NCBI GenBank assembly: GCA_017962925.1
Contig: JAGCUK010000023.1
Span: 9,005 to 73,004, forward strand
Reading direction: 5' to 3'
Source of the DNA: Bacteroidales bacterium
GTDB taxonomy: Bacteria > Bacteroidota > Bacteroidia > Bacteroidales > UBA932
DNA: 64,000 bases
The notes below the pieces were generated by a model that ran no database searches, was not told the origin of the DNA, and saw nothing but the letters and a program-made list of their open reading frames with translations. Every line of letters starts with the position of its first letter. Positions within the stretch are counted from its first letter, which is position 1. Positions 1 to 64,000 of the stretch are shown piece by piece. The translations under genes and the position numbers were made by a program.

Positions 1-2
1 TC

Positions 3-1643
3 GAAATCCAAGATATCGTGAAGCCCGTTTCCATCACCCCTATTTCGGGTGGTAGATACATCCTGGACATGGGTCAGAACATGGTGGGATGGTTGCAGTT
101 CCAGGCCCGCCTGAACGAGGGCGACACCCTTAAGCTCCGCTTTGCCGAGACCCTCCAGCCCGACGGCGAACTCTACACCGACAATCTCCGCGGCGCCAAG
201 GTGAGGGATATCTACATAGCGAAAAACAGCAAACCCGTGGTCTGGCATCCCACATTCACCTACCACGGTTTCCGTTTCGTGGAGATAAGCGGCCTGCACA
301 GTGCTCCGAAACTCGGCGACTTCGAAGGCCAGGTCTTCTACGACAAGATGGTCACGACAGGGCACTTCTCCTGCTCGAACCCCGTGATGAACCAGGTTTA
401 CAAAAACGCATACTGGGGCATTCGCGGCAACTACCGGGGCATGCCCACCGATTGCCCGCAGCGCGACGAGCGCATGGGTTGGCTGGGCGACCGTTCCACC
501 GGATGCCGCGGCGAGAGCTATATCTTCGACAATCACGCCCTCTACCGTAAGTGGCTGGACGATATCGCCACCGAGCAGAACGAGGAGGGGCAGGTGCCGG
601 ACATCGCCCCCAACTTCTACACCATCCGCTCCGACAACATGACCTGGCCCGGCACCTTCATCGAGGCCGCGGACATGCTCTACCGCCGTTTCGGAGACAG
701 GGACGTGATAGTAAAGCACTATCCCGGCATGAAGAAGTGGATGGCCTATATGAAGGGAAAGTGGATGGTGGATGGCATCATGACCAAGGATACCTACGGC
801 GACTGGTGCATGCCGCCGGAATCCCCGGAAGTCATCAATTCCAAGGATCCGTCCCGCATCACCGCGGCGGCAGTTATCTCCACCGCCTATTATGTCCGCT
901 ACTGCAAGATGCTGCAGGCTCTTGCGCCCGTGGCGGGATTCCCGGAGGATGTTGAATTCTTCGCAGCCGAGGCAGCGGCCAGCACCGACGCCTTCAACCG
1001 CAAATTCTATAACGCTGAAGGCGGATACTACGACAACAACACCGTCACTGCCAACCTCCTTGCCCTTTGGAACGGCCTGGTGCCCGCCGGCGACGAGCAG
1101 AAGGTGTTCGCATCCCTCGTAGATAAGACCGAGAACGAATTGGGCGGCCACGTGAGTTGCGGGGTGATCGGAATCCAGATCCTCATGCGCACCCTCACCG
1201 AGTTCGGCCGTCCTGATCTTGCTCTGAAGATCGCCACCGACACTACCTATCCTTCTTGGGGATATATGGTGGAACACGGAGCGACCACTATCTGGGAGCT
1301 TTGGAACGGAGACACCGCGAATCCGGCGATGAATTCCGGCAACCACGTGATGCTCCTGGGCGACCTTATCCTCTGGGAATACGAGTATCTGGCCGGCATC
1401 CGGCCGCTCAAACCGGGCTACGAGGAAATCGAACTCCGGCCTACCCCGATCGAAGGTCTGGACTACGTGGACTGCAGCTATGAATCCGTCCGCGGGCGCA
1501 TAGTCAGTTCCTGGAAGGTCGAAAACGGCGTCTTCAAGTGGAATATCGAAGTCCCGGATGGGGTCCGGGCCGAAGTATGGCTGCCCGGTGCCGAAGAGCC
1601 TGAGGTAGTTGTGGGCGGAAAGCACAAGCTTGAAAGACACTGA
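3..1643 (+). CDS. Alpha-L-rhamnosidase (GH78), 5'-truncated by window edge
   Basis: Frame open from window start; DMGQNMVGW, FTYHGFRFVE, PTDCPQRDERMGWLGD, GATTIWELW and MNSGNH are GH78 motifs. Confidence 0.93.
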   Translation, partial: EIQDIVKPVSITPISGGRYILDMGQNMVGWLQFQARLNEGDTLKLRFAETLQPDGELYTDNLRGAKVRDIYIAKNSKPVVWHPTFTYHGFRFVEISGLHSAPKLGDFEGQVFYDKMVTTGHFSCSNPVMNQVYKNAYWGIRGNYRGMPTDCPQRDERMGWLGDRSTGCRGESYIFDNHALYRKWLDDIATEQNEEGQVPDIAPNFYTIRSDNMTWPGTFIEAADMLYRRFGDRDVIVKHYPGMKKWMAYMKGKWMVDGIMTKDTYGDWCMPPESPEVINSKDPSRITAAAVISTAYYVRYCKMLQALAPVAGFPEDVEFFAAEAAASTDAFNRKFYNAEGGYYDNNTVTANLLALWNGLVPAGDEQKVFASLVDKTENELGGHVSCGVIGIQILMRTLTEFGRPDLALKIATDTTYPSWGYMVEHGATTIWELWNGDTANPAMNSGNHVMLLGDLILWEYEYLAGIRPLKPGYEEIELRPTPIEGLDYVDCSYESVRGRIVSSWKVENGVFKWNIEVPDGVRAEVWLPGAEEPEVVVGGKHKLERH

Positions 1644-1652
1644 ATTAATTTG

Positions 1653-1660
1653 TAACTTTG
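1653..1660 (+). promoter_or_regulatory. Bacteroidetes -7 promoter element TAACTTTG
   Basis: Matches TAnnTTTG; ATG 1668 follows after 7 nt. Confidence 0.65.
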
Positions 1661-1667
1661 TGAGGTT

Positions 1668-2402
1668 ATGTGGATTATACTCGCTGCAGCCATTGTGCCG
1701 GGAATACTGCTGCTGTACTACGTTTACAGCAAGGATTTCAACCCCGAGCCAAAACGCATGATCTACAAAGGCTTCTTCTATGGTTGCCTTTCCGTGTTCG
1801 CGTCGACGCTGATATCCGGCCCCCTGATGAAACTGGGCCTTTTCGTCAATCAGCCCTCTTCCTTTGCTGAAGCCCTCCAGACATCCTTCTTCGGGGCGGC
1901 AATCCCGGAGGAATCCGCCAAGTTGCTGATGCTCTGGCTGTTGCTGCGTCACAGCCCGGAGTTCGACGAGCGCTTCGACGGTATGGTCTATGCCGCAGCG
2001 GTCGGCCTTGGCTTTGCCTGCCTCGAGAATCTGATGTACGTGGTCTCGGCCGGGGCCGGATGGTTCCAGGTCAGCGTCACCCGCGCGATTTTCGCAGTCC
2101 CCGGGCACTTCGCATTCGCCATAGTGATGGGCTATTATTTCTCCCGCAACCACTTCGATTCCCGAAAGATAACGGAATTCGACCGCATCAAGGTCTGGCT
2201 CTTCCCCGTGCTGCTGCATGGCATCTACGACACGCTGGCCTTCTCCGCCGAACTCTCCCCGGCATATTCCGGACTTATAACAATACTCCTTATCTGGTTC
2301 TGCTACCGCCTCTTCAAATCCACCCGGGACCGCATCCTGCGGGAGGCGGAACAAAACCGGCAGCAATCCATACATAACATCGACGACCAATACAACCAAT
2401 GA
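1668..2402 (+). CDS. prsW: PrsW-family intramembrane glutamic protease
   Basis: Multi-TM protein with PEESAK, GFACLEN, VPGH and LLHGIYD motifs. Confidence 0.88.
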   Translation: MWIILAAAIVPGILLLYYVYSKDFNPEPKRMIYKGFFYGCLSVFASTLISGPLMKLGLFVNQPSSFAEALQTSFFGAAIPEESAKLLMLWLLLRHSPEFDERFDGMVYAAAVGLGFACLENLMYVVSAGAGWFQVSVTRAIFAVPGHFAFAIVMGYYFSRNHFDSRKITEFDRIKVWLFPVLLHGIYDTLAFSAELSPAYSGLITILLIWFCYRLFKSTRDRILREAEQNRQQSIHNIDDQYNQ

Positions 2403-3184
2403 AAAGGCTACTGATACTGGCGCTGACGCTGCTGGCCGTACTGCCGGCATCGGCGCAAAAATACAAGCACGACCGCGGCATTTCCTACCGCGACGAAGAG
2501 CTTTCCCCCCGTTGCAGGCTGGATGTCAGCTATGTGAAGAAGGCGGAGGACCGCCCGGTGATCGTCTGGTTCCATGGCGGAGGCCTGACCGGTGGACAAA
2601 AACATACGCCGCAGGAGCTTCTGGCCAAAGATTATGTAGTGGTGGCTGCCGGATACCGTCTCTATCCCGAAGCACAGGTTAGCGAGATTATCGACGATGC
2701 CGCCGCGGCTGTCGCCTGGGTTGTGAAGAACATCTCGAAGTATGGCGGATCCCCGGATAAAATATACCTTGCAGGCCACTCTGCGGGCGGATATCTGGTC
2801 GCCATGCTGGGTCTCGACAAGCACTGGCTCGCCAAATACGGGGTAGATGCCGACAGGATGGCTGCCATCGTGCCTTACAGCGGGCAGATGATCACTCACT
2901 TTACCGAGCGTGCCGCCCGCGGCATACCGGCCACCCGGCCCGTGATCGACGAACTCGCGCCCCTTTATCATGTACGTCCCGACGCGCCGCCTTTCCTTGT
3001 GATCACCGGCGGCCGCGACATAGAACTCTACCGCCGATACGAAGAGAATGCATATTTCGTGGAGATGATGAAACTCGTCGGCCATAAGGATATCGTCTTT
3101 TGCGAAGAAGACGGCTTCGACCATGGCGGGATGGCAGCACCCGCGCATCTGCTGCTGCTGAAATACATAGCCGGAAAGAAATGA
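2399..3184 (+). CDS. Secreted alpha/beta hydrolase (esterase/lipase)
   Basis: Signal peptide, HGGG oxyanion loop, GHSAGG nucleophile; ATGA overlap with prsW. Confidence 0.88.
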   Translation: MKRLLILALTLLAVLPASAQKYKHDRGISYRDEELSPRCRLDVSYVKKAEDRPVIVWFHGGGLTGGQKHTPQELLAKDYVVVAAGYRLYPEAQVSEIIDDAAAAVAWVVKNISKYGGSPDKIYLAGHSAGGYLVAMLGLDKHWLAKYGVDADRMAAIVPYSGQMITHFTERAARGIPATRPVIDELAPLYHVRPDAPPFLVITGGRDIELYRRYEENAYFVEMMKLVGHKDIVFCEEDGFDHGGMAAPAHLLLLKYIAGKK

Positions 3185-4035
3185 AAAAGTTTGCTCTCGC
3201 AGCCTTGATGGCGCTTGCGTTCCTGCCCCTTCGCGCAGGGAAGATAGTCACCGATTCCCTCTACAGCAAAGTGCTGAAAGAGACGGTGGTGTTCAATGTA
3301 TATCTGCCGGACGGTTTCGAAAAGTCCAAGGCCAGTTATCCCGTGGTTTATCTCCTGCATGGGCTCAGCGACAACTATACCGCCTGGGAAAAACGCGGCC
3401 GCATGCAGACAGTGACCGACGAGCTTACTCGCTCCGGAGAGATCGTGCCCATGGTGGTGATCATGCCAAATGCGGGCGGCCCCGATGTGCACAACACCTG
3501 GAACGGTTATTTCAACATGTCCGGCTGGAATTATGAAGATTTCTTCTTCGGAGAGCTGCTGCCCTGCGTCGAAAAGAAATACCGCTGTGGCGGAAGCAAG
3601 GGCCGCCGTGCAGTCATGGGCCTTTCCATGGGCGGTGGCGGAAGTGCGGTCTACGCACAGAGGCACCCGGACATGTTCTCCAGCTGCTATGCAATGAGCG
3701 CCTGGCTCGACAACAAGAACGACGAACTCAAGCATAAGGTGGGTGAGATAGATAAGCTCTACTATGTGCGTGAAGCGGTCAAGGAACATTCCGCGCTGGA
3801 TTTCCTGGACAATGCCGACGAGGCGACCCTCGGGAAGCTGCGCACCGTGGCCTGGTTCATCGATTGCGGCGACGACGACTTCCTCCTCCATCTGAATTAC
3901 GAATTCCATATGAAAATGCGCAAGGCAGGCGTGCACAGCGAACTCCGCGTCCGCAACGGCGTGCACAATTGGGAATACTGGCACCTCGCCCTGCGTCTAT
4001 CGCTTCCTTTCGCCTCCAGAAACTTCGACAGATAA
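3181..4035 (+). CDS. Putative esterase (CE1-like)
   Basis: Start reassigned to ATG 3181; YPVVYLLHG, GLSMGG, GVHNWEYW. Confidence 0.87.
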   Translation: MKKFALAALMALAFLPLRAGKIVTDSLYSKVLKETVVFNVYLPDGFEKSKASYPVVYLLHGLSDNYTAWEKRGRMQTVTDELTRSGEIVPMVVIMPNAGGPDVHNTWNGYFNMSGWNYEDFFFGELLPCVEKKYRCGGSKGRRAVMGLSMGGGGSAVYAQRHPDMFSSCYAMSAWLDNKNDELKHKVGEIDKLYYVREAVKEHSALDFLDNADEATLGKLRTVAWFIDCGDDDFLLHLNYEFHMKMRKAGVHSELRVRNGVHNWEYWHLALRLSLPFASRNFDR

Positions 4036-4037
4036 AC

Positions 4038-4958
4038 ATGAAAAAGAACTTCATCTACCTGATGCTTGCCCTGGCCGTGGCTTGCGGCAAAAAGGACGAA
4101 CCCACCCCGGAGCCCACGCCCGAGCCGGAGCCCGTCATCGCCAAGATAAACGTTGGATCCTTCAATATCCGCCTGGATACCAGTTCGGACACTGGAACCA
4201 AGGATTGGCAGGCCCGCAAGGCAAATTGCGCAGCGCTGATAAAAGAACATAAGTTCGATGTATTCGGAATGCAGGAAGTCCTTTCCAATCAGCAGGCGGA
4301 CCTGAAAGCCCTCCTTCCGGAATATGGATTCTATTTTGTGGGAAGGGACACTGGCACGGCGGGAGAAGCAGTCGGAGTGGGTTATGACAAAGAAAAGTTC
4401 GAGATCGAGGAATGGTCCAGGTTTTGGCTTTCCGACACTCCTGACAAACCTTCGGGCTCCCTCAATTGGGACGGAATGTCCCGCCACAGAGTCGCCGCAT
4501 GGGTGCTGTTGAGGCACAAGGAGAGCGGCAAGGAATTCTATTTCCTCGCTACCCACCTCGAAGTCAACAACAACGGCGTCAGCTATGCAGGCGTACGTGC
4601 CAAATCCGCGGCGCTGATTATCGAAAGGATGAATGCCGAGAATTCTTATAACCTGCCGCTTTTCGTGGTGGGCGACATGAATCCCGCCGCAGCAAACGAA
4701 GAGGCGCTCGAGACTTTCCGCGCAGCCTATAGCGATGCGTATGGAGTGGCCACGGCAGATGGCACCAGAGAGGGCCCCAAGGCCACTTTCCAGAACTTCG
4801 ATACGTCCCGGGATCTGGATAAGGCCAGCTCCTACCCTGCCGATTATATTTTCTACAAGGGGGATATCAAACTCAACAAGTTCGTCGCCCTGACCGACAA
4901 ATACGACAACTGTTACCCCTCAGACCATCTCCCCGTGATGGCAGAAGTCGAATTCTAA
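4038..4958 (+). CDS. Endonuclease/exonuclease/phosphatase-family lipoprotein
   Basis: Start ATG 4038; lipobox AVAC, PE/PT linker, SFNIR, GMQEV, GDMN, PSDHLPV. Confidence 0.87.
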   Translation: MKKNFIYLMLALAVACGKKDEPTPEPTPEPEPVIAKINVGSFNIRLDTSSDTGTKDWQARKANCAALIKEHKFDVFGMQEVLSNQQADLKALLPEYGFYFVGRDTGTAGEAVGVGYDKEKFEIEEWSRFWLSDTPDKPSGSLNWDGMSRHRVAAWVLLRHKESGKEFYFLATHLEVNNNGVSYAGVRAKSAALIIERMNAENSYNLPLFVVGDMNPAAANEEALETFRAAYSDAYGVATADGTREGPKATFQNFDTSRDLDKASSYPADYIFYKGDIKLNKFVALTDKYDNCYPSDHLPVMAEVEF

Positions 4959-4971
4959 AAACCACACAATA

Positions 4972-5886
4972 ATGAAACTGTACAAGACACTACTCCTGGC
5001 CCTTGCCGTTCTGGCATCGGCAGCCTGCGGCCCGAAATATGCCAACAAGGCCGAAAAGGTCGTTGCAGAACTGCACAACCCCAACTCAAAGTACGTGGTC
5101 GTGGTCGCCCACCGCGGAGACTGGCGCAACTATCCCGAGAACTCCATCCCCGCTATCGAATCCGCCATCCGTATGGGTGTGGACATCGTGGAAATCGACC
5201 TCAAGATGACCAGCGACAGCGTGCTGGTGCTCAGCCATGACGGCACCGCCAACCGCACCACTACCGGAAAGGGCCCCATCTCCACCATGACTCTCGATTC
5301 CCTGAAGAAGTTCAACCTTCGTTATGCTCACGGGGTGAAGTCTCCTCATAAGATGCCCACCCTCAGGGAGGCCCTCGAGGTCTGTAAAGACCGCATCTGC
5401 GTGAACATCGACCAGGGATATCAGTACTACGATCAGGTTATCGCCATCACCGAGGAACTCGGAGTGACCGACCAGATCCTCATCAAGGGTAAGAAAACCC
5501 TGGCGGAAGTGAGTGCGAAAACGGCCGAGTACGAGCACAATATGATGTACATGCCCATCATAGATATCCTCTATCCTAAAGGAGCCGACCTCTTCAATCA
5601 GTACATGGAAGCCGGAGAAGTGCCGCTCGCATACGAAGTCTGCTTCGCCGAGCTGAACGACACCGCCCGCGATTGCTGCAAGAAGGTCATTGAAACCGGT
5701 TCCAAACTCTGGGTCAATACCCTCTGGGCTTCGCTCAACGGAGGCTATGACGACAACGCCGCCTTCGAGGCAAAAGATCCCGCAGAGATCTACGACGTAA
5801 TCCTCGACCTCGGCACCTCCATCATCCAGACCGACAGGCCCGAGATGCTCATCAAATACCTCGAAAAGAAAGGTCGCCGTAAATAG
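4972..5886 (+). CDS. Glycerophosphodiester phosphodiesterase lipoprotein
   Basis: AHRG, PENS, VEIDL, HDGT and IQTDRP motifs. Confidence 0.9.
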   Translation: MKLYKTLLLALAVLASAACGPKYANKAEKVVAELHNPNSKYVVVVAHRGDWRNYPENSIPAIESAIRMGVDIVEIDLKMTSDSVLVLSHDGTANRTTTGKGPISTMTLDSLKKFNLRYAHGVKSPHKMPTLREALEVCKDRICVNIDQGYQYYDQVIAITEELGVTDQILIKGKKTLAEVSAKTAEYEHNMMYMPIIDILYPKGADLFNQYMEAGEVPLAYEVCFAELNDTARDCCKKVIETGSKLWVNTLWASLNGGYDDNAAFEAKDPAEIYDVILDLGTSIIQTDRPEMLIKYLEKKGRRK

Positions 5887-5888
5887 CC

Positions 5889-7229
5889 CTATTTACAGAG
5901 CATTATATCCAGGATCATGGAGTCCGCGGTTTTCATGCCGGAGGAACCTATGGCCCCGAGGTTGCGTATCGTCTTTTCCACGTCGTCGTCGATGATGCCG
6001 TCGGTGGAGGGGATGCAGGTGCCGCGCATGGCCAGCACGGCCGATTGCACCGCGCAGGAGACGCCGGAGGCCACTTTCATCGCGCAGCCCACCTTGGCGC
6101 CGTCGCAGAGCATTCCGGTGATGTTGCCCGCCATGTTCTTGATGGCGGAGCAGACCTGCTCGTAGCTGCCCCCCTGGAGCCATACGATGCCGCAAGCGGA
6201 GCCGGTGGAGGCCACCACGCAGCCGCAAAGGGCGGATAGCTTACCCAGAAAACTCTTTATGTGGATGGCAATCAGGTTGCTGAGGATCAGCGCCCGAGCC
6301 AGCCGCTCGTCATCCACGCCGTATTTGATGGCATAGGCGATTACCGGCATGCTGACGGTGATTCCCTGGTTGCCGCTGCCGCTATTGGACATCGCCGGAA
6401 GGGTGGATCCCGCCATACGGGCATCCGAGGCCGCCGCGGTCATCCCCATCGCCATACTCATAAAGTCATCCCCGAACACCTCGGCCTGGTTCTCGCGTAT
6501 GGCCTTGCCCACTTTGAGGCCGTAATCGCCCTTCAGTCCCTCTTCGGCAAGGGCCAGGTTGAGTTTGCGGTCATCCAGGATGAACGCGATATCTTCGAAA
6601 GGCACGCTGCTTGCGAAATCGTAAATCTCCCGCACGCTCAGGCCGTAATCATCGTTCTCGCGATCCGCAACGGCCGCTCCCGACTCGGAACTCACCAAGA
6701 TCTTATCCGCAAAGCTGGTCTCCACGATGCGGTCGTGGTCATCCTCAATCACCGCATATGCGTGAGGATCCACCTCCGCGCTGGCTTCCGCCTTTCCATC
6801 CATCGACACCGTTGCCTTCACATACAGCAGGCGCTCGGTGTCCGCTACGCTGATGCGCACCCGCCCGCCGGCCACCAGTTCCTTGGCGCGGGCGACACCG
6901 GCCTGATTCAGCGCGGCCAGCACCTCCAGCCCGCGGGCAGAGTCTCCGCAGACGGCCCCGAGGGCCGCAGCCACCGGCAAACCGACCATCCCGGTGCCGG
7001 GAATTCCTACGCCCATCCCGTTCTTGAGGATGTTCCCGCTCACTGCCACATCGATGCTGAAATCTGCTTTCAGCCTCCAGCCCTCCGGGCAGATGCAGGG
7101 GCAGTTGTCGGTGATGATTTCCACCGCTTTGGCCACGGCCAGAGCCACGGCAATAGGTTCGGTGCAGCCCAGCGCAGGCTTCACTTCGCGGTGGATAATG
7201 TCGATGATTTGCGTCTTGCGGTCTTTCAT
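5889..7229 (-). CDS. Serine dehydratase alpha-like / L-cysteine desulfidase (YhaM/CdsB family)
   Basis: ALGCTEP, SDARMAG, SGSGNQG, GMLCDGAK.GCA.K. Confidence 0.88.
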   Translation of the reverse strand: MKDRKTQIIDIIHREVKPALGCTEPIAVALAVAKAVEIITDNCPCICPEGWRLKADFSIDVAVSGNILKNGMGVGIPGTGMVGLPVAAALGAVCGDSARGLEVLAALNQAGVARAKELVAGGRVRISVADTERLLYVKATVSMDGKAEASAEVDPHAYAVIEDDHDRIVETSFADKILVSSESGAAVADRENDDYGLSVREIYDFASSVPFEDIAFILDDRKLNLALAEEGLKGDYGLKVGKAIRENQAEVFGDDFMSMAMGMTAAASDARMAGSTLPAMSNSGSGNQGITVSMPVIAYAIKYGVDDERLARALILSNLIAIHIKSFLGKLSALCGCVVASTGSACGIVWLQGGSYEQVCSAIKNMAGNITGMLCDGAKVGCAMKVASGVSCAVQSAVLAMRGTCIPSTDGIIDDDVEKTIRNLGAIGSSGMKTADSMILDIMLCK

Positions 7230-7235
7230 TGCTTA

Positions 7236-7264
7236 CAAATATAATGAGAAAAATCCTAAATTTG
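7236..7264. promoter_or_regulatory. Back-to-back divergent -7 promoter elements
   Basis: CAAATATA 7236-7243 (TATATTTG on the - strand) and TAAATTTG 7257-7264 in a 40-bp gap. Confidence 0.65.
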
Positions 7265-7269
7265 TGGTT

Positions 7270-8676
7270 ATGAAGAAACTGCTTGTACTGGCATCAGCCG
7301 CAATCCTCGCCTGCCAATGCGGAAGGGCGCAGGAGTATGTTTCGGCGCGTCCCGCTCCGGAAGAGCGCTGTTTTAGCTCCGAGGCCGTGGATAAGACGGT
7401 CGCGGAAGTCTGCGCCGCAATCGCCGATCCGAAACTCGCCTGGATGTTCGCGAACTGCTTCCCCAACACCATAGATACGACGGTAGAGTATTCCGAGGCC
7501 TCCGACGGTACCCCGGACACCTTTGTCATCACCGGGGACATCCACGCCATGTGGCTGAGGGATTCCGGTGCCCAGGTCTGGCCCTATCTGCGGCTAGCGG
7601 CGCAAGATGAGGCCCTCCGGAAGATGATTGCGGGCGTGCTGCTGCGGCAGTTCAAATGCATCGCTATCGACCCCTACGCGAACGCCTTCAACAAAGGCCC
7701 CACCGGCAGTGCCTGGGCCAGCGACCACACGCAGATGAACGATTGGCTGCATGAGCGCAAGTGGGAGGTGGATTCTCCCTGCTACGTGCTCCGGCTGGCG
7801 TATGGCTACTGGAAGGCTACGGGGGATGAGACCGTGTTCGGAAAGAGCTGGAAGGAGGCGGTGAAGGCAGTGCTGCGGACCTTCCGCGAGCAGCAGCGTT
7901 ACGATGGCCCCGGGCCCTACCGTTTCTCGCGCAATACCGACCGCGCCTTCGACACCAAGGGCTGGGACGGACGCGGCGCTCCGGTGAAGCCTTGCGGGCT
8001 GATAGCATCCTCTTTCCGCCCTTCGGACGATGCCACGGTGCTGGAGTTTCTCGTGCCATCCAACTTCTTTGCAGTCAGCACCTTACGCAAGGCGGCAGAG
8101 ATAATGGAAACGGTGTGCCGCGAGCGCAAGATGGCCCGTGAATGCAGGGAGCTGGCGGATGAGGTGGATGCGGCGCTGCGCAAATATGCGGTGGTGGAGC
8201 ACCCGGACTTCGGCCGCATCTACGCCTATGAGGTGGATGGTTTCGGCGGAGCGATGCTGATGGATGATGCCAACGTGCCCAACCTGCTGTCGCTGCCCTA
8301 CCTGGAGTGCGTTCCGGTGGATGACCCCGTGTGGCAGAATACCCGCCGTTTCGTGCTCAGCGAGAGCAACCCCTGCTTCTTCTCCGGCAAGGCGGGAGAG
8401 GGCGTAGGAGGCCCCCATGTGGGTTTGGGATGGATCTGGCCGATGAGCATAATCATGCGCGCGCTGACATCTTCCGACGATGCGGAAATCGCCTCCTGCT
8501 TGCGCATGCTGCTGGCCACCGATGCCGGCACCGGTTTCATGCACGAGGCCTTCTGGAAGGATGATGCCGGCCGCTTCACCCGCAGTTGGTTCGCCTGGGC
8601 GAACACCCTCTTCGGGGAACTCGTCCTGAATCTCTATGAGAGCAAAAGTCCCCTACTTGCAGAGTCGTTTCAGTAG
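7270..8676 (+). CDS. GH125 exo-alpha-1,6-mannosidase
   Basis: Start ATG 7270; ITGDIHAMWLRDS, ERKWEVDS, FRPSDD, MDDANVP, WFAWAN. Confidence 0.92.
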   Translation: MKKLLVLASAAILACQCGRAQEYVSARPAPEERCFSSEAVDKTVAEVCAAIADPKLAWMFANCFPNTIDTTVEYSEASDGTPDTFVITGDIHAMWLRDSGAQVWPYLRLAAQDEALRKMIAGVLLRQFKCIAIDPYANAFNKGPTGSAWASDHTQMNDWLHERKWEVDSPCYVLRLAYGYWKATGDETVFGKSWKEAVKAVLRTFREQQRYDGPGPYRFSRNTDRAFDTKGWDGRGAPVKPCGLIASSFRPSDDATVLEFLVPSNFFAVSTLRKAAEIMETVCRERKMARECRELADEVDAALRKYAVVEHPDFGRIYAYEVDGFGGAMLMDDANVPNLLSLPYLECVPVDDPVWQNTRRFVLSESNPCFFSGKAGEGVGGPHVGLGWIWPMSIIMRALTSSDDAEIASCLRMLLATDAGTGFMHEAFWKDDAGRFTRSWFAWANTLFGELVLNLYESKSPLLAESFQ

Positions 8677-9717
8677 GGGATAAAGCACTTTTGAATAGCG
8701 CAGAGCGCCCAGGTCGGTCTGGTGAGTATAATCCACCGTGGCCTCGCCGTCGGTGCCTATGAGTTTCTCACCGGAAACAAAGTAAACCTTTTTGTCGCCA
8801 GCAGCCGCAAGTTGCTTGTAGAGTTCTTTCTGGGCTGCGTTCCTGTCCTCCACATCCTGGTACGACTTCCCGCTCACCGAATCATGCGAGTAGTGTGCCA
8901 TCCCTACGAACACGATGGGCACATCCGGGTGCGCGGCGCGCAGGATCTTCACGAAATCCATCCCCTTTTCGCGTATCAGTTCCGGGGAGTCGTTGGGCAC
9001 ATTGTCCATCACGAAGACGGCCGGGTTTTCCACGCGGGCCATCAGTTCCGCCATCTCCGGATCGAGTTTGGCGTTGCCGCTGAAGCCGAAGTTTACCACC
9101 TCGCGGTCCAGCCAGCGGCCGAGTATGTTGGTGGCGGCCATACCGGGGCGGCAGACGCATCCTCCCTGGAGAATGCTGGTGCCGTACATCACCACCGGCG
9201 CGTCGCGCTTCTCCACCGTCGAGGGCTCGAAGGATGCCCCCTCCTCGGTGCCTATCTCCAGTTTGGAGATGCCGTCGTAGAGAGATAGATACAAGCGGTA
9301 CTCCTTGACTCCGGGATCCACATCCTTCAAAATGCGGCGGGTGGTTTCGTTGTAGTCCAAAGCAGGAAGGGCGCTCCCTACGAAACGCCAGCCCTTATCC
9401 TGTTTAACGTAAAGATCCACTCCGCGGGATCCTACCGATGCCATGTGGGACATGGTCAGTTTCTTGACCGAACTCCAGCGCACGTGCACCTTTGGGGAAT
9501 CGGTGCTGAACTGCACGTAGAGTCCAGCGGCATCCTGGCCCAGATATTTCAAATCTTTGCGAGCCTTTGCGTTGATATCTTCCGGGAAGCGGACATAATG
9601 GCCGTAGGTGTCTTCCACAGCCTTGCCGAAAACATGCATATCCGCCGCATCGTGCCAGACCTGGGCGTTTGCCTGCAGGCTGCAGAAAACAGCTAAAAGG
9701 ATAAAGACTCTTTTCAT
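8653..9717 (-). CDS. SGNH/GDSL hydrolase with GxDLY N-terminal domain
   Basis: GVDLY, YGTSI.QG, NFGFSGNA, DYTH. Confidence 0.88.
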   Translation of the reverse strand: MKRVFILLAVFCSLQANAQVWHDAADMHVFGKAVEDTYGHYVRFPEDINAKARKDLKYLGQDAAGLYVQFSTDSPKVHVRWSSVKKLTMSHMASVGSRGVDLYVKQDKGWRFVGSALPALDYNETTRRILKDVDPGVKEYRLYLSLYDGISKLEIGTEEGASFEPSTVEKRDAPVVMYGTSILQGGCVCRPGMAATNILGRWLDREVVNFGFSGNAKLDPEMAELMARVENPAVFVMDNVPNDSPELIREKGMDFVKILRAAHPDVPIVFVGMAHYSHDSVSGKSYQDVEDRNAAQKELYKQLAAAGDKKVYFVSGEKLIGTDGEATVDYTHQTDLGALRYSKVLYPLLKRLCK

Positions 9718-12700
9718 TATTCTCCGAATACTATTTTAGTTGCAACTTCTCTGAGTTTGGCTGCCTCCGCAGCAGGCACGTCGCAATCGGCAGGATGGCT
9801 GCCGAAGCGCTCTCCGAAGAGTATCAGGTAGTTCACGCAGGCCTTGAGGTAGGAGCCGTAGCGGTTGGGATGGTAGTTATCTGTGTAGAGCAGCCAGTTA
9901 TAGGCGCTGTTGAAGCCGTACTGGCTGCGTGCAAGCGCGAAAGCCTTGCCGATGGGGGAAACGATATCCACGTTCGGGTCTGCCGTCGCAATTGCGTTGG
10001 AACCCTGCCACTGCGCCGCATCGAAGGCATCGAAACTGCCGAATCCGAGGTAATTGCCCGTGCTCTTGTAGGAGTAGGACCAAACGCTTTCGAGTATCAC
10101 CTTGGAATTCGGGGACTTCTCCTTGATGGCTGCGGAGAGGCGCTTGGTGTATCCCAGGATCTGTTCGGGGGTATACTCCGGGTCCACATCCTTCAGCGCA
10201 TCCTTACCTACTGTATATTCCGCGTGGTAGTAGGAACCGTCCTGGATGATGGCCTTGTCGTATCCTCCCTCGGCCACAACCCTCTGGGAGAACGGCAGCA
10301 TGTCCAGATGCTCCGCGAACTCCTGAGAACCCTTGATGTTGATGCGAACGTCGGTGGCATGCCCCTCGGCGCGGCAGATTTGCTTCAGTTTGAAGGCGGA
10401 GCCGTGGTAGTAGGTGAAGCTGTTGCCCAGCTGGAGTAGCTTGACAGGGGTGCTTTCCTTGGCGGGGATGCCAGGGTAGGCCACTATTTCGCAGGAGCGG
10501 TAGGTGGTGCAAGGGAAGTTCATGAAAGCGTTCGAAGTCGGCACCAGGGTCCCTCCGCTGCAGTTTATCTTGCCCACCGCCCTCAGGCGCATCTTCACGA
10601 AATCGTTGCTGACCGCCTTGCTGAGGCGGAAGGTGGTGATATAGGTCCGGTGGTTCTTGCTGTCGTAGTCGTACACGTCTAAGGAATACTTCACGTTCGA
10701 GTCCTCGCTGGCCGTATAGCGCGGCTGCGATACCCATTTTCCATCGTCCCAATACTCGAAGAGCCAGTATTTAGGGGTCTTGTTATTATTGGTGTTGATG
10801 GTTACCATGAAGTCGATGTCGGTGCCTGCGGGCATGCTGACTGTAGGCACGCTGAACTGGATGTAGTCGCCCTCGTCCATGTTGCCTATGCTGATGTTCT
10901 GGGTGCCCGAAGGTGCCACGGAATAAACCAGCTTGTTGCCGGTGGTGCTGCCTGCGGAGATGTAGCCGACGCCGGGGGATGTGGAGGCGATGTCATCCAC
11001 CTTGGTGGTCTCGGCTATGCCCTCCCTGAGCCAGCGCTGGCCGGCCGCATTTCCCTCGGTATAGGTCGCGCCCTTAGCTATCTCCCAACGTGCCGGGAAG
11101 CCTTCCACATTGGCAGGGATGGTGCCCTGGCTGATGGCCACGGTCCTGGTTTCGCCGTCTGCCTCCTTGACGGTCAGAGTGCCGCTGCGCTGCTCGTCGA
11201 TATTGCCCGTGCGGGGGATGATGGGGATGGCTGCCGCCCTGCCTGCCGCCACGCTGGAGGGGATGCTCTCTGTTTTCAGCCAATCCAAGCCTTCGGCGGA
11301 GATGGTGACAACCTTTTCTCCGGCAGATACATTCAGGATGGTTTGCGAGAAGCCTGTGCCAGGGAAAGTAATGGTGCTTTCGCTGACTGCGAAGGTGCCG
11401 CCCTGGCCGCCCGGGGTGTCTCCCTGATTTTGGGGAGGATTGCCTCCGCCCACTATATTGCTTTCGTCAGCTAGATTAGCGTTGATAAACCCTCCGTATT
11501 CGCAGGAAAGTATGGTGCCGTCGTTGTAGCCTGCGATAGAGCCGACATACAACTTGCCCTCACTACTCGACACGGCGGAAATCCTCCCCGTTCCTGTGCC
11601 GCTGGTCATTATAGAGTTTTTGAGCCGGCCGACAATACCACCTGCGTACAATTCAGCTGGCACGTTAGAGGTGGAGGAGACACGGGCTATAATTGTCCCA
11701 ATGAATGTATTATCACCAAAACTATCTATGGTGCCATAGTCATAACCCAGGATGCCACCTGCGTGAAGGGTTGCCGGGTAAGTACTGTTAGTGAATCCGT
11801 TACTAGCCTCTACTCCTCCGAAGTTCAGATTCCCTAGTAGTTTGGACATCGCCCCGGCCATGCCTACGATTCCACCGGCATTCACTCCATAGAAGGTGGT
11901 GGAGGCGGAAGGGGTTTTGTTGTGCCCGGAAGAGGCAACAGTCATAACTACAGTGCCTTCATTATTGCTAAAAGTAACCTCATTGTTGCCGCCACCGGTC
12001 ATCGCAGCACCCAGAATACCCCCGGCATTCTGAAAACGTGTGGAAGCTTGCTTCTCATGGTTGATCTCGACCTTCCCTTTATTATGGCATTGATTGATGA
12101 TGACACCTTCGGCATTCCCGGCAATGCCGCCAACATAGTGTTGATGAACAGCTTCGCTATAAACGTCTCCCTCGTTTATACATTTGGATATTTCCGGAAT
12201 CACGGCATCAGCCTTACAGGCGACTTTCCCGATAATACCGCCGATAGCGAAAATGTCATTTTGTGTAGCAGTATACTCCTGGCGTATTTCCGCACCATTA
12301 TAGCAGTTATATATCTTAAGACTGCTGGTCGTGCTATAGATAAGTCCGACTATTCCTCCCAGCCCGTATTCGCTATGATTCTTGCTGTAAACCTTGCCGT
12401 AATTCTTACAATCCTCGACAGTTACTACCGCTTCAGCGGTATTACATCCTCCGAGGATACCTCCGGCACAGACATACTTGTACGAAGAACCATCGGTAAT
12501 CGCATGGTCTTCTATGGTGATTGAGCCATAGTTGCAGCAGTTTGAGATATTAACCTTCCCGGTAATCCATCCCGCTATGCCACCGACGCGGCTGCTGCGG
12601 TTGGAGTTGGCCGTTACGGTTATAGGAATGAAATTGATGACATCGGTAACATTTGCCGCCGGCAGGGTAACTATTCCGGTATAACTCCAGTAGGCACTTG

Positions 12701-13829
12701 TGTTGGTAGTATTATAACCATTCCTGATCACGGATGTCCCATCATAGGTCTCGCCGTCTTCGGAACCGAAAATGACGTTCTTGATCTCCTTCGCATAATT
12801 CTTGGCGAAGAAGCCCACGTTGGCAAGGGCATCGGACTGGATATTGACATGGCTGATGCAGTGGCCTGCGCCATCGAAGGTCCCCGGATAAGTGTCGCTC
12901 AGCGGAGTCCAGGGCTCATCATGCATGTTGATATCATCCGTGAGAGTGACGACATCGCCGTCCTTATCCCAATGATCCTTGTCTGCCAGCCATGCTTTGA
13001 GATCTGCGTAATCATTGATGAAATACCCCCTCTCCATCTTGGAAGCATCTACATCCCCCCACGGGTAAATCATCTTGCGCCCCACCGAAACACTTTCATC
13101 TGTCTTGAACGCCTTCTTGAAATCCGTCTTGCGGGTGATGGATACACGGATATCCCCGATAATGTTTGGAATAACGCCGATATAGTATTTGCCAGGGGCG
13201 AAGGTTTCTCCCGCGGGAAGCAGCGTAACCTGACTTACCGGATCTTCTATCTTGGACACTTCTGCAAAAATAGCATTTACCTTGACCTTACCCGCCAGAG
13301 CCGTTCCGTTCAGGCTCTGCACGAGGATGCTGGTGATGTCGGAGTCCTTGATATTAAAGGAGATAAAGCCGCAGACGCTCTTGAAAACGAGATTCTTATC
13401 ATCGGACCTGGCCACTCCGGTCCAGGCTCCCGGGGCGATGATTCCGTTCGTCAATTTCTGCACGGAGGGAATTTCCAGCGTCAGATTTGCCACATCTGCT
13501 TTCAGGCTGTCGCTATAAGGATATACGGCCATATAGGGCCCCATCGAGTCTCCCTCTCCCGAAAACTCCGCCTCTTCCGGGTTTTTCTTCGAAGACAAGG
13601 TAAGTTTGCGAAGGACTTTCTCTGCGCCGAAAACGCCGATCTGATCCCCTTCGGCAAAGGCGGGCACGGCTTCTTCAATAAGCTCGGTCAGCGATGCAGA
13701 CAGGGTGACAGGGCCTACCACGTTCCCTACCGGAGGATCCACTCCGGGTTCTTCAGTATTGTTCTCAGGTTCCTTGGCGCAGGACCATAAAATGGCCACC
13801 AATGCGCAGATAGTCCAAATTCTTCTCAT
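9717..13829 (-). CDS. Large multidomain lipoprotein: fimbrillin-like N-terminus, GGIxG repeats, BACON-like domain, C-terminal SGNH (DUF4886-like) domain
   Basis: Start ATG 13829 with lipobox LWSC; repeated GGIAG/GGILG; GNSFTYY and DNYHP near the C-terminus. Confidence 0.72.
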   Translation of the reverse strand: MRRIWTICALVAILWSCAKEPENNTEEPGVDPPVGNVVGPVTLSASLTELIEEAVPAFAEGDQIGVFGAEKVLRKLTLSSKKNPEEAEFSGEGDSMGPYMAVYPYSDSLKADVANLTLEIPSVQKLTNGIIAPGAWTGVARSDDKNLVFKSVCGFISFNIKDSDITSILVQSLNGTALAGKVKVNAIFAEVSKIEDPVSQVTLLPAGETFAPGKYYIGVIPNIIGDIRVSITRKTDFKKAFKTDESVSVGRKMIYPWGDVDASKMERGYFINDYADLKAWLADKDHWDKDGDVVTLTDDINMHDEPWTPLSDTYPGTFDGAGHCISHVNIQSDALANVGFFAKNYAKEIKNVIFGSEDGETYDGTSVIRNGYNTTNTSAYWSYTGIVTLPAANVTDVINFIPITVTANSNRSSRVGGIAGWITGKVNISNCCNYGSITIEDHAITDGSSYKYVCAGGILGGCNTAEAVVTVEDCKNYGKVYSKNHSEYGLGGIVGLIYSTTSSLKIYNCYNGAEIRQEYTATQNDIFAIGGIIGKVACKADAVIPEISKCINEGDVYSEAVHQHYVGGIAGNAEGVIINQCHNKGKVEINHEKQASTRFQNAGGILGAAMTGGGNNEVTFSNNEGTVVMTVASSGHNKTPSASTTFYGVNAGGIVGMAGAMSKLLGNLNFGGVEASNGFTNSTYPATLHAGGILGYDYGTIDSFGDNTFIGTIIARVSSTSNVPAELYAGGIVGRLKNSIMTSGTGTGRISAVSSSEGKLYVGSIAGYNDGTILSCEYGGFINANLADESNIVGGGNPPQNQGDTPGGQGGTFAVSESTITFPGTGFSQTILNVSAGEKVVTISAEGLDWLKTESIPSSVAAGRAAAIPIIPRTGNIDEQRSGTLTVKEADGETRTVAISQGTIPANVEGFPARWEIAKGATYTEGNAAGQRWLREGIAETTKVDDIASTSPGVGYISAGSTTGNKLVYSVAPSGTQNISIGNMDEGDYIQFSVPTVSMPAGTDIDFMVTINTNNNKTPKYWLFEYWDDGKWVSQPRYTASEDSNVKYSLDVYDYDSKNHRTYITTFRLSKAVSNDFVKMRLRAVGKINCSGGTLVPTSNAFMNFPCTTYRSCEIVAYPGIPAKESTPVKLLQLGNSFTYYHGSAFKLKQICRAEGHATDVRINIKGSQEFAEHLDMLPFSQRVVAEGGYDKAIIQDGSYYHAEYTVGKDALKDVDPEYTPEQILGYTKRLSAAIKEKSPNSKVILESVWSYSYKSTGNYLGFGSFDAFDAAQWQGSNAIATADPNVDIVSPIGKAFALARSQYGFNSAYNWLLYTDNYHPNRYGSYLKACVNYLILFGERFGSHPADCDVPAAEAAKLREVATKIVFGE

Positions 13830-13878
13830 ACTTCCACAAAAATAGAAAATATTCCGAATACTAATGCTATCTTTGGAT

Positions 13879-15219
13879 ATGGCAAAAAGACTTCTCTCTC
13901 TTCTGGCAATCATCGCCTTATGCACAGGCTGTCAAACCAAATACTCGGGAGCGCTTCCGAGCCCCGCGCAGGTAGAATGGCAGCAAATGGAATACAATAT
14001 GTTCGTGCACTTCGGCCCCAACACGTTCAGCGGTCTGGAATGGGGCCACGGCACCGAGGCGGAAGATCTTTTCGCCCCCACGGCTCTTGACTGCCGCCAA
14101 TGGGCTGCGACTGCCAAGGCAGCCGGAATGAAAGGCATCATCATCACTGCCAAGCATCACGACGGATTCTGCCTCTGGCCCAATCCGGAGAGCACGCACA
14201 CAGTTGCCCAGAGCAGCTGGCGCGATGGCAATGGGGATGTGTTGGCGGAACTTTCCGCTGCATGCCGGGAGTACGGGTTGAAGTTCGGAGTCTACATCTC
14301 CCCCTGGGACAGGAACGACCCCACTTACGGCACGCCGGAATACAATGGCAAGTTCGCCCGCACTCTGGCGGACGTGCATGGCGGCCGCTACGGAGAGATC
14401 TTTGAGCAATGGTTCGACGGTGCCTGCGGTGAGGGCCCCCATGGCAAGAAGCAGGTGTACGACTGGCCGTTGTTCCACGCCACCGTCCGGGAACTCAGCC
14501 CCAACGCTATCATGTTCAGCGATGTAGGCCCTGGCTGCAGATGGGTAGGGAACGAGCGCGGGATTGCCTGCGAGACCAACTGGAGCACTCTGAACACCGA
14601 AGGCTTCACCCCTGGTGCCGGCGCGCCACCTCGGGACACCTTGCAACAGGGGAACGTCTGGGGCGCGCAATGGGTGCCCGCCGAAACCGACGTCTCCATC
14701 CGCCCCGGCTGGTTCTGGCGCGAGTCCGAGAATGACCGGGTGAAGTCGGTGGAGGATCTGATGAATATCTGGATATCGAGCGTCGGGCGCAATTCCCTCC
14801 TGCTGCTGAACGTGCCGCCGGACACCCGCGGGCGCATCCACGAAATCGATTCCCTACGGCTGATGGAATTCCGCGAGGCCAGGGAGGCTGCTTTCGGGAC
14901 GGATCTTGCCGAAGGGGCGAAAGTTCGCAAACTCCGCGGCGGGAAAGTCTGGGAGATCACCCTTCCTGAATACCGCACTATCAATATGGTTCAGCTCCAG
15001 GAGGATATCACTCTCGGGCAGAGGGTCAGCAGCTTCGAAGTTCAGATTCAAAACTTTGACGTTGCCCTGGAGAACCATGGCTGGTGGACCATCGCAGAGG
15101 GCACTACCATCGGCTACAAGCGCATCATCCCCATCGAGCCTCTCAAGGCCCGGAAGCTGCGGGTGGTGGTCACCGGCTCCCACGCCCGCCCTGTGCTGAA
15201 GGGGATATCGTTATTCTAA
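13879..15219 (+). CDS. Alpha-L-fucosidase (GH29)
   Basis: MFVHFG, TAKHHDGFCLW, YISPWD, WFDGA, SIRPGWF, SVGRN; TATCTTTG at 13868-13875 supports start 13879. Confidence 0.92.
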   Translation: MAKRLLSLLAIIALCTGCQTKYSGALPSPAQVEWQQMEYNMFVHFGPNTFSGLEWGHGTEAEDLFAPTALDCRQWAATAKAAGMKGIIITAKHHDGFCLWPNPESTHTVAQSSWRDGNGDVLAELSAACREYGLKFGVYISPWDRNDPTYGTPEYNGKFARTLADVHGGRYGEIFEQWFDGACGEGPHGKKQVYDWPLFHATVRELSPNAIMFSDVGPGCRWVGNERGIACETNWSTLNTEGFTPGAGAPPRDTLQQGNVWGAQWVPAETDVSIRPGWFWRESENDRVKSVEDLMNIWISSVGRNSLLLLNVPPDTRGRIHEIDSLRLMEFREAREAAFGTDLAEGAKVRKLRGGKVWEITLPEYRTINMVQLQEDITLGQRVSSFEVQIQNFDVALENHGWWTIAEGTTIGYKRIIPIEPLKARKLRVVVTGSHARPVLKGISLF

Positions 15220-15252
15220 AAACAATTGCTATCTTGCGGAAAGCCACTGATT

Positions 15253-15843
15253 ATGAGCAAAAAACAAACATACGGCGAACGCATAATCGCTCTCGTGGAC
15301 CAGATGAAGGTCAATGGGGAAGATATGCGCATCTGGGCTAATATCCCGCTGGCGAAAGAGGCCCTGAAGCTGATCCGCACCATCCCCGAGGAGGAGCAGG
15401 AAACAGACTTGGGCAAGGCCTACGCCCTCAATGCTGTTATGGAGAAACTTTCCGAGTACGATACTCCCCGCCTGGCGCTGGAAATCCTCCGTCAGGAGCT
15501 GGAGTACCTCCGTGCATCGGAAGAGAAATCCGACTGGCTGACAGAAGAGGATATCCTTGCCGACATCGCCCGCCTGGAGGACTATATCGACCTTTCCATC
15601 TCCAATAGTGAGTTCGCCAAGAAACATTTCCGCCACCTGGAATTCGACCCCGTAGAGCGCACCCCCGAGTGGGAGGAAAATATCTACGAAGCCGAGCTGG
15701 AAGCAGACAAGAAGTTGGGTCGGACCCCCCGCGGGATGGGCTTCTGCTTCGCCCACTGGCCGGAGCTTAAGAGGGCTCTTGCCAAGCGGGGGATCAAATG
15801 GCAGACTCCTCACGAACTCAACCCCCGCGTAATGTTCGACTAG
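15253..15843 (+). CDS. Hypothetical protein
   Basis: Clean ORF in an operon-like run; C-terminus GMGFCFAHW...NPRVMFD looks conserved; function unknown. Confidence 0.75.
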   Translation: MSKKQTYGERIIALVDQMKVNGEDMRIWANIPLAKEALKLIRTIPEEEQETDLGKAYALNAVMEKLSEYDTPRLALEILRQELEYLRASEEKSDWLTEEDILADIARLEDYIDLSISNSEFAKKHFRHLEFDPVERTPEWEENIYEAELEADKKLGRTPRGMGFCFAHWPELKRALAKRGIKWQTPHELNPRVMFD

Positions 15844-15849
15844 GACCTT

Positions 15850-16536
15850 ATGAAACTAGTAAGCCCTGAATCGATGCTGGCGGCCATCCGGGAAATTGGC
15901 CTGCTGCCCTTCTTCCAAGGGCCTGTGAGAGGCTTCTCCATTCAGGAGATGACCCCTCCGGAGCACTGGTTCGATACTTCCGACGACCTGGGCCCGTGGG
16001 ACTGGAAGGTGGATGTGGTGCAGAGCGGCGACATCGCCTATGGCAAGTTCATCCGCGGAGGAAAAGCGGCGTTCGCGACGGTGGAGTGCTATGCGCACCT
16101 CATGAACTGGCGGCGGAGTCTTCCCGCGAGCGAACCGGATGAAGCAGGACGCAAAGTGCTCGCGCTGATGAATCAGCAGGGGACCATCGCCAGCAAAGAA
16201 ATCCGCGCGCTGCTGGGGGTAAAAAAGAATGTGGCGGATGCCGTGGTGACCCGCTTGTCGTGGCAGACGCGCCTGCTGGTTGGGGATATTCAGAGGGTGT
16301 ACCGGGGCCCGACTTTGAAGTATTCTGGATGGCAGACCTGCACTTTCTGTGCGCCGGAGGCCCTTTTCGGGGCGGAGGATGGCACCCCGGTATTTGGAGG
16401 GTTTAGCCCGTTCAGCGCGGAGAATCCTCTGGAAGTCGGATGCGGCCCCGAGGAGTCCAGAGCCTTCCTGCTTGCGAAGCTGAGAGCGGCCGCCCCATCC
16501 GCCACCGAACGTGAACTAAGTAAAATCTTGGAGTGA
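15850..16536 (+). CDS. Hypothetical protein, possibly AlkZ-related / winged-helix
   Basis: GLLPFF, GPWDWK, IAYGKF pattern recalled from AlkZ-related proteins, followed by an HTH-like segment. Confidence 0.55.
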   Translation: MKLVSPESMLAAIREIGLLPFFQGPVRGFSIQEMTPPEHWFDTSDDLGPWDWKVDVVQSGDIAYGKFIRGGKAAFATVECYAHLMNWRRSLPASEPDEAGRKVLALMNQQGTIASKEIRALLGVKKNVADAVVTRLSWQTRLLVGDIQRVYRGPTLKYSGWQTCTFCAPEALFGAEDGTPVFGGFSPFSAENPLEVGCGPEESRAFLLAKLRAAAPSATERELSKILE

Positions 16537-17216
16537 TGATAAAACTGGAATTCAGGAAAGCCGGCGATTTCGCCGCTGCGGAAAAGGCTCTTTTCGGAAA
16601 GAGTAAATGGTGGGGTTTCCCGGATATGCCGGAGGATCTCGACTGGCCCGAAACGCCGGTGCAGGAGGAATATGAGGACGAAGATGGCAAGTTGCAGCTG
16701 GACGAATACGACGATCCGCTGACCTTCCTCTGCCAGATCCGCTGCGAGGATATCGCGGAGTTCGACCCGGAGGGCCGCCTTCCGCACGAGGGAATGCTCT
16801 ATTTCTTCGCCGCGCTGGATTATTTCCTGGGGGATCTGGACGCAGCGCTTTCTCCGGGGATGGGCGCCTGGGATCCGGGCTTCTTCCGGGTGCTGTATGC
16901 CCCTTCCTGCGAGGATCTGCACACTCACTCCCTATTGTATGATGATGGTTCTCCCGCCGCCTTACCCGCCGAAGAAATAATTTTCAGCCGGGAGGAAAGC
17001 GATGCGGCCGGCGACGGATTCCGCCTGCTCGGGCGTCCGTTCTACGATGAGACTGCGGAAGAGAACCCGGGGAGGCTTTCGCTTCTGCAGGTGGATGAAA
17101 ACGACGACTGGGATCTCCGCTTTTTCGATAGCGGAATGCTGAATTTCCTTATTTCTCCGAAGAACCTGGCTGCCAGAAAGTTCAGCGCGGTGCGCTGCTG
17201 GCTGCACTCTGCCTAG
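16536..17216 (+). CDS. DUF1963/YwqG-family protein
   Basis: SK..G.PD.P...WP, LTFLCQI, GMLYFF, LLQVD, F.DSGMLNFLI; very acidic. Confidence 0.8.
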   Translation: MIKLEFRKAGDFAAAEKALFGKSKWWGFPDMPEDLDWPETPVQEEYEDEDGKLQLDEYDDPLTFLCQIRCEDIAEFDPEGRLPHEGMLYFFAALDYFLGDLDAALSPGMGAWDPGFFRVLYAPSCEDLHTHSLLYDDGSPAALPAEEIIFSREESDAAGDGFRLLGRPFYDETAEENPGRLSLLQVDENDDWDLRFFDSGMLNFLISPKNLAARKFSAVRCWLHSA

Positions 17217-17698
17217 AATATAAAGCTGAAAATGTAGTACATCATCACGCCGGCCGCAACAAGTTTGAGACCGGTGCTGAAGATGAAGCCCAGGAATGCG
17301 CCGAGGGCGGCTTTGACGGAGTTCGCGGCGTCCTGCTTGGCGAAGAAGAATTCCCCTATGAATGCACCCAGGAGGGCTCCCGCCAGCATGCCTATCGGCG
17401 TGAGGAAGATGCCTGCGAAGAGGCCGATGATGGCGCCCCATGAGGCTTCTTTGTGTCCTCCGGTGGTTTTGGCGAACCAGCCCGGGATGATGTAATCCAG
17501 GATGGTGACGATGGTGGTGATACCCAGCCAGATCAACAGGAACTGTGTGGACACGGGCTCACACTCGCCCTTCTGCCCAGCAAAGAAAACCAGCAGCAGC
17601 CCCACCCAGCTCAGCGGCGGCCCCGGCAGCCCAGGAACTATACTACCGATAATCCCCAGCACCCCGCAGATAATTGCAAAAATTTCCAAAGACGTCAT
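17213..17698 (-). CDS. DUF456-family membrane protein
   Basis: GSIVPGLPGPPL, GAFIGE; hydrophobic throughout. Confidence 0.85.
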   Translation of the reverse strand: MTSLEIFAIICGVLGIIGSIVPGLPGPPLSWVGLLLVFFAGQKGECEPVSTQFLLIWLGITTIVTILDYIIPGWFAKTTGGHKEASWGAIIGLFAGIFLTPIGMLAGALLGAFIGEFFFAKQDAANSVKAALGAFLGFIFSTGLKLVAAGVMMYYIFSFIF

Positions 17699-17754
17699 AG
17701 TTCTGCAAATATAGTATTTTTCTTAATGCGACCTCTCCGGTCTCCAGGCCTCTG

Positions 17755-17785
17755 CAGACACGAAACAAGCGCTTCTGGGTGTCTG
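17755..17785. repeat. REP-like imperfect palindrome
   Basis: CAGACAC-N17-GTGTCTG in an intergenic gap. Confidence 0.4.
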
Positions 17786-17857
17786 AAACATAAATAATTA
17801 TATATGTTTGCCGATATTATTTTGAATTAACGTTTGTTTATGCCACCTTTATCGGCC

Positions 17858-18637
17858 ATGAAAATATGGAGAGATATTGCCGATTTGATTATGCCGCGGG
17901 TATGCCTGGTGTGCGGGAAAGTTCTCGAGGCCGAGGAGGAGCATCTTTGTGCGGCATGTTGGAAGGATCTGCCGCGTACCAGGTATTGGAAGTTGAGGGA
18001 GAATCCTATGGCCGAGGGATTCAATGCGTTGATACAGAGGAATATGGGTGAGAATGTGCAGTATCAGCCCTATGGCTATGCGGCGGCCCTGTACTTCTAT
18101 AAAGGAGGATACCGGGAGATCAGCAAGGCCCTTAAATACAAGCGGAATTTCGCAGTGGGCAGGTGTTTCGGCAAACTGCTGGGCCAGACCCTCAAAGAGT
18201 CGGACCTTTTCCGGGATGTAGACCTGGTAGTGCCCATCCCCCTGCACTGGACTCGCCGTTGGAGGAGAGGTTATAATCAAGCGGAGGTGATAGCTTGGGA
18301 GGTGGCCCGGGAGTTGGGGGCGAGGTGCGAACCGCGTCTTTTGCAGCGCGCCCGGCATACCCGGACCCAGACCCACCTGAACGCAGAAGGCCGGGCGCAG
18401 AATGTGGCCGGCGCATTCCGGGTGAACGCACGTGACTGGCGCAGGCTCATCAAGCAGAAACCGGCCTCTCCCCGCCATTACCTGCTAATAGATGACGTTT
18501 TCACTACCGGGGCGACGGCAGCCGCCTGCGAACGGGCAATCAGGGAGGCCCTGCGGACTGCAATCTCCGCCCGGAATTCCATTAATGCCAGCCGAATCAG
18601 GATTTCGGTCGCCACATTGGCTTGCGTAGAACACTAA
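17858..18637 (+). CDS. comF: ComF-family protein (Zn-ribbon plus phosphoribosyltransferase fold)
   Basis: CxxC...CxxC, VPIPLH, RGYNQA, LIDDVFTTGAT. Confidence 0.88.
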   Translation: MKIWRDIADLIMPRVCLVCGKVLEAEEEHLCAACWKDLPRTRYWKLRENPMAEGFNALIQRNMGENVQYQPYGYAAALYFYKGGYREISKALKYKRNFAVGRCFGKLLGQTLKESDLFRDVDLVVPIPLHWTRRWRRGYNQAEVIAWEVARELGARCEPRLLQRARHTRTQTHLNAEGRAQNVAGAFRVNARDWRRLIKQKPASPRHYLLIDDVFTTGATAAACERAIREALRTAISARNSINASRIRISVATLACVEH

Positions 18638-18685
18638 AGACCACCTTGCAAAGAAATGCGGAATAATTACTAACTTTGCATTACT

Positions 18686-20068
18686 ATGTTCAGTAAAGAA
18701 ACCTATACCTCGCGCCGCGAAGAACTCAAGCGGCTTCTGAAGGGCGAAGGCGGCATCGCAGTGTTTATCGGAAATGCGGAAGCGCCGGCCCAATACAAGG
18801 ATAATTGCTATAAGTTCCGTCAGGATAGCACCTGGCTTTATTATTTCGGGCTGGACGAGCCCAAGATGGCCGCGGTCATCGACCTGGACTCCGGCAAAGA
18901 AACCCTTTATGCCGACGATTTCAGTATCGACGATATCATCTGGACCGGGCCCCAGCCGTCCGTTGCCGAGCAGGCCGCTAAAGTGGGCATCGCCAACAGC
19001 GAACCCTACGCCAAACTCGACTGGGCGGTCAGCCAAGCTATAGTCCAGGGCCGCAAGATTCATAGCATCCCCCCGTCCCGCTGGTTCAATACCTTGCGCC
19101 TGCAGGGCCTGGGCATAGACAAACCCTCCGAAGCCCTGATACGCGCAATCATCAAGATGCGCCTGGTGAAGACCCCCGAAGAAATCGCAGAACTGGACGC
19201 CGCCGGAATCCTGGGCCAGAAGATGCATACGGTAGCCCGCAAAGGCATCCGCCTGGGTAGGGTGGAACAGGAAATTGTCGGGGAGATGGAAGGAGTTACG
19301 CTAGCCGAAGGGTGGGGAGTAAGCTTCGCCACAATCCTCACCCAGCACGGAGAAGTCTTCCACAACCACGGGCACGCCTTCCCCATCGAACCCGGCAAAC
19401 TGATGGTGATCGATGCCGGCGCGGAGAGCAACTCCCACTACGCATCCGACTTCACACGCACCTATCCCACTGGAGGCAAATACACCCCGAAGCAGAGGGA
19501 TATCTACAGCATCGTATATGACTGCCACGAGTTGGCATTCTCCCTGACCAAACCCGGCACAGCCTATCGCGACGTGCACCTCGCCGTCGCACGCATGATG
19601 CTCGACTGCCTCAGCCAGCTGGGCCTGGTGAAGGGCGACCTCGACGAGATGGTGGCTGCCGGCACCGCAGGCCTCTTCATGCCTCACGGCCTCGGCCACA
19701 ATATGGGCCTGGACGTGCACGATATGGAGGATCTAGGCGAGGATCTGGTAGGATACGACCCCGACCAGACCCGCTCCACGCAGCTCGGCCTCCGTTCCCT
19801 GCGCATGGCCCGCAAACTGGTGCCCGGAAACGTCATCACCGACGAACCAGGCATCTACTTCATCCCCGACCTGATCGAACTTTGGAAGAAGGAAGGCCGT
19901 CCGTTCGTGAACTACGCCGCCCTGGAAAAGGGATATTTCGACTTCGGCGGAATCCGCATCGAAGATGATGTGCTGGTAACGGCCGACGGCGCCCGCCGCC
20001 TTGGCGGAACCCGCCTCCCCGCATCTCCGGATGACGTGGAAGCAGCAATGGAAAATGATAAATTATAG
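18686..20068 (+). CDS. pepP: Xaa-Pro aminopeptidase (M24B)
   Basis: FRQDS, YASDFTRT, HGLGH..GLDVHD, EPGIYF, GGIRIEDD. Confidence 0.92.
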   Translation: MFSKETYTSRREELKRLLKGEGGIAVFIGNAEAPAQYKDNCYKFRQDSTWLYYFGLDEPKMAAVIDLDSGKETLYADDFSIDDIIWTGPQPSVAEQAAKVGIANSEPYAKLDWAVSQAIVQGRKIHSIPPSRWFNTLRLQGLGIDKPSEALIRAIIKMRLVKTPEEIAELDAAGILGQKMHTVARKGIRLGRVEQEIVGEMEGVTLAEGWGVSFATILTQHGEVFHNHGHAFPIEPGKLMVIDAGAESNSHYASDFTRTYPTGGKYTPKQRDIYSIVYDCHELAFSLTKPGTAYRDVHLAVARMMLDCLSQLGLVKGDLDEMVAAGTAGLFMPHGLGHNMGLDVHDMEDLGEDLVGYDPDQTRSTQLGLRSLRMARKLVPGNVITDEPGIYFIPDLIELWKKEGRPFVNYAALEKGYFDFGGIRIEDDVLVTADGARRLGGTRLPASPDDVEAAMENDKL

Positions 20069-20071
20069 AAT

Positions 20072-20809
20072 ATGGGACTCTTAGAAGGAAAAGTCGCCCT
20101 CATCACGGGCGCATCCAGAGGAATTGGTAAAGCCATCGCCCTCAAATATGCGGCAGAAGGCGCCGACATTGCATTCACCGACCTCGTGGTGAATCAGGAC
20201 ACCGTTGCCGAAATCGCAGCCTTCGGCCACAAAGTGAAGGCCTACGAAAGCAACGCCGCCGACTTCGCTCAGACACAGGAAATCGTGGAGCAGATCCTCG
20301 CCGACTTTGGCAAAATCGACATCCTCGTGAACAACGCCGGCATCACCAAAGACGGCCTCGTCATGAGAATGACCGAGGAGCAGTGGGACGCCGTGATCGC
20401 GGTGAATATGAAATCCGCCTTCAACTTCATGCACGCCGTAGTGCCTGCAATGGCACGTGCCAAGAGCGGAAGCATCATCAATATGGCCTCCATCGCCGGC
20501 CAGATGGGCAATCCCGGGCAGGTGAACTACGCTGCCACCAAGGCAGGCCTTATCGCCATGGCAAAATCGGTGGCTAAGGAGATGGGATCCCGCGGCATCC
20601 GTGCCAACGCCATCGCCCCCGGATTCATCATCTCCGAGATGACCAACGCCCTGCCTGAGGCAGTACGGGAGGAGTACATCAAGGCCATCCCCCTCAAGCG
20701 CGGTGGCACCCCCGAGGACATCGCCAACGCGGCACTATTCCTCGCCAGCGACCTCTCATCCTACATCACCGGCCAGGTCATCCCTGTCAACGGAGGATTG
20801 TACTGCTAG
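20072..20809 (+). CDS. fabG: 3-oxoacyl-ACP reductase
   Basis: TGASRGIG, NNAGITKD, GNPGQVNYAATK, APGFI. Confidence 0.9.
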   Translation: MGLLEGKVALITGASRGIGKAIALKYAAEGADIAFTDLVVNQDTVAEIAAFGHKVKAYESNAADFAQTQEIVEQILADFGKIDILVNNAGITKDGLVMRMTEEQWDAVIAVNMKSAFNFMHAVVPAMARAKSGSIINMASIAGQMGNPGQVNYAATKAGLIAMAKSVAKEMGSRGIRANAIAPGFIISEMTNALPEAVREEYIKAIPLKRGGTPEDIANAALFLASDLSSYITGQVIPVNGGLYC

Positions 20810-21438
20810 AGTGCGACGGTCAGCCCCAGCCCCAGGACGTTGATGTCCGATTCGGACGGGTAGGCCGTTTTGAACATGTAGTAGATGTTGAGGGAGGTGG
20901 AAGGGTAGAGCCTGATATCGGCGCCGGCGATGAGTCGGCGCTGAAATTTTTCCGGGCGGGTGAGCCAGATGGCGGTGAGATAAGGGGAGACTGCCCAGTC
21001 TTCGGGGGCGTACCCGATGCGGAACTGACTCAGGAGGAAGCAGGGTTTCGTTGGTTCCACGTTGCTGGCGATGAAGAAGTATTCCCTCTGCAGAGTGCTG
21101 AACTTGAAGTCCCCCAGCGATGCGGCGGCGTTGAGGCCCAGGTGGATGCGGAAAGCGTTGCGCCACTGTCCTCCTCCGAGGTTCGTCTGATTCCCCTCGA
21201 AATTGACCTCTCCCGTGAGCCAGGGGAGGAATTTATAGCGATTGAAGATGCGCACGAAGCGCTGATCCGTGTCGCGTGCGTTGTCTTTCGTGCGGATTTC
21301 CCCACGCAGCGTCACGGTGTACTTAGGGGTAAAGCTGAGTTTCAGCGCCAGATAGGTCCAGGTGCCGGCATCCGGCTCTTCGGCGGAGGCCAACAGCGGC
21401 ATCGACAGCAAGGCGATTATGAAAACGAGGCGCTTCAT
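20806..21438 (-). CDS. DUF2490-like outer-membrane beta-barrel protein
   Basis: Signal peptide, alternating beta strands, D.G.W N-terminus, NVLGLGL C-terminus. Confidence 0.65.
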   Translation of the reverse strand: MKRLVFIIALLSMPLLASAEEPDAGTWTYLALKLSFTPKYTVTLRGEIRTKDNARDTDQRFVRIFNRYKFLPWLTGEVNFEGNQTNLGGGQWRNAFRIHLGLNAAASLGDFKFSTLQREYFFIASNVEPTKPCFLLSQFRIGYAPEDWAVSPYLTAIWLTRPEKFQRRLIAGADIRLYPSTSLNIYYMFKTAYPSESDINVLGLGLTVAL

Positions 21439-21490
21439 TCAGGGACAAAGATACAACAATAACGATGAAAATCGTTATATTTGTGAGACT

Positions 21491-22309
21491 ATGGACAAAA
21501 CGAAACTATATATACTGGTTACCAATTCCACCGCTCTGGCCGGCTCCTCGCTGACTCTGGAGCAGAATATGCGCCTGTTGGACGAGGGGGTCAGCAGCGA
21601 GGGAAAGACCATCGCGGAGCAACTCCTCAACCTCGATGTCAAGGCGGCCTATGAGTTCGCTTTGAAGGAGGCTGCGAGCCACCAGATGTGGAGCGCTTAC
21701 CGCGTGAAGCTGCTTGCCGGGAAGGCCTTGAAGAGCTATGGCTTCGATTGCAACGTGGTGCGTAACGAAGCCGCTCTGCAGAAGCTTTGCCAGGAGGCGA
21801 ACGAGGCGAGGATGCATGCCCGTACTCTGAAGGACGAGGGTTTGTATGCGGCGAGTATTTCCATCCATTTCCGCGTGAGCGATGCGGAACTCTGGGCGGA
21901 GGGGAACGATATCGTGGCGCGCCTGCTGATGAATATGTTGCAGGTGGAGTTCGGGCTGGAGCCGCTTTCTGTGAAGAATGTGGCGGAGTATGAGAAAATT
22001 CTGGGATCGGCGGTCCGGGAGGATATCGCGGATATCTTCACGAAACACGCGTGGGAGGTGCTGGCCCCGGTGAATAAATGTGCAAGAATTACCCGTCCGA
22101 CGGTCGAACCCAAAGAGGAGCCGTTGAAGAATGGGGCCAGGATACTGGATATCCTGACATTACACCCGCGATATACCACCGCGGACCTTGCGGAAGCTCT
22201 TAAGATTTCCGTGAAGGGAGTTGAAAAACACCTGGCTAAACTAAAGAAAAGCGGAGCACTGCTCCGCATCGGCCCGGATAAAGGCGGGCACTGGCTTGTG
22301 AAGAAATGA
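21491..22309 (+). CDS. Fic-like protein with degenerate active site and C-terminal wHTH
   Basis: NSTALAGSSLT and ELWAEGNDIVARLLMN replace the Fic motifs; C-terminal LAEALKIS.KGVEKHL..LK...L.RIGPDKGGHW. Confidence 0.75.
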   Translation: MDKTKLYILVTNSTALAGSSLTLEQNMRLLDEGVSSEGKTIAEQLLNLDVKAAYEFALKEAASHQMWSAYRVKLLAGKALKSYGFDCNVVRNEAALQKLCQEANEARMHARTLKDEGLYAASISIHFRVSDAELWAEGNDIVARLLMNMLQVEFGLEPLSVKNVAEYEKILGSAVREDIADIFTKHAWEVLAPVNKCARITRPTVEPKEEPLKNGARILDILTLHPRYTTADLAEALKISVKGVEKHLAKLKKSGALLRIGPDKGGHWLVKK

Positions 22310-24762
22310 AAAGTGGGTTATTAATTGCAATGTTAGCCGCTGCTGCGATGGTAGCATGCACCAAAGCTGAACTAAGGGAGACTGCGGGGCAGGAAGGTCT
22401 GCCTGCGCAGGAAAAACCTACAGAAGATATTATCAAATCTGCCATCATAAAGGTGGATGACGCCTTTGTGGAGGTGCTGGAAAGCGCTACTGCCGCCGAG
22501 AAAACCTACACCAAGGCCCAGGACTTCAACGAGGTCATCGACGATCTGGCGATCGTTTCCTACGAGCGCCTGTATCCGGATGCCGGTGAGTTCGAGCCCC
22601 GCACTCGCAGGGATGGTCTGCACAAGTGGTACATCGTGAAATACGACAGTTCCAAATCCATTGTCAAGGCCGGGGATGCGCTTGGCGCCGTGCAGGGCGT
22701 GGAAAAGGTCAGTTATCCCCGCAAAATCAAGATGCGCAGCCTGCCGAACGACCCTTATTTCAAGTGGCAGTGGGACCTCTACAATGACCTCAGCCTGAAT
22801 CTGACCATCAAATATCACGGATCCATCGAATCCTCCAACCAGGGTTGCAGTGTCAATGTGGTGGATGTATGGGATAACTACACTACCGGCTCCAGCGACG
22901 TGATTGTGGCCGTGGTGGATGAGGGTGTGGACCTATCGCACCCGGACATCGCCTCGGCATGCGTTCCGGCAGGCAGCAACGGCAGTTATAATTTTGTAAA
23001 AAACAACACTAAAATCAATGGGGGCGCCCACGGCACCCACGTTGCCGGAACCATCGCTGCCATCCGTAATAACGGAGTTGGCGTGGCCGGTATCGCCGGG
23101 GGAGATTATGCCGCAGGTATCCCCGGGGTCAAGATCCTTAGTTGTCAGATTTTCGACGGGGATGATATTGCTTCCGATGCCGGTTTCATGCGTGCTTTGA
23201 AATGGGGCGCGGACCACGGTGCGGTTATCAGCCAGAACAGCTGGGGGCATTCTTATGATTGCGATGATGATGGCAATATAACCGCTCAGGGCCTTCAGGA
23301 CGCGAAAAACGATAATATCGACGATTACGAAAAGTCAGGAGTTGATTACTTTATCAAGTATGCAGGTTGCGATAATGACGGCAACCAGTTGCCGAATTCC
23401 CCCATGAAAGGCGGAGTGGTCATTTTCGCTTCGGGCAACGACAACATCGAATACGGCTGGCCCGCTAACTACGAGCCCATCATCGCCGTAGGTGCGTCCG
23501 GCCCCGACTGGAAGCCTACCTGGTACACCAACTATGGTTCATGGGTTGATATCGCCGCCCCCGGTGGAGATCTTTATGGATCCGGATATGGCAACGATGC
23601 GGATGCCGTTGGATACAGCCGTGGCAATATCTTCAACCTCTATCAGACCAAGTACGATCCCAACGAGGATTACCAGAATTACGGCTATATGGGCGGCACC
23701 TCCATGGCCTGCCCTCACGTGAGTGGAGTGGCCGCGCTGCTGGTGTCTTATTTCGGCGGGGTGGGATTCACCAATACTGAACTCAAGCACCTCCTTCTGG
23801 ACGGCGCAAACAGCAATTACGTATCGAGCAAGACCCCTATCGGGCCTGCCGTGGATGCATTGGGCTCCTTCCAACTTGGAATCCCTCCATCCACCATCGC
23901 TCCGAACAAGGTGACAGATTTCACCCTGACCGCCAAGCGCAGGGATGTCTCTATCAGCTGGACGGTGCCGGCCGATGCGGATGATTCCAAGGCCGCAGGC
24001 GTGCGGGTGCTGTTCGGCATGAGGGAGAGTGACGTTCGCAACAGCACTCCCAAATCCCTCGCGTCCGGGGTAACCATGCTCGACTTCCCGACCGGCACCG
24101 CTTCTGCCGGCGACAAGCTAAACGGTGAGCTTGGCACATTGTCTTATTCCACCACCTACTACGTTGCGGTTTACGCATACGACCGTTCGGCGAATTACTC
24201 GGAAGTGTCTGAAATCAAGAGTATTACCACGCCGGACAATCACGCTCCGGTCATCAAGAACCAGCCTGACGGAATCATCCTTTACGGCACCGGCGCGGGC
24301 AAGAATCTGTCGGTCAGCGATATCTTCCAGGATCCCGACGGAGACCCTCTGACCATCACATCCTCCTCGGTAAATCAAAGCATCGCCAATGTTTCCATGC
24401 AGGGAACTTCGATCCGCATCCGCGCCAGCAAACCCGGCCTCACCAAGGTGGTCATCGTCGCAAACGACGGGGATAAATCTACCCCCTGCAACATACCGGT
24501 GCTCGTTAAGGCGGATGCCGCAAATCCTGCGGAGACAACCCCTTCGCCCATCACCGACAAGCTGGTTATCAGCACCGAAGAAGATGCGGAGACTTACGTG
24601 CGCATAGTCAATTCCACCGGAAGGGTGGTGTATGAAACCACTCAGGTCTTCAGCGGATTCAACCCTCTGACAATAGAGACCGCAGGCCTGGCGCCCGGAA
24701 GGTACTCCGTAACCATCAGCTACGGCGGTAAAACTTACACCAAAACCATCGTGAAAATATGA
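22306..24762 (+). CDS. Subtilisin-like S8 serine peptidase lipoprotein with FN3/Ig-like domains and T9SS-like C-terminus
   Basis: Triad motifs VAVVDEG, HGTHVAG, GTSMACPHVSG; lipobox MVAC; ends GRYSVTI...TKTIVKI. Confidence 0.9.
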   Translation: MKSGLLIAMLAAAAMVACTKAELRETAGQEGLPAQEKPTEDIIKSAIIKVDDAFVEVLESATAAEKTYTKAQDFNEVIDDLAIVSYERLYPDAGEFEPRTRRDGLHKWYIVKYDSSKSIVKAGDALGAVQGVEKVSYPRKIKMRSLPNDPYFKWQWDLYNDLSLNLTIKYHGSIESSNQGCSVNVVDVWDNYTTGSSDVIVAVVDEGVDLSHPDIASACVPAGSNGSYNFVKNNTKINGGAHGTHVAGTIAAIRNNGVGVAGIAGGDYAAGIPGVKILSCQIFDGDDIASDAGFMRALKWGADHGAVISQNSWGHSYDCDDDGNITAQGLQDAKNDNIDDYEKSGVDYFIKYAGCDNDGNQLPNSPMKGGVVIFASGNDNIEYGWPANYEPIIAVGASGPDWKPTWYTNYGSWVDIAAPGGDLYGSGYGNDADAVGYSRGNIFNLYQTKYDPNEDYQNYGYMGGTSMACPHVSGVAALLVSYFGGVGFTNTELKHLLLDGANSNYVSSKTPIGPAVDALGSFQLGIPPSTIAPNKVTDFTLTAKRRDVSISWTVPADADDSKAAGVRVLFGMRESDVRNSTPKSLASGVTMLDFPTGTASAGDKLNGELGTLSYSTTYYVAVYAYDRSANYSEVSEIKSITTPDNHAPVIKNQPDGIILYGTGAGKNLSVSDIFQDPDGDPLTITSSSVNQSIANVSMQGTSIRIRASKPGLTKVVIVANDGDKSTPCNIPVLVKADAANPAETTPSPITDKLVISTEEDAETYVRIVNSTGRVVYETTQVFSGFNPLTIETAGLAPGRYSVTISYGGKTYTKTIVKI

Positions 24763-25637
24763 GAAAGTTATATATAATGTTTGCCGCCGGCCTGATTTCG
24801 CTGGCCGCTGCTGCCCAGAATCCGACTTCGGAGGCCCTGCCTTTCATGCAGCTGGACTACAACCCGTCATCGATCGCAATGGGTAGCACTCAGGTATCTT
24901 CCGCTGCCACTCTCCCGTTCTGCGAGATGAAGTTGGCCGGGGGACTATCCTACCAGAATTATATGCCGCAGATCAGCGCCACCCAGTTTATTGGGGCCGG
25001 GCTGGCCGGACGCCTGGACAAGATCGGGTATTCCCTTTCTTTCGTGCATGGAACGGGCGAAAAGGTGTTTATGGAGGATGCGGGCAGCAAGTATTATGAG
25101 CCCACCGAGATGTTGCTGAATGCCGGCCTGAGTTATGCTTTCCTGGATTTTCTGGCGGTCGGGGTGAATGTGAAGTATGCCAAGGAGCAGCCGTGGACCA
25201 ACTATTCCATCGATGGTATTGCGGCGGATGTTTTCGTCGCGGGCAAGGTCGAGGGAATTGATTTTGCGGCTGGGGTTTCTTCCCTGGGTCCGAAGGTGAA
25301 ATCGCAGTCCTCCGATGAGTTCGACCTCCCTACTGCTCTGACTGTGGGCGCGGGATACCGGTATGAGATCAGCGATGAGCATGCTCTGGCGATCCGCGCG
25401 AAGGTGGATTCCTATCTCTCCACCGGCCTTGCCGCCGGCGCGGGAGTAGAGTATTGTTTTTCGGGGATGGTTTCCGCCCGCGCCGGCTACCACTATGGTG
25501 GCGACAGCGTCCTCCCTACCTTCGCTTCCGCCGGCCTTGGAGTGAACTATAGCGGCTTCACCCTCGACGCCGCCTATCTCTTCGCCTCCGACATCCTCGG
25601 CGGCACCTTCGCCCTCAGCGCCGGATATCGATTCTAA
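24759..25637 (+). CDS. PorV/PorQ-family outer-membrane beta-barrel
   Basis: PF.......SIAMG N-terminus, ARAGY, SAGLG, terminal GYRF; ATGA overlap with the S8 peptidase. Confidence 0.75.
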   Translation: MRKLYIMFAAGLISLAAAAQNPTSEALPFMQLDYNPSSIAMGSTQVSSAATLPFCEMKLAGGLSYQNYMPQISATQFIGAGLAGRLDKIGYSLSFVHGTGEKVFMEDAGSKYYEPTEMLLNAGLSYAFLDFLAVGVNVKYAKEQPWTNYSIDGIAADVFVAGKVEGIDFAAGVSSLGPKVKSQSSDEFDLPTALTVGAGYRYEISDEHALAIRAKVDSYLSTGLAAGAGVEYCFSGMVSARAGYHYGGDSVLPTFASAGLGVNYSGFTLDAAYLFASDILGGTFALSAGYRF

Positions 25638-25655
25638 AGGTAACATCCCTCCATA

Positions 25656-25794
25656 ACCGCAAAAAGGCAGCCACGAATGAGCGCAGCAGCGCGAACGGCG
25701 GAGGCCGGTCCGAAGGACTAAGGCCGGGAGCCGCGGGGTACATTAGGGGCAGAGCCCCTGATAAAAGGTCCTTGGGACCGCAAAAAGGCAGCCA
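25656..25794. repeat. 18-bp direct repeats flanking a ~100-bp structured segment
   Basis: ACCGCAAAAAGGCAGCCA at 25656-25673 and 25777-25794. Confidence 0.7.
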
Positions 25795-25810
25795 AACGGC
25801 TGCCTTTTTG
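25781..25810. terminator. Bidirectional intrinsic terminator
   Basis: CAAAAAGGCAGCC-AAAC-GGCTGCCTTTTTG directly after the tRNA 3' end. Confidence 0.8.
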
Positions 25811-25884
25811 TGGTCCCTGCAGGGCATGATCCTGCGACCCCCTGATTATGAGTCAGATGCTCTAACCAACTGAGCTAAGGGACC
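25811..25884 (-). tRNA. tRNA with CAT anticodon, probably tRNA-Ile2 (otherwise elongator Met)
   Basis: GGTCCCT/AGGGACC acceptor stem, TAGCTCAGTTGGTTAGAGC D-arm, CTCATAA loop; lacks initiator features; CCA not encoded. Confidence 0.9.
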
Positions 25885-25924
25885 CTATGCCCGATCAAGC
25901 GGGCACTGACGCCTTAAGGGCGCG

Positions 25925-26230
25925 TCACACCTTGATCTCAACCTCAACACCGGAAGGAAGCTCGAGCTTCATGAGGGCATCCACGGTCTTGCCGTTAGAA
26001 TCCTCGATATCGAGCAACCTGCGGTATGAATCGAGCTCGAACTGCTCGCGGGACTTCTTGTTGACGAAGGTCGAGCGGTTCACTGTGAAGATCTTCTTGT
26101 TCGTAGGGAGCGGAATAGGACCGATAACCCTTGCGCCAGTGCTCTTCACCGTCTCAACGATCTTGGCTGCGGACTTGTCCACGAGCATGTGATCGAAAGA
26201 CTTGAGTTTAATTCTGATTTTTTGGCTCAT
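25925..26230 (-). CDS. rpsJ: 30S ribosomal protein S10
   Basis: [25 protein letters not shown]. Confidence 0.98.
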
Positions 26231-26247
26231 ATCGCAAATTTAAATAA

Positions 26248-28365
26248 TTATTCTCCAAAGGAAGGCATCCTGTACCCACTTTTTTCAACAATATCCTTGG
26301 CCATAATGGCAGGAACCTGCTCATAGTGGTCGAAAGACATCGTGCTGGAAGCACGTCCGGATGACAGTGTCCGCAGAACGGTCACGTATCCGAACTGCTC
26401 CGCGAGCGGCACGAACGCCTTGATTATCCTTGCACCGTAGTTCGTGCTGTCCATGCTCACGATCTGTCCGCGGCGGCGGTTCAGGTCCCCCGTGATCTCA
26501 CCCATGTATTCCTCGGGAGTAACAACTTCGAGGCTCATGATGGGTTCGAGGAGAACCGGAGCGCACTTGCGGCAGGCGTTGCGGAAAGCCTCACGCGCTG
26601 CAAGTTCGAATGAAAGCTGATCGGAGTCCACCGGGTGGAAGGAACCGTCGAGCAGGGTGACTTTGAGGCTCTGCATCTGGTTGCCGGCGAGTACGCCGTT
26701 GACCATCGCAGACTCGAAGCCCTTCTGCACTGCAGGAATGAATTCCTTCGGCACGTTTCCTCCCTTGACGACGCTCTCGAACTGAAGTCCTGAAACGCCC
26801 TCGTCGGCGGGACCGATCTCGACAGATATGTCTGCAAACTTCCCACGTCCGCCAGTCTGCTTCTTGAATACTTCGCGGATCTGGGTGGAACGTGTAATCG
26901 CTTCTTTGTAGTTGACCATAGGGGCACCCTGGTTGATATCCACCCCGAACTCGCGACGCAAACGGTCCACGATGATATCGAGGTGAAGCTCACCCATGCC
27001 GCTGATAATCGTCTGCCCCGTCTCGGCATCGGAACGCACGGTGAAGGTAGGATCCTCCTCCTGCAGCTTTCCGAGAGCGATCCCGAGCTTGTCGAGATCT
27101 TGCTGAGTCTTGGGCTCGATTGCTATGCTGATCACGGGTTCAGGGAACTCCATGCTCTCAAGGGCCAGCTTGTGGCTTTCGTCGCAGACGGTGTCCCCCG
27201 TGCGGAGGTCCTTGAATCCGACTGCTGCGCAGATATCTCCCGCCTCCACGAACTCGATAGGGTTCTGGTGGTTGGAGTGCATCTGGAACAGCCTGGACAC
27301 GCGGTCTTTTTTTCCCGTGCGGGAATTCAGCACGTAGGAACCTGCGTCCAGATGGCCTGAGTAAACCCTGAGATATGCCAGACGGCCCACGAAAGGATCG
27401 GTTGCAATCTTGAACACGAGTGCGCAGAACGGCCCGTCGGAAGTAGGATGAAGATCAACCTCGGCCCCATTGTGGGTGTTCGTCGCTTTGGTAGACCCCA
27501 CATCCCAGGGAGAAGGCAGGTAGCGGACTACCGCATCGAGGAGGAACTGGATACCCTTGTTCTTGTAGGAAGAACCGCAGGTCGCGGGGACGATCTTCAT
27601 TTCGATCGTGCCCTTGCGGAGCGCTGCGATGATCTCTTCCTCCGTGAGGGATTCAGGATCCTCGAAATACTTCTCCATGAGGGAATCGTCGCAATCGACC
27701 GCGGCCTCGACAAGCTTGTCGCGCCAGGTCTCGACCTCTTCCCGCATATCCTCGGGGATTTCACGTACATCGTAGTTTACCAGGTCTTCGCCGGTATTGT
27801 AGATGTACGCTTTGCGTGAGATCAGGTCAACAATACCGGCGAATGTTTCTTCTGCGCCGATAGGAAGACTGATCGGCACGGCCGTAGCCCCCAGCTTGAC
27901 TTTGATATCATCGCAACAGCCGAGGAAGTCCGCGCCCACGCGGTCCATCTTGTTCACGTATGCAATCTTCGGGACTCCGTACTTGTCGGCCTGGCGCCAG
28001 ACGGTCTCGCTCTGCGGCTGCACCTTGCCTACTGCGTCGAACGTGGCGATCGTGCCGTCGAGCACACGGAGCGAACGCTCCACCTCGACGGTGAAATCCA
28101 CGTGACCGGGAGTGTCGATCAGATTGATCTGGAAGACATTCCCGTTGTAGTGCCAGAATGCAGTGGTAGCAGCAGAGGTGATAGTGATACCCCTCTCCTG
28201 CTCCTGGACCATCCAGTCCATTGTGGCGGCACCGTCGTGCACTTCCCCGATCTTATGATTTTTTCCCGTGTAGAACAGGATGCGCTCAGAAGTCGTGGTC
28301 TTGCCGGCATCGATGTGCGCCATAATGCCGATGTTTCTGGTGAAATGTAAGTCCCTGCTGGCCAT
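26248..28365 (-). CDS. fusA: Elongation factor G
   Basis: [30 protein letters not shown]. Confidence 0.98.
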
Positions 28366-28383
28366 CTAACTAACTTTGACCAA

Positions 28384-28860
28384 TTAGAAACGGAAGTGTG
28401 CGAATGCCTTGTTGGCTTCTGCCATGCGGTGCATATCCTCTTTGCGCTTGTATGCGCCGCCTTCATTGTTGTAACCCGCCATGATTTCTGCGGCGAGTTT
28501 TTCTGCCATCGAGTGGCCGGAACGCTTGCGGGCGAATTGTATCATATTCTTCATGGCGACAGATACTTTCCTTTCCGGACGCAACTCGGTCGGCACCTGG
28601 AAGTTAGCTCCACCGATACGGCGTGACTTAACCTCAATCTGAGGGGTCACGTTCTCGAGAGCCTGCCTCCAAATATCGAGAGGAGCCTTGTCAGAATCCT
28701 TCATCTTCTCGCCTACCATGTCAATGGCATCGTAAAAAATAGAATACGCGATACTCTTCTTCCCCTGCAACATAATGTTGTTCACGAAACGGGTGACCTC
28801 GATGTCGTGAAACTTAGGATCAGGAAGTAGAATCCTCTTCTTAGGCTTTGCTTTTCTCAT
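28384..28860 (-). CDS. rpsG: 30S ribosomal protein S7
   Basis: [29 protein letters not shown]. Confidence 0.98.
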
Positions 28861-28894
28861 AATTGAAAAAATTAAAAATTAAACCACCCGACGG

Positions 28895-29269
28895 CTACTT
28901 CTTCGGCCTTTTGGCTCCGTAGAGTGAGCGGGACTGAGTCCTGCCTTCCACGCCAGCCGTGTCCAAAGCGCCGCGAAGGATGTGATAACGTACACCAGGG
29001 AGGTCCTTTACACGACCACCGCGGACCAGCACGATGCTGTGTTCCTGGAGGTTGTGGCCCTCGCCCGGGATGTAGGCGTTCACCTCTTTAGCGTTGCTGA
29101 GACGTACACGGGCAACCTTACGCATTGCTGAGTTAGGCTTTTTAGGGGTAGTAGTATACACCCTGACGCATACGCCGCGCTTCTGAGGGCACGCATCCAA
29201 TGCGCGAGACTTGCTCTTCACTTCGAGAGTCTCACGTCCTTTGCGAACCAATTGTTGAATTGTCGGCAT
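28895..29269 (-). CDS. rpsL: 30S ribosomal protein S12
   Basis: [29 protein letters not shown]. Confidence 0.99.
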
Positions 29270-29281
29270 AAAATAATAGTT

Positions 29282-29318
29282 AAAAAAAACACCCCCGTAA
29301 AAAGGGGGTGCAAATATA
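29282..29318 (-). promoter_or_regulatory. str-operon -7 element abutting a terminator-like hairpin
   Basis: On the - strand TATATTTG is followed by CACCCCC-N7-GGGGGTG-T8. Confidence 0.65.
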
Positions 29319-29329
29319 GGAAAAATATT

Positions 29330-30979
29330 TTAAAGTGCAACGAATTCGATGTCTTTCAATGCTTTTTCCCGTAGGGAGGGGTCTTTTTCGCATGCAGAAT
29401 CGAGCATTTTCTTGGCATCTTTCAGCTTGCCCTTTCTGGCTGCGACCACGGCGCGGTAGTAATCCGCGATGGCACTGTCGTCATTCTTGAGAGCATCGGC
29501 GGCAGCGTCGAACTCTCCGCACATGATGTTCGCGATGGCCTCATTCACATCCCCTGCGCCCTTGAGTTTGGCGGCGGCGGTGGTGTAATCCCCCTTGGAG
29601 AGGGCTACGATGCCAAGATTCTTTTCGGCGGATGCATTCCCGGACTTCTCGAAGAAATCAGCTGCCTTGTCGAAGTTGCCGCGGCGGAGTTCTACCACTC
29701 CGAGAGCGTTCTGCACGTCCGGATCGGACTGATCCTTAAGCTGCTCCAGATACATCTGGGTGACGGCGTGTGAGCCCTGCTCGAGCTTGAGGATGGCGAG
29801 GTCGTACTTGCCCACCTGGGAGCCGAAACGTTCGGCGGCAGCACGGTAGAAGAGTTCCTTGCGCTCGGGATCCTCGGAGGTGGCGGCGATGCGCAGGACT
29901 GCGGTTTCATCCACCAGATAGAGGAGCTTGCGGTCGGCAAGGCGCTGCAGCTCGGCATCGCTGTAGTTCTCATATTCCACCTCGGTGACGAAGCGGGAAC
30001 GGCGGAGTTCCGGCAGAACCTCTTTCTTGAGCTCGGTGAAGATCTGGCTCATATTGCGGATCTCGCTCTCGCGCACCTCGGGATCGTTGTACATGGAGAG
30101 CACGCGGAGGATCAGGTCCTTATCTTCGATGTCGGATTTGGCGACTGCTTCCTGGAAGCCTTCCCAGTCCTGTCCGACGCTCTTCACGTCCGGGTTAACC
30201 CCTTCCAGGTTCTTGGAAACGTTGTCCCATGCCTTCTTTGCGGCATCCGAACGCTCGTTGGAGAGCTTTGCGTTGCGCTCCTCGCCACCTTCGGGAGATG
30301 CATAAGAGATGATCTTGACGTCTTTGATCTTGGCGCGGGAGTTCTCTGCCAGTTCGTCGAGTTCGGCCTTGTAGCCTTTGAAGGATGCACTGTTGAGTTC
30401 GCCGGGCTTGACGGTGGAGGAGTTTACATCGTAGTGGATCTGGCCCTCGCTGGTCTTGGTGACGCTGTGCTGATAGCCGTCTTCCTTATAGTCGAAGTAT
30501 CCGGTGGTGACGAAATCGTTGCCGGTGAGGATTACTCCGTCCGCGACCTTGCGGCTGGGAAGCACGATGCTCTTGTCTTTATATTTGGCGACGCTGCGCA
30601 GCTCCAGGTAGCACTTCTTCATGCCATCCACGTAGGGGATGCTGAAGTTTTCTACCACGGATCCGCCGTCGGTGGAGATTTCCTTATTGTTTTCGCGAAC
30701 CTTGGAACCCTGATAATTGAAAACTGGGCCAGCCTTCTCTCCGCCTTCATACACGATGACGGGAGTGACCGCGAGCTTGGATTCGGGGGCGAAATACCCT
30801 GCAGGATAGTCGATCGTGATGCTGACGGGGATGTTGTTGTTGATCACGGTCAGCACCGCAGGCTCACAGCTGACACCCACCTTCGTGGAGTCGTCTGCCA
30901 TCTGCTGGGCGGAATTCTTGTTGCATGCGACCAGGGCAAGAAGCAATGCAGCGGCCGCGATAATTTTGTTAATCTTCAT
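29330..30979 (-). CDS. Lipoprotein with OmpA-like central domain and C-terminal TPRs
   Basis: Lipobox LVAC; SYASPEG...N.KLS..R; TPR-like NALG/NLG repeats. Confidence 0.78.
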   Translation of the reverse strand: MKINKIIAAAALLLALVACNKNSAQQMADDSTKVGVSCEPAVLTVINNNIPVSITIDYPAGYFAPESKLAVTPVIVYEGGEKAGPVFNYQGSKVRENNKEISTDGGSVVENFSIPYVDGMKKCYLELRSVAKYKDKSIVLPSRKVADGVILTGNDFVTTGYFDYKEDGYQHSVTKTSEGQIHYDVNSSTVKPGELNSASFKGYKAELDELAENSRAKIKDVKIISYASPEGGEERNAKLSNERSDAAKKAWDNVSKNLEGVNPDVKSVGQDWEGFQEAVAKSDIEDKDLILRVLSMYNDPEVRESEIRNMSQIFTELKKEVLPELRRSRFVTEVEYENYSDAELQRLADRKLLYLVDETAVLRIAATSEDPERKELFYRAAAERFGSQVGKYDLAILKLEQGSHAVTQMYLEQLKDQSDPDVQNALGVVELRRGNFDKAADFFEKSGNASAEKNLGIVALSKGDYTTAAAKLKGAGDVNEAIANIMCGEFDAAADALKNDDSAIADYYRAVVAARKGKLKDAKKMLDSACEKDPSLREKALKDIEFVAL

Positions 30980-31043
30980 ATCAAACATTTGTTATAGCTT
31001 ACAAATATACGCAAAATTCTGCTTTAGCCATGCTTAGGAGCAC

Positions 31044-31076
31044 AAAAAAAGAAGCTGCCGAAATAGCAACTTCTTT
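31044..31076 (-). terminator. Intrinsic terminator after secG
   Basis: On the - strand AAAGAAGTTGC-N7-GCAGCTTC followed by T7. Confidence 0.6.
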
Positions 31077-31119
31077 AAGCGTAATTCCCTATGTTTCAAG
31101 AGAATACTGAACACGCTCC

Positions 31120-31464
31120 TTATTCCGCTTCGGCGGTAGGGGCGGCCTGCTCGATAGGGGCAGTCGGGAACTCGGGCTGAGCGGCAGCCTCGGTGTTCTC
31201 GAGCTGGTTGGTGATATCCATGTCGCTGCTCTTGCTGCGGCTGCTGAAGGAAGCGATGATGGAAACCACGAGGATAAACACTACCAGACCCCAGGTAATC
31301 TTCTCGAGGATATCGGCGGTCTGACGCACACCGAAAGTCTGGTTACCTGCAACGAAATTGCTGGCCAGGCCCTCGCCCTTGCCATTCTGGAGGAGCACCA
31401 CGCCGATCAGCAGGAGGCTCGCCAGGATGATGAGCACTGTAAGGATTGTAAATACTGCGTTCAT
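31120..31464 (-). CDS. secG: Preprotein translocase subunit SecG
   Basis: Two TM helices, VLLQNGKGEGL, LEKITW. Confidence 0.92.
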   Translation of the reverse strand: MNAVFTILTVLIILASLLLIGVVLLQNGKGEGLASNFVAGNQTFGVRQTADILEKITWGLVVFILVVSIIASFSSRSKSSDMDITNQLENTEAAAQPEFPTAPIEQAAPTAEAE

Positions 31465-31467
31465 ATA

Positions 31468-32088
31468 CTAATTCTTTAATTTTTCGATAAGGGCTGCAAA
31501 GTAAGCACTTTTTTCCGGGAATCGCAAACTTAAGCGCGAATAAATTTGTTTTGCCTGCTCCGGATAGCCTTGATCTGCATAGATTTGCGCCAGTGTTTCG
31601 GTGCAGAAATCGGTGAATTCGGCTTCGGAGATGCTTTCGCTGGTGGCTGGGGCGGCGGGGGCATCGCTCTTCGGAGCACTCTCACCCTTGGCCATGGCGG
31701 CGAAGTCCGCATCCCCCTCCTTCTTCACGGCGGCATATTGCTGTGCGGAGAAATAATCTCCTCCCACCACAATAACGCGGCGAGGAGCGCCCTCGTCCTT
31801 GATTTCTCCCACTCCTTCGTCGATATAGGCGCGCAGCAATTCCTTCACCTGATGGTCGGAATAATCCACCCGGTGCCCCTTGTGAGCAAGCTGCGCGATA
31901 ATGCGGCGGGAGCCGATATAAAGGGCGGCATCGGCATAGCGTTCATCGCTCCAGGCACCCTCTCCCAGCTCCGACATCCTCCGACAAAGCTCCTTTCGGG
32001 CGCCGCCGAACCAGGGATAAAGGTTCACTACGCCGTTCAACTCGTCGAGGTTGAGTTTTTTGAGGTCTATGAAGTCTTCGTTTACCAT
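31468..32088 (-). CDS. Conserved Bacteroidetes protein with C-terminal TPR
   Basis: TETLA.IY..QG...A..IY..L.L.FPEKS.YFA; typical lptE-secG context. Confidence 0.8.
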   Translation of the reverse strand: MVNEDFIDLKKLNLDELNGVVNLYPWFGGARKELCRRMSELGEGAWSDERYADAALYIGSRRIIAQLAHKGHRVDYSDHQVKELLRAYIDEGVGEIKDEGAPRRVIVVGGDYFSAQQYAAVKKEGDADFAAMAKGESAPKSDAPAAPATSESISEAEFTDFCTETLAQIYADQGYPEQAKQIYSRLSLRFPEKSAYFAALIEKLKN

Positions 32089-32582
32089 TGGGCTACGGTT
32101 GCGTTGAAAATATCTTCCACAATCTTGTCGATGATCTCGGCGCAAAGGGTGCTTTCCACTGCATCGAGCGAATTGGAGGAATCGTAGTCTGCGTAGGCAG
32201 AGAAACTCTTCCCGGAAAAACTCTCCTCGGGATGCTTGACATTATTGAAGTCCACCCGCACGCTCACGGTAAGGCGGTTCTGCGCCGCGACTTCATTCGC
32301 GGTAACCGCGGAAGCCTGCACGTCATAAGCGGAGATCTCTCCGATAATCTCGAGGTCCCCGTCCATCTCCACCTGCTCCAGACGCGTCATCCTGCGGAAG
32401 CGGGTGCGGATCTCCTCGGAAAGATCGTTCGCAAGCGACGGATTCACCCGCATCGCCTTGTATTCGAAGGTGGGGATGCAAATGGTGTGCACGTCGGGGT
32501 CGATGGAGGTGCCGGTGAAGGAGTAAATCCCGCACCCGGCGAGGCAGAGGGCCACCGAGAGTATGATCAGAATCCGTTTCAT
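32082..32582 (-). CDS. lptE: LptE-family lipoprotein
   Basis: LAGC lipobox, YSFTG.SI, terminal IFNATVAQW. Confidence 0.8.
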   Translation of the reverse strand: MKRILIILSVALCLAGCGIYSFTGTSIDPDVHTICIPTFEYKAMRVNPSLANDLSEEIRTRFRRMTRLEQVEMDGDLEIIGEISAYDVQASAVTANEVAAQNRLTVSVRVDFNNVKHPEESFSGKSFSAYADYDSSNSLDAVESTLCAEIIDKIVEDIFNATVAQW

Positions 32583-33742
32583 TGCTGCTTCTTCTTTGCG
32601 AGTTTGCGGTAGATGGTGCGTTCCGAGATGCCCAGCTCCTCCGCCGCTGCCTTCACATTGCCGACGTGCTTCTCCAGCGCCTTTTCGATAAGGTCGTTAT
32701 TGGCTTTGCGGATGCTGAGGTCCTCGACCTGCTCCTGCCATTCGGCATCGTCGGCCTGGTTGGCAAGATGCTTCGGGGCGGCACCGCTCTCCAGCTCCTT
32801 CACCCTCTCAGACAGGGTATCCACCTCCCCCTTGAGGTCCAACAGGGCCTTCACCAGCACGCGCTTATCCTCATCGCCGAGCCCTCCTCCGGTTGCGGGA
32901 GATGCGATCTGCGGCAGCAGGGTATCCTTCTCGTCAGGGATGTAGCGAGCGATTTCCGCGGCGCCGAGCTCCACCTTATCTGCCTCGGAACTTGCCGGGC
33001 GCGACTCCAGCGCCGTCACCGTCTCCGCCACGTTCTTCAGCTGGCGGATGTTCCCGGGCCAGCGGTAGTTCTTGAGCAGGGAGATGGCGTCTATGCTGAG
33101 GCTGATCTTGCGAAGGCCGAAGCGCTGTGCGAAGTCGGAGGTGAACTTGCGGAAGAGGAGGTAGATATCCTCTTTCCGGTCCCGCAGCGACGGCATGGTG
33201 ATCCGGGCGGCGTTGAGGCGGTAGTAGAGATCCTCGCGGAAGCGCCCCTGCTGCACGGCGGTGTAGAGGTTCATATTGGTGGCGGCGATGATGCGCACGT
33301 CCGTTTTCTCCACTTTGGAGGATCCCACCTTTATATATTCCCCGCTCTGGAGCACGCGAAGCAGCATTGCCTGCGTCTCCTTGGGGAGCTCGCCGATCTC
33401 GTCGAGGAAAAGAGTGCCGCCGTTGGCTTCTTCGAAGTAGCCCTTTCGCTCGCCGATGGCGCCGGTAAAAGCGCCCTTTTCGTGCCCGAAGAGCTCCGCG
33501 TTGATGGTGCCTTCGGGGATGGCTCCGCAGTTGACTGCCAGGTATTTGCCGTTCTTGCGGCGGCTGAACTGATGTATGATCTGGGGGATATTTTCCTTGC
33601 CGACGCCGCTCTCGCCGCTGACCAGCACGGTCAGATCGGTTGGAGCCACCGCCACGGCCGTTTCCAGCGCGTGGTTCAGTGCGGCATCATTCCCTATGAT
33701 GTCGAATTTATTCTTGAGTTTCTGTAGTTCCTGAGTGTCCAT
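32579..33742 (-). CDS. Sigma-54 enhancer-binding AAA+ protein without a sensory domain
   Basis: GESGVGKE, GAFTGA, LFLDEIGE, FREDLYYRL, WPGNIRQL, Fis-type HTH. Confidence 0.92.
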   Translation of the reverse strand: MDTQELQKLKNKFDIIGNDAALNHALETAVAVAPTDLTVLVSGESGVGKENIPQIIHQFSRRKNGKYLAVNCGAIPEGTINAELFGHEKGAFTGAIGERKGYFEEANGGTLFLDEIGELPKETQAMLLRVLQSGEYIKVGSSKVEKTDVRIIAATNMNLYTAVQQGRFREDLYYRLNAARITMPSLRDRKEDIYLLFRKFTSDFAQRFGLRKISLSIDAISLLKNYRWPGNIRQLKNVAETVTALESRPASSEADKVELGAAEIARYIPDEKDTLLPQIASPATGGGLGDEDKRVLVKALLDLKGEVDTLSERVKELESGAAPKHLANQADDAEWQEQVEDLSIRKANNDLIEKALEKHVGNVKAAAEELGISERTIYRKLAKKKQQ

Positions 33743-33775
33743 GACTGTACGTGCCGCAAATATACTAATATTTAC

Positions 33776-33788
33776 TGACATTTTGTCA
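33776..33788. promoter_or_regulatory. Palindromic operator TGACA-TTT-TGTCA
   Basis: Perfect palindrome just upstream of the -7 element (CAAATATA 33757-33764) of the EBP gene; near-identical copy before clpB. Confidence 0.6.
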
Positions 33789-33911
33789 CTGACCGCTTCT
33801 TGCCGGCCTCCCGGAATTGCATAAAGGGCTTAAAAATAGAACAAGATAGCGCAGAAAACACTATATTAGCCGCTTGTAAAGCAGAAAAAACTATTTCTAA
33901 CAACCAACAAT

Positions 33912-34097
33912 ATGTTTTACACTAAAAACAAATTAACCCCCAGTTCTCAAATGGGGGGGGGTGTAAATCCCTATGAATCACCGAGTTGTACCTCGGTTGA
34001 GATTTCTGTAAACGGCCCGTTGTGCCAGAGTGGTCTTACGGATCCTGAGGTTAACCTCGGAACTGATTTGGATCTTGAATTTGGTGGAGACCTTTAA
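33912..34097 (+). CDS. Small YxxP...CxS peptide (61 aa) with internal G9 tract
   Basis: YESPSCTSVEISVNGPLCQS core matches 51113-51238; AT-rich leader. Confidence 0.7.
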   Translation: MFYTKNKLTPSSQMGGGVNPYESPSCTSVEISVNGPLCQSGLTDPEVNLGTDLDLEFGGDL

Positions 34098-34114
34098 TAA
34101 TGGAGGAAAGAGTT

Positions 34115-35875
34115 ATGACAAAGAAAGTTTTCACCGTTCTGGCCATCGCTGCCGCCATGTTTTCTTGCACAAAAGAAATCACAAACGACCAACAGCCCGA
34201 AGAAGCAGCCGGAGGTCGGCTGATTGTTAGGGCAAACAGCCCTTCTACTAAACTCACCTTTACTGATAATGGTGCGGGTGGGTATTCTGTGACGTTTCAG
34301 GATGGTACCGACCATTTGTGGGGTTATTTTAGAAATGGCGCCAGTCAGTTAAACTACATCAACAATAAAGACGAGGAAAAGACTCGTATGTTTATGGAAC
34401 TGGATGAGTCAACTTTGTCAGTTGACCACAAAAGAGCCAGTTTTACCTCTGATTGCAAGCAAATTCCAGCAGAAGCAACTAATATCTTCTTCTATCTGGA
34501 TAACAATGTTACCCCAATTACCTACAATTCCACTCCGACCTTCTGCAATCTTACGAATCAGTCCGGAACTATCGCTGACGCAAATTTATTACACGTAATA
34601 GTAGGAAACACAGAGGTTGCATCTATGACAACAGATTCTAATGGTGATAAGATTGCCGATATTACATTTGAATACAAAACCAGTGTTATCAAACTAGAGT
34701 TGACTTTCCCGGAGGAGATTGTTCCTACCGCCGATGAGAATACTGTTATTACACTTGGAGATGCAAACACTTATAATAAGGTTCATGTTTCCTGGGGAGA
34801 GCCAGGATCATCAAGCACCAAGGGTATAATAACCACGCATCCTTGCTCGGTTGCTGGACAGGTCGCCACGGCTTATATTACCGTATGGGAAGGGACTAAG
34901 TTTGATTCTACTCCGCTCATCGCACAGGTATATGGCCAAAAAGCCACAGTATTGTTATCTACTGCTGCCGTTGATGCCGGAAAGGTATATCGTCTTGCAA
35001 GAACGCTTGTCTATGATGGTGTGGAGGATGTGGACAAATGGGCCGATGACAGCGCGAATAGTTTCCCTTATGCAAAATCTCTAATCGCTAGTCCGGCTGT
35101 CGCCTGGCTGCACTATGACCCTTCTACTGGGGATGTTTCTTGGGATGAGAATACAGATGCTGAGCCCCGTACCGGTTCTATTGATTTTAGTTCCTCTACT
35201 GTCACTGTCACTCAACTTGAACCCAAAGATTTCAAGGGTGAATGGACCCTCACGAGCCAGCGTTTCAAAGGTGCAAATAAGTTGGGTTATACTAGCGCAA
35301 ATCCCGCAACGAACGATGTGGTTTTTGCTGATCCTCTTAGCTCCGCACCTCGTTATGATAGCAAAACAAAACGAAGCATTCCAAACAATATAGGAATTAC
35401 TGGCCTGTATTCCACAGCGATAATGGATGCTGTTGTTTATATTAATTATGTAGAGAAGAGTGCTCAGTTGGGGTTATTCTTTGATGCTACGTCTGCACAA
35501 TCGGTTTCTACGGGGGATGCTACATACACATACGCGGCTTTCCTACCCGAACTTGGAGGGGCCTTTGTTGGTGGTGCGTATAATTTTGTTCCTTATCCTC
35601 TTGGTACCTCCCAAAACTATGGTTGGCTTTGGATGTCTTCTAATAGCACATTTGATGAGTTTAAATACTATTTTGACAATCGCCAGACGTGGGGTGTTTC
35701 CGGGAGCATAAGCAGCAAAATCATTATAGGTATCTCTATTAATGTTTCTAAGTTAGCAACGCCCACATCAACAAGTTTCCGCGGAACAGCCAATGGTTCA
35801 ACGAATTATGAATTGATATATCAGGCAAATGCTGGCGGCAATGTTAATACTGGTATGTATTTCACTCGTAAGTAA
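34115..35875 (+). CDS. Fimbrillin/type V pilin-like lipoprotein (AT-rich)
   Basis: Lipobox MFSC, STK propeptide-like site, NQSGT and AGKVY pilin-like segments, BACON-like segment. Confidence 0.68.
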   Translation: MTKKVFTVLAIAAAMFSCTKEITNDQQPEEAAGGRLIVRANSPSTKLTFTDNGAGGYSVTFQDGTDHLWGYFRNGASQLNYINNKDEEKTRMFMELDESTLSVDHKRASFTSDCKQIPAEATNIFFYLDNNVTPITYNSTPTFCNLTNQSGTIADANLLHVIVGNTEVASMTTDSNGDKIADITFEYKTSVIKLELTFPEEIVPTADENTVITLGDANTYNKVHVSWGEPGSSSTKGIITTHPCSVAGQVATAYITVWEGTKFDSTPLIAQVYGQKATVLLSTAAVDAGKVYRLARTLVYDGVEDVDKWADDSANSFPYAKSLIASPAVAWLHYDPSTGDVSWDENTDAEPRTGSIDFSSSTVTVTQLEPKDFKGEWTLTSQRFKGANKLGYTSANPATNDVVFADPLSSAPRYDSKTKRSIPNNIGITGLYSTAIMDAVVYINYVEKSAQLGLFFDATSAQSVSTGDATYTYAAFLPELGGAFVGGAYNFVPYPLGTSQNYGWLWMSSNSTFDEFKYYFDNRQTWGVSGSISSKIIIGISINVSKLATPTSTSFRGTANGSTNYELIYQANAGGNVNTGMYFTRK

Positions 35876-35915
35876 TAATTGTGATTTGTAACTAATTATA
35901 AATCAATAAATAACG

Positions 35916-35951
35916 CAAAAAGGGTTGTGTATTTTTGCACAACCCTTTTTG
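35916..35951. terminator. Intrinsic terminator-like hairpin
   Basis: CAAAAAGGGTTGTG...CACAACCCTTTTTG. Confidence 0.75.
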
Positions 35952-36002
35952 TTTAATACCCTGCAAGTCAACCACTTGCCAATCACGGCCCTGTTGGTAT
36001 GG

Positions 36003-36087
36003 GGTGTCGTGCGTAGAAAGGGCTGTTTTACGCACGAAGGGGTGATTTTTTGAGGTGTCGTGCGTGAAAAGGCCTGTTTCACGCACG
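36003..36087. repeat. Two tandem 34-bp REP-like palindromes (51-bp period)
   Basis: GGTGTCGTGCGT...ACGCACG at 36003-36036 and 36054-36087. Confidence 0.75.
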
Positions 36088-36111
36088 GGGACGCGACAGG
36101 GGGCTTTCAGA

Positions 36112-36141
36112 TGACATTTTGTCTTTGGTCCGCAGTTTGGA
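36112..36141 (+). promoter_or_regulatory. TGACA-TTT-TGTCT box plus sigma-54-like -24/-12 promoter of clpB
   Basis: TGGTCCGCAGTTTGGA at 36126-36141 compared with consensus TGGCACG-N4-TTGCW. Confidence 0.5.
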
Positions 36142-36184
36142 CTCGTTACCGTGCCGGACAATCCGGAAAAAGGAGATTTGTATT

Positions 36185-38236
36185 ATGGACAACAAATATG
36201 AATTCTTGAGCAAATATGCCATAGACCTCAACGAGGCCGCGGCTAAAGGCAAGCTCGACCCTGTGATCGGGCGCGACGACGAAATCCGCCGCGTGCTGCA
36301 GATCCTGAGCCGTCGAACCAAGAACAACCCCATCCTGGTTGGTGAACCGGGCGTGGGCAAGACAGCTATTTCCGAGGGTATCGCAACCAAGATAATCAAC
36401 GGCCAGGTGCCGGAAAACCTGAAATCCAAGAAAGTTTATTCTCTGGACATGGGCGCCCTGATCGCGGGTGCAAAGTACCAGGGCGAGTTCGAGGAGCGCT
36501 TGAAAGGTGTGGTGAAGGAAGTGGTGGAAAGCGAGGGCGAAATCATCCTCTTTATCGATGAAATCCATACCCTCGTCGGGGCAGGACGCTCCAGCGGCGC
36601 GATGGATGCTTCCAACATCCTGAAGCCGGCACTGGCGCGCGGCGAGCTGCGTACCATCGGCTCCACCACCCTGGACGAGTACCAGAAGTACTTCGAGCAG
36701 GATAAGGCCCTCGAGCGCCGCTTCCAGAAGGTGATGGTGGATGAGCCCTCGCCGGCGGAATCCATCGCCATCCTCCGAGGCCTGAAGGAGAAGTACGAGA
36801 ACCACCATAAGGTGCGCATAGAGGATGATGCCCTCATCGCGGCAGTCAACCTCAGCCATAGGTATATCAACAACCGTTTCCTGCCGGATAAAGCCATCGA
36901 CCTGGTGGATGAAGCGGCCTCCAAACTGCGTCTGGAGATGAATTCGGTGCCGGAGCCTATCGACGACCTGAATTCCCGCATCCGCCAGCTGGAGATCGAG
37001 AAGGAGGCGGTGAAGCGCGAGAGTACCTCGCTGAAGGCAGAGAAGATAGATTCCGAGTTGACCGAGGCCAAGGCGAAGCGCGAGGAGCTGATGAAGCGCT
37101 GGGATGCTGAGAAGAGCCTGGTCACCGACCTGCAGAAGGCCCGCCAGGACATCGAGGACTGCGAGAACGAGGCGCGGATAGCCGAGCGCCAGGGCGACTA
37201 CGGCAAGGTCGCGGAGCTGCGATATGGCAAGATCGCCCAGGCCAGGGCAAGGATAGAAGAGCTCACCAAGAAGCAGGCTACCATCAAGGATCCTATTATA
37301 AATGAGGCGGTTACGCCGGAGGATATAGCCGAGGTGGTGGCACGCTGGACCGGCATCCCCGTGAACCGTATGCTGGAGAGCGAGAAGGAGAAACTGCTGC
37401 GCATGGAGGCGGAGCTGCACAAGCGCGTGGTGGGGCAGGACAAAGCCATCGCCGCCGTATCCGACGCAGTCCGCCGCAGCCGGGCAGGCCTCTCGAACGA
37501 GCATCGGCCGATAGGCTCATTCCTCTTTCTGGGCACCACCGGCGTGGGCAAGACCGAACTGGCAAAGGCCCTCGCGGAGTTCCTCTTCAACGACGAAACC
37601 ATGATGACCCGTATCGATATGAGCGAGTACCAGGAGTCCCACACCGTCAGGCGTCTGATCGGCGCGCCTCCCGGATACGTGGGTTATGATGAAGGCGGCC
37701 AGCTGACCGAAGCCGTGCGCCGCAAGCCCTATTCCGTGGTGCTGCTCGACGAGATCGAAAAAGCGCATCCGGACGTGTTCAACATCCTCCTGCAGGTGCT
37801 GGACGACGGCCGCCTGACGGATAACAAGGGCCGTACGGTGGACTTCAAGAACACCATTTTGATCATGACCTCCAACCTCAAGGAGGAGGAACTGCGCCTG
37901 CGGATGAGGCCGGAGTTCCTGAACAGAATTGATGAAATCGTGGTATTCGACGCCCTGACCAAGGACGACATCCGCGAGATAGTGCATATCCAGATGAATA
38001 TCCTTCAGCGGAAACTGGAAGATGAGAACGTGCGCCTGACCTACACCCGCGCCTTCGAAGACGACATGGTGGAGAACGGCTACGACCCTGTCTTCGGCGC
38101 CCGTCCTGTTAAGCGCCTCATCCAGCGAGAACTGGTGAATAAGCTCGCCAGAGAGATTCTGGAGGGCCGCGTGAGGAAGGATTCTGCTATCGAAGTGGAC
38201 TGCGTCGGTGGCGAGACCGTGCTGAGGAATAAGTAA
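36185..38236 (+). CDS. clpB: ClpB chaperone lacking the N-terminal Clp repeat domain
   Basis: [18 protein letters not shown], coiled-coil M-domain [23 protein letters not shown]. Confidence 0.93.
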
Positions 38237-38294
38237 GCCGTTTGCGCGGGGACGGATGCAACGAATGCGCGTGCGTTGTCATCTATCTACCGCT

Positions 38295-39224
38295 ATGAAA
38301 TTTTGGAAATATATACCGGTTCTGTTGGCAGTGGCTGTGATTGCGCCGGGCTGCATAGATGATTTAGATAACCCTATCGACGAGAATCCCGATGATGCCG
38401 TGACTATTACCTATCTCGGCAAGGGGTTCTTGGAGAATAAGACTATTTACGGAGACCTCTTCAGCATCGAGGCGGATGAGGACTTCATGTATGACTATCA
38501 GGTGGTGTCGAAGGGTGGCCAGCGGGGCAGCAATGTTCCGCAGATCGACGAGTTGTTCTCCGGCACCGGCACCTATGCCTGCGGGCTTCTTCCCGAAGGC
38601 AATTATACTTTCGTGGTGATGGAGAAGACGACGGATGGCAAGCACACCGGCGTCCGCTATACCAAGGATGTCGAGGTGGCCAGCTACATCTCCTACGAGA
38701 TGGACGGGGCCCTCTCGCCGCAGGCCGGATGGAAGGCGGAGTACATAGGGCGCTATCCCGATCAGGATGCGTCCGGCGCCACTATCTACTGCGACCGCAT
38801 CTCTTCCTCCGGCACCGGCAATGCCCTCTACTACCACGTGATCTGCCCCAGCGGCGCCATCAAATCCTCCGAAGATCTGCTCATGGCCTTCCGGAAGGGC
38901 GCTGGAGTGGATGATCTCCGCGGCGGCGAAGGGCTGATAGACTGGTACAAGATGATAGCACCGTCCTTCGGCTATCTCATCGGCCTCGACGGGCTGCTGG
39001 CCAAGGGAGGGAAGGAATCGGACAGTGGATATATGGACTATACCCTCGGCAGTCCCTCTACCGGCACCTTCGATGTCTATACGGTGGAGATGCTGCTGAA
39101 CGGGCATATCACCGGCCGCTATGGCAAAACTACGCTGGAAATCACCGGCACCCCTAATATCAAGGCGGTAGAGGTCGCTCCGTCCGCTTCCAGGGCACTC
39201 CGCAGGATGCAAATCAAAAAATGA
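38295..39224 (+). CDS. Hypothetical lipoprotein
   Basis: Lipobox APGC; host-like codon usage. Confidence 0.7.
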   Translation: MKFWKYIPVLLAVAVIAPGCIDDLDNPIDENPDDAVTITYLGKGFLENKTIYGDLFSIEADEDFMYDYQVVSKGGQRGSNVPQIDELFSGTGTYACGLLPEGNYTFVVMEKTTDGKHTGVRYTKDVEVASYISYEMDGALSPQAGWKAEYIGRYPDQDASGATIYCDRISSSGTGNALYYHVICPSGAIKSSEDLLMAFRKGAGVDDLRGGEGLIDWYKMIAPSFGYLIGLDGLLAKGGKESDSGYMDYTLGSPSTGTFDVYTVEMLLNGHITGRYGKTTLEITGTPNIKAVEVAPSASRALRRMQIKK

Positions 39225-39302
39225 GGATAAAATGAGGTTGTAATTAGAAAAATTTGCCTACATTTGTATGTAACGCAACTACAACCAATTTTATTTATAG
39301 CT

Positions 39303-39632
39303 ATGGGTAAATTTGTCATCACCGTCAGGAAGAACGGAGAATTCCAGTTCAACCTCAAGGCCAGCAATGGCCAGGTCGTCCTCACCAGCGAGGGCTACAC
39401 CACCAAATCCGCATGCCTCAATGGCGTAGAATCCGTTCGTAAGAACAGCCAGGATCCTACCAAGTTCGAGGTCAAGGTCGCCAAGAACGGCAAGCCTTTC
39501 TTCAACCTCAAAGCCAGCAACGGCCAGGTTATCGGCGCAAGCCAGATGTATGCATCTGAAGTAACCCTCAAGAAGGGCATCGCTTCTGTGGCAGCCAATG
39601 CACCCGAGGCACCCGTGGTAGAGGAAATCTAA
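39303..39632 (+). CDS. YegP/DUF1508-family protein
   Basis: Two internal copies of FNLKASNGQV. Confidence 0.92.
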   Translation: MGKFVITVRKNGEFQFNLKASNGQVVLTSEGYTTKSACLNGVESVRKNSQDPTKFEVKVAKNGKPFFNLKASNGQVIGASQMYASEVTLKKGIASVAANAPEAPVVEEI

Positions 39633-39654
39633 TTTCTGCGGTAAGATTGCAAAT

Positions 39655-39685
39655 AGCGGCCGGAAGTGATTCCGACCGCTTTTTT
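39655..39685 (+). terminator. Intrinsic terminator
   Basis: AGCGGCCGGAA-GTGA-TTCCGACCGCT followed by a T-run. Confidence 0.6.
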
Positions 39686-40832
39686 ACTTTCGCCAGCTTG
39701 TTATCCAGCCGTCATAGCCAAATGCTATGCCCATATTGATGGACCAGGTTGGCCCCAAGACTGCGGGCATGTTGCTGTAGGCTCCGTAGAGTTTGAAACG
39801 GAGAATAATTTCATCGTAGGAATTCTCCATCGGGAAATAGTGGCGGCGGATCTTGTAGTCGCAGGTTAAACCGCTTTCTACGCGAAGTCCGTTGAGGCTG
39901 GATGATACAGGCTCGCCGTTGTTCCACATGTCTCTTGGCAAGGTCTGGGAAACGCCAAGGACGCCCGCGCCGATAAATGGCTCGATGGCAAAATAAGGCT
40001 TGTCGATAACGCGGTAGCCGAGGTCGAAGGTGATAGATGCGGCTTCAGTGGACTGCCCGTTGAGCCAGTCATATCCGTTTTTGCTGATGCCGGTGCAATC
40101 CAGGTTGTAGAGAGACGTCAACCCCATATCCCAGGTCAGGAAGATCCTTTGCGAGAAGGGGATGTCGAAACCGAAATTGAAGAAATGCAGGGGACCGTTG
40201 CGCTCGGAGAGGCCGGTGAGAAGGTAGTTGCATGTGTATCCCATAAAGACGCCCAGGGCAAGACCCGTCTTGAATTGTATCATCTTGGGCGGCTCCGGTG
40301 CTTCCGGTTCTTCAGCAAGTTGTTCCTGAATCTTGGCGGCATAGTAGGCCACTACGCTGGAATCCCTGCCGTAGCGGGATTCCTGCTGGAAGGAATCCAC
40401 AGAACTGGAAAGGGTCCTGCGGTAGAACTCCTGAACCTTATATGGCTCCTCCGCGGTGAAAAGATCTTTCTGGTACTGTCGGCCGACCATCTCTGCCATG
40501 TCGAACGTGGTCTGGAGGTAGAGTTGCTGCTGCTTATCGAACTCTGAAATCACCACCCAGGAATTGAGTTTGTCCATGAAGGTGCGGACTCTGGGGGTCA
40601 TATAGATAAGATTACCTATTTTGTTCCTGTCGGAAATGGTTTCCCATCCATACCACAGATCGGATATGACGCCATTGGAGGCCGGGACCGTCCTTCTGGA
40701 GAAATCCGCAAGGGTCAGAGGACCGTCTTCCCAATACTTGATGCTTTCTTCGTATTTGGATTGTGCCGAAAGCGGGCTCTCCAGGAATGCGAGAATACCT
40801 GCTGTTAATAATATTATTAGGTTGCGTTTCAT
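39684..40832 (-). CDS. Secreted protein: DUF922-like N-domain plus outer-membrane beta-barrel
   Basis: Signal peptide; W..GPLT..DF, SWV, FD.AE; C-terminal amphipathic strands with EPFIGAG. Confidence 0.55.
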   Translation of the reverse strand: MKRNLIILLTAGILAFLESPLSAQSKYEESIKYWEDGPLTLADFSRRTVPASNGVISDLWYGWETISDRNKIGNLIYMTPRVRTFMDKLNSWVVISEFDKQQQLYLQTTFDMAEMVGRQYQKDLFTAEEPYKVQEFYRRTLSSSVDSFQQESRYGRDSSVVAYYAAKIQEQLAEEPEAPEPPKMIQFKTGLALGVFMGYTCNYLLTGLSERNGPLHFFNFGFDIPFSQRIFLTWDMGLTSLYNLDCTGISKNGYDWLNGQSTEAASITFDLGYRVIDKPYFAIEPFIGAGVLGVSQTLPRDMWNNGEPVSSSLNGLRVESGLTCDYKIRRHYFPMENSYDEIILRFKLYGAYSNMPAVLGPTWSINMGIAFGYDGWITSWRK

Positions 40833-40929
40833 GTTCGTTAGGGTTATTCTGTCTGTAGTGCAAAGATAATAAAGTTGAGCGAAAAAATTTTGCAGATTAA
40901 AAAATTCGCTTTATATTTGCAGTCCCGAC

Positions 40930-41002
40930 GCGGAAATAGCTCAGTTGGTAGAGCGCGACCTTGCCAAGGTCGAGGTCGCGGGTCCGAATCCCGTTTTCCG
41001 CT
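40930..41002 (+). tRNA. tRNA-Gly(GCC)
   Basis: GCGGAAATAGCTCAGTTGGTAGAGC...CTTGCCAAG...TTTCCGCT; TATATTTG upstream. Confidence 0.97.
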
Positions 41003-41003
41003 C

Positions 41004-41080
41004 AAAAAGCACTGCAGCTCCGCTGTGGTGCTTTTTTCGCGGAAAAGAGGCCGGCTAAAAATCGCTTTTTAGTCGGCCTC
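41004..41080. terminator. Two adjacent hairpins terminating tRNA-Gly and the convergent TA operon
   Basis: AAAAAGCACTGCAG...CTGTGGTGCTTTTTT and GAGGCCGGCTAAAAA...TTTTTAGTCGGCCTC. Confidence 0.65.
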
Positions 41081-41107
41081 TTATTATTAAGTGGACTTTG
41101 GCTCTCT

Positions 41108-41377
41108 TTATGACGTATAATGCCCAAAGGTTGAAAGTACAAGCACTTCAACTTCGGATTCCATTATGCGGTAAACAATTCTGTGTTCCTGAGTGATTCT
41201 TCTGGAGTATACATTTCCATCGTATCCCTTCAAGACTTCCACCTTGCCCGTTCCTGTCCTTGGGTGCTCCGCAATCTCCTTCAATAGTTTCGCGAGCTTG
41301 GGGATGGCATACGGGGCTTTCTGCTCCAACTTCTTCAGATCCTTCTTTGCATCTTCAGAAAAAACAATAGCATACAT
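41108..41377 (-). CDS. yoeB: Txe/YoeB-family toxin
   Basis: P..GTGK.E.LK, YSRRITQEHRIVY, GHY C-terminus. Confidence 0.92.
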   Translation of the reverse strand: MYAIVFSEDAKKDLKKLEQKAPYAIPKLAKLLKEIAEHPRTGTGKVEVLKGYDGNVYSRRITQEHRIVYRIMESEVEVLVLSTFGHYTS

Positions 41378-41378
41378 A

Positions 41379-41645
41379 TCAGTCCTCCGCAATCAATCGT
41401 CCAAGAAAATCACTCACACTTTCTCCGGCGTTCATCCTGTGGACTTTGCCGGCTTCATACTCCTCTATTCCTTTTCGGATTTTTGCATCGAGGCTGATAG
41501 AATCGATAAGAGTATCATCATCCCGAATAGGGACGAGTCGATAGTTGCCGCACGATCTTGATGTGATCACGACATCATTTTTGCGAGCCAGATCGAAATA
41601 CTTTCGCTGGTTCGCCCGGAATTCTCTGCTACTTACAACAACCAT
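41379..41645 (-). CDS. Phd/YefM-type antitoxin
   Basis: VSSREFRANQ.KYFDLA...V.I N-terminus; 1 bp upstream of the toxin. Confidence 0.85.
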   Translation of the reverse strand: MVVVSSREFRANQRKYFDLARKNDVVITSRSCGNYRLVPIRDDDTLIDSISLDAKIRKGIEEYEAGKVHRMNAGESVSDFLGRLIAED

Positions 41646-41688
41646 ATCCTTTATATAAATACAAACGCAAATATACGACTTTATTTGA

Positions 41689-41713
41689 TATGTGTGCCAA
41701 AATGGTACACATA
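41689..41713. promoter_or_regulatory. Palindromic TA operator
   Basis: TATGTGTGCCA-AAA-TGGTACACATA (one mismatch) upstream of the -7 element CAAATATA 41668-41675. Confidence 0.65.
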
Positions 41714-41739
41714 ATCATATAAAAAATACTCGGGCCATA

Positions 41740-42864
41740 TCAACGTCCATCTTTGATAATATCGATGCGGGTTATTGATAATTGTTTCTTAATACTGGCA
41801 ATTAGATCCCTGTTTAGCCAATATTTAGAACATGTGTTGGCATACTTTTGATTTGGGTTTCGTGGCGTCCCGTATTTTTTATATGCTTTACAGAATAATC
41901 CTGGCTCGTTCGGATTATCATCAACAGCATATTGGCATAAATGGCAGTTGTTTATACTACACCCTATTTCTAAACATTTTACCAGACCAAGCAGAAGTGT
42001 GTTTCCGTATCCTGTCCAATATATGTTCATCTCTATCAGAGATCCCTTGTCTGTTCCACCAAACTCCGGCAGCGGAGTGGCACATGAAATAATATAATTG
42101 TCGTAGAATTCGCACCTCCCCGCTCCGCTTTTATAAAATTTAAAACGATAGTATCCCAATCCAAGACTGGTCTGTTCTTCAAGGTGTTCTCTTCCGATGA
42201 TATATGGTTTAAAATTCCAAAACCTTACTCTTGGTTGCCCTCTTCGACGATCAAAGCCATCAAATCCCTTCTTAATAATAGTCTCTATATCCATTTCGTC
42301 CTCTATATCAAATTCTATCATCCTTAGACCGGTAGATATCTTATCTCTTGATACTGGATTTTTGACATGAACTTCTAATGCCAACGGAGGGATATTTGAA
42401 TGACTAGATGATAGTAGAATGTCCGCCACCTTACCTTTAACGGGAGCTTCCTCATTCACGGTATCGTAATAATTACGAAGATCTTCTCTCTGGGATGTCG
42501 TTACAGAACAGTTAGGAAGTAAATCAATAGACTTATCAACATATCGGTTTCTAAACTCACATTGATTCACCTCACTACAGTATTGAATAATCTCTCTATT
42601 GAATTTAAAATTTCCACTTCCATCGTTCCACGATTGAACCAGTCGTTTTTTTGCAAGTTTATGCAGATATGTTTCACTATTGCATGCAATATCTCCCTCT
42701 AGTCTTAAATGCGCAAAATGCGGCTCATTATGCTCGCCTATTCTAGCAACCATCGTCCCGTCACATCCTGGACAACGAAACCGTCTCCCACGATGTGTCG
42801 CCTTATCTACATCATTGATATCGATAAGTTCATCTTTTTCGCTGTAGGCATAATGGTAAAGCAT
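41740..42864 (-). CDS. CoiA-like Zn-finger plus PD-(D/E)XK-type nuclease (AT-rich)
   Basis: CPGC...HFAH...C.SETYLHKLAK; EE...ADILL...ALEVHV; Cys-rich C-terminus. Confidence 0.7.
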   Translation of the reverse strand: MLYHYAYSEKDELIDINDVDKATHRGRRFRCPGCDGTMVARIGEHNEPHFAHLRLEGDIACNSETYLHKLAKKRLVQSWNDGSGNFKFNREIIQYCSEVNQCEFRNRYVDKSIDLLPNCSVTTSQREDLRNYYDTVNEEAPVKGKVADILLSSSHSNIPPLALEVHVKNPVSRDKISTGLRMIEFDIEDEMDIETIIKKGFDGFDRRRGQPRVRFWNFKPYIIGREHLEEQTSLGLGYYRFKFYKSGAGRCEFYDNYIISCATPLPEFGGTDKGSLIEMNIYWTGYGNTLLLGLVKCLEIGCSINNCHLCQYAVDDNPNEPGLFCKAYKKYGTPRNPNQKYANTCSKYWLNRDLIASIKKQLSITRIDIIKDGR

Positions 42865-42948
42865 AGTATCGACCGCAAATAATCAAGATGTCAAAGATAT
42901 AACTTTTTCTTTCTAAAAGACAATCGATTATTTAGAATCGTCGCCGCG

Positions 42949-43220
42949 ACCTGGCGCGTTTTACCCTGTTTTCATGCAAGGTGGGGGGGGGCTCGGACCT
43001 TGCAAGAAAATGCGGTTTTTTGCCGCAGGTGGATGCCGGCTACGCCGCGGAATCCCGTTTTTCCACGGAATATTAGTTCAGGGTTTGGAGCAATAATGCC
43101 ACTATTCGTAGCCAATTCCCCTCTACGAAAGGAGTTTGGGATCGAAAAGGGCTAAAAACGTAGCAGGTCCCCCTTCACAACTTGGGGATGGGAGCAAAAA
43201 AGGCCTTAAACGTACCAAAT
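42949..43220. repeat. Cluster of REP-like palindromes and degenerate ~52-bp tandem units
   Basis: Inverted 34-bp ACCT...AGGT pair (42949-42982, 42997-43030); three units ending in CGTAGC/CGTACC. Confidence 0.6.
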
Positions 43221-43231
43221 GGTTGCCCACT

Positions 43232-44017
43232 TTACCCCAGATACTTCCCAAATCGCCGGTAGGCCCGGGAAATCACACCGTCACCCAGCAACGGGAGCAG
43301 GGGAATCAATAAACGGTTCCCGAAACCAGGAATAACCCTGGCCCGGCGGCGGAACATCCCCATCAGAGCCTTGTCGACAGCCCTTTCGGGAGTAATCATG
43401 AACCCCAGCCGCCGCAGCCATCGACGAGTCTTCTCCGAAAACCCGAAGAATGGAGTATCCACCGCTCCGAAAATGGCGGTAGTCACCGAAACCCCGCTCC
43501 CGCGGCATTCCAGCCGCAGCGAACGCGAATATCCCTTCACAAAACGCTTAGTATTCCCGTACATACCGATCATCGGCCAGTCCATCCATGCACAGACAGA
43601 GGAAATATTCAGCACATACCCCTTGCCGGCCGCCATCATTTCGGGCACGAACTCCCGGCAAAGCAGCAACGGCGTCGTGCAGTGCACAGCCATCATCGCC
43701 TGCAACCTAGCTGGATCGGTAGACGAAATCTCGGTAGTAAAAATGAATCCGGCATTGTTCACCAGCACGGACACGGCCGCACCCGGCGCGGCTTCCACCA
43801 ACGCCCGATGCACCTTGGCCGCGGCATCCGCCTCAGAAAGATCTTGCACTATGGGGATAACCGCCGAATTCCCGGCCTCCCTAATCTCGGCACAGAGCAT
43901 CTCCAGCCCCTCGCGGTCGCGATCAACCGCCGCAATGCCATAACCGGCCGCGGCAAGGCGGAGCACATAGATCCGGCCCATCCCGGAAGCAGCCCCGGTG
44001 ATCAGCGCAAACTCCAT
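43232..44017 (-). CDS. SDR-family oxidoreductase
   Basis: TGAASGMG, NNAG, YGNTK. Confidence 0.9.
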   Translation of the reverse strand: MEFALITGAASGMGRIYVLRLAAAGYGIAAVDRDREGLEMLCAEIREAGNSAVIPIVQDLSEADAAAKVHRALVEAAPGAAVSVLVNNAGFIFTTEISSTDPARLQAMMAVHCTTPLLLCREFVPEMMAAGKGYVLNISSVCAWMDWPMIGMYGNTKRFVKGYSRSLRLECRGSGVSVTTAIFGAVDTPFFGFSEKTRRWLRRLGFMITPERAVDKALMGMFRRRARVIPGFGNRLLIPLLPLLGDGVISRAYRRFGKYLG

Positions 44018-44029
44018 CGCAGTAAAAAA

Positions 44030-45034
44030 CTACAGCAATTGCGGCAGGAACGAAGAAACTATCAGCACCAGCAGACCCGCCACCAGCACCACTATAGTCT
44101 TGCGCGAGCACCCCTTCCATTCCTTGAGAATAATTCCCCAGACATTGGAGAAAGTAACATTGAGAGCCTGTAGGATACACCAGCTGAATGCCAGCAGCAC
44201 AGGGGCGCCTGCGAGGAAACCCTTGCCCAGGCTGAGCCCGAAGAACTGGCTGTACCAGAGCAGGCCGGCCAGGCAGCAGAACAGGATGTTATTCCCCCAG
44301 AGCGAGCCCTTGCCATAATCCGACCAGGTCTTGTTCTTGGAGTTCTGATAGAAGCAATAGACGGCGTTGGTGAGGAAGCCTCCGAAGGTGACGAGCAGCG
44401 TGGCGGGGAGGCTCTTGAAGATGTCCGGAGTGCCCTCCCAGGCGAGATTCTGCCCGAAGCCCAGGCCGATAGCGAAGCAAGCGCTCATGAACCCGGCGAG
44501 CAGCGCCACCAGTATCCCCTTGCCGAAATTGAAGTCCTTCACCGCCTCCTTGGCGTTGTCCCCGGCCTCTTTTGCCTTGCGTGCCCCGGCGATGCCGATG
44601 ATGGTGATGCCCAGCAGGGTGATGACCACTCCCACGATAACGGGCGCGGTGAGGTCCCCGGTGTTACCCGTGAATATGGGGGTGAGGATGGTGCCGAGTC
44701 CGGCGCAGGTGCCGAGGGCGATGGACTGCCCGAGCGCCACCCCCAGATAACGCATCGACAGGCCGAAGGTCAGGCCGCCGACACCCCAGAGGGCACCGAA
44801 GAAGATGGTTTTGAGGGATGCCGCAGGGTTTGCCGCATACATGGCGAAAAGGGATTCCCCGGACGGCACCGCCAGGAGTGCGCCCAGTAGAGGGAACAGC
44901 AACCAGGCGAAAACTCCCTGCACGATCCAGTAACTCTCCCAGCTCCACTGCTTGATCTTGTTGATAGGAACATAACTCGACGACTGGCAGAACGCGCCGA
45001 TCGCAATGATAAGAAGGCCGATGATAATCTTCAT
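44030..45034 (-). CDS. rhaT: L-rhamnose/proton symporter
   Basis: WSWESYW, GLTFGLSMRYLG.ALGQSI, LKEWKG. Confidence 0.92.
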   Translation of the reverse strand: MKIIIGLLIIAIGAFCQSSSYVPINKIKQWSWESYWIVQGVFAWLLFPLLGALLAVPSGESLFAMYAANPAASLKTIFFGALWGVGGLTFGLSMRYLGVALGQSIALGTCAGLGTILTPIFTGNTGDLTAPVIVGVVITLLGITIIGIAGARKAKEAGDNAKEAVKDFNFGKGILVALLAGFMSACFAIGLGFGQNLAWEGTPDIFKSLPATLLVTFGGFLTNAVYCFYQNSKNKTWSDYGKGSLWGNNILFCCLAGLLWYSQFFGLSLGKGFLAGAPVLLAFSWCILQALNVTFSNVWGIILKEWKGCSRKTIVVLVAGLLVLIVSSFLPQLL

Positions 45035-45128
45035 AAGAATCAGTTTTGATTCTCAAAGATAACAAACTTGACCCAAAATCCCTATATTTGTGTGGATAGA
45101 CCGATTATTAACACAAAATAACCATACC

Positions 45129-45908
45129 ATGAAAAGATTTTTTCTCATTCTGGCCGCGACCCTTTCGCTGGCATCATGCGCATCTCTCAACCAGGCTCGC
45201 CTGATGCAGAGCGGCGCAAAAGTCATGCAGGCCCTGCAGATTTCCGACGCCGACATCAAGGGCTATGTGACCCAGTCCGTAGCACAGCTCGATGCTGAAA
45301 ATCAGATCGTCACCAGCGGCAGCTACGTCACCCGCCTTAACCGCATCACCAAGGGACTCACCGAGGTGGACGGCACCCCTCTGACCTTCAAGGTATACAA
45401 GAACGACGAGATCAACGCCTTCGCCTGCGCAGACGGCAATGTGCGTGTTTACACCGGCCTGCTGGATGTGATGACAGACAATGAAGCCCTCGGCGTAATC
45501 GGCCACGAGGTCGGCCATGTTGCAATGCAGCACACCCTCAACGCCTACAAGATGAGCCTCTTCGCATCTGCCGCGATGGATGTTATCGCATCCACCGGAA
45601 ATATGGCGGCCGCCCTCACCGACAGCGTCCTGGGCCAGCTCGGAGAGCAGATGATCAACGCCAAGTATTCCCGCAAGCAGGAGACCGAGGCGGACGACTT
45701 CGGATATGAATTCCTGAAGGGCGCCGGCAAGAACCCCTACTACATGGCCATGGCTTTCGAAAAGCTGATGAGCAAGTCCGAGACCGGCACGCCCGCCCAG
45801 ATCAGTTCTGTGGCGAACCTCTTCTCCTCGCACCCCGACACCCAGTCCCGTATCGATCGCGTGAACAAGAAGGCTGAAGCGGATGGCTTCACCCGCCCCG
45901 AAAAATAG
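45129..45908 (+). CDS. M48 metallopeptidase lipoprotein (LoiP-like)
   Basis: INAFA, HEVGH, QETEAD, SSHP; lipobox LASC. Confidence 0.9.
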   Translation: MKRFFLILAATLSLASCASLNQARLMQSGAKVMQALQISDADIKGYVTQSVAQLDAENQIVTSGSYVTRLNRITKGLTEVDGTPLTFKVYKNDEINAFACADGNVRVYTGLLDVMTDNEALGVIGHEVGHVAMQHTLNAYKMSLFASAAMDVIASTGNMAAALTDSVLGQLGEQMINAKYSRKQETEADDFGYEFLKGAGKNPYYMAMAFEKLMSKSETGTPAQISSVANLFSSHPDTQSRIDRVNKKAEADGFTRPEK

Positions 45909-45916
45909 AAGAAACT

Positions 45917-46954
45917 TTATACCTCGGTGGCTCCTTCGAACTCCTTCAGGAAGCGAAGGTCGTTCTCGAAATAATGCCGCAGATCATTGACCTGCCACTT
46001 GAGCATGGCGATACGCTCGATGCCCATGCCGAACGCGAAGCCGCTGTATTTCTTACTGTCGATCCCGCTGGCTTCCAGCACGTTGGGATCCACCATACCA
46101 CAGCCGAGAATCTCCAGCCAGCCGGTGCCTTTGCAGATGTTGCAGCCCTTTCCGTGGCAGATATTGCAGCTCACGTCAACCTCCGCCGAAGGCTCGGTGA
46201 AGGGGAAGAAGGACGGGCGCATGCGGATCTGGGCGTCGGCGCCGAACATCTCCCGGGCGAAGAGCAGGATGGCCTGCTTCAGGTCCGCGAAAGTCACGTT
46301 TTCATCTATATAGAGACCTTCCTCCTGATGGAAGATGCAGTGGGCGCGGGCGGAAATCGCCTCGTTGCGGAACACTCGACCGGGGCAGATCACGCGGATC
46401 GGGAGAGGATACTTCTCCATCGTACGCACCTGCACGGAGGATGTATGGGTGCGGAGGAGAAGCGGGTTGAGGTGCCCTGCGGAGATGAAGAAAGTGTCCT
46501 GCATGTCGCGAGCGGGGTGGTTCGGAGGGAAGTTGAGGGCCTCGAACACGTGGTAGTCATCCTCAATCTCGGGGCCTTCTGCAACATCATATCCGAACTT
46601 GCGGAAGATATCCACTATCTGCTGGCGCACGATGGAAACGGGATGGCGGCTGCCCAGCTCGTACTGCTCGCCCGGGAGGGAGAGATCATCCCCGCTACCC
46701 TCGGCGGCACCGGAGGACTCAACGCCGGCGCGCAGCTCCTCAATCTTCGCCAGCGCGGCCTGCTTCAACTCGTTCAAAGGGCGCCCGAAGGCACGCTTCT
46801 GATCCCCGTCGACACTGCGGAACTCCTCGAAGAGCGCCGTAATCTCACCTTTCTTTCCGAGGAAGCGCACACGCGCCTCTTCCACTTCTTTCTCGGTCTT
46901 GCATTTAAGGGCGTTAAGTTCGCCCAGCACTTTCTCTATAATTTCAATAGTCAT
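45917..46954 (-). CDS. pheS: Phenylalanine-tRNA ligase alpha subunit
   Basis: HPARDMQDTF, LRTHTS, FPFTEPSAE, GFAFGMGIER. Confidence 0.97.
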   Translation of the reverse strand: MTIEIIEKVLGELNALKCKTEKEVEEARVRFLGKKGEITALFEEFRSVDGDQKRAFGRPLNELKQAALAKIEELRAGVESSGAAEGSGDDLSLPGEQYELGSRHPVSIVRQQIVDIFRKFGYDVAEGPEIEDDYHVFEALNFPPNHPARDMQDTFFISAGHLNPLLLRTHTSSVQVRTMEKYPLPIRVICPGRVFRNEAISARAHCIFHQEEGLYIDENVTFADLKQAILLFAREMFGADAQIRMRPSFFPFTEPSAEVDVSCNICHGKGCNICKGTGWLEILGCGMVDPNVLEASGIDSKKYSGFAFGMGIERIAMLKWQVNDLRHYFENDLRFLKEFEGATEV

Positions 46955-46958
46955 AATC

Positions 46959-47378
46959 TTATTTCTTTCCTTCCCGCTTGGCGGCACGCTGATCCCGGCT
47001 CTTCTTTGCCCTGCCGGCCCCCTGCTTGAGATATCTCTTCCACTGATCCTCATCCAGAATCTTATGGAATGCGTTGTAGGTATTCTCCTCCCACTTATCT
47101 GAAATCAACTGGTAGAGGTCGTAATTCTCGACACGGTTGACGGCGAGTTTGCGGCTCTCCTCCATCATCGAAGTATAGTTATGGGTGAGGATGGAATCCA
47201 CGTAGAAGGTCTGCCAGACTTCGAGATTCAGGCTCTCTTCGTATTTGAGAACCATGGTCTCGATATTATCGCGCATTTTCTTCTCTTCCTGCTCCGGGGT
47301 CATGGGCTGCTGCTGCGCCTTGACGAGCGTCGGCAACAGTATGCAGGCGAGAACGAGGAGTATGTGCTTTGTTTTCAT
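46959..47378 (-). CDS. Hypothetical secreted helical protein
   Basis: Signal peptide (VKA); IL...QW..Y C-terminal pattern. Confidence 0.7.
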   Translation of the reverse strand: MKTKHILLVLACILLPTLVKAQQQPMTPEQEEKKMRDNIETMVLKYEESLNLEVWQTFYVDSILTHNYTSMMEESRKLAVNRVENYDLYQLISDKWEENTYNAFHKILDEDQWKRYLKQGAGRAKKSRDQRAAKREGKK

Positions 47379-47426
47379 AACTTGCAAAAATAATCAATAT
47401 ATTTGTAACAAAGTATCATTCGGATT

Positions 47427-49130
47427 ATGAAAGTACAATCATTGTGCCTTGCGGCGATTGCCGCCCTCCTTCTTGCCGCTACCCCCGCAGAAGCATGCTC
47501 CAACGTTATAATCTCCCGCGGTGCGAGTGCCGACGGGTCTTGTATGGTGTCTTATGCCGCCGATTCCCACGTGCTCTTCGGGGAACTCTATTTCACCCCC
47601 GCCGGGCGCTTCCGTGCCGGATCGAAGCTGGATATCATAGAGTGGGATACCTACAAACCCCTCGGGCAGATCCATCAGATTCCCCGCACCTACAAGACCG
47701 TAGGGAATATGAACGAGAAGCAGCTGATCATTGGCGAAACCACCTGGGGTGGGCGCGAGGAGCAGGCGGATCCTGCCGGCGTAATGGATTATGGCTCATT
47801 GATTTACATAACCCTCCAGCGGGCTGCCACCGCCCGTGCCGCCATCGACACCATCGTCTCCCTGGCGAACCGCTACGGCTATCCTTCCGAGGGCGAATCC
47901 TTCTCCATCGCGGACAAGGATGAGGCCTGGGTGATGGATTTAGTGGGCAAGGGCCCGGAGAACAAGGGCATCGTATGGGTGGCGCGCCGCGTGCCGGACG
48001 GATATATCTGCTCCCACGCCAACCAGGCGCGCATCACCCGCTTCCCCCTGAACGACCCGGAGAACTGCCTTTATGCGCCGGATGTGATCTCCTTCGCACG
48101 CGAGCAGGGCTGGTTTGCCGGCGCGGATGAGGAGTTCTCGTTCCGGGATGCCTACAACCCCCTCGATTTCGGCGGAGCCCGTGCCTGCGACGCTCGCGCC
48201 TGGAGCGCCTTCAACATCCTCTGCGATGGGGTCTTTACCTATGAGGAGAATGGGGTGGAGGTGTCCCGCCCTGCCAGCGACTGGCTCGAGTACGCCCTCG
48301 GCCACGACCTTTCCGGGGAGATGCCGCTGTTCGTGAAGCCTTCCCGCAAGATCACCGCGAAGGATGTGGCGGATGTGATGCGCGACCATTTCGAGGGTAC
48401 GCCGATGGATATGACCCAGGATGTGGGTGCGGGCGGCAACGCCCTGCCTTATCGCTGGCGTCCTATGCATTTCTCGTGGAACGGGAAGGAGTACGTCAAC
48501 GAGCGCGCCATCGCCACCCAGCAGACTGGATTCTGGTTCGTGGCACAGGCCCGCGGCTGGCTGCCGGATGAAGTGGGAGCACTGGTATGGTTCGGCACCG
48601 ACGATGCTGCAACTTCCTATCTCACACCTATTTACGTTGCAACCTCCAAGGTGCCCGAGTGTCTCCGCGTGGGCAATGGCGACATGCTGCATTATTCCCC
48701 GACCTCGCAGTTCTGGATCTGCAACCGCATCGCCCAGGCCTGCTATAAGATGTATAATCAGATGGCCCCGACCGTGCGCTGCGCAGTGGATGCCTTCGAG
48801 CAGGAGCAGATGTTTGCCGGAGTGCCTTCGATGGATGAGAAAGTGGCGAAGCTGGTATCCCGCGGACGCATCCGCAAAGCCCGCAAACTGATGACCAAAT
48901 ACACGGTTTCCACCGCTCAGGAACAGTTTGCGAAATGGGTGAAGATGGAAGAACTCCTGTTGGTCAAGTACCTGGACGGAAATATCAAGGCGCAGGAAGA
49001 GGATGGCTCATTCAAACATAGCGAATACCACTCCGGCACGCCTTCGGGGCTTTCCAATGTCCCTTATGTAGAGGCTTGGCGCCGCGCTGTGGCGGAAGGC
49101 CCCCACGGCTCCGTGCTGGAAGTGAAGTAA
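47427..49130 (+). CDS. C69-family dipeptidase
   Basis: Cys nucleophile after the signal peptide (AEA-CSN), MNEKQL.IGETT.GGR, SEGESF, HANQARI. Confidence 0.9.
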   Translation: MKVQSLCLAAIAALLLAATPAEACSNVIISRGASADGSCMVSYAADSHVLFGELYFTPAGRFRAGSKLDIIEWDTYKPLGQIHQIPRTYKTVGNMNEKQLIIGETTWGGREEQADPAGVMDYGSLIYITLQRAATARAAIDTIVSLANRYGYPSEGESFSIADKDEAWVMDLVGKGPENKGIVWVARRVPDGYICSHANQARITRFPLNDPENCLYAPDVISFAREQGWFAGADEEFSFRDAYNPLDFGGARACDARAWSAFNILCDGVFTYEENGVEVSRPASDWLEYALGHDLSGEMPLFVKPSRKITAKDVADVMRDHFEGTPMDMTQDVGAGGNALPYRWRPMHFSWNGKEYVNERAIATQQTGFWFVAQARGWLPDEVGALVWFGTDDAATSYLTPIYVATSKVPECLRVGNGDMLHYSPTSQFWICNRIAQACYKMYNQMAPTVRCAVDAFEQEQMFAGVPSMDEKVAKLVSRGRIRKARKLMTKYTVSTAQEQFAKWVKMEELLLVKYLDGNIKAQEEDGSFKHSEYHSGTPSGLSNVPYVEAWRRAVAEGPHGSVLEVK

Positions 49131-49131
49131 C

Positions 49132-49500
49132 TTACTTCAGGAATGCGAAGAAGACCGCCAGAACTATGCAGGCGAAGGCGGCAATGTGATTCCAGTGAAG
49201 TTGCTGATTCTGGAACAGGAAGGAGATAATGACGGTAAACACTGTCAGGGAGATTACCTCCTGGATAACTTTCAACTGAACGAGGGTGAATGGCCCGCCG
49301 TTCCCGGCGAAACCAATGCGGTTCGCAGGCACGGTGAGGCAATACTCGAAGAAGGCGATGCCCCAAGAAAACAGGATGATCAATATCAAAGGCCAGCCTG
49401 TGGAAATCTTCATCTCCTGAAGTTTGAGATGCCCGTACCACGCTAAAGTCATGAAAACGTTCGATACGACGAGCATCAATATCGTCCAGATTCCCTGCAT
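49132..49500 (-). CDS. DMT-superfamily small membrane protein (DUF486)
   Basis: SNVFMTLAWYGHLK, VPANRIG, QLKVIQE. Confidence 0.9.
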   Translation of the reverse strand: MQGIWTILMLVVSNVFMTLAWYGHLKLQEMKISTGWPLILIILFSWGIAFFEYCLTVPANRIGFAGNGGPFTLVQLKVIQEVISLTVFTVIISFLFQNQQLHWNHIAAFACIVLAVFFAFLK

Positions 49501-49612
49501 AATTAATTGCTTTTTATAAAGCGACGCAAAGGTAGTGAAATTAAATAAAATTTGTATATTTGCAGTCCCGTTTTCAAAAGCGGGGGAAATACGGTTCAAC
49601 ACATGACCTTCC

Positions 49613-49699
49613 GGTGGGGTGGGTGAGTGGCTGAAACCAGCAGTTTGCTAAACTGCCGTACGGGTAACCGTACCACGAGTTCGAATCTCGTCCCCACCG
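49613..49699 (+). tRNA. tRNA-Ser(GCT)
   Basis: GGTGGGG/CCCCACC acceptor stem, GCAGT-TTGCTAA-ACTGC, long variable arm, GTTCGAATC. Confidence 0.97.
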
Positions 49700-49706
49700 C
49701 AAATAA

Positions 49707-49745
49707 TTAATCGGCTTCAAGTTTCCTTGAACGCCGATTATTTTT
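49707..49745. terminator. Hairpin terminator between tRNA-Ser and the AraC gene
   Basis: TAATCGGCTTCAAG-TTTC-CTTGAACGCCGATTA followed by a T-run. Confidence 0.65.
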
Positions 49746-49747
49746 GT

Positions 49748-50830
49748 CTAATCCTTCTTCCCTTTAAAAGCGTAATATGCCTGGCGGGAAGCGAAGCCGG
49801 ACTCGTAGACGGCTTCCTGGATGGTCGCGTCCGGATGTGCCTTCAGATAGTTCTCGGCATGCTCGAGACGAAGGGTGTTGATGTAGTTGAAGAATCCACC
49901 GAATTCTCCCTTAAAGATGCCGGCGACGTAGGAGCGGTTGTAGCCGCATCTGTCAGCCACATCCTGGATGGTAAGGTGCGGTTCGAGGTAGGCCCTTTGC
50001 TCCACCACTACCGTCAGAATCGCCGCCAGAATCTCCTGATGCGTTTTGTTCGAAAGGGTCCGCTGGTAGGCGCGCTCGATCTTGGGGGCATCCTCTGGAA
50101 CATCCTTATCTCCCACGGGCCGGTTCCGGTTGGGATGGAGGGCGGAGATAATGAAGATGATTGAAGAGAAGGCAAGCAGCAGCATCGTGATGGCCACCAT
50201 CATCTGGCTGTTTGTCAGCGCCGCCGTCCATACGAACAATTGGTTGAAGAACACCAGGAACATCCACCTCCGGGCAAACACTACAGGAAAATCTGCGCGG
50301 TTGGAGAATTCATCCGCATCATAACGCTTCGCCCACAGGAGCACTACCACCATCGAGGCAATGCACACCAACGTCTCGATTGCACCGATGGAGTAAAGGG
50401 TCCAACTTGCGAGGGCGGGGTTGATGATGGTGCCAATCTGGTCCCCGGGTACAAAGGTAAGGATCTCTGCCGGCACTAGCACCAGAAAAACGGGCAGTGC
50501 GGTCAGCAACACCGGCGCCTTCCACCTGCGCCATTGCATGACGCTTCCGAAGTAGGAGAATTGGAGGATGATGTAATGGAATATGGTGGTAGGGAGAATA
50601 AAGATTCTGGCGAGATACCAGGCATCCGCGCTTTCCGGGTTGATAATATAGGGGATGATGAGGATGGAACTGAGGAAAACGCCTGTCACATAGGGCCTTC
50701 CGGGATAGTAGTAGCGCGGTGCGGTATTGAAGGGCTTGCACATGTGGAACCAGCGCACGGCTGCATTCACCAAAAACGTGGCGAGAAACATCGCCGCGCA
50801 GATTCCATAGAAATAAGAGAGTTTAGACAT
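49748..50830 (-). CDS. Membrane-anchored AraC-family regulator
   Basis: About six TM helices, then YL.P.LT..DVA...NRSY, YINTLRL, SGF.SR..YY. Confidence 0.88.
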   Translation of the reverse strand: MSKLSYFYGICAAMFLATFLVNAAVRWFHMCKPFNTAPRYYYPGRPYVTGVFLSSILIIPYIINPESADAWYLARIFILPTTIFHYIILQFSYFGSVMQWRRWKAPVLLTALPVFLVLVPAEILTFVPGDQIGTIINPALASWTLYSIGAIETLVCIASMVVVLLWAKRYDADEFSNRADFPVVFARRWMFLVFFNQLFVWTAALTNSQMMVAITMLLLAFSSIIFIISALHPNRNRPVGDKDVPEDAPKIERAYQRTLSNKTHQEILAAILTVVVEQRAYLEPHLTIQDVADRCGYNRSYVAGIFKGEFGGFFNYINTLRLEHAENYLKAHPDATIQEAVYESGFASRQAYYAFKGKKD

Positions 50831-50885
50831 TGACGGACACAAAGGTAATAAAAAGCAACCGAATCTGGTGCACGAAAAACACCGT

Positions 50886-50951
50886 TGACTCAAATATGAC
50901 AGTTTTTTGACGGATGCGTGACAGTCGTGCGCGCGATTGTTTTTATATTTG
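50886..50951 (+). promoter_or_regulatory. 4x TGAC array (11-bp period) plus -7 element
   Basis: TGAC at 50886, 50897, 50908, 50919; TATATTTG at 50944-50951. Confidence 0.65.
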
Positions 50952-50973
50952 CAGCGTTAGTTAGCGATTCTAT

Positions 50974-51108
50974 ATGGAAAAAACAACCATTATCATCGTG
51001 GCCATCGCTGTCGTGCTCATCCTTGCATGGGTCGTAGCGATGGTCTTTACTGTTCGTAGGGCCATAGGTAAATCCAAAGAGGCAAAAGAAAAGGCCAGTC
51101 AAGATTGA
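50974..51108 (+). CDS. 44-aa single-TM small protein (not in ORF track)
   Basis: Manual translation MEKTTIIIVAIAVVLILAWVVAMVFTVRRAIGKSKEAKEKASQD; first ORF after the promoter. Confidence 0.65.
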   Translation: MEKTTIIIVAIAVVLILAWVVAMVFTVRRAIGKSKEAKEKASQD

Positions 51109-51112
51109 GATT

Positions 51113-51238
51113 ATGGAAGCAAAATTCAAGAAAACCTATCAAACTCCCGCCATGCTGGTTGTGGAGCTAAAGGCGGAAGGCATTGTGTGTATGTCCCAGG
51201 ATGATTACAACTGGGGAAGTCTGGATGAAAATGATTAA
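51113..51238 (+). CDS. 41-aa YxxP...CxS peptide (not in ORF track)
   Basis: Manual translation MEAKFKKTYQTPAMLVVELKAEGIVCMSQDDYNWGSLDEND; same core as 33912-34097. Confidence 0.75.
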   Translation: MEAKFKKTYQTPAMLVVELKAEGIVCMSQDDYNWGSLDEND

Positions 51239-51251
51239 GGAGGGCGAGAAA

Positions 51252-54200
51252 ATGAAACACAACACAATGAAACAGCTTTTCGCAGTTGTGCTGACAATAG
51301 CAGCGCTGATTACTGGGCAGAGCGTCTGGGCAGCAAGTTCGTTCACCGTGGAGTGCACGAACAACACGTTCACCGTTACCCGAACCACCAACACCACGAC
51401 GACAGAAACTGTCTGTTACCGCACGGTGAGTCTGTCCGCTCTTGAAGGCAAGAACTTCACTTCGGCCACGGGCAATCTCGTTTTCGACGCTGATCACAAC
51501 ACCCGCTCGGTTACCATCACCGAAACATCCATTAATTCGATCGATGCCAAATACTGTTTCCAGAACAGTACCACCCGAGCATACCGTTTTGAGGTCGTCG
51601 ATAAGGCCGGTCTTTATCTGGCGCATTGCGACCGCACTATCACCTATGGCGACGATTACGTGGTCGATGATAAATATGTAAACCAAAGCATCACTGATCT
51701 GGTATACTTTCAGAACGGAAGGATGTATTCCGGAGTTCCGACTACTAAATACTACGATGTGGTTCATGCCGGCACATCAAATACCGACCTTAAGATCGAT
51801 GATGGGTATGATTACAACAACAATACTCTTTGCACAGTCAGTACCAGCTCCTTCTTCAATCAGTTGAAAGCTCCTCAGTCTTACTACAATGACCTGAAAT
51901 ACAAGTTGTATGCTACCGTCCATTTCGAGCAGAAAGAAAAGGATGACGGGTATCAGTACATCCAGATACTGACTGACAACAGTACAACCTATGATGGTAA
52001 GGACGGAGATGGTAAAATCGACAACGGTCCTTCGACATCCATCTACAAGGCCGCGTTTATCCTGACCAAGACAGAGAATGTCTATAGCTCAGGTTATAAG
52101 TTTCAGGCTTTTCCTCATAAATCCGACGATACCTACAACAATAGGGAGTTCGACTATTCCGACAGCTATCTTTATCAGCAGAAGTTCCAGAGTGCTTCTT
52201 ATCGTGCCGAAAACTCCGGTTCGCTGGTGCTCAGCCCTACGGTAAATAATATAAACGTCCGTTTTGATGCTAACGGCAGCGGTGACGATACTTGGTATGT
52301 CCGGAACCTCAAGGTGCGATTAGCCCTTTGCGACGCAACTTCACCCACGCGTAACTCCTTCTGTGTAGCCCCTGGCCGTCACTCAAGAGGCGACAGGGTA
52401 TATGTTTCGGTCGCTTTCAGCGAAACAGTCACCATCAGCGGCAGCACAAAAAAACTATCCAGCAGTTGGGGCGACCTCACTTATGTGGAAGGCAACAAAA
52501 CCAATGTGCTGACCTTCATGGGCACCATTCCGGATAATGCGACAGGGGCGCTCAATATCACAGGGCTGACCGGGGATATCGCCGACCTTGTGTGGAATGC
52601 TTTTGATGCCAACGATATCAAAACCGATGGGATATGCGCCCTTGACGAAAGCTATGCATTCACCATCAACTATGACCTTGCGGGCGGCAGCGTGGCAAGC
52701 GCCAATCCTGGAACATACACATGGGATAGTGCATCATTTACATTGAATAATCCCACCAGGACCGGTTACGTATTCACTGGATGGACCGGGAGCAACGGGG
52801 ACACTCCTCAAACCGAGGTTACTATTGCCAATCATTCCAACGGAGATCGCACCTACACCGCCAACTGGGTCCAGGTCTGGAGCGGCAGCGGCACTGCCGG
52901 AGATCCATATATCATCTCTTCCACTCAGGGGCTGGATGCGTTGGCTTCTTATGTGAACGGCGGTAATAACTGCAGCGGCGTTTACTTCGAACTTGGATCC
53001 AATATCTCTTACTCGCCTAGTGCTGGTTGGTCTGCTCTTTCCAATATGGAGCACAACTACTACGCCATCGGCACCAGCGACCATCCTTTCAGCGGCTCCT
53101 TCAATGGTAAGGATTACACAATTAGTGGCATTCGGATTTTCAAAGGCTCGGAAGGTTCAAATAGCAGCAACCAAGGCATTTTCGGTGTGGTCGAAAACGG
53201 AACCGTCAGCAATGTCAAGCTCTCTAATTCCCGCATCACTGGCAGGAACAATGCCGGAGGCATAGTCGGCCATAGTATTAATTCTGTAGTTGAGGGTTGC
53301 ACTGTTGGCAATAATGTCGCTATCAGCACCTTTACTCTTGACTGTAATCAGCACGGAGGAATCGTGGGCCTGAAAGAAGGGGGCGAAGTCCAGCGCTGCA
53401 TCAGCAGCGTCACGCTTGGTTTGACGAGTAATTCCGGTGGTGAGAAGTATGGCGCAATCGTGGGGAGTAACCAGTCCGGAATTGTATCGCACTGTGTGGC
53501 CACGGGAGCCACCGTGCCGACCGTTTCTTCCATTGGCGCTATCGCTGGAGTCAATTCCGGGGATCTGCAGAACAACTACTATTACTCCTGCACCGTCGCC
53601 AACACTTCCAACGCTGTTGATGTTGGATGCAACGGGGCCGATGTGGCTATCGACAACGGTGCTGTATCTATGCATACCATTTCTCTCCCCGCGACTGTCA
53701 CCATCGCATCTCGCGATGCCGTGGAGCCCCTCCCTGGCAGCGACAATGCGGTTTTCGCCAGTGGCGCACGGATAAGCAGCACAGAATATTATGCTGTAAA
53801 CAGTAGCGTTTCGCTCAATTATGTAGGTGACGTGGCAAATGATTGTAGCGTGATATATTCTGCAACTGCGGGCACCATTGACAATAATGTCTTTACCGTG
53901 CCGGCAGCCAATGCCAGTATAAGTGCCGGAGTGTTCAAAAATGATTATATCACCCATTGGCAGGCCAGCCCTACCCATAGTGGTTCCGCTTCGAGCACTG
54001 CTTACCTCATCACGACTCCCGAAGGCTTGCTATTACTCTCAAGTGAAGTCGCAGCCGGGAACAGTTTTGAGGACAAGTATTTCAAAGTGGACAATGACAT
54101 AGATATGAGTGGAGTGGCAAACTTTACTCCTATCGGAACAGATGATGTTACACATAGATTCAAAGGCTATTTTGATGGTAATAACAAGACAATCCGCCAT

Positions 54201-55127
54201 CTTACCGTCGATAGGGGCGAGAGTAACTTTGCCGGTTTATTCGGCTCTATATCTCTTCATGAAGTCAAGAACATTATTCTGGATGAAGCCAGAATAACAG
54301 GCAAGAGAAATATTGGAGGCATTGTCGGTTATTTGGCCAGTGCAACCATAAGCAATTGTGTGGTTACCAGATCTATTTTGACTTCAACCAACAATTCTTC
54401 CTCGGCTATGGGTGCAATTATTGGCAACGTAATTGCCAGTAATAGTAAAATAAATCAAAACAAATATCACAGTACAATAGTCTATGTAACGAATTATTCC
54501 GGCTCGGATTTTCATAATGGAGGAGATTCATTCAACATCGGCGTTGGATCCACGTTCTCTGGTTCTGGTGGAGATATCAGTGACGCCTGCCTTGATGCAA
54601 GCCAACTGATGCTTCCAGAAGATGCCGATTTCTGTACCGCGCTTCTAACTGCATATAACAATCCTTCAGCGCATACTGCATACGGTGGATCAGCTCCAAA
54701 TGTTGGAGCCTTGACCCAGGTCTCTCTCTCCGCCACTCAGGCAAATGTCTTTGGCGAATCTAAGTACGTTACCACTTTCTTCAACGAAACGGTTTATCAC
54801 TTGCTTCCGGAGGATGCCAGGGCCTACACCGCAAGTCTGTCCGGCTCTAAAATCGTCTTCCATCTGATTGGTAATGATGGGCGTGTAATCCCGAGCGGCA
54901 CGGCGGCAATCATCGTGTCTGATTCTTCCACGGTCACGCTTGCCAAAGTTGCATCACAGAATGTGTCGGTTTACGCCGGCAATATCTTGCAGGGGTCCGA
55001 CACAGAAATTGCAGCGCCTGCAGGAACCGTGTATGTGCTGGGGATTTCCAACAACACTCTCGGATTCTACAAGTACACCGGAAGCACTATTCCTGCCGGC
55101 AAGGCATATTATGTTGTGAATGAATAA
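51252..55127 (+). CDS. Large secreted adhesin-like protein (Calx-beta-like, InlB B-repeat-like, two GLUG-type regions)
   Basis: Signal peptide VWA; YDLAGG...NPTRTGYVFTGW; GSGTAGDPYII; repeated GGIVG. Confidence 0.78.
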   Translation: MKHNTMKQLFAVVLTIAALITGQSVWAASSFTVECTNNTFTVTRTTNTTTTETVCYRTVSLSALEGKNFTSATGNLVFDADHNTRSVTITETSINSIDAKYCFQNSTTRAYRFEVVDKAGLYLAHCDRTITYGDDYVVDDKYVNQSITDLVYFQNGRMYSGVPTTKYYDVVHAGTSNTDLKIDDGYDYNNNTLCTVSTSSFFNQLKAPQSYYNDLKYKLYATVHFEQKEKDDGYQYIQILTDNSTTYDGKDGDGKIDNGPSTSIYKAAFILTKTENVYSSGYKFQAFPHKSDDTYNNREFDYSDSYLYQQKFQSASYRAENSGSLVLSPTVNNINVRFDANGSGDDTWYVRNLKVRLALCDATSPTRNSFCVAPGRHSRGDRVYVSVAFSETVTISGSTKKLSSSWGDLTYVEGNKTNVLTFMGTIPDNATGALNITGLTGDIADLVWNAFDANDIKTDGICALDESYAFTINYDLAGGSVASANPGTYTWDSASFTLNNPTRTGYVFTGWTGSNGDTPQTEVTIANHSNGDRTYTANWVQVWSGSGTAGDPYIISSTQGLDALASYVNGGNNCSGVYFELGSNISYSPSAGWSALSNMEHNYYAIGTSDHPFSGSFNGKDYTISGIRIFKGSEGSNSSNQGIFGVVENGTVSNVKLSNSRITGRNNAGGIVGHSINSVVEGCTVGNNVAISTFTLDCNQHGGIVGLKEGGEVQRCISSVTLGLTSNSGGEKYGAIVGSNQSGIVSHCVATGATVPTVSSIGAIAGVNSGDLQNNYYYSCTVANTSNAVDVGCNGADVAIDNGAVSMHTISLPATVTIASRDAVEPLPGSDNAVFASGARISSTEYYAVNSSVSLNYVGDVANDCSVIYSATAGTIDNNVFTVPAANASISAGVFKNDYITHWQASPTHSGSASSTAYLITTPEGLLLLSSEVAAGNSFEDKYFKVDNDIDMSGVANFTPIGTDDVTHRFKGYFDGNNKTIRHLTVDRGESNFAGLFGSISLHEVKNIILDEARITGKRNIGGIVGYLASATISNCVVTRSILTSTNNSSSAMGAIIGNVIASNSKINQNKYHSTIVYVTNYSGSDFHNGGDSFNIGVGSTFSGSGGDISDACLDASQLMLPEDADFCTALLTAYNNPSAHTAYGGSAPNVGALTQVSLSATQANVFGESKYVTTFFNETVYHLLPEDARAYTASLSGSKIVFHLIGNDGRVIPSGTAAIIVSDSSTVTLAKVASQNVSVYAGNILQGSDTEIAAPAGTVYVLGISNNTLGFYKYTGSTIPAGKAYYVVNE

Positions 55128-55140
55128 GGAGGACTACTGT

Positions 55141-56118
55141 ATGAAAAAGAATAGATTTCTCGACAAGTTCGAAATTACAATACTGGCCCTTGCGGGCGCA
55201 TTTGCTCTGACTTGTTGCCAGAAGATAGAGGAAACGGCTATCGAAGAAAATACTGAGGCGGTGGAGCAGGAATCCTCCACGACATATTCTATCACCATCA
55301 GGGCCGAAAGAATCCCCGGCCCGGGGGAGGATGAAGGAACTTCGACCAAAGGGCTGGAGATTGGCGACGGCACCGAGGCTACAACAACGCTGCTTAAGTC
55401 TGTCTGGAAGAATAATGAAAGTGTAATCGTTTATCTGGGCTCATTAATAATCGGCACACTGTCTGTCCTGCCGGACGCCGGAGATCCACATGTGGCTACC
55501 CTTTACGGGAAGATCAGTAATAGCTCGAACATCGAAGCAGGCGTTACTACGCTCACGCTTCTCACTCCGCGTTCTACATGGGCCTACACCATGCAGACAG
55601 GAAAGCTGATGCAGGTCAGCGGCTCTATCGAAAAGGATTATAACTATACCATGGCTTCTTCTGTGCTTGTAACCAGCGTCGACGTCGGTAAAGACATAAT
55701 AACTACGGAAGATGCTCATTTTGCCCATCAACAGAGCATCTACCGCATGAGCTTTCGCTACAACGACGGTGTGAGCAAGACCCCTATCACTACCAGTTCC
55801 GTGACCATCTCCAGCGCGAACGGGCATCTGGTCCAGCGTGAAGTAGTGGGTGGCGCCCCCACCGAAGGAGACATCACCGTCTCCTTGCCCTCAGCTTCTG
55901 TCGATCCCTTCTTTGTTGCCTTGCGCAATGGTGACGAGACCAATGCGGAAGCCCTTACTTTCACCGTAGTGGACAACTCAGGCGTGACCTACCGCGGCAC
56001 AAAAGTAATCCCTGCTGAGTACAAGCCTAACGGCACCTTCGTGAGCATGAAGAATGCCTCCCTCACGGAGCGCTTAGACATTCCCCTCAGCGCCACCGAA
56101 GTGAATACGGTGCTGTAG
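55141..56118 (+). CDS. Fimbrillin-like lipoprotein
   Basis: Lipobox LTCC, STKG propeptide-like site, Y..QTG and F.HQQSI pilin-like segments. Confidence 0.65.
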   Translation: MKKNRFLDKFEITILALAGAFALTCCQKIEETAIEENTEAVEQESSTTYSITIRAERIPGPGEDEGTSTKGLEIGDGTEATTTLLKSVWKNNESVIVYLGSLIIGTLSVLPDAGDPHVATLYGKISNSSNIEAGVTTLTLLTPRSTWAYTMQTGKLMQVSGSIEKDYNYTMASSVLVTSVDVGKDIITTEDAHFAHQQSIYRMSFRYNDGVSKTPITTSSVTISSANGHLVQREVVGGAPTEGDITVSLPSASVDPFFVALRNGDETNAEALTFTVVDNSGVTYRGTKVIPAEYKPNGTFVSMKNASLTERLDIPLSATEVNTVL

Positions 56119-56119
56119 A

Positions 56120-56773
56120 TTATGTGGTGACGATTCCCTTGGCGACGGCGGTCGCGACGCATTGAATGATGCTGTCCTGGCCGAATTTCACCTTAATACG
56201 CTCCTTATAGCTATCTACCGTGTTCAGAGAAATCTCCATGGCGGAAGCTATTTGGGCGTTGCTGTATCCGGATGTGGTCAGCTGAAGAACCTCAAGTTCG
56301 CGGGGCGTAAGTCCCTGGGGTTTCCTCGCCTCCAGGTTCTCTTTGCCGCCGAATAGACGCGTAATCTGCGGAGTATCGATGGTCTCGCCGAAGAACAGAC
56401 ATTTACCGGAAGCCACATCCGTAACAGCCTTCACTATTGAATCCGGTGAGGAATCCTTGGCCAGATAGGCGCATGCGCCGGAGCTGATGGCCTTTAGTAT
56501 ATATGCCGGAATCTTGTAGTGCGAAAGCACCAGGGTGCGCACCGCGGGGAAGGCCTCCCGGAGTATGCCCAGCAAGGTCAGGCCATCAGTTTCCGCTTCC
56601 AGCGAAATATCTACGACGGCGACGTCGGTTTCGGGATGTGAGTTCAGAAAGGCTACTGCGGAGCCCGGTGTGGTCACGGATTCCACGGAGCCAAAAGCAC
56701 TGTTGGCCGAAAGCGCCAGCTTCAGCCCCATCACGAAAACGGCGGAATCCTCTATCAGCAATACATTTATCAT
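56120..56773 (-). CDS. NarL/LuxR-family response regulator
   Basis: LLIED, VVDISL, YLAK, LTPRELEVL...GYSN.QIA. Confidence 0.93.
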   Translation of the reverse strand: MINVLLIEDSAVFVMGLKLALSANSAFGSVESVTTPGSAVAFLNSHPETDVAVVDISLEAETDGLTLLGILREAFPAVRTLVLSHYKIPAYILKAISSGACAYLAKDSSPDSIVKAVTDVASGKCLFFGETIDTPQITRLFGGKENLEARKPQGLTPRELEVLQLTTSGYSNAQIASAMEISLNTVDSYKERIKVKFGQDSIIQCVATAVAKGIVTT

Positions 56774-59634
56774 AAGTTGAGCGTTATTTCAAGTCCACCT
56801 TCCGGCAGATTGCGGGCCGCCATCGACGCCCCCATTTTCTCCAGAAGTTCTCGGGTAATCACTAGCCCGAGGCCATGTCCATAGCCCGCAGAAGCATCCT
56901 TCAGTCCCGGACCCTTGTCTATAATGAAAATCTGCCTTCCGCGTGCCTTCAGCTGCACTTTCTCCCCGCCGGGGGTAACTTTGACGGCATTGTCCAGCAG
57001 GTTCCTTAGGCAGGTCAGGAGCATATTCTTGTCGGTCCGGACGGCCAGCCCCGCAGGGATATCTACCTCGATCGCCTCACTCTTCCGCACACTGCCCACC
57101 GCCTCCGCCGCAAGCGCGGCCAGATCCTCCTCCCGCATCACCGGCTCCAGCATCCCCTTTTGATTCAGGGACCAGAGCAGGAGGTTCTCCAGCAAGGAGG
57201 ATGTGTTTTCGGTGGAATCGGTCAGTATCCGCAGGCCCTCCTTCATCTGCTCGGGCGAAAGTGCATCGGCCTGCTCCAGCAACTGGCGAGAGAGCAGCCG
57301 GTTGCCGTTGACGGGGTTCCTGAGGTCGTGGGAGATGATGGAGAAGAAGCGGTTTCGTGTGTCCAGCTCCTGAATCAGGATCTTGCGCTCGCGGAGTCGG
57401 ATGACCAGCCATACCAGGGCCAGCGCCAGCAGCAGATACAGCAGCAGGAAGGGCCAGCGGAGCAGCAGCGGCTGCGGAACCCGGATCTCGCGGGTGCCGG
57501 ATTCGCCCTTTTCCCATCTTCCGAAAACATCAGTGCTCTGCTCCTCCAGGGTATAGCGCCCGGGCATGATGTGCTCCGGCAGAGCGGCAAAGCGCCCGCT
57601 CACCCATTCTCCCTTGTTCAGGCGGTAGCGATGCTGCACGAGTGGCGCCAGGGGCAGATTCCCGGCTGCGCCGATGGCAAGGAGGCTGTCCGGATGGAAG
57701 ATTGCCGCCCCCTCGGGCCCGCCGAATGCCAGTCGGCCGTCGGAGAGCAAGAACGCGGATTTTTCCCCATAGACATCGGAGGGGAAACCCAGCGCGGCGT
57801 GAGCACAACCTATGCTGCCGTCAGTATCGATGAAGTAGAGCCCTTCCTCCGTGCCTGCCCAGATGCGCCCTTTGACATCAGCGCGGACCGACTGCACCAG
57901 TTTCCCCCGAAGGAGGGATTGCCGGCCGTGTCCGTCCTGCCCGGGTGTCCAGATTCCCGCGTGGGTGGCGACCCAGAGCTTGCCGTCCGGCGCAAAACAG
58001 AGGTCCGTCACATAATTATCGGGGAGCGAAAGGCTGTCGGCAGGGTCCTGCAGGAACTTCGTCACCAGGCGCGTATCCTTATCTATTATATTGAGCCCGG
58101 CCTCGGTGGTGCCATAGACCAGATTTCCGTCCTTATCCTCTATCAAGCGGCTTCCCAGGCGCGAGCTGAGGTAGATGCTGGAGTCGTTCTGGGGCGTGGG
58201 GTAGAAGAAGGGACTCAGCCATTCTGCCGGCGCTGTCCTGCCGGTCCTGCGGTCCCACTCGTTCATGCCGACCCCCTCCCATGTAACCACCCAGAAGCGG
58301 CCGTCGCGCCCTTCCAGGAAGTCCATTATCCAATTGGAAGTGATCCTGTCCCCCCAGGCAACGATATCCTGTTTCTTGGGGATGGGCCCGCTCACGGCGC
58401 CCCTGCGCACGCGGCCGTTCTGCCAGATGTTGAAGCCGCAGCCTGCGTAGAGGCCGATGTAAACCGCCCCCGTGCTGTCTTCGTAGAGGCAGGAGACGTG
58501 GCCTTCGTTGGAGCGCCCGGCCGGACGGTAATCTATATGCGAGATGTGGTTGTTGCCGTCGATTGCGAAGGCTCCGCTGTCGGCGGTTCCCACCCATAGG
58601 CGGCCGTCGGAAGCCTCCATCAGTGCCGTCACCTGCTTTGACGGGAGATCCAGCGTCTGAACCTGCTGTAGTGCCGGGCAAAGCACCGAAAGGCCGCTGT
58701 CTCCACCGGTCCAGATGTTTCCCTGCCGGTCCTCGAAGATGCAGTAAACCTCTCCCGAGGCCAGCGAAGAGGGATCATCCGCCCTATGCTTATATACCAC
58801 AGTTTCCTCCGGCTTTGCCAGATTCACCAGCCCTATTCCGTAGGATCCGGCAGCCCACAGGCGCCCCCGACTGTCTGTCATCAGCCTGGCATGGGAGATG
58901 GGGAGGCGGCCGATGGTGATTATATCCGGCCCGTCGAAGGTGTTGATGGTGGAGAGATGGTCGTCGATGGCATACATGATGCCACCGGCTTCGGCATAAT
59001 TCGCCGTGCAGTAGGTGTCGGAGAAGCGCAGTTGCGATTGCGGATGCGCGCGGTCTGCCACGAACTGGGCACGTACCAGGCGCCCGCCTATCCAGAGGCG
59101 TCCCCCGTGATCCTCATATATCTGATAATAAGGATAGTCCCCTTCGTTGTAGCGTTTGGAGTAGGATGTCCGGACCTCCTCCCACACTCCCTCCTGCGGC
59201 GAATAGCTTAGCTTCAGCAGCACGCTGTCGCCTACGGTCGCCCACACATACCCGTCGGAATCCGTCGTCATGGCGCGGACGTTGCCGCTGGGGCCTTTCT
59301 GCCATTCCTGATCGGGCATCCTCACGCACAGCCCCGCCGTCGTCCCCACCCACAGCCGGCCCTCGCGGTCCATAGTCAGGGCAGACACTCGCCGCGCGGG
59401 CAGATCCTCCTGCCAGACCTGGAAGGAACTGCCGTCGAATCGCGCCAGGCCGTTCCCCGTCCCTATCCAAAGGAACCCGTCCGCATCCTGCGTTATGGCA
59501 TAGACGCTGTTGGATGGCAGGCCGTCGGCGGCACTGTAGTTCACGAACCTGGGAGTATTGGCCACGCCGGGAAAGGGGAGGGCCTTCCAGGCCATCCCGA
59601 GAAGCAACATCAGTATGAGAGCAACGCGTCGCAT
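56770..59634 (-). CDS. Sensor histidine kinase with periplasmic beta-propeller repeats
   Basis: GLPSN, D..G.LW.GT repeats, TM helix, SHDLRNP, NLLDNAVK, DKGPG, GHGLGL. Confidence 0.9.
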   Translation of the reverse strand: MRRVALILMLLLGMAWKALPFPGVANTPRFVNYSAADGLPSNSVYAITQDADGFLWIGTGNGLARFDGSSFQVWQEDLPARRVSALTMDREGRLWVGTTAGLCVRMPDQEWQKGPSGNVRAMTTDSDGYVWATVGDSVLLKLSYSPQEGVWEEVRTSYSKRYNEGDYPYYQIYEDHGGRLWIGGRLVRAQFVADRAHPQSQLRFSDTYCTANYAEAGGIMYAIDDHLSTINTFDGPDIITIGRLPISHARLMTDSRGRLWAAGSYGIGLVNLAKPEETVVYKHRADDPSSLASGEVYCIFEDRQGNIWTGGDSGLSVLCPALQQVQTLDLPSKQVTALMEASDGRLWVGTADSGAFAIDGNNHISHIDYRPAGRSNEGHVSCLYEDSTGAVYIGLYAGCGFNIWQNGRVRRGAVSGPIPKKQDIVAWGDRITSNWIMDFLEGRDGRFWVVTWEGVGMNEWDRRTGRTAPAEWLSPFFYPTPQNDSSIYLSSRLGSRLIEDKDGNLVYGTTEAGLNIIDKDTRLVTKFLQDPADSLSLPDNYVTDLCFAPDGKLWVATHAGIWTPGQDGHGRQSLLRGKLVQSVRADVKGRIWAGTEEGLYFIDTDGSIGCAHAALGFPSDVYGEKSAFLLSDGRLAFGGPEGAAIFHPDSLLAIGAAGNLPLAPLVQHRYRLNKGEWVSGRFAALPEHIMPGRYTLEEQSTDVFGRWEKGESGTREIRVPQPLLLRWPFLLLYLLLALALVWLVIRLRERKILIQELDTRNRFFSIISHDLRNPVNGNRLLSRQLLEQADALSPEQMKEGLRILTDSTENTSSLLENLLLWSLNQKGMLEPVMREEDLAALAAEAVGSVRKSEAIEVDIPAGLAVRTDKNMLLTCLRNLLDNAVKVTPGGEKVQLKARGRQIFIIDKGPGLKDASAGYGHGLGLVITRELLEKMGASMAARNLPEGGLEITLNL

Positions 59635-59686
59635 CCTCTCACAAAGTTATCAATTCTTCTCAGAAATCCCTTGTCCCTCAGCGCTC

Positions 59687-59733
59687 TGTGGCGGATTCCA
59701 CCACAAAAAGAATAAAGCGATACTGTAGTTTTG
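59687..59733 (+). promoter_or_regulatory. 19-bp palindrome plus -7 element
   Basis: TGTGGCGGA-T-TCCACCACA at 59687-59705; TAGTTTTG at 59726-59733. Confidence 0.55.
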
Positions 59734-59751
59734 CAAAAAACAACCACGTAT

Positions 59752-61278
59752 ATGAAAAACAAGAGTATCCTTTTGATAGTGCTGGCAGCCATGCTGGCCA
59801 TACTTTCTTCTTGCGATAAGGAGGGAGGTAGTTCCGCTGCGAAAGTTACTTTCCGTAAAGCTAATATAGCCGGAGCGTCAATGCTGGCTGTCGCCCAGGG
59901 CGAAACAGGCACCAAGGCTGAAGGCGACATAAAAGTGGGCCCCAAGGCCCTGTATACCGTCTCTGATGATGGGAAAATGGTCCAGGTTTCCTATGACATA
60001 GAGGTAGAAGGAGTGAATGGAGATGTTGAGGAATTTCTCAAGGCTCATCTTATCATTTCTCCAGGATTCATCTTCCCTGTAGGTGATGGCTGGATCTGGT
60101 TGGCGAACTGTTACCAGCAGTATGATGGCGATTGGGATTCTTTGCAGAAAAGTGCCGAAAGGAGTGCTCTGAGCAAGATTCAGAATAGTTTCAGGGATAA
60201 GTATCAAGAGCACCATGGTGCCCATTATCTTATCCGCAAGAGCGACGGAGCCCTTTTTGAGTGGACTATAGAGGCCGGTGCACCCAGCGAAATGGACGAC
60301 GGGTTCAAACAGCCCACCTTCCTGAACGGCTGGTTCCATCAGCTCGGTAACGACTTGTTCGCGAGGAGTTCTGGCTGGAGACATGATGGTATGAGTGATC
60401 CGGGAGTGCCGTCTCTGGTGCGTCTGGCAGACAAGGGAAACACTCTGGATGCCGTGAATGTGCTTGGAGATAATATCAGTTGTGCAACGCTGTTCCCTGC
60501 AAAGGATTATCTGGGGGCTCATCTGCATTACGGCGGTGCCTTTGCCATAGGCGTGATCGCTCCTCCATCCTTCGAGCCTATTCTTCTGCAGGATGCTTCC
60601 GGCGGGAAAGGGGAGATGTTCTTGCTTTCCGTAAACAATAAACTCTATCTTGGCGTAGGCCAGGATGCCCAGGTAACGGTCAACGACGGCAAGGAATCAT
60701 ATACTAAAGACGGCTATCGCACGGATTTCTTCAATCTTGTGGTTTCCGGTAATTCTGTCACGAAAGGCAGTCTGATCTGTTCCTACAACGACCGTATGTT
60801 CTGGGGAGGAGACCAGTGCTTCGTTTCCACCGGAGAGACCTTGTCCTTCTGGAGCGGGAACAGTTACGACGGGACCACAATCGTAACCTTCGATCCCGCG
60901 GCCAAGACCGTTACCAGCAGGAAGCTCCCCGAGCACTATCCTTCAAGAGAGGATGAGTATGTGGACGGGGTTGCCTATGTTGCGGATGGCACCGAAGGCT
61001 ATTGGGAGTGTGATCTTTCCAAGAGTGCAGCCGAAAGGGTGACGCTGGATTGGAGCAGCGCTGCGGAGTATCAGGGCAAGATTGTCCCCAATTCGCTGCA
61101 GCTTGTCCGCTTCGAGGCCGCTTCGCTCACTCTCCAGTTCGAGGCATACCTTTCCAACGGCACCAAACTCAACTTCTACTCCTCAGTAGTAGGAGCCGAC
61201 CGTGGCAAGATCAAGACCTCCATCGGTGGCGAGAATAACGCCGGAATGGTGGTCACTACCATGATCCGCTTGAACTAA
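59752..61278 (+). CDS. Hypothetical lipoprotein
   Basis: Lipobox LSSC, GTKA site, beta-rich sequence. Confidence 0.72.
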   Translation: MKNKSILLIVLAAMLAILSSCDKEGGSSAAKVTFRKANIAGASMLAVAQGETGTKAEGDIKVGPKALYTVSDDGKMVQVSYDIEVEGVNGDVEEFLKAHLIISPGFIFPVGDGWIWLANCYQQYDGDWDSLQKSAERSALSKIQNSFRDKYQEHHGAHYLIRKSDGALFEWTIEAGAPSEMDDGFKQPTFLNGWFHQLGNDLFARSSGWRHDGMSDPGVPSLVRLADKGNTLDAVNVLGDNISCATLFPAKDYLGAHLHYGGAFAIGVIAPPSFEPILLQDASGGKGEMFLLSVNNKLYLGVGQDAQVTVNDGKESYTKDGYRTDFFNLVVSGNSVTKGSLICSYNDRMFWGGDQCFVSTGETLSFWSGNSYDGTTIVTFDPAAKTVTSRKLPEHYPSREDEYVDGVAYVADGTEGYWECDLSKSAAERVTLDWSSAAEYQGKIVPNSLQLVRFEAASLTLQFEAYLSNGTKLNFYSSVVGADRGKIKTSIGGENNAGMVVTTMIRLN

Positions 61279-61420
61279 ATCATTAGCTATTCACTAAGCC
61301 AGCGAAAAAAATATTGCAAAAAATTTGGTTTATATTGTAAACTTGTTTATATTTGCAATGGGATTTCGGAAGACTGCGCAGCTTTCAGGAGTCCCGGAAA
61401 CAAGTAAAAACATTAATACA

Positions 61421-62038
61421 ATGGAACAGAACAAAGAAATGACGGCTCAGGAAAGCCTGAAAATCATCACCGAAACCATGAATAAGAATCGGCAGGATAT
61501 TGTCCGTCATGGCGGTAAGTATTTCGTGTTATGGGGAATTCTGCTTACAGTTTTCTCTCTTCTCGTTTACTTCTTCTGGAAAACGACAGGCCACGCTGCC
61601 TGGTGCAACCTTTGGTTTGGAATGCCGCTCGTCGGTTTGCCTCTCTCTCGCTGGATAGGCAGCAAAGAAAAGGTTATCAGCGCTGAAAATACCATCAGTC
61701 GCATCAACACCGGCATCTGGAGGGCATTCGGCATATTCGCCTGCACTCTGTCGCTCTTTACCGTATGCTATGCTTTCACCGGCACCACAAATCTCAGCGG
61801 CCTCGTCCTTGGCGCCAGCCTTACTGCAAGCATCGTCCTTCTCTTCGGCCTTGCCGAGACCATCAGCGGCATCGCCCTCAAGAACTGGACAATCCAGATC
61901 GCAGGATGGCTCACGGGCATCGGCGGCGTTGCCATCTACTACCTCCTCGCCGAGGGAGCAGAGCAGATGTTAATCTTCACTCTGGCCGGCATAGTGCTGG
62001 CGGCTACCGGTCTGATTGTCAAATATCAGTACAAGTAA
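61421..62038 (+). CDS. Conserved Bacteroidetes membrane protein
   Basis: MT..ESL.II...M N-terminus, about six TM helices; paired with a wHTH gene. Confidence 0.78.
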   Translation: MEQNKEMTAQESLKIITETMNKNRQDIVRHGGKYFVLWGILLTVFSLLVYFFWKTTGHAAWCNLWFGMPLVGLPLSRWIGSKEKVISAENTISRINTGIWRAFGIFACTLSLFTVCYAFTGTTNLSGLVLGASLTASIVLLFGLAETISGIALKNWTIQIAGWLTGIGGVAIYYLLAEGAEQMLIFTLAGIVLAATGLIVKYQYK

Positions 62039-62041
62039 GCC

Positions 62042-62323
62042 ATGTTTCCCAAACTTGATCCTCTGCTGCATTCCGAACTCCGACTGGCCGTGATGTCTAT
62101 CCTGGCCGGAGTGGATGAGGCTGACTTCACCTTCATCAAGAATCAGACAGGGGCCACCTCGGGGAACCTCAGCGTGCAGATAGACAAACTCACCTCCGCC
62201 GGTTACATCACCGTCGAGAAGGGCTTCAAAGGCAAGATGCCTCGCACCACCTGCAAGATTACCCCTGCTGGTCAGGAAGCCTTCGCGAAGTATGTAGAAG
62301 CGCTGAAAGAGTATCTCGCTTAA
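62042..62323 (+). CDS. Winged-helix transcriptional regulator (HTH_34-like)
   Basis: LDPLLHSELRLAVMS, T.GNLS.Q..KL..AGYI. Confidence 0.88.
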   Translation: MFPKLDPLLHSELRLAVMSILAGVDEADFTFIKNQTGATSGNLSVQIDKLTSAGYITVEKGFKGKMPRTTCKITPAGQEAFAKYVEALKEYLA

Positions 62324-62343
62324 TTGATCTGAATACAATGCAG

Positions 62344-62373
62344 AAACCGGCCGGACATTGATGGCCGGTTTTT
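62344..62373 (+). terminator. Intrinsic terminator
   Basis: AAACCGGCC-N10-GGCCGGTTTTT. Confidence 0.7.
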
Positions 62374-62404
62374 GTTTTTTATGGAAAACTAAGTACCTTT
62401 GAGT

Positions 62405-63838
62405 ATGAGAAAAAATATCGCAATAATGGTGGCGCTGGTGCTGGCGCTGTGCCTCGGCGGATGCACCGCCAACGACTATGGCTACAAGATCAAAAATCAC
62501 CAGATCGTCTATAATACGCCACCGCGCCCGGCCGGGCAGCAGTCGATGCTCGGATTTGCCTGCGATCCCATCGAGAATGTCCGCGTCGGCCTGATCGGCC
62601 TCGGCGACAGGGGTAAGAGCGCGGTCAAGCGCTATGCCTATCTGGACGATGCCACCGTGGTTGCCCTTTGCGATCTCCTGCCGGAGCGAGTCGAGCGGGC
62701 GCAGAAATTCCTGGAGGAGCGTGGCGCGCCGAGGGCGCAGTATGAGTATAGCGGCGAGGATGGATGGATGCAGCTTTGCGAGAGGGACGATATCGACCTG
62801 GTATATCTTGCCGTTCCCTGGCAGATGCATACCAAGATGGCTGTCTATGCGATGGAGCACGGCAAGCACGTTGCCATCGAAGTACCAGCCGCCACAAGCA
62901 TCGAGGAGTGCTGGGCGCTGGTCAATACATCCGAACGCACCCGCAAACATTGCACGATGCTGGAGAACTGCTGCTACGATTATTATGAACTCACCTGCCT
63001 CAACATGGCCCAGCAGGGGCTTTTCGGGGAGATCGTCCACGTGGAAGGATCCTATTGCCACAATCTCGACCCCTGGTGGGACGGTTATCAGGGCGACTGG
63101 CGCATGAGCTACAACCGCGAGCATAAGGGGGATGTCTATCCCACCCACGGCATCGGCCCGGTCTGCCAGGCTCTCAACATCCACCGCGGAGATAAGATGG
63201 ATCTTCTGGTCTCTATGGATAGCGATGCTTTCCGCGGGCAGGAGACCAGCGACAGGCGCTATGGCCCCGGGGCATATGAGTACGCCAACGGCGACAATAC
63301 CACCACCATCATCCGCACCCGCAAGGGAAAGACCATCCTGATAGAGCACGCAGTCGCCACGCCTCGGCCGTACAGCAGGATGTATCAGCTGACGGGCACG
63401 AAGGGCTTCGCCAATAAATATCCCAACGAGGGCCTGGCTCTGGGCGGAGAGAATCTGGAGGGGATTGATTCGGAGGATCTGGATGCCGAGAGATACATGC
63501 CTGCCGCCCAACGGGATTCCATCATGAAGGTCTACCAGCACCCCATCACCAAAGAAGGCGGCCTGGCGGAAAAGGCCCGCGTCGTCGGTGGCCACGGCGG
63601 GATGGATTTCATCATGGATTACCGCTTGATCTATTGCCTCCACAACGGCCTCCCTCTGGATGAGGACGTCTATGATGCCGCCGAATGGAGTTCGCTGGTG
63701 GAATTGACAGAGGTGTCTATCCGCCACGGAAGCATGCCAGTGGTGATGCCCGATTTCACCCGCGGGGAATGGAATAAGAAAGAGGGCCTGACGCTGTATA
63801 TGAAGGAAGAGTTTGCAGGAATATCCTCGCCGTCATAG
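62405..63838 (+). CDS. Gfo/Idh/MocA oxidoreductase, GH109 alpha-N-acetylgalactosaminidase-like
   Basis: IGLGDRG, GKHVAIEVP, MLENCCY, YPTHG, GGHGGMD. Confidence 0.9.
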   Translation: MRKNIAIMVALVLALCLGGCTANDYGYKIKNHQIVYNTPPRPAGQQSMLGFACDPIENVRVGLIGLGDRGKSAVKRYAYLDDATVVALCDLLPERVERAQKFLEERGAPRAQYEYSGEDGWMQLCERDDIDLVYLAVPWQMHTKMAVYAMEHGKHVAIEVPAATSIEECWALVNTSERTRKHCTMLENCCYDYYELTCLNMAQQGLFGEIVHVEGSYCHNLDPWWDGYQGDWRMSYNREHKGDVYPTHGIGPVCQALNIHRGDKMDLLVSMDSDAFRGQETSDRRYGPGAYEYANGDNTTTIIRTRKGKTILIEHAVATPRPYSRMYQLTGTKGFANKYPNEGLALGGENLEGIDSEDLDAERYMPAAQRDSIMKVYQHPITKEGGLAEKARVVGGHGGMDFIMDYRLIYCLHNGLPLDEDVYDAAEWSSLVELTEVSIRHGSMPVVMPDFTRGEWNKKEGLTLYMKEEFAGISSPS

Positions 63839-63855
63839 GCGGCAACACCATCACC

Positions 63856-64000
63856 TCAGTCGAGCGTGATGCTTTCTATTTTCAGGCGGAGGGTTCCAGA
63901 GGGAACCTGTGCTTCGGCAATTTCGCCAACCTTCTTTCCCATTAAGGCAGCGCCGATCGGGGACTGCAGTGAAATCCTGCCAGCCTCCAGATCCATCTCG
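63856..64000 (-). CDS. greA: Transcription elongation factor GreA, C-terminal fragment
   Basis: Manual translation EMDLEAGRISLQSPIGAALMGKKVGEIAEAQVPSGTLRLKIESITLD*. Confidence 0.88.
   Translation of the reverse strand, partial: EMDLEAGRISLQSPIGAALMGKKVGEIAEAQVPSGTLRLKIESITLD

What the first reader, a model, noticed from the sequence alone, without database searches (positions are those of the whole stretch)
33912..35875. Candidate undescribed system: YxxP...CxS micropeptides heading pilin/adhesin genes (copy 1 of 2)
Seen: the peptides at 33912-34097 (YESPSCTSVEISVNGPLCQS) and 51113-51238 (YQTPAMLVVELKAEGIVCMS) share Y1, P4, V9, E10, I/L11, G15, C18 and S20 without gaps, followed by an acidic tail. 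Each ends 13-17 nt before a large secreted or pilin-like gene in an otherwise unrelated locus. Neither has a signal peptide. Known: YxxP is the RRE-binding motif of lasso-type RiPP leaders, and type V pilins polymerise by beta-strand exchange. No RiPP enzymes are visible in this window. Inference: a dispersed small-protein family acting as a donor-strand, chaperone or cap for pilin-like proteins, as a trans-processed precursor, or as a translational leader.
Basis: partly seen in the sequence, partly recalled or inferred. Interest (0 to 1): 0.8.

Follow-up and report, generated by a model that had tools for sequence, protein, structure and literature searches.

The report
Scattered phosphopeptide precursors heading pilin genes
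The two tiny genes are real members of a large, unnamed peptide family in Bacteroidales bacteria that sits just ahead of surface pilin or adhesin genes; the peptides are likely trimmed and phosphorylated by one enzyme set encoded elsewhere in the genome, like a pathway described in 2026 for Bacillota, and the product may work together with the surface protein next door.

Summary
Both peptides are as described. They belong to a large family with no Pfam or NCBIfam model: 717 clusters at 50% identity, 10 copies in this genome. Peptide 1 is under purifying selection, and 9 of 9 copies with a readable neighbour precede a secreted protein (8 lipoproteins).

The enzymes missing from the window lie on contig C78: HprK-like kinase, signal-peptidase-like protease, PqqD/RRE and ABC exporter, with no precursor beside them. 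Peptide presence tracks this cassette (47/52 vs 23/69 family genomes) and not fimbrillin content (p=0.11). In relatives the peptide and pilin genes sit inside the cassette.

The system works like the LPP pathway (Popov 2026, Bacillota), but the FET motif is missing, precursors are scattered and are paired with tip-type V pilins. The RRE–peptide model gives only weak support. This genome's exporter has an internal stop and no nucleotidyltransferase was found. The donor-strand idea stays open: peptides precede long pilins (13/24 vs 0/26 short), but the motif test was not directional.

The scan found this family and the LPP link before on other DNA (e1-5202297, e1-5258065).

The parts
33912..34097 (+). 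Precursor peptide 1 (61 aa); YxxP...CxS core at 33972-34031, acidic tail at 34032-34094
   Evidence: orthologues L148-L152 keep frame, length and stop, with pN well below pS
34102..34106 (+). GGAGG Shine-Dalgarno-like site between the peptide stop and the pilin start
   Evidence: kept in 5 of 5 orthologues while flanking bases differ; enrichment 6/9 vs 13/288
34115..35875 (+). 586-aa lipoprotein (Cys18): N-terminal half has a type V pilin fold, followed by a BACON-like domain and a C-terminal beta domain; no stalk-type donor tail seen (tip-like)
   Evidence: AF2 mean pLDDT 80.5; Foldseek top hits are Bacteroidales pilins 4rdb, 3ufi, 4k4k and Mfa4 5dhm, E 1e-7 to 2e-6; BACON E 2e-5
35916..35951 (.). 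14-bp hairpin with U-tracts, likely the terminator closing the two-gene unit
   Evidence: scored on the minus strand; the plus strand also has a T run
50944..50951 (+). TAnnTTTG match (Bacteroidota -7 promoter consensus, recalled) ahead of locus 2
   Evidence: a match only
50974..51108 (+). 44-aa single-membrane-helix ORF directly ahead of peptide 2; role unknown
   Evidence: only sub-threshold hits to membrane-helix families
51113..51238 (+). Precursor peptide 2 (41 aa); YxxP...CxS core at 51137-51196; AGGAGG at 51238-51243
   Evidence: ESM Atlas unnamed cluster of 2541 members, score 0.92
51252..55127 (+). 1291-aa secreted adhesin-like protein (Calx-beta, InlB-B/List-Bact repeat)
55120..56118 (+). 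Fimbrillin-like lipoprotein, last gene of locus 2
   Evidence: ESM Atlas 0.95-0.97 to fimbrillin-named clusters; no Pfam hit

Best explanation
The peptides are likely RiPP precursors of an LPP-like (linear phosphopeptide) pathway, scattered through the genome as translationally coupled partners of surface pilin/adhesin genes and predicted to be matured in trans by one kinase-protease-RRE-exporter cassette that lies on contig C78. SHOWN: the family, its pairing with secreted proteins, the cassette, their co-occurrence, and their joint location in relatives. INFERRED, in order: (1) the PqqD/RRE binds YxxP; (2) the HprK-like kinase (poly)phosphorylates Ser20, which matches LppA Ser3; (3) the SipW-like protease removes the leader, most likely between [LIV]17 and Cys18, leaving C-x-pS plus an acidic tail of about 18 aa; a cut just before Ser20 is the alternative; (4) a nucleotidyltransferase, where present, decorates the phosphate and the ABC transporter exports the product; (5) least certain, about 0.3: the exported peptide acts at the cell surface together with its co-made tip-type pilin.
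For: Cassette at G000:C78:16626-19810: PqqD E 1.8e-15; peptidase best hit archaeal-type SPase I E 3e-6; kinase best hit ScmC E 5e-6 with invariant His, Walker A and DD. Peptidase Ser33, His71 and Gly85-Asp86 are invariant in 25 of 25 homologues and the fold is S24/S26. RRE Asn35 and Asp73 are conserved and align with the LppB Asn33/Asp70 that hold Pro and Tyr. Co-occurrence in 151 order-wide genomes: kinase in 15/19 peptide-positive vs 10/132 others; 9/13 vs 9/131 after removing 7 seed genomes. In 121 family genomes: kinase 46/52 vs 21/69, protease 47/52 vs 23/69; by genus 10/12 vs 3/17. Control: fimbrillin PF13149 45/52 vs 51/69, p=0.11; within fimbrillin-positive genomes the protease is still 41/45 vs 21/51. 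Synteny: a peptide lies in or beside the cassette in 13 of 17 hand-picked regions, often as peptide-lipoprotein-kinase-protease-RRE-NTase-ABC (G100, G160, G165, G207, G254). Leader conservation is Y 99%, P 100%, C 95%, S 95%, with variable tails (148 sequences). RRE plus peptide 2 scored 0.43 vs best control 0.01, a weak pass: 116/157 solved and 2/215 mismatched pairs reach the mark, but only 18/157 do so at 0.60 or under, as did both mismatches; contacts agree >=89%, partner pLDDT >=55, and like complexes are solved, so the pass may be from memory. LPP biochemistry is from PMC13381572.
Against: No product, phosphorylation or cleavage is shown. The LPP F-E-T cleavage motif is absent (Gly at -3 in 117 of 141) and the Tyr-to-Ser spacing is 20, not 19. 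In this genome the ABC gene has an in-frame stop before the signature motif and no NTP_transf_5 was found (genome 84% complete), so the pathway may be decaying here. 5 of 52 peptide-positive family genomes show neither kinase nor protease. 21 of 67 kinase-positive genomes had no peptide hit; peptides were found by hand in G207 and G254 but none within 15 kb in G203 or G235. Kin are not independent, so the p-values overstate. The RRE profile ranks lasso RREs above LppB.
Confidence: 0.75

Rival explanations
1. The mature tail is a free donor strand or minimal anchor for stand-alone tip pilins. After the pilin's lipid-anchored first strand is cut at its T-K/R loop, the peptide fills the groove, and its modified Ser or N-terminal Cys ties the adhesin to the envelope. 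This is compatible with the best explanation and is a specific version of its step 5.
For: Among 50 Pfam PF13149 pilin loci from 10 genomes, a peptide precedes 13 of 24 long ones (>=434 aa; one found with a relaxed pattern) and 0 of 26 short ones; 20 of 22 intact short ones end in their own Trp-bearing donor-type tail. None of this genome's 10 peptides lies on the two contigs with its 10 PF13149 hits. Tails are conserved among orthologues (pN 0.06-0.14 vs pS 0.63-0.67) yet differ among paralogues. Tails end in hydrophobic-x-hydrophobic in 38/146 vs 5.7 shuffled. Tip pilins lack donor strands and the donor's last residue is essential (PMC13655056, passages).
Against: The donor-tail score beats shuffles (0.56 vs -0.67) but reversed tails score higher (0.82); [IV]xDW is not enriched (5/146 vs 5.3) and i,i+2 periodicity is flat (z 0.7). 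The long/short split is confounded by operon position, and the genomes were chosen as peptide-rich. Some neighbours are not pilins: window 51252, a GH20 lipoprotein (L120), and large non-lipoprotein secreted proteins in other families. Peptide presence does not track fimbrillin presence.
Confidence: 0.18
2. The matured phosphopeptide is a diffusible signal or a primer/carrier for surface glycan. It is linked to adhesin genes only because they are co-regulated and move together.
For: LPP clusters lie in capsule loci and their role is unknown. Locus 2 is flanked by a divergent membrane AraC-type gene and a convergent two-component pair. Tails are hypervariable across loci.
Against: Upstream neighbours are mixed, with one AraC-like sensor by eye among 30 family peptides. 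It does not explain the 2-20 nt coupling, the kept GGAGG, or the bias to long pilins.
Confidence: 0.3
3. The ORF is only a translational leader that delivers ribosomes to the next gene or regulates it; the peptide needs no enzymes.
For: AGGAG/GGAGG follows the stop in 6/9 here vs 13/288 controls, and in 11/30 family loci, in a class whose ribosomes normally ignore SD sequences (PMC9976891, PMC7797042; listing and abstract start only).
Against: It does not account for the RRE motif, the invariant Cys and Ser, the co-occurrence with the cassette, or peptides that sit between RRE and kinase genes (G101, G102, G026).
Confidence: 0.08
4. The peptides are orphan lasso-peptide precursors.
For: YxxP leader and a discrete RRE whose best PDB and NCBIfam hits are lasso B1 proteins.
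Against: No B2 protease and no cyclase (only a 36-aa P-loop hit) in this genome. Lasso-type RRE loci of the order (with sulfotransferase and B2-like genes, judged by eye) carry a different RRE subtype.
Confidence: 0.02

Closest known systems
LPP (linear polyphosphorylated peptides), lppA-K-B-S-D-N of Paenibacillus alginolyticus; Popov et al. 2026, PMC13381572
   Same: Discrete RRE, archaeal-type signal-peptidase-like leader protease, HprK-like kinase, MsbA-like exporter and (in relatives) NTP_transf_5; no cyclase; YxxP leader ending in x-x-Ser; variable core.
   Different: The paper calls LPP restricted to Bacillota; its main text has 0 hits for Bacteroid, lipoprotein, pilin or fimbri, and its table lists 5 Bacteroidota protease-RRE pairs with no precursor determined. 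Here the leader lacks HQ and FET, is one residue longer and has Cys two before the Ser. Up to 21 precursor genes per genome are scattered away from the enzymes and are coupled to pilin/adhesin genes rather than capsule genes.
Paeninodin- and pseudomycoidin-type phosphorylated lasso peptides (PMC8498205, passages)
   Same: RRE, HPr-kinase homologue acting on a Ser, nucleotidyltransferase, ABC exporter.
   Different: No cyclase or B2 protease here; the conserved Ser is internal, not C-terminal.
SynChlorMet cassette (ScmC TIGR04249, ScmD TIGR04248) and rSAM versions
   Same: The kinase's best NCBIfam hit is ScmC; related leaders occur with RRE, rSAM and the same protease in G048.
   Different: No radical SAM enzyme in the C78 cassette, and the tails are nearly Cys-free.
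Type V pili (Mfa/Fim; PMC13655056, passages)
   Same: The 34115 protein has the two-domain pilin fold, a lipobox and a Lys in the loop after its first strand.
   Different: It stands alone with a peptide gene instead of stalk and anchor pilins; I found no report of a peptide partner for type V pilins.

Membership tests
LPP | Discrete RRE with the Asn/Asp that grip YxxP | tested here: met
LPP | SpI/SipW-like leader peptidase with catalytic Ser and His | tested here: met
   S33, H71 and G85-D86 invariant in 25/25; fold; the third triad residue was not assigned (Glu at the likely place in this lineage)
LPP | HprK-like kinase | tested here: met
   weak family hits, invariant His, Walker A and DD
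LPP | NTP transferase | tested here: inconclusive
   not found in G000, 84% complete; in relatives' cassettes and in 44 of 60 genus genomes
LPP | MsbA-like exporter | tested here: inconclusive
   present but interrupted by an in-frame stop in G000; full length in relatives
LPP | No macrolactam cyclase or B2 protease needed | tested here: met
   (incomplete genome)
LPP | Full precursor consensus YxxPxVLxHQxIxFETxxS | tested here: not met
   YxxP and Ser kept; HQ and FET absent; spacing 20 in 140/141
LPP | Precursor gene within the cluster | tested here: not met
   none on C78, 10 elsewhere in G000; met in several relatives
LPP | Ser polyphosphorylation and RRE-dependent leader removal | not testable with these tools
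   needs biochemistry
LPP | RRE in the LPP clade | not tested
   no tree built; profile E-values rank lasso RREs above LppB; the paper's table files the Bacteroidota RREs under 'others'
Lasso peptide | Cyclase and B2 protease | tested here: not met
Type V pilin (34115 gene) | Lipoprotein with two-domain pilin fold | tested here: met
Type V pilin donor strand (peptide tail) | Directional likeness to stalk-pilin C-terminal strands | tested here: inconclusive
   beats shuffles but not reversed tails; [IV]xDW not enriched; terminal h-x-h enriched

The most novel reading that the evidence does not exclude
A RiPP used as a structural part of a pilus. One enzyme cassette matures ten or more locus-specific phosphopeptides, each made in step with its own tip pilin, and each replaces the stalk and anchor pilins by giving the donor strand while its N-terminal Cys or modified phospho-Ser ties the adhesin to the cell surface.
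Probability: 0.18. Interest if true: 0.9.

Novelty: new variant of a known kind. Interest (0 to 1): 0.62.

Why it matters
The role of LPPs is stated as unknown, and the family as limited to Bacillota (PMC13381572). A version in Bacteroidales with many precursor genes per genome, each tied to a surface adhesin, extends the range. It assigns substrates to PqqD-kinase-protease cassettes that had none, and gives a concrete, testable lead for function at the cell surface. It also names an abundant small-protein family that Pfam and NCBIfam miss, and shows that cluster-based mining would overlook precursors lying far from their enzymes.

Tried and rejected
Pfam and NCBIfam give no family for 10 of 10 genome peptides (one E 0.067 chance hit), and the PDB sequence search with the peptide profile gave 2 chance hits.

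One wrong seed (C73:26190) entered and was dropped. P0158, a 521-aa cluster member, has no visible likeness to the peptide, so there is no sign of a fusion. Generic PqqD is too common for a test (105/151), so kinase and protease profiles were used.

RNA contigs from 4 runs did not cover peptide 2 and were fragments from relatives over the cassette. Expression and the ABC stop codon stay untested.

A DNA search of 151 genus genomes found locus 1 only in G000, plus one 31-base hit. A phylum-wide sample gave 2 weak hits in 200, both beside a nucleotidyltransferase-like gene. The search for related loci could not search with the alignment or with the 41-aa peptide. No shared regulator was seen upstream. 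No sigma-70 or TAnnTTTG match lies ahead of locus 1. Peptide with pilin and peptide with protease were not modelled (one complex job only).

Paper searches that found no description of this family: (open-licence library only; bioRxiv supplements closed).

Full report
OBSERVATION. Peptide 1 ends 17 nt before a 586-aa lipoprotein and peptide 2 ends 13 nt before a 1291-aa secreted protein. Locus 1 is an AT-rich two-gene island (43.5% GC vs 54-56% around it) closed by a 14-bp hairpin. Neither peptide has a Pfam or NCBIfam family.

THE FAMILY. The window is G000:C70 (2.03 Mb, 84% complete). The organism is a Bacteroidales bacterium, inferred from the names of homologues. A regex from the two cores gave 10 hits, 8 of them real; profiles added two more, so there are 10 copies on 9 contigs. 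Nine have a readable neighbour: 8 lipoproteins and the 51252 protein. A profile of the 10 found 717 clusters at E<=0.001 among 1.84 billion representatives. In 148 of the best 150 (2 long proteins dropped) the core is Y-x-x-P-x-h-E-V-h-E-h-x-x-E-G-h-h-C-x-S, followed by a variable Gly/Asp/Glu/Asn-rich tail of median 18 aa (the profile biases these figures). Five orthologues of peptide 1 keep length and stop. The closest has 15 synonymous and 3 non-synonymous changes over 41 codons, and tails show pN 0.06-0.14 against pS 0.63-0.67 (a sixth locus, L153, was unrelated). So the peptide is under selection as protein, tail included.

NEIGHBOURS. Of 40 peptides from this genome and 29 family loci, 36 have a long ORF starting within 150 nt. 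35 of these have lipoprotein signals (29 by script, 6 by eye). 18 of 36 match a pilin profile at E<0.01, against 9 of 132 lipoproteins of the genome, 3 of which are peptide-linked. The 34115 protein misses that profile, but its model (pLDDT 80.5) matches type V pilins such as Mfa4. Many neighbours add C-terminal adhesin-type domains such as LRR, DUF285, Lcl_C and Big_2; one is a GH20 enzyme. AGGAG/GGAGG follows the stop in 6/9 here vs 13/288 control junctions and in 11/30 family loci. Bacteroidia normally do not use SD sequences (listing and abstract starts), so coupled translation is likely.

THE ENZYMES. C78:16626-19810 holds a kinase, an S24/S26 protease, PqqD and an ABC exporter, with no precursor. 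The protease has invariant Ser33 and His71 and an S24/S26 fold. The kinase keeps His, Walker A and DD. The RRE keeps Asn35 and Asp73.

CO-OCCURRENCE. In one draw of 151 order-wide genomes, 15/19 with a peptide hit have the kinase vs 10/132 without; with 7 seed genomes removed it is 9/13 vs 9/131. One of the four exceptions (G048) has RRE, rSAM and the same protease around its peptide, and one (G104) looks lasso-type. In 121 family genomes the figures are 46/52 vs 21/69 (kinase) and 47/52 vs 23/69 (protease; 3 partial hits dropped). Fimbrillin presence does not predict the peptide (45/52 vs 51/69, p=0.11). Kin are not independent, but the genus count (10/12 vs 3/17) agrees.

SYNTENY. An unselected look at 25 kinase loci (+/-1.5 kb) showed a YxxP...S gene in 5, two of them seeds. 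In 17 regions I picked, 13 have a peptide in or beside the cassette (four are one genus) and 4 do not. G100, G160, G165, G207 and G254 join peptide-lipoprotein units directly to the enzymes.

COMPLEX MODEL. The RRE with peptide 2 scored 0.43 against a best control of 0.01, a weak pass. 116/157 solved and 2/215 mismatched pairs reach the mark, but only 18/157 do so at 0.60 or under, as did both mismatches. Like complexes are solved, so the pass may be from memory.

KNOWN KIN. I had the cassette lead; earlier scan notes then pointed to PMC13381572. I read its outline, parts 1-3 of 12, sections 10, 11, 12 and 16, word searches and supplement rows. [quoted passage not shown] LppK polyphosphorylates Ser3 of the core, and LppS cuts after Thr-1 only with LppB. 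In LppA the Tyr and that Ser are positions 1 and 19; here they are 1 and 20. Keeping the Ser at +3 puts the cut before Cys18 and gives C-x-S where LppA has A-Q-S. This is an inference: the F-E-T that LppS needs is absent, and a cut before Ser20 would instead put a hydrophobic residue at -3. The paper calls LPP Bacillota-restricted and lists five Bacteroidota protease-RRE pairs without a precursor. I therefore say 'works like LPP', not 'is LPP'. Other papers were seen as passages only (PMC8498205, PMC7533575, PMC10352776, PMC10635010, PMC7470986, PMC13655056).

AGAINST. This genome's exporter has an in-frame stop before its signature motif, and no nucleotidyltransferase was found, though 44/60 genus genomes have one. 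Five peptide-positive genomes show neither kinase nor protease; of the four of them searched for PqqD, only G264 has one. RNA data were uninformative. Nothing biochemical is shown.

WHY PILINS? Peptides precede 13/24 long pilins and 0/26 short, donor-bearing pilins, and avoid this genome's stalk-pilin contigs. That fits a donor or anchor role, as do tail conservation, coupling and hydrophobic tail ends (38/146 vs 5.7). But the donor-motif score was not directional, [IV]xDW is not enriched, operon position confounds the split, and some neighbours are not pilins. I give the donor reading 0.18 and a signal or glycan-primer reading 0.3.

VERDICT. The feature is real and best read as a new variant of the LPP pathway, with precursors scattered and coupled to surface proteins (0.75). 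The scan had noted the family (e1-5202297) and the LPP link (e1-5258065) in other genomes. This window adds the trans arrangement, co-occurrence with a pilin-content control, selection on the tail, and the bias to tip-type pilins.

Noticed in passing
G000:C78:19577-19579 (L010:11578-11580): In-frame TAG in the cassette's ABC gene just before the signature motif; the frame then runs on to a normal end near 19810. Either a real lesion or an assembly error.
   Followed up: partly
window 50974-51108 (+): 44-aa single-membrane-helix ORF between the promoter match and peptide 2; no family.
   Followed up: partly
window 49748-50893 (-) and 56120-59634 (-): A membrane-anchored AraC-type regulator divergent from locus 2, and a sensor kinase / response-regulator-like pair (by eye) converging on it.
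   Followed up: partly
L141 (G048:C84:193-2265): Radical-SAM-type version of the cassette: ABC, RRE, rSAM-like gene, a Cys-bearing YxxP peptide and the same protease, next to polysaccharide-export-like genes.
   Followed up: partly
L206, L207 (G499, G444): Weak peptide hits outside the order, directly after a nucleotidyltransferase-like gene; possibly SynChlorMet-type cassettes (guess by eye).
   Followed up: no
L129, L135, L139, L131: Peptide-plus-lipoprotein units occur as tandem duplicates with near-identical peptides and signal regions, suggesting the pair is copied as one unit.
   Followed up: partly
L044-L046, L049, L050, L055-L057, L064, L065, L068: In other Bacteroidales families the peptides have Met in place of Cys, Pro-rich tails and spacing 21, and lie beside large secreted proteins without lipoprotein signals.
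   Followed up: partly
L011-L039 (most loci): A second, common RRE locus type in the order, with sulfotransferase-like, HPr-kinase-like and B2-like genes (lasso-type, judged by eye).
   Followed up: no
window 33840-33895: GCAGAAAA occurs twice ahead of peptide 1, where no consensus promoter match was found; possible regulator site.
   Followed up: no
G000:C63: Arrays of classical short fimbrillins with Trp-bearing C-terminal tails and no peptide gene.
   Followed up: partly
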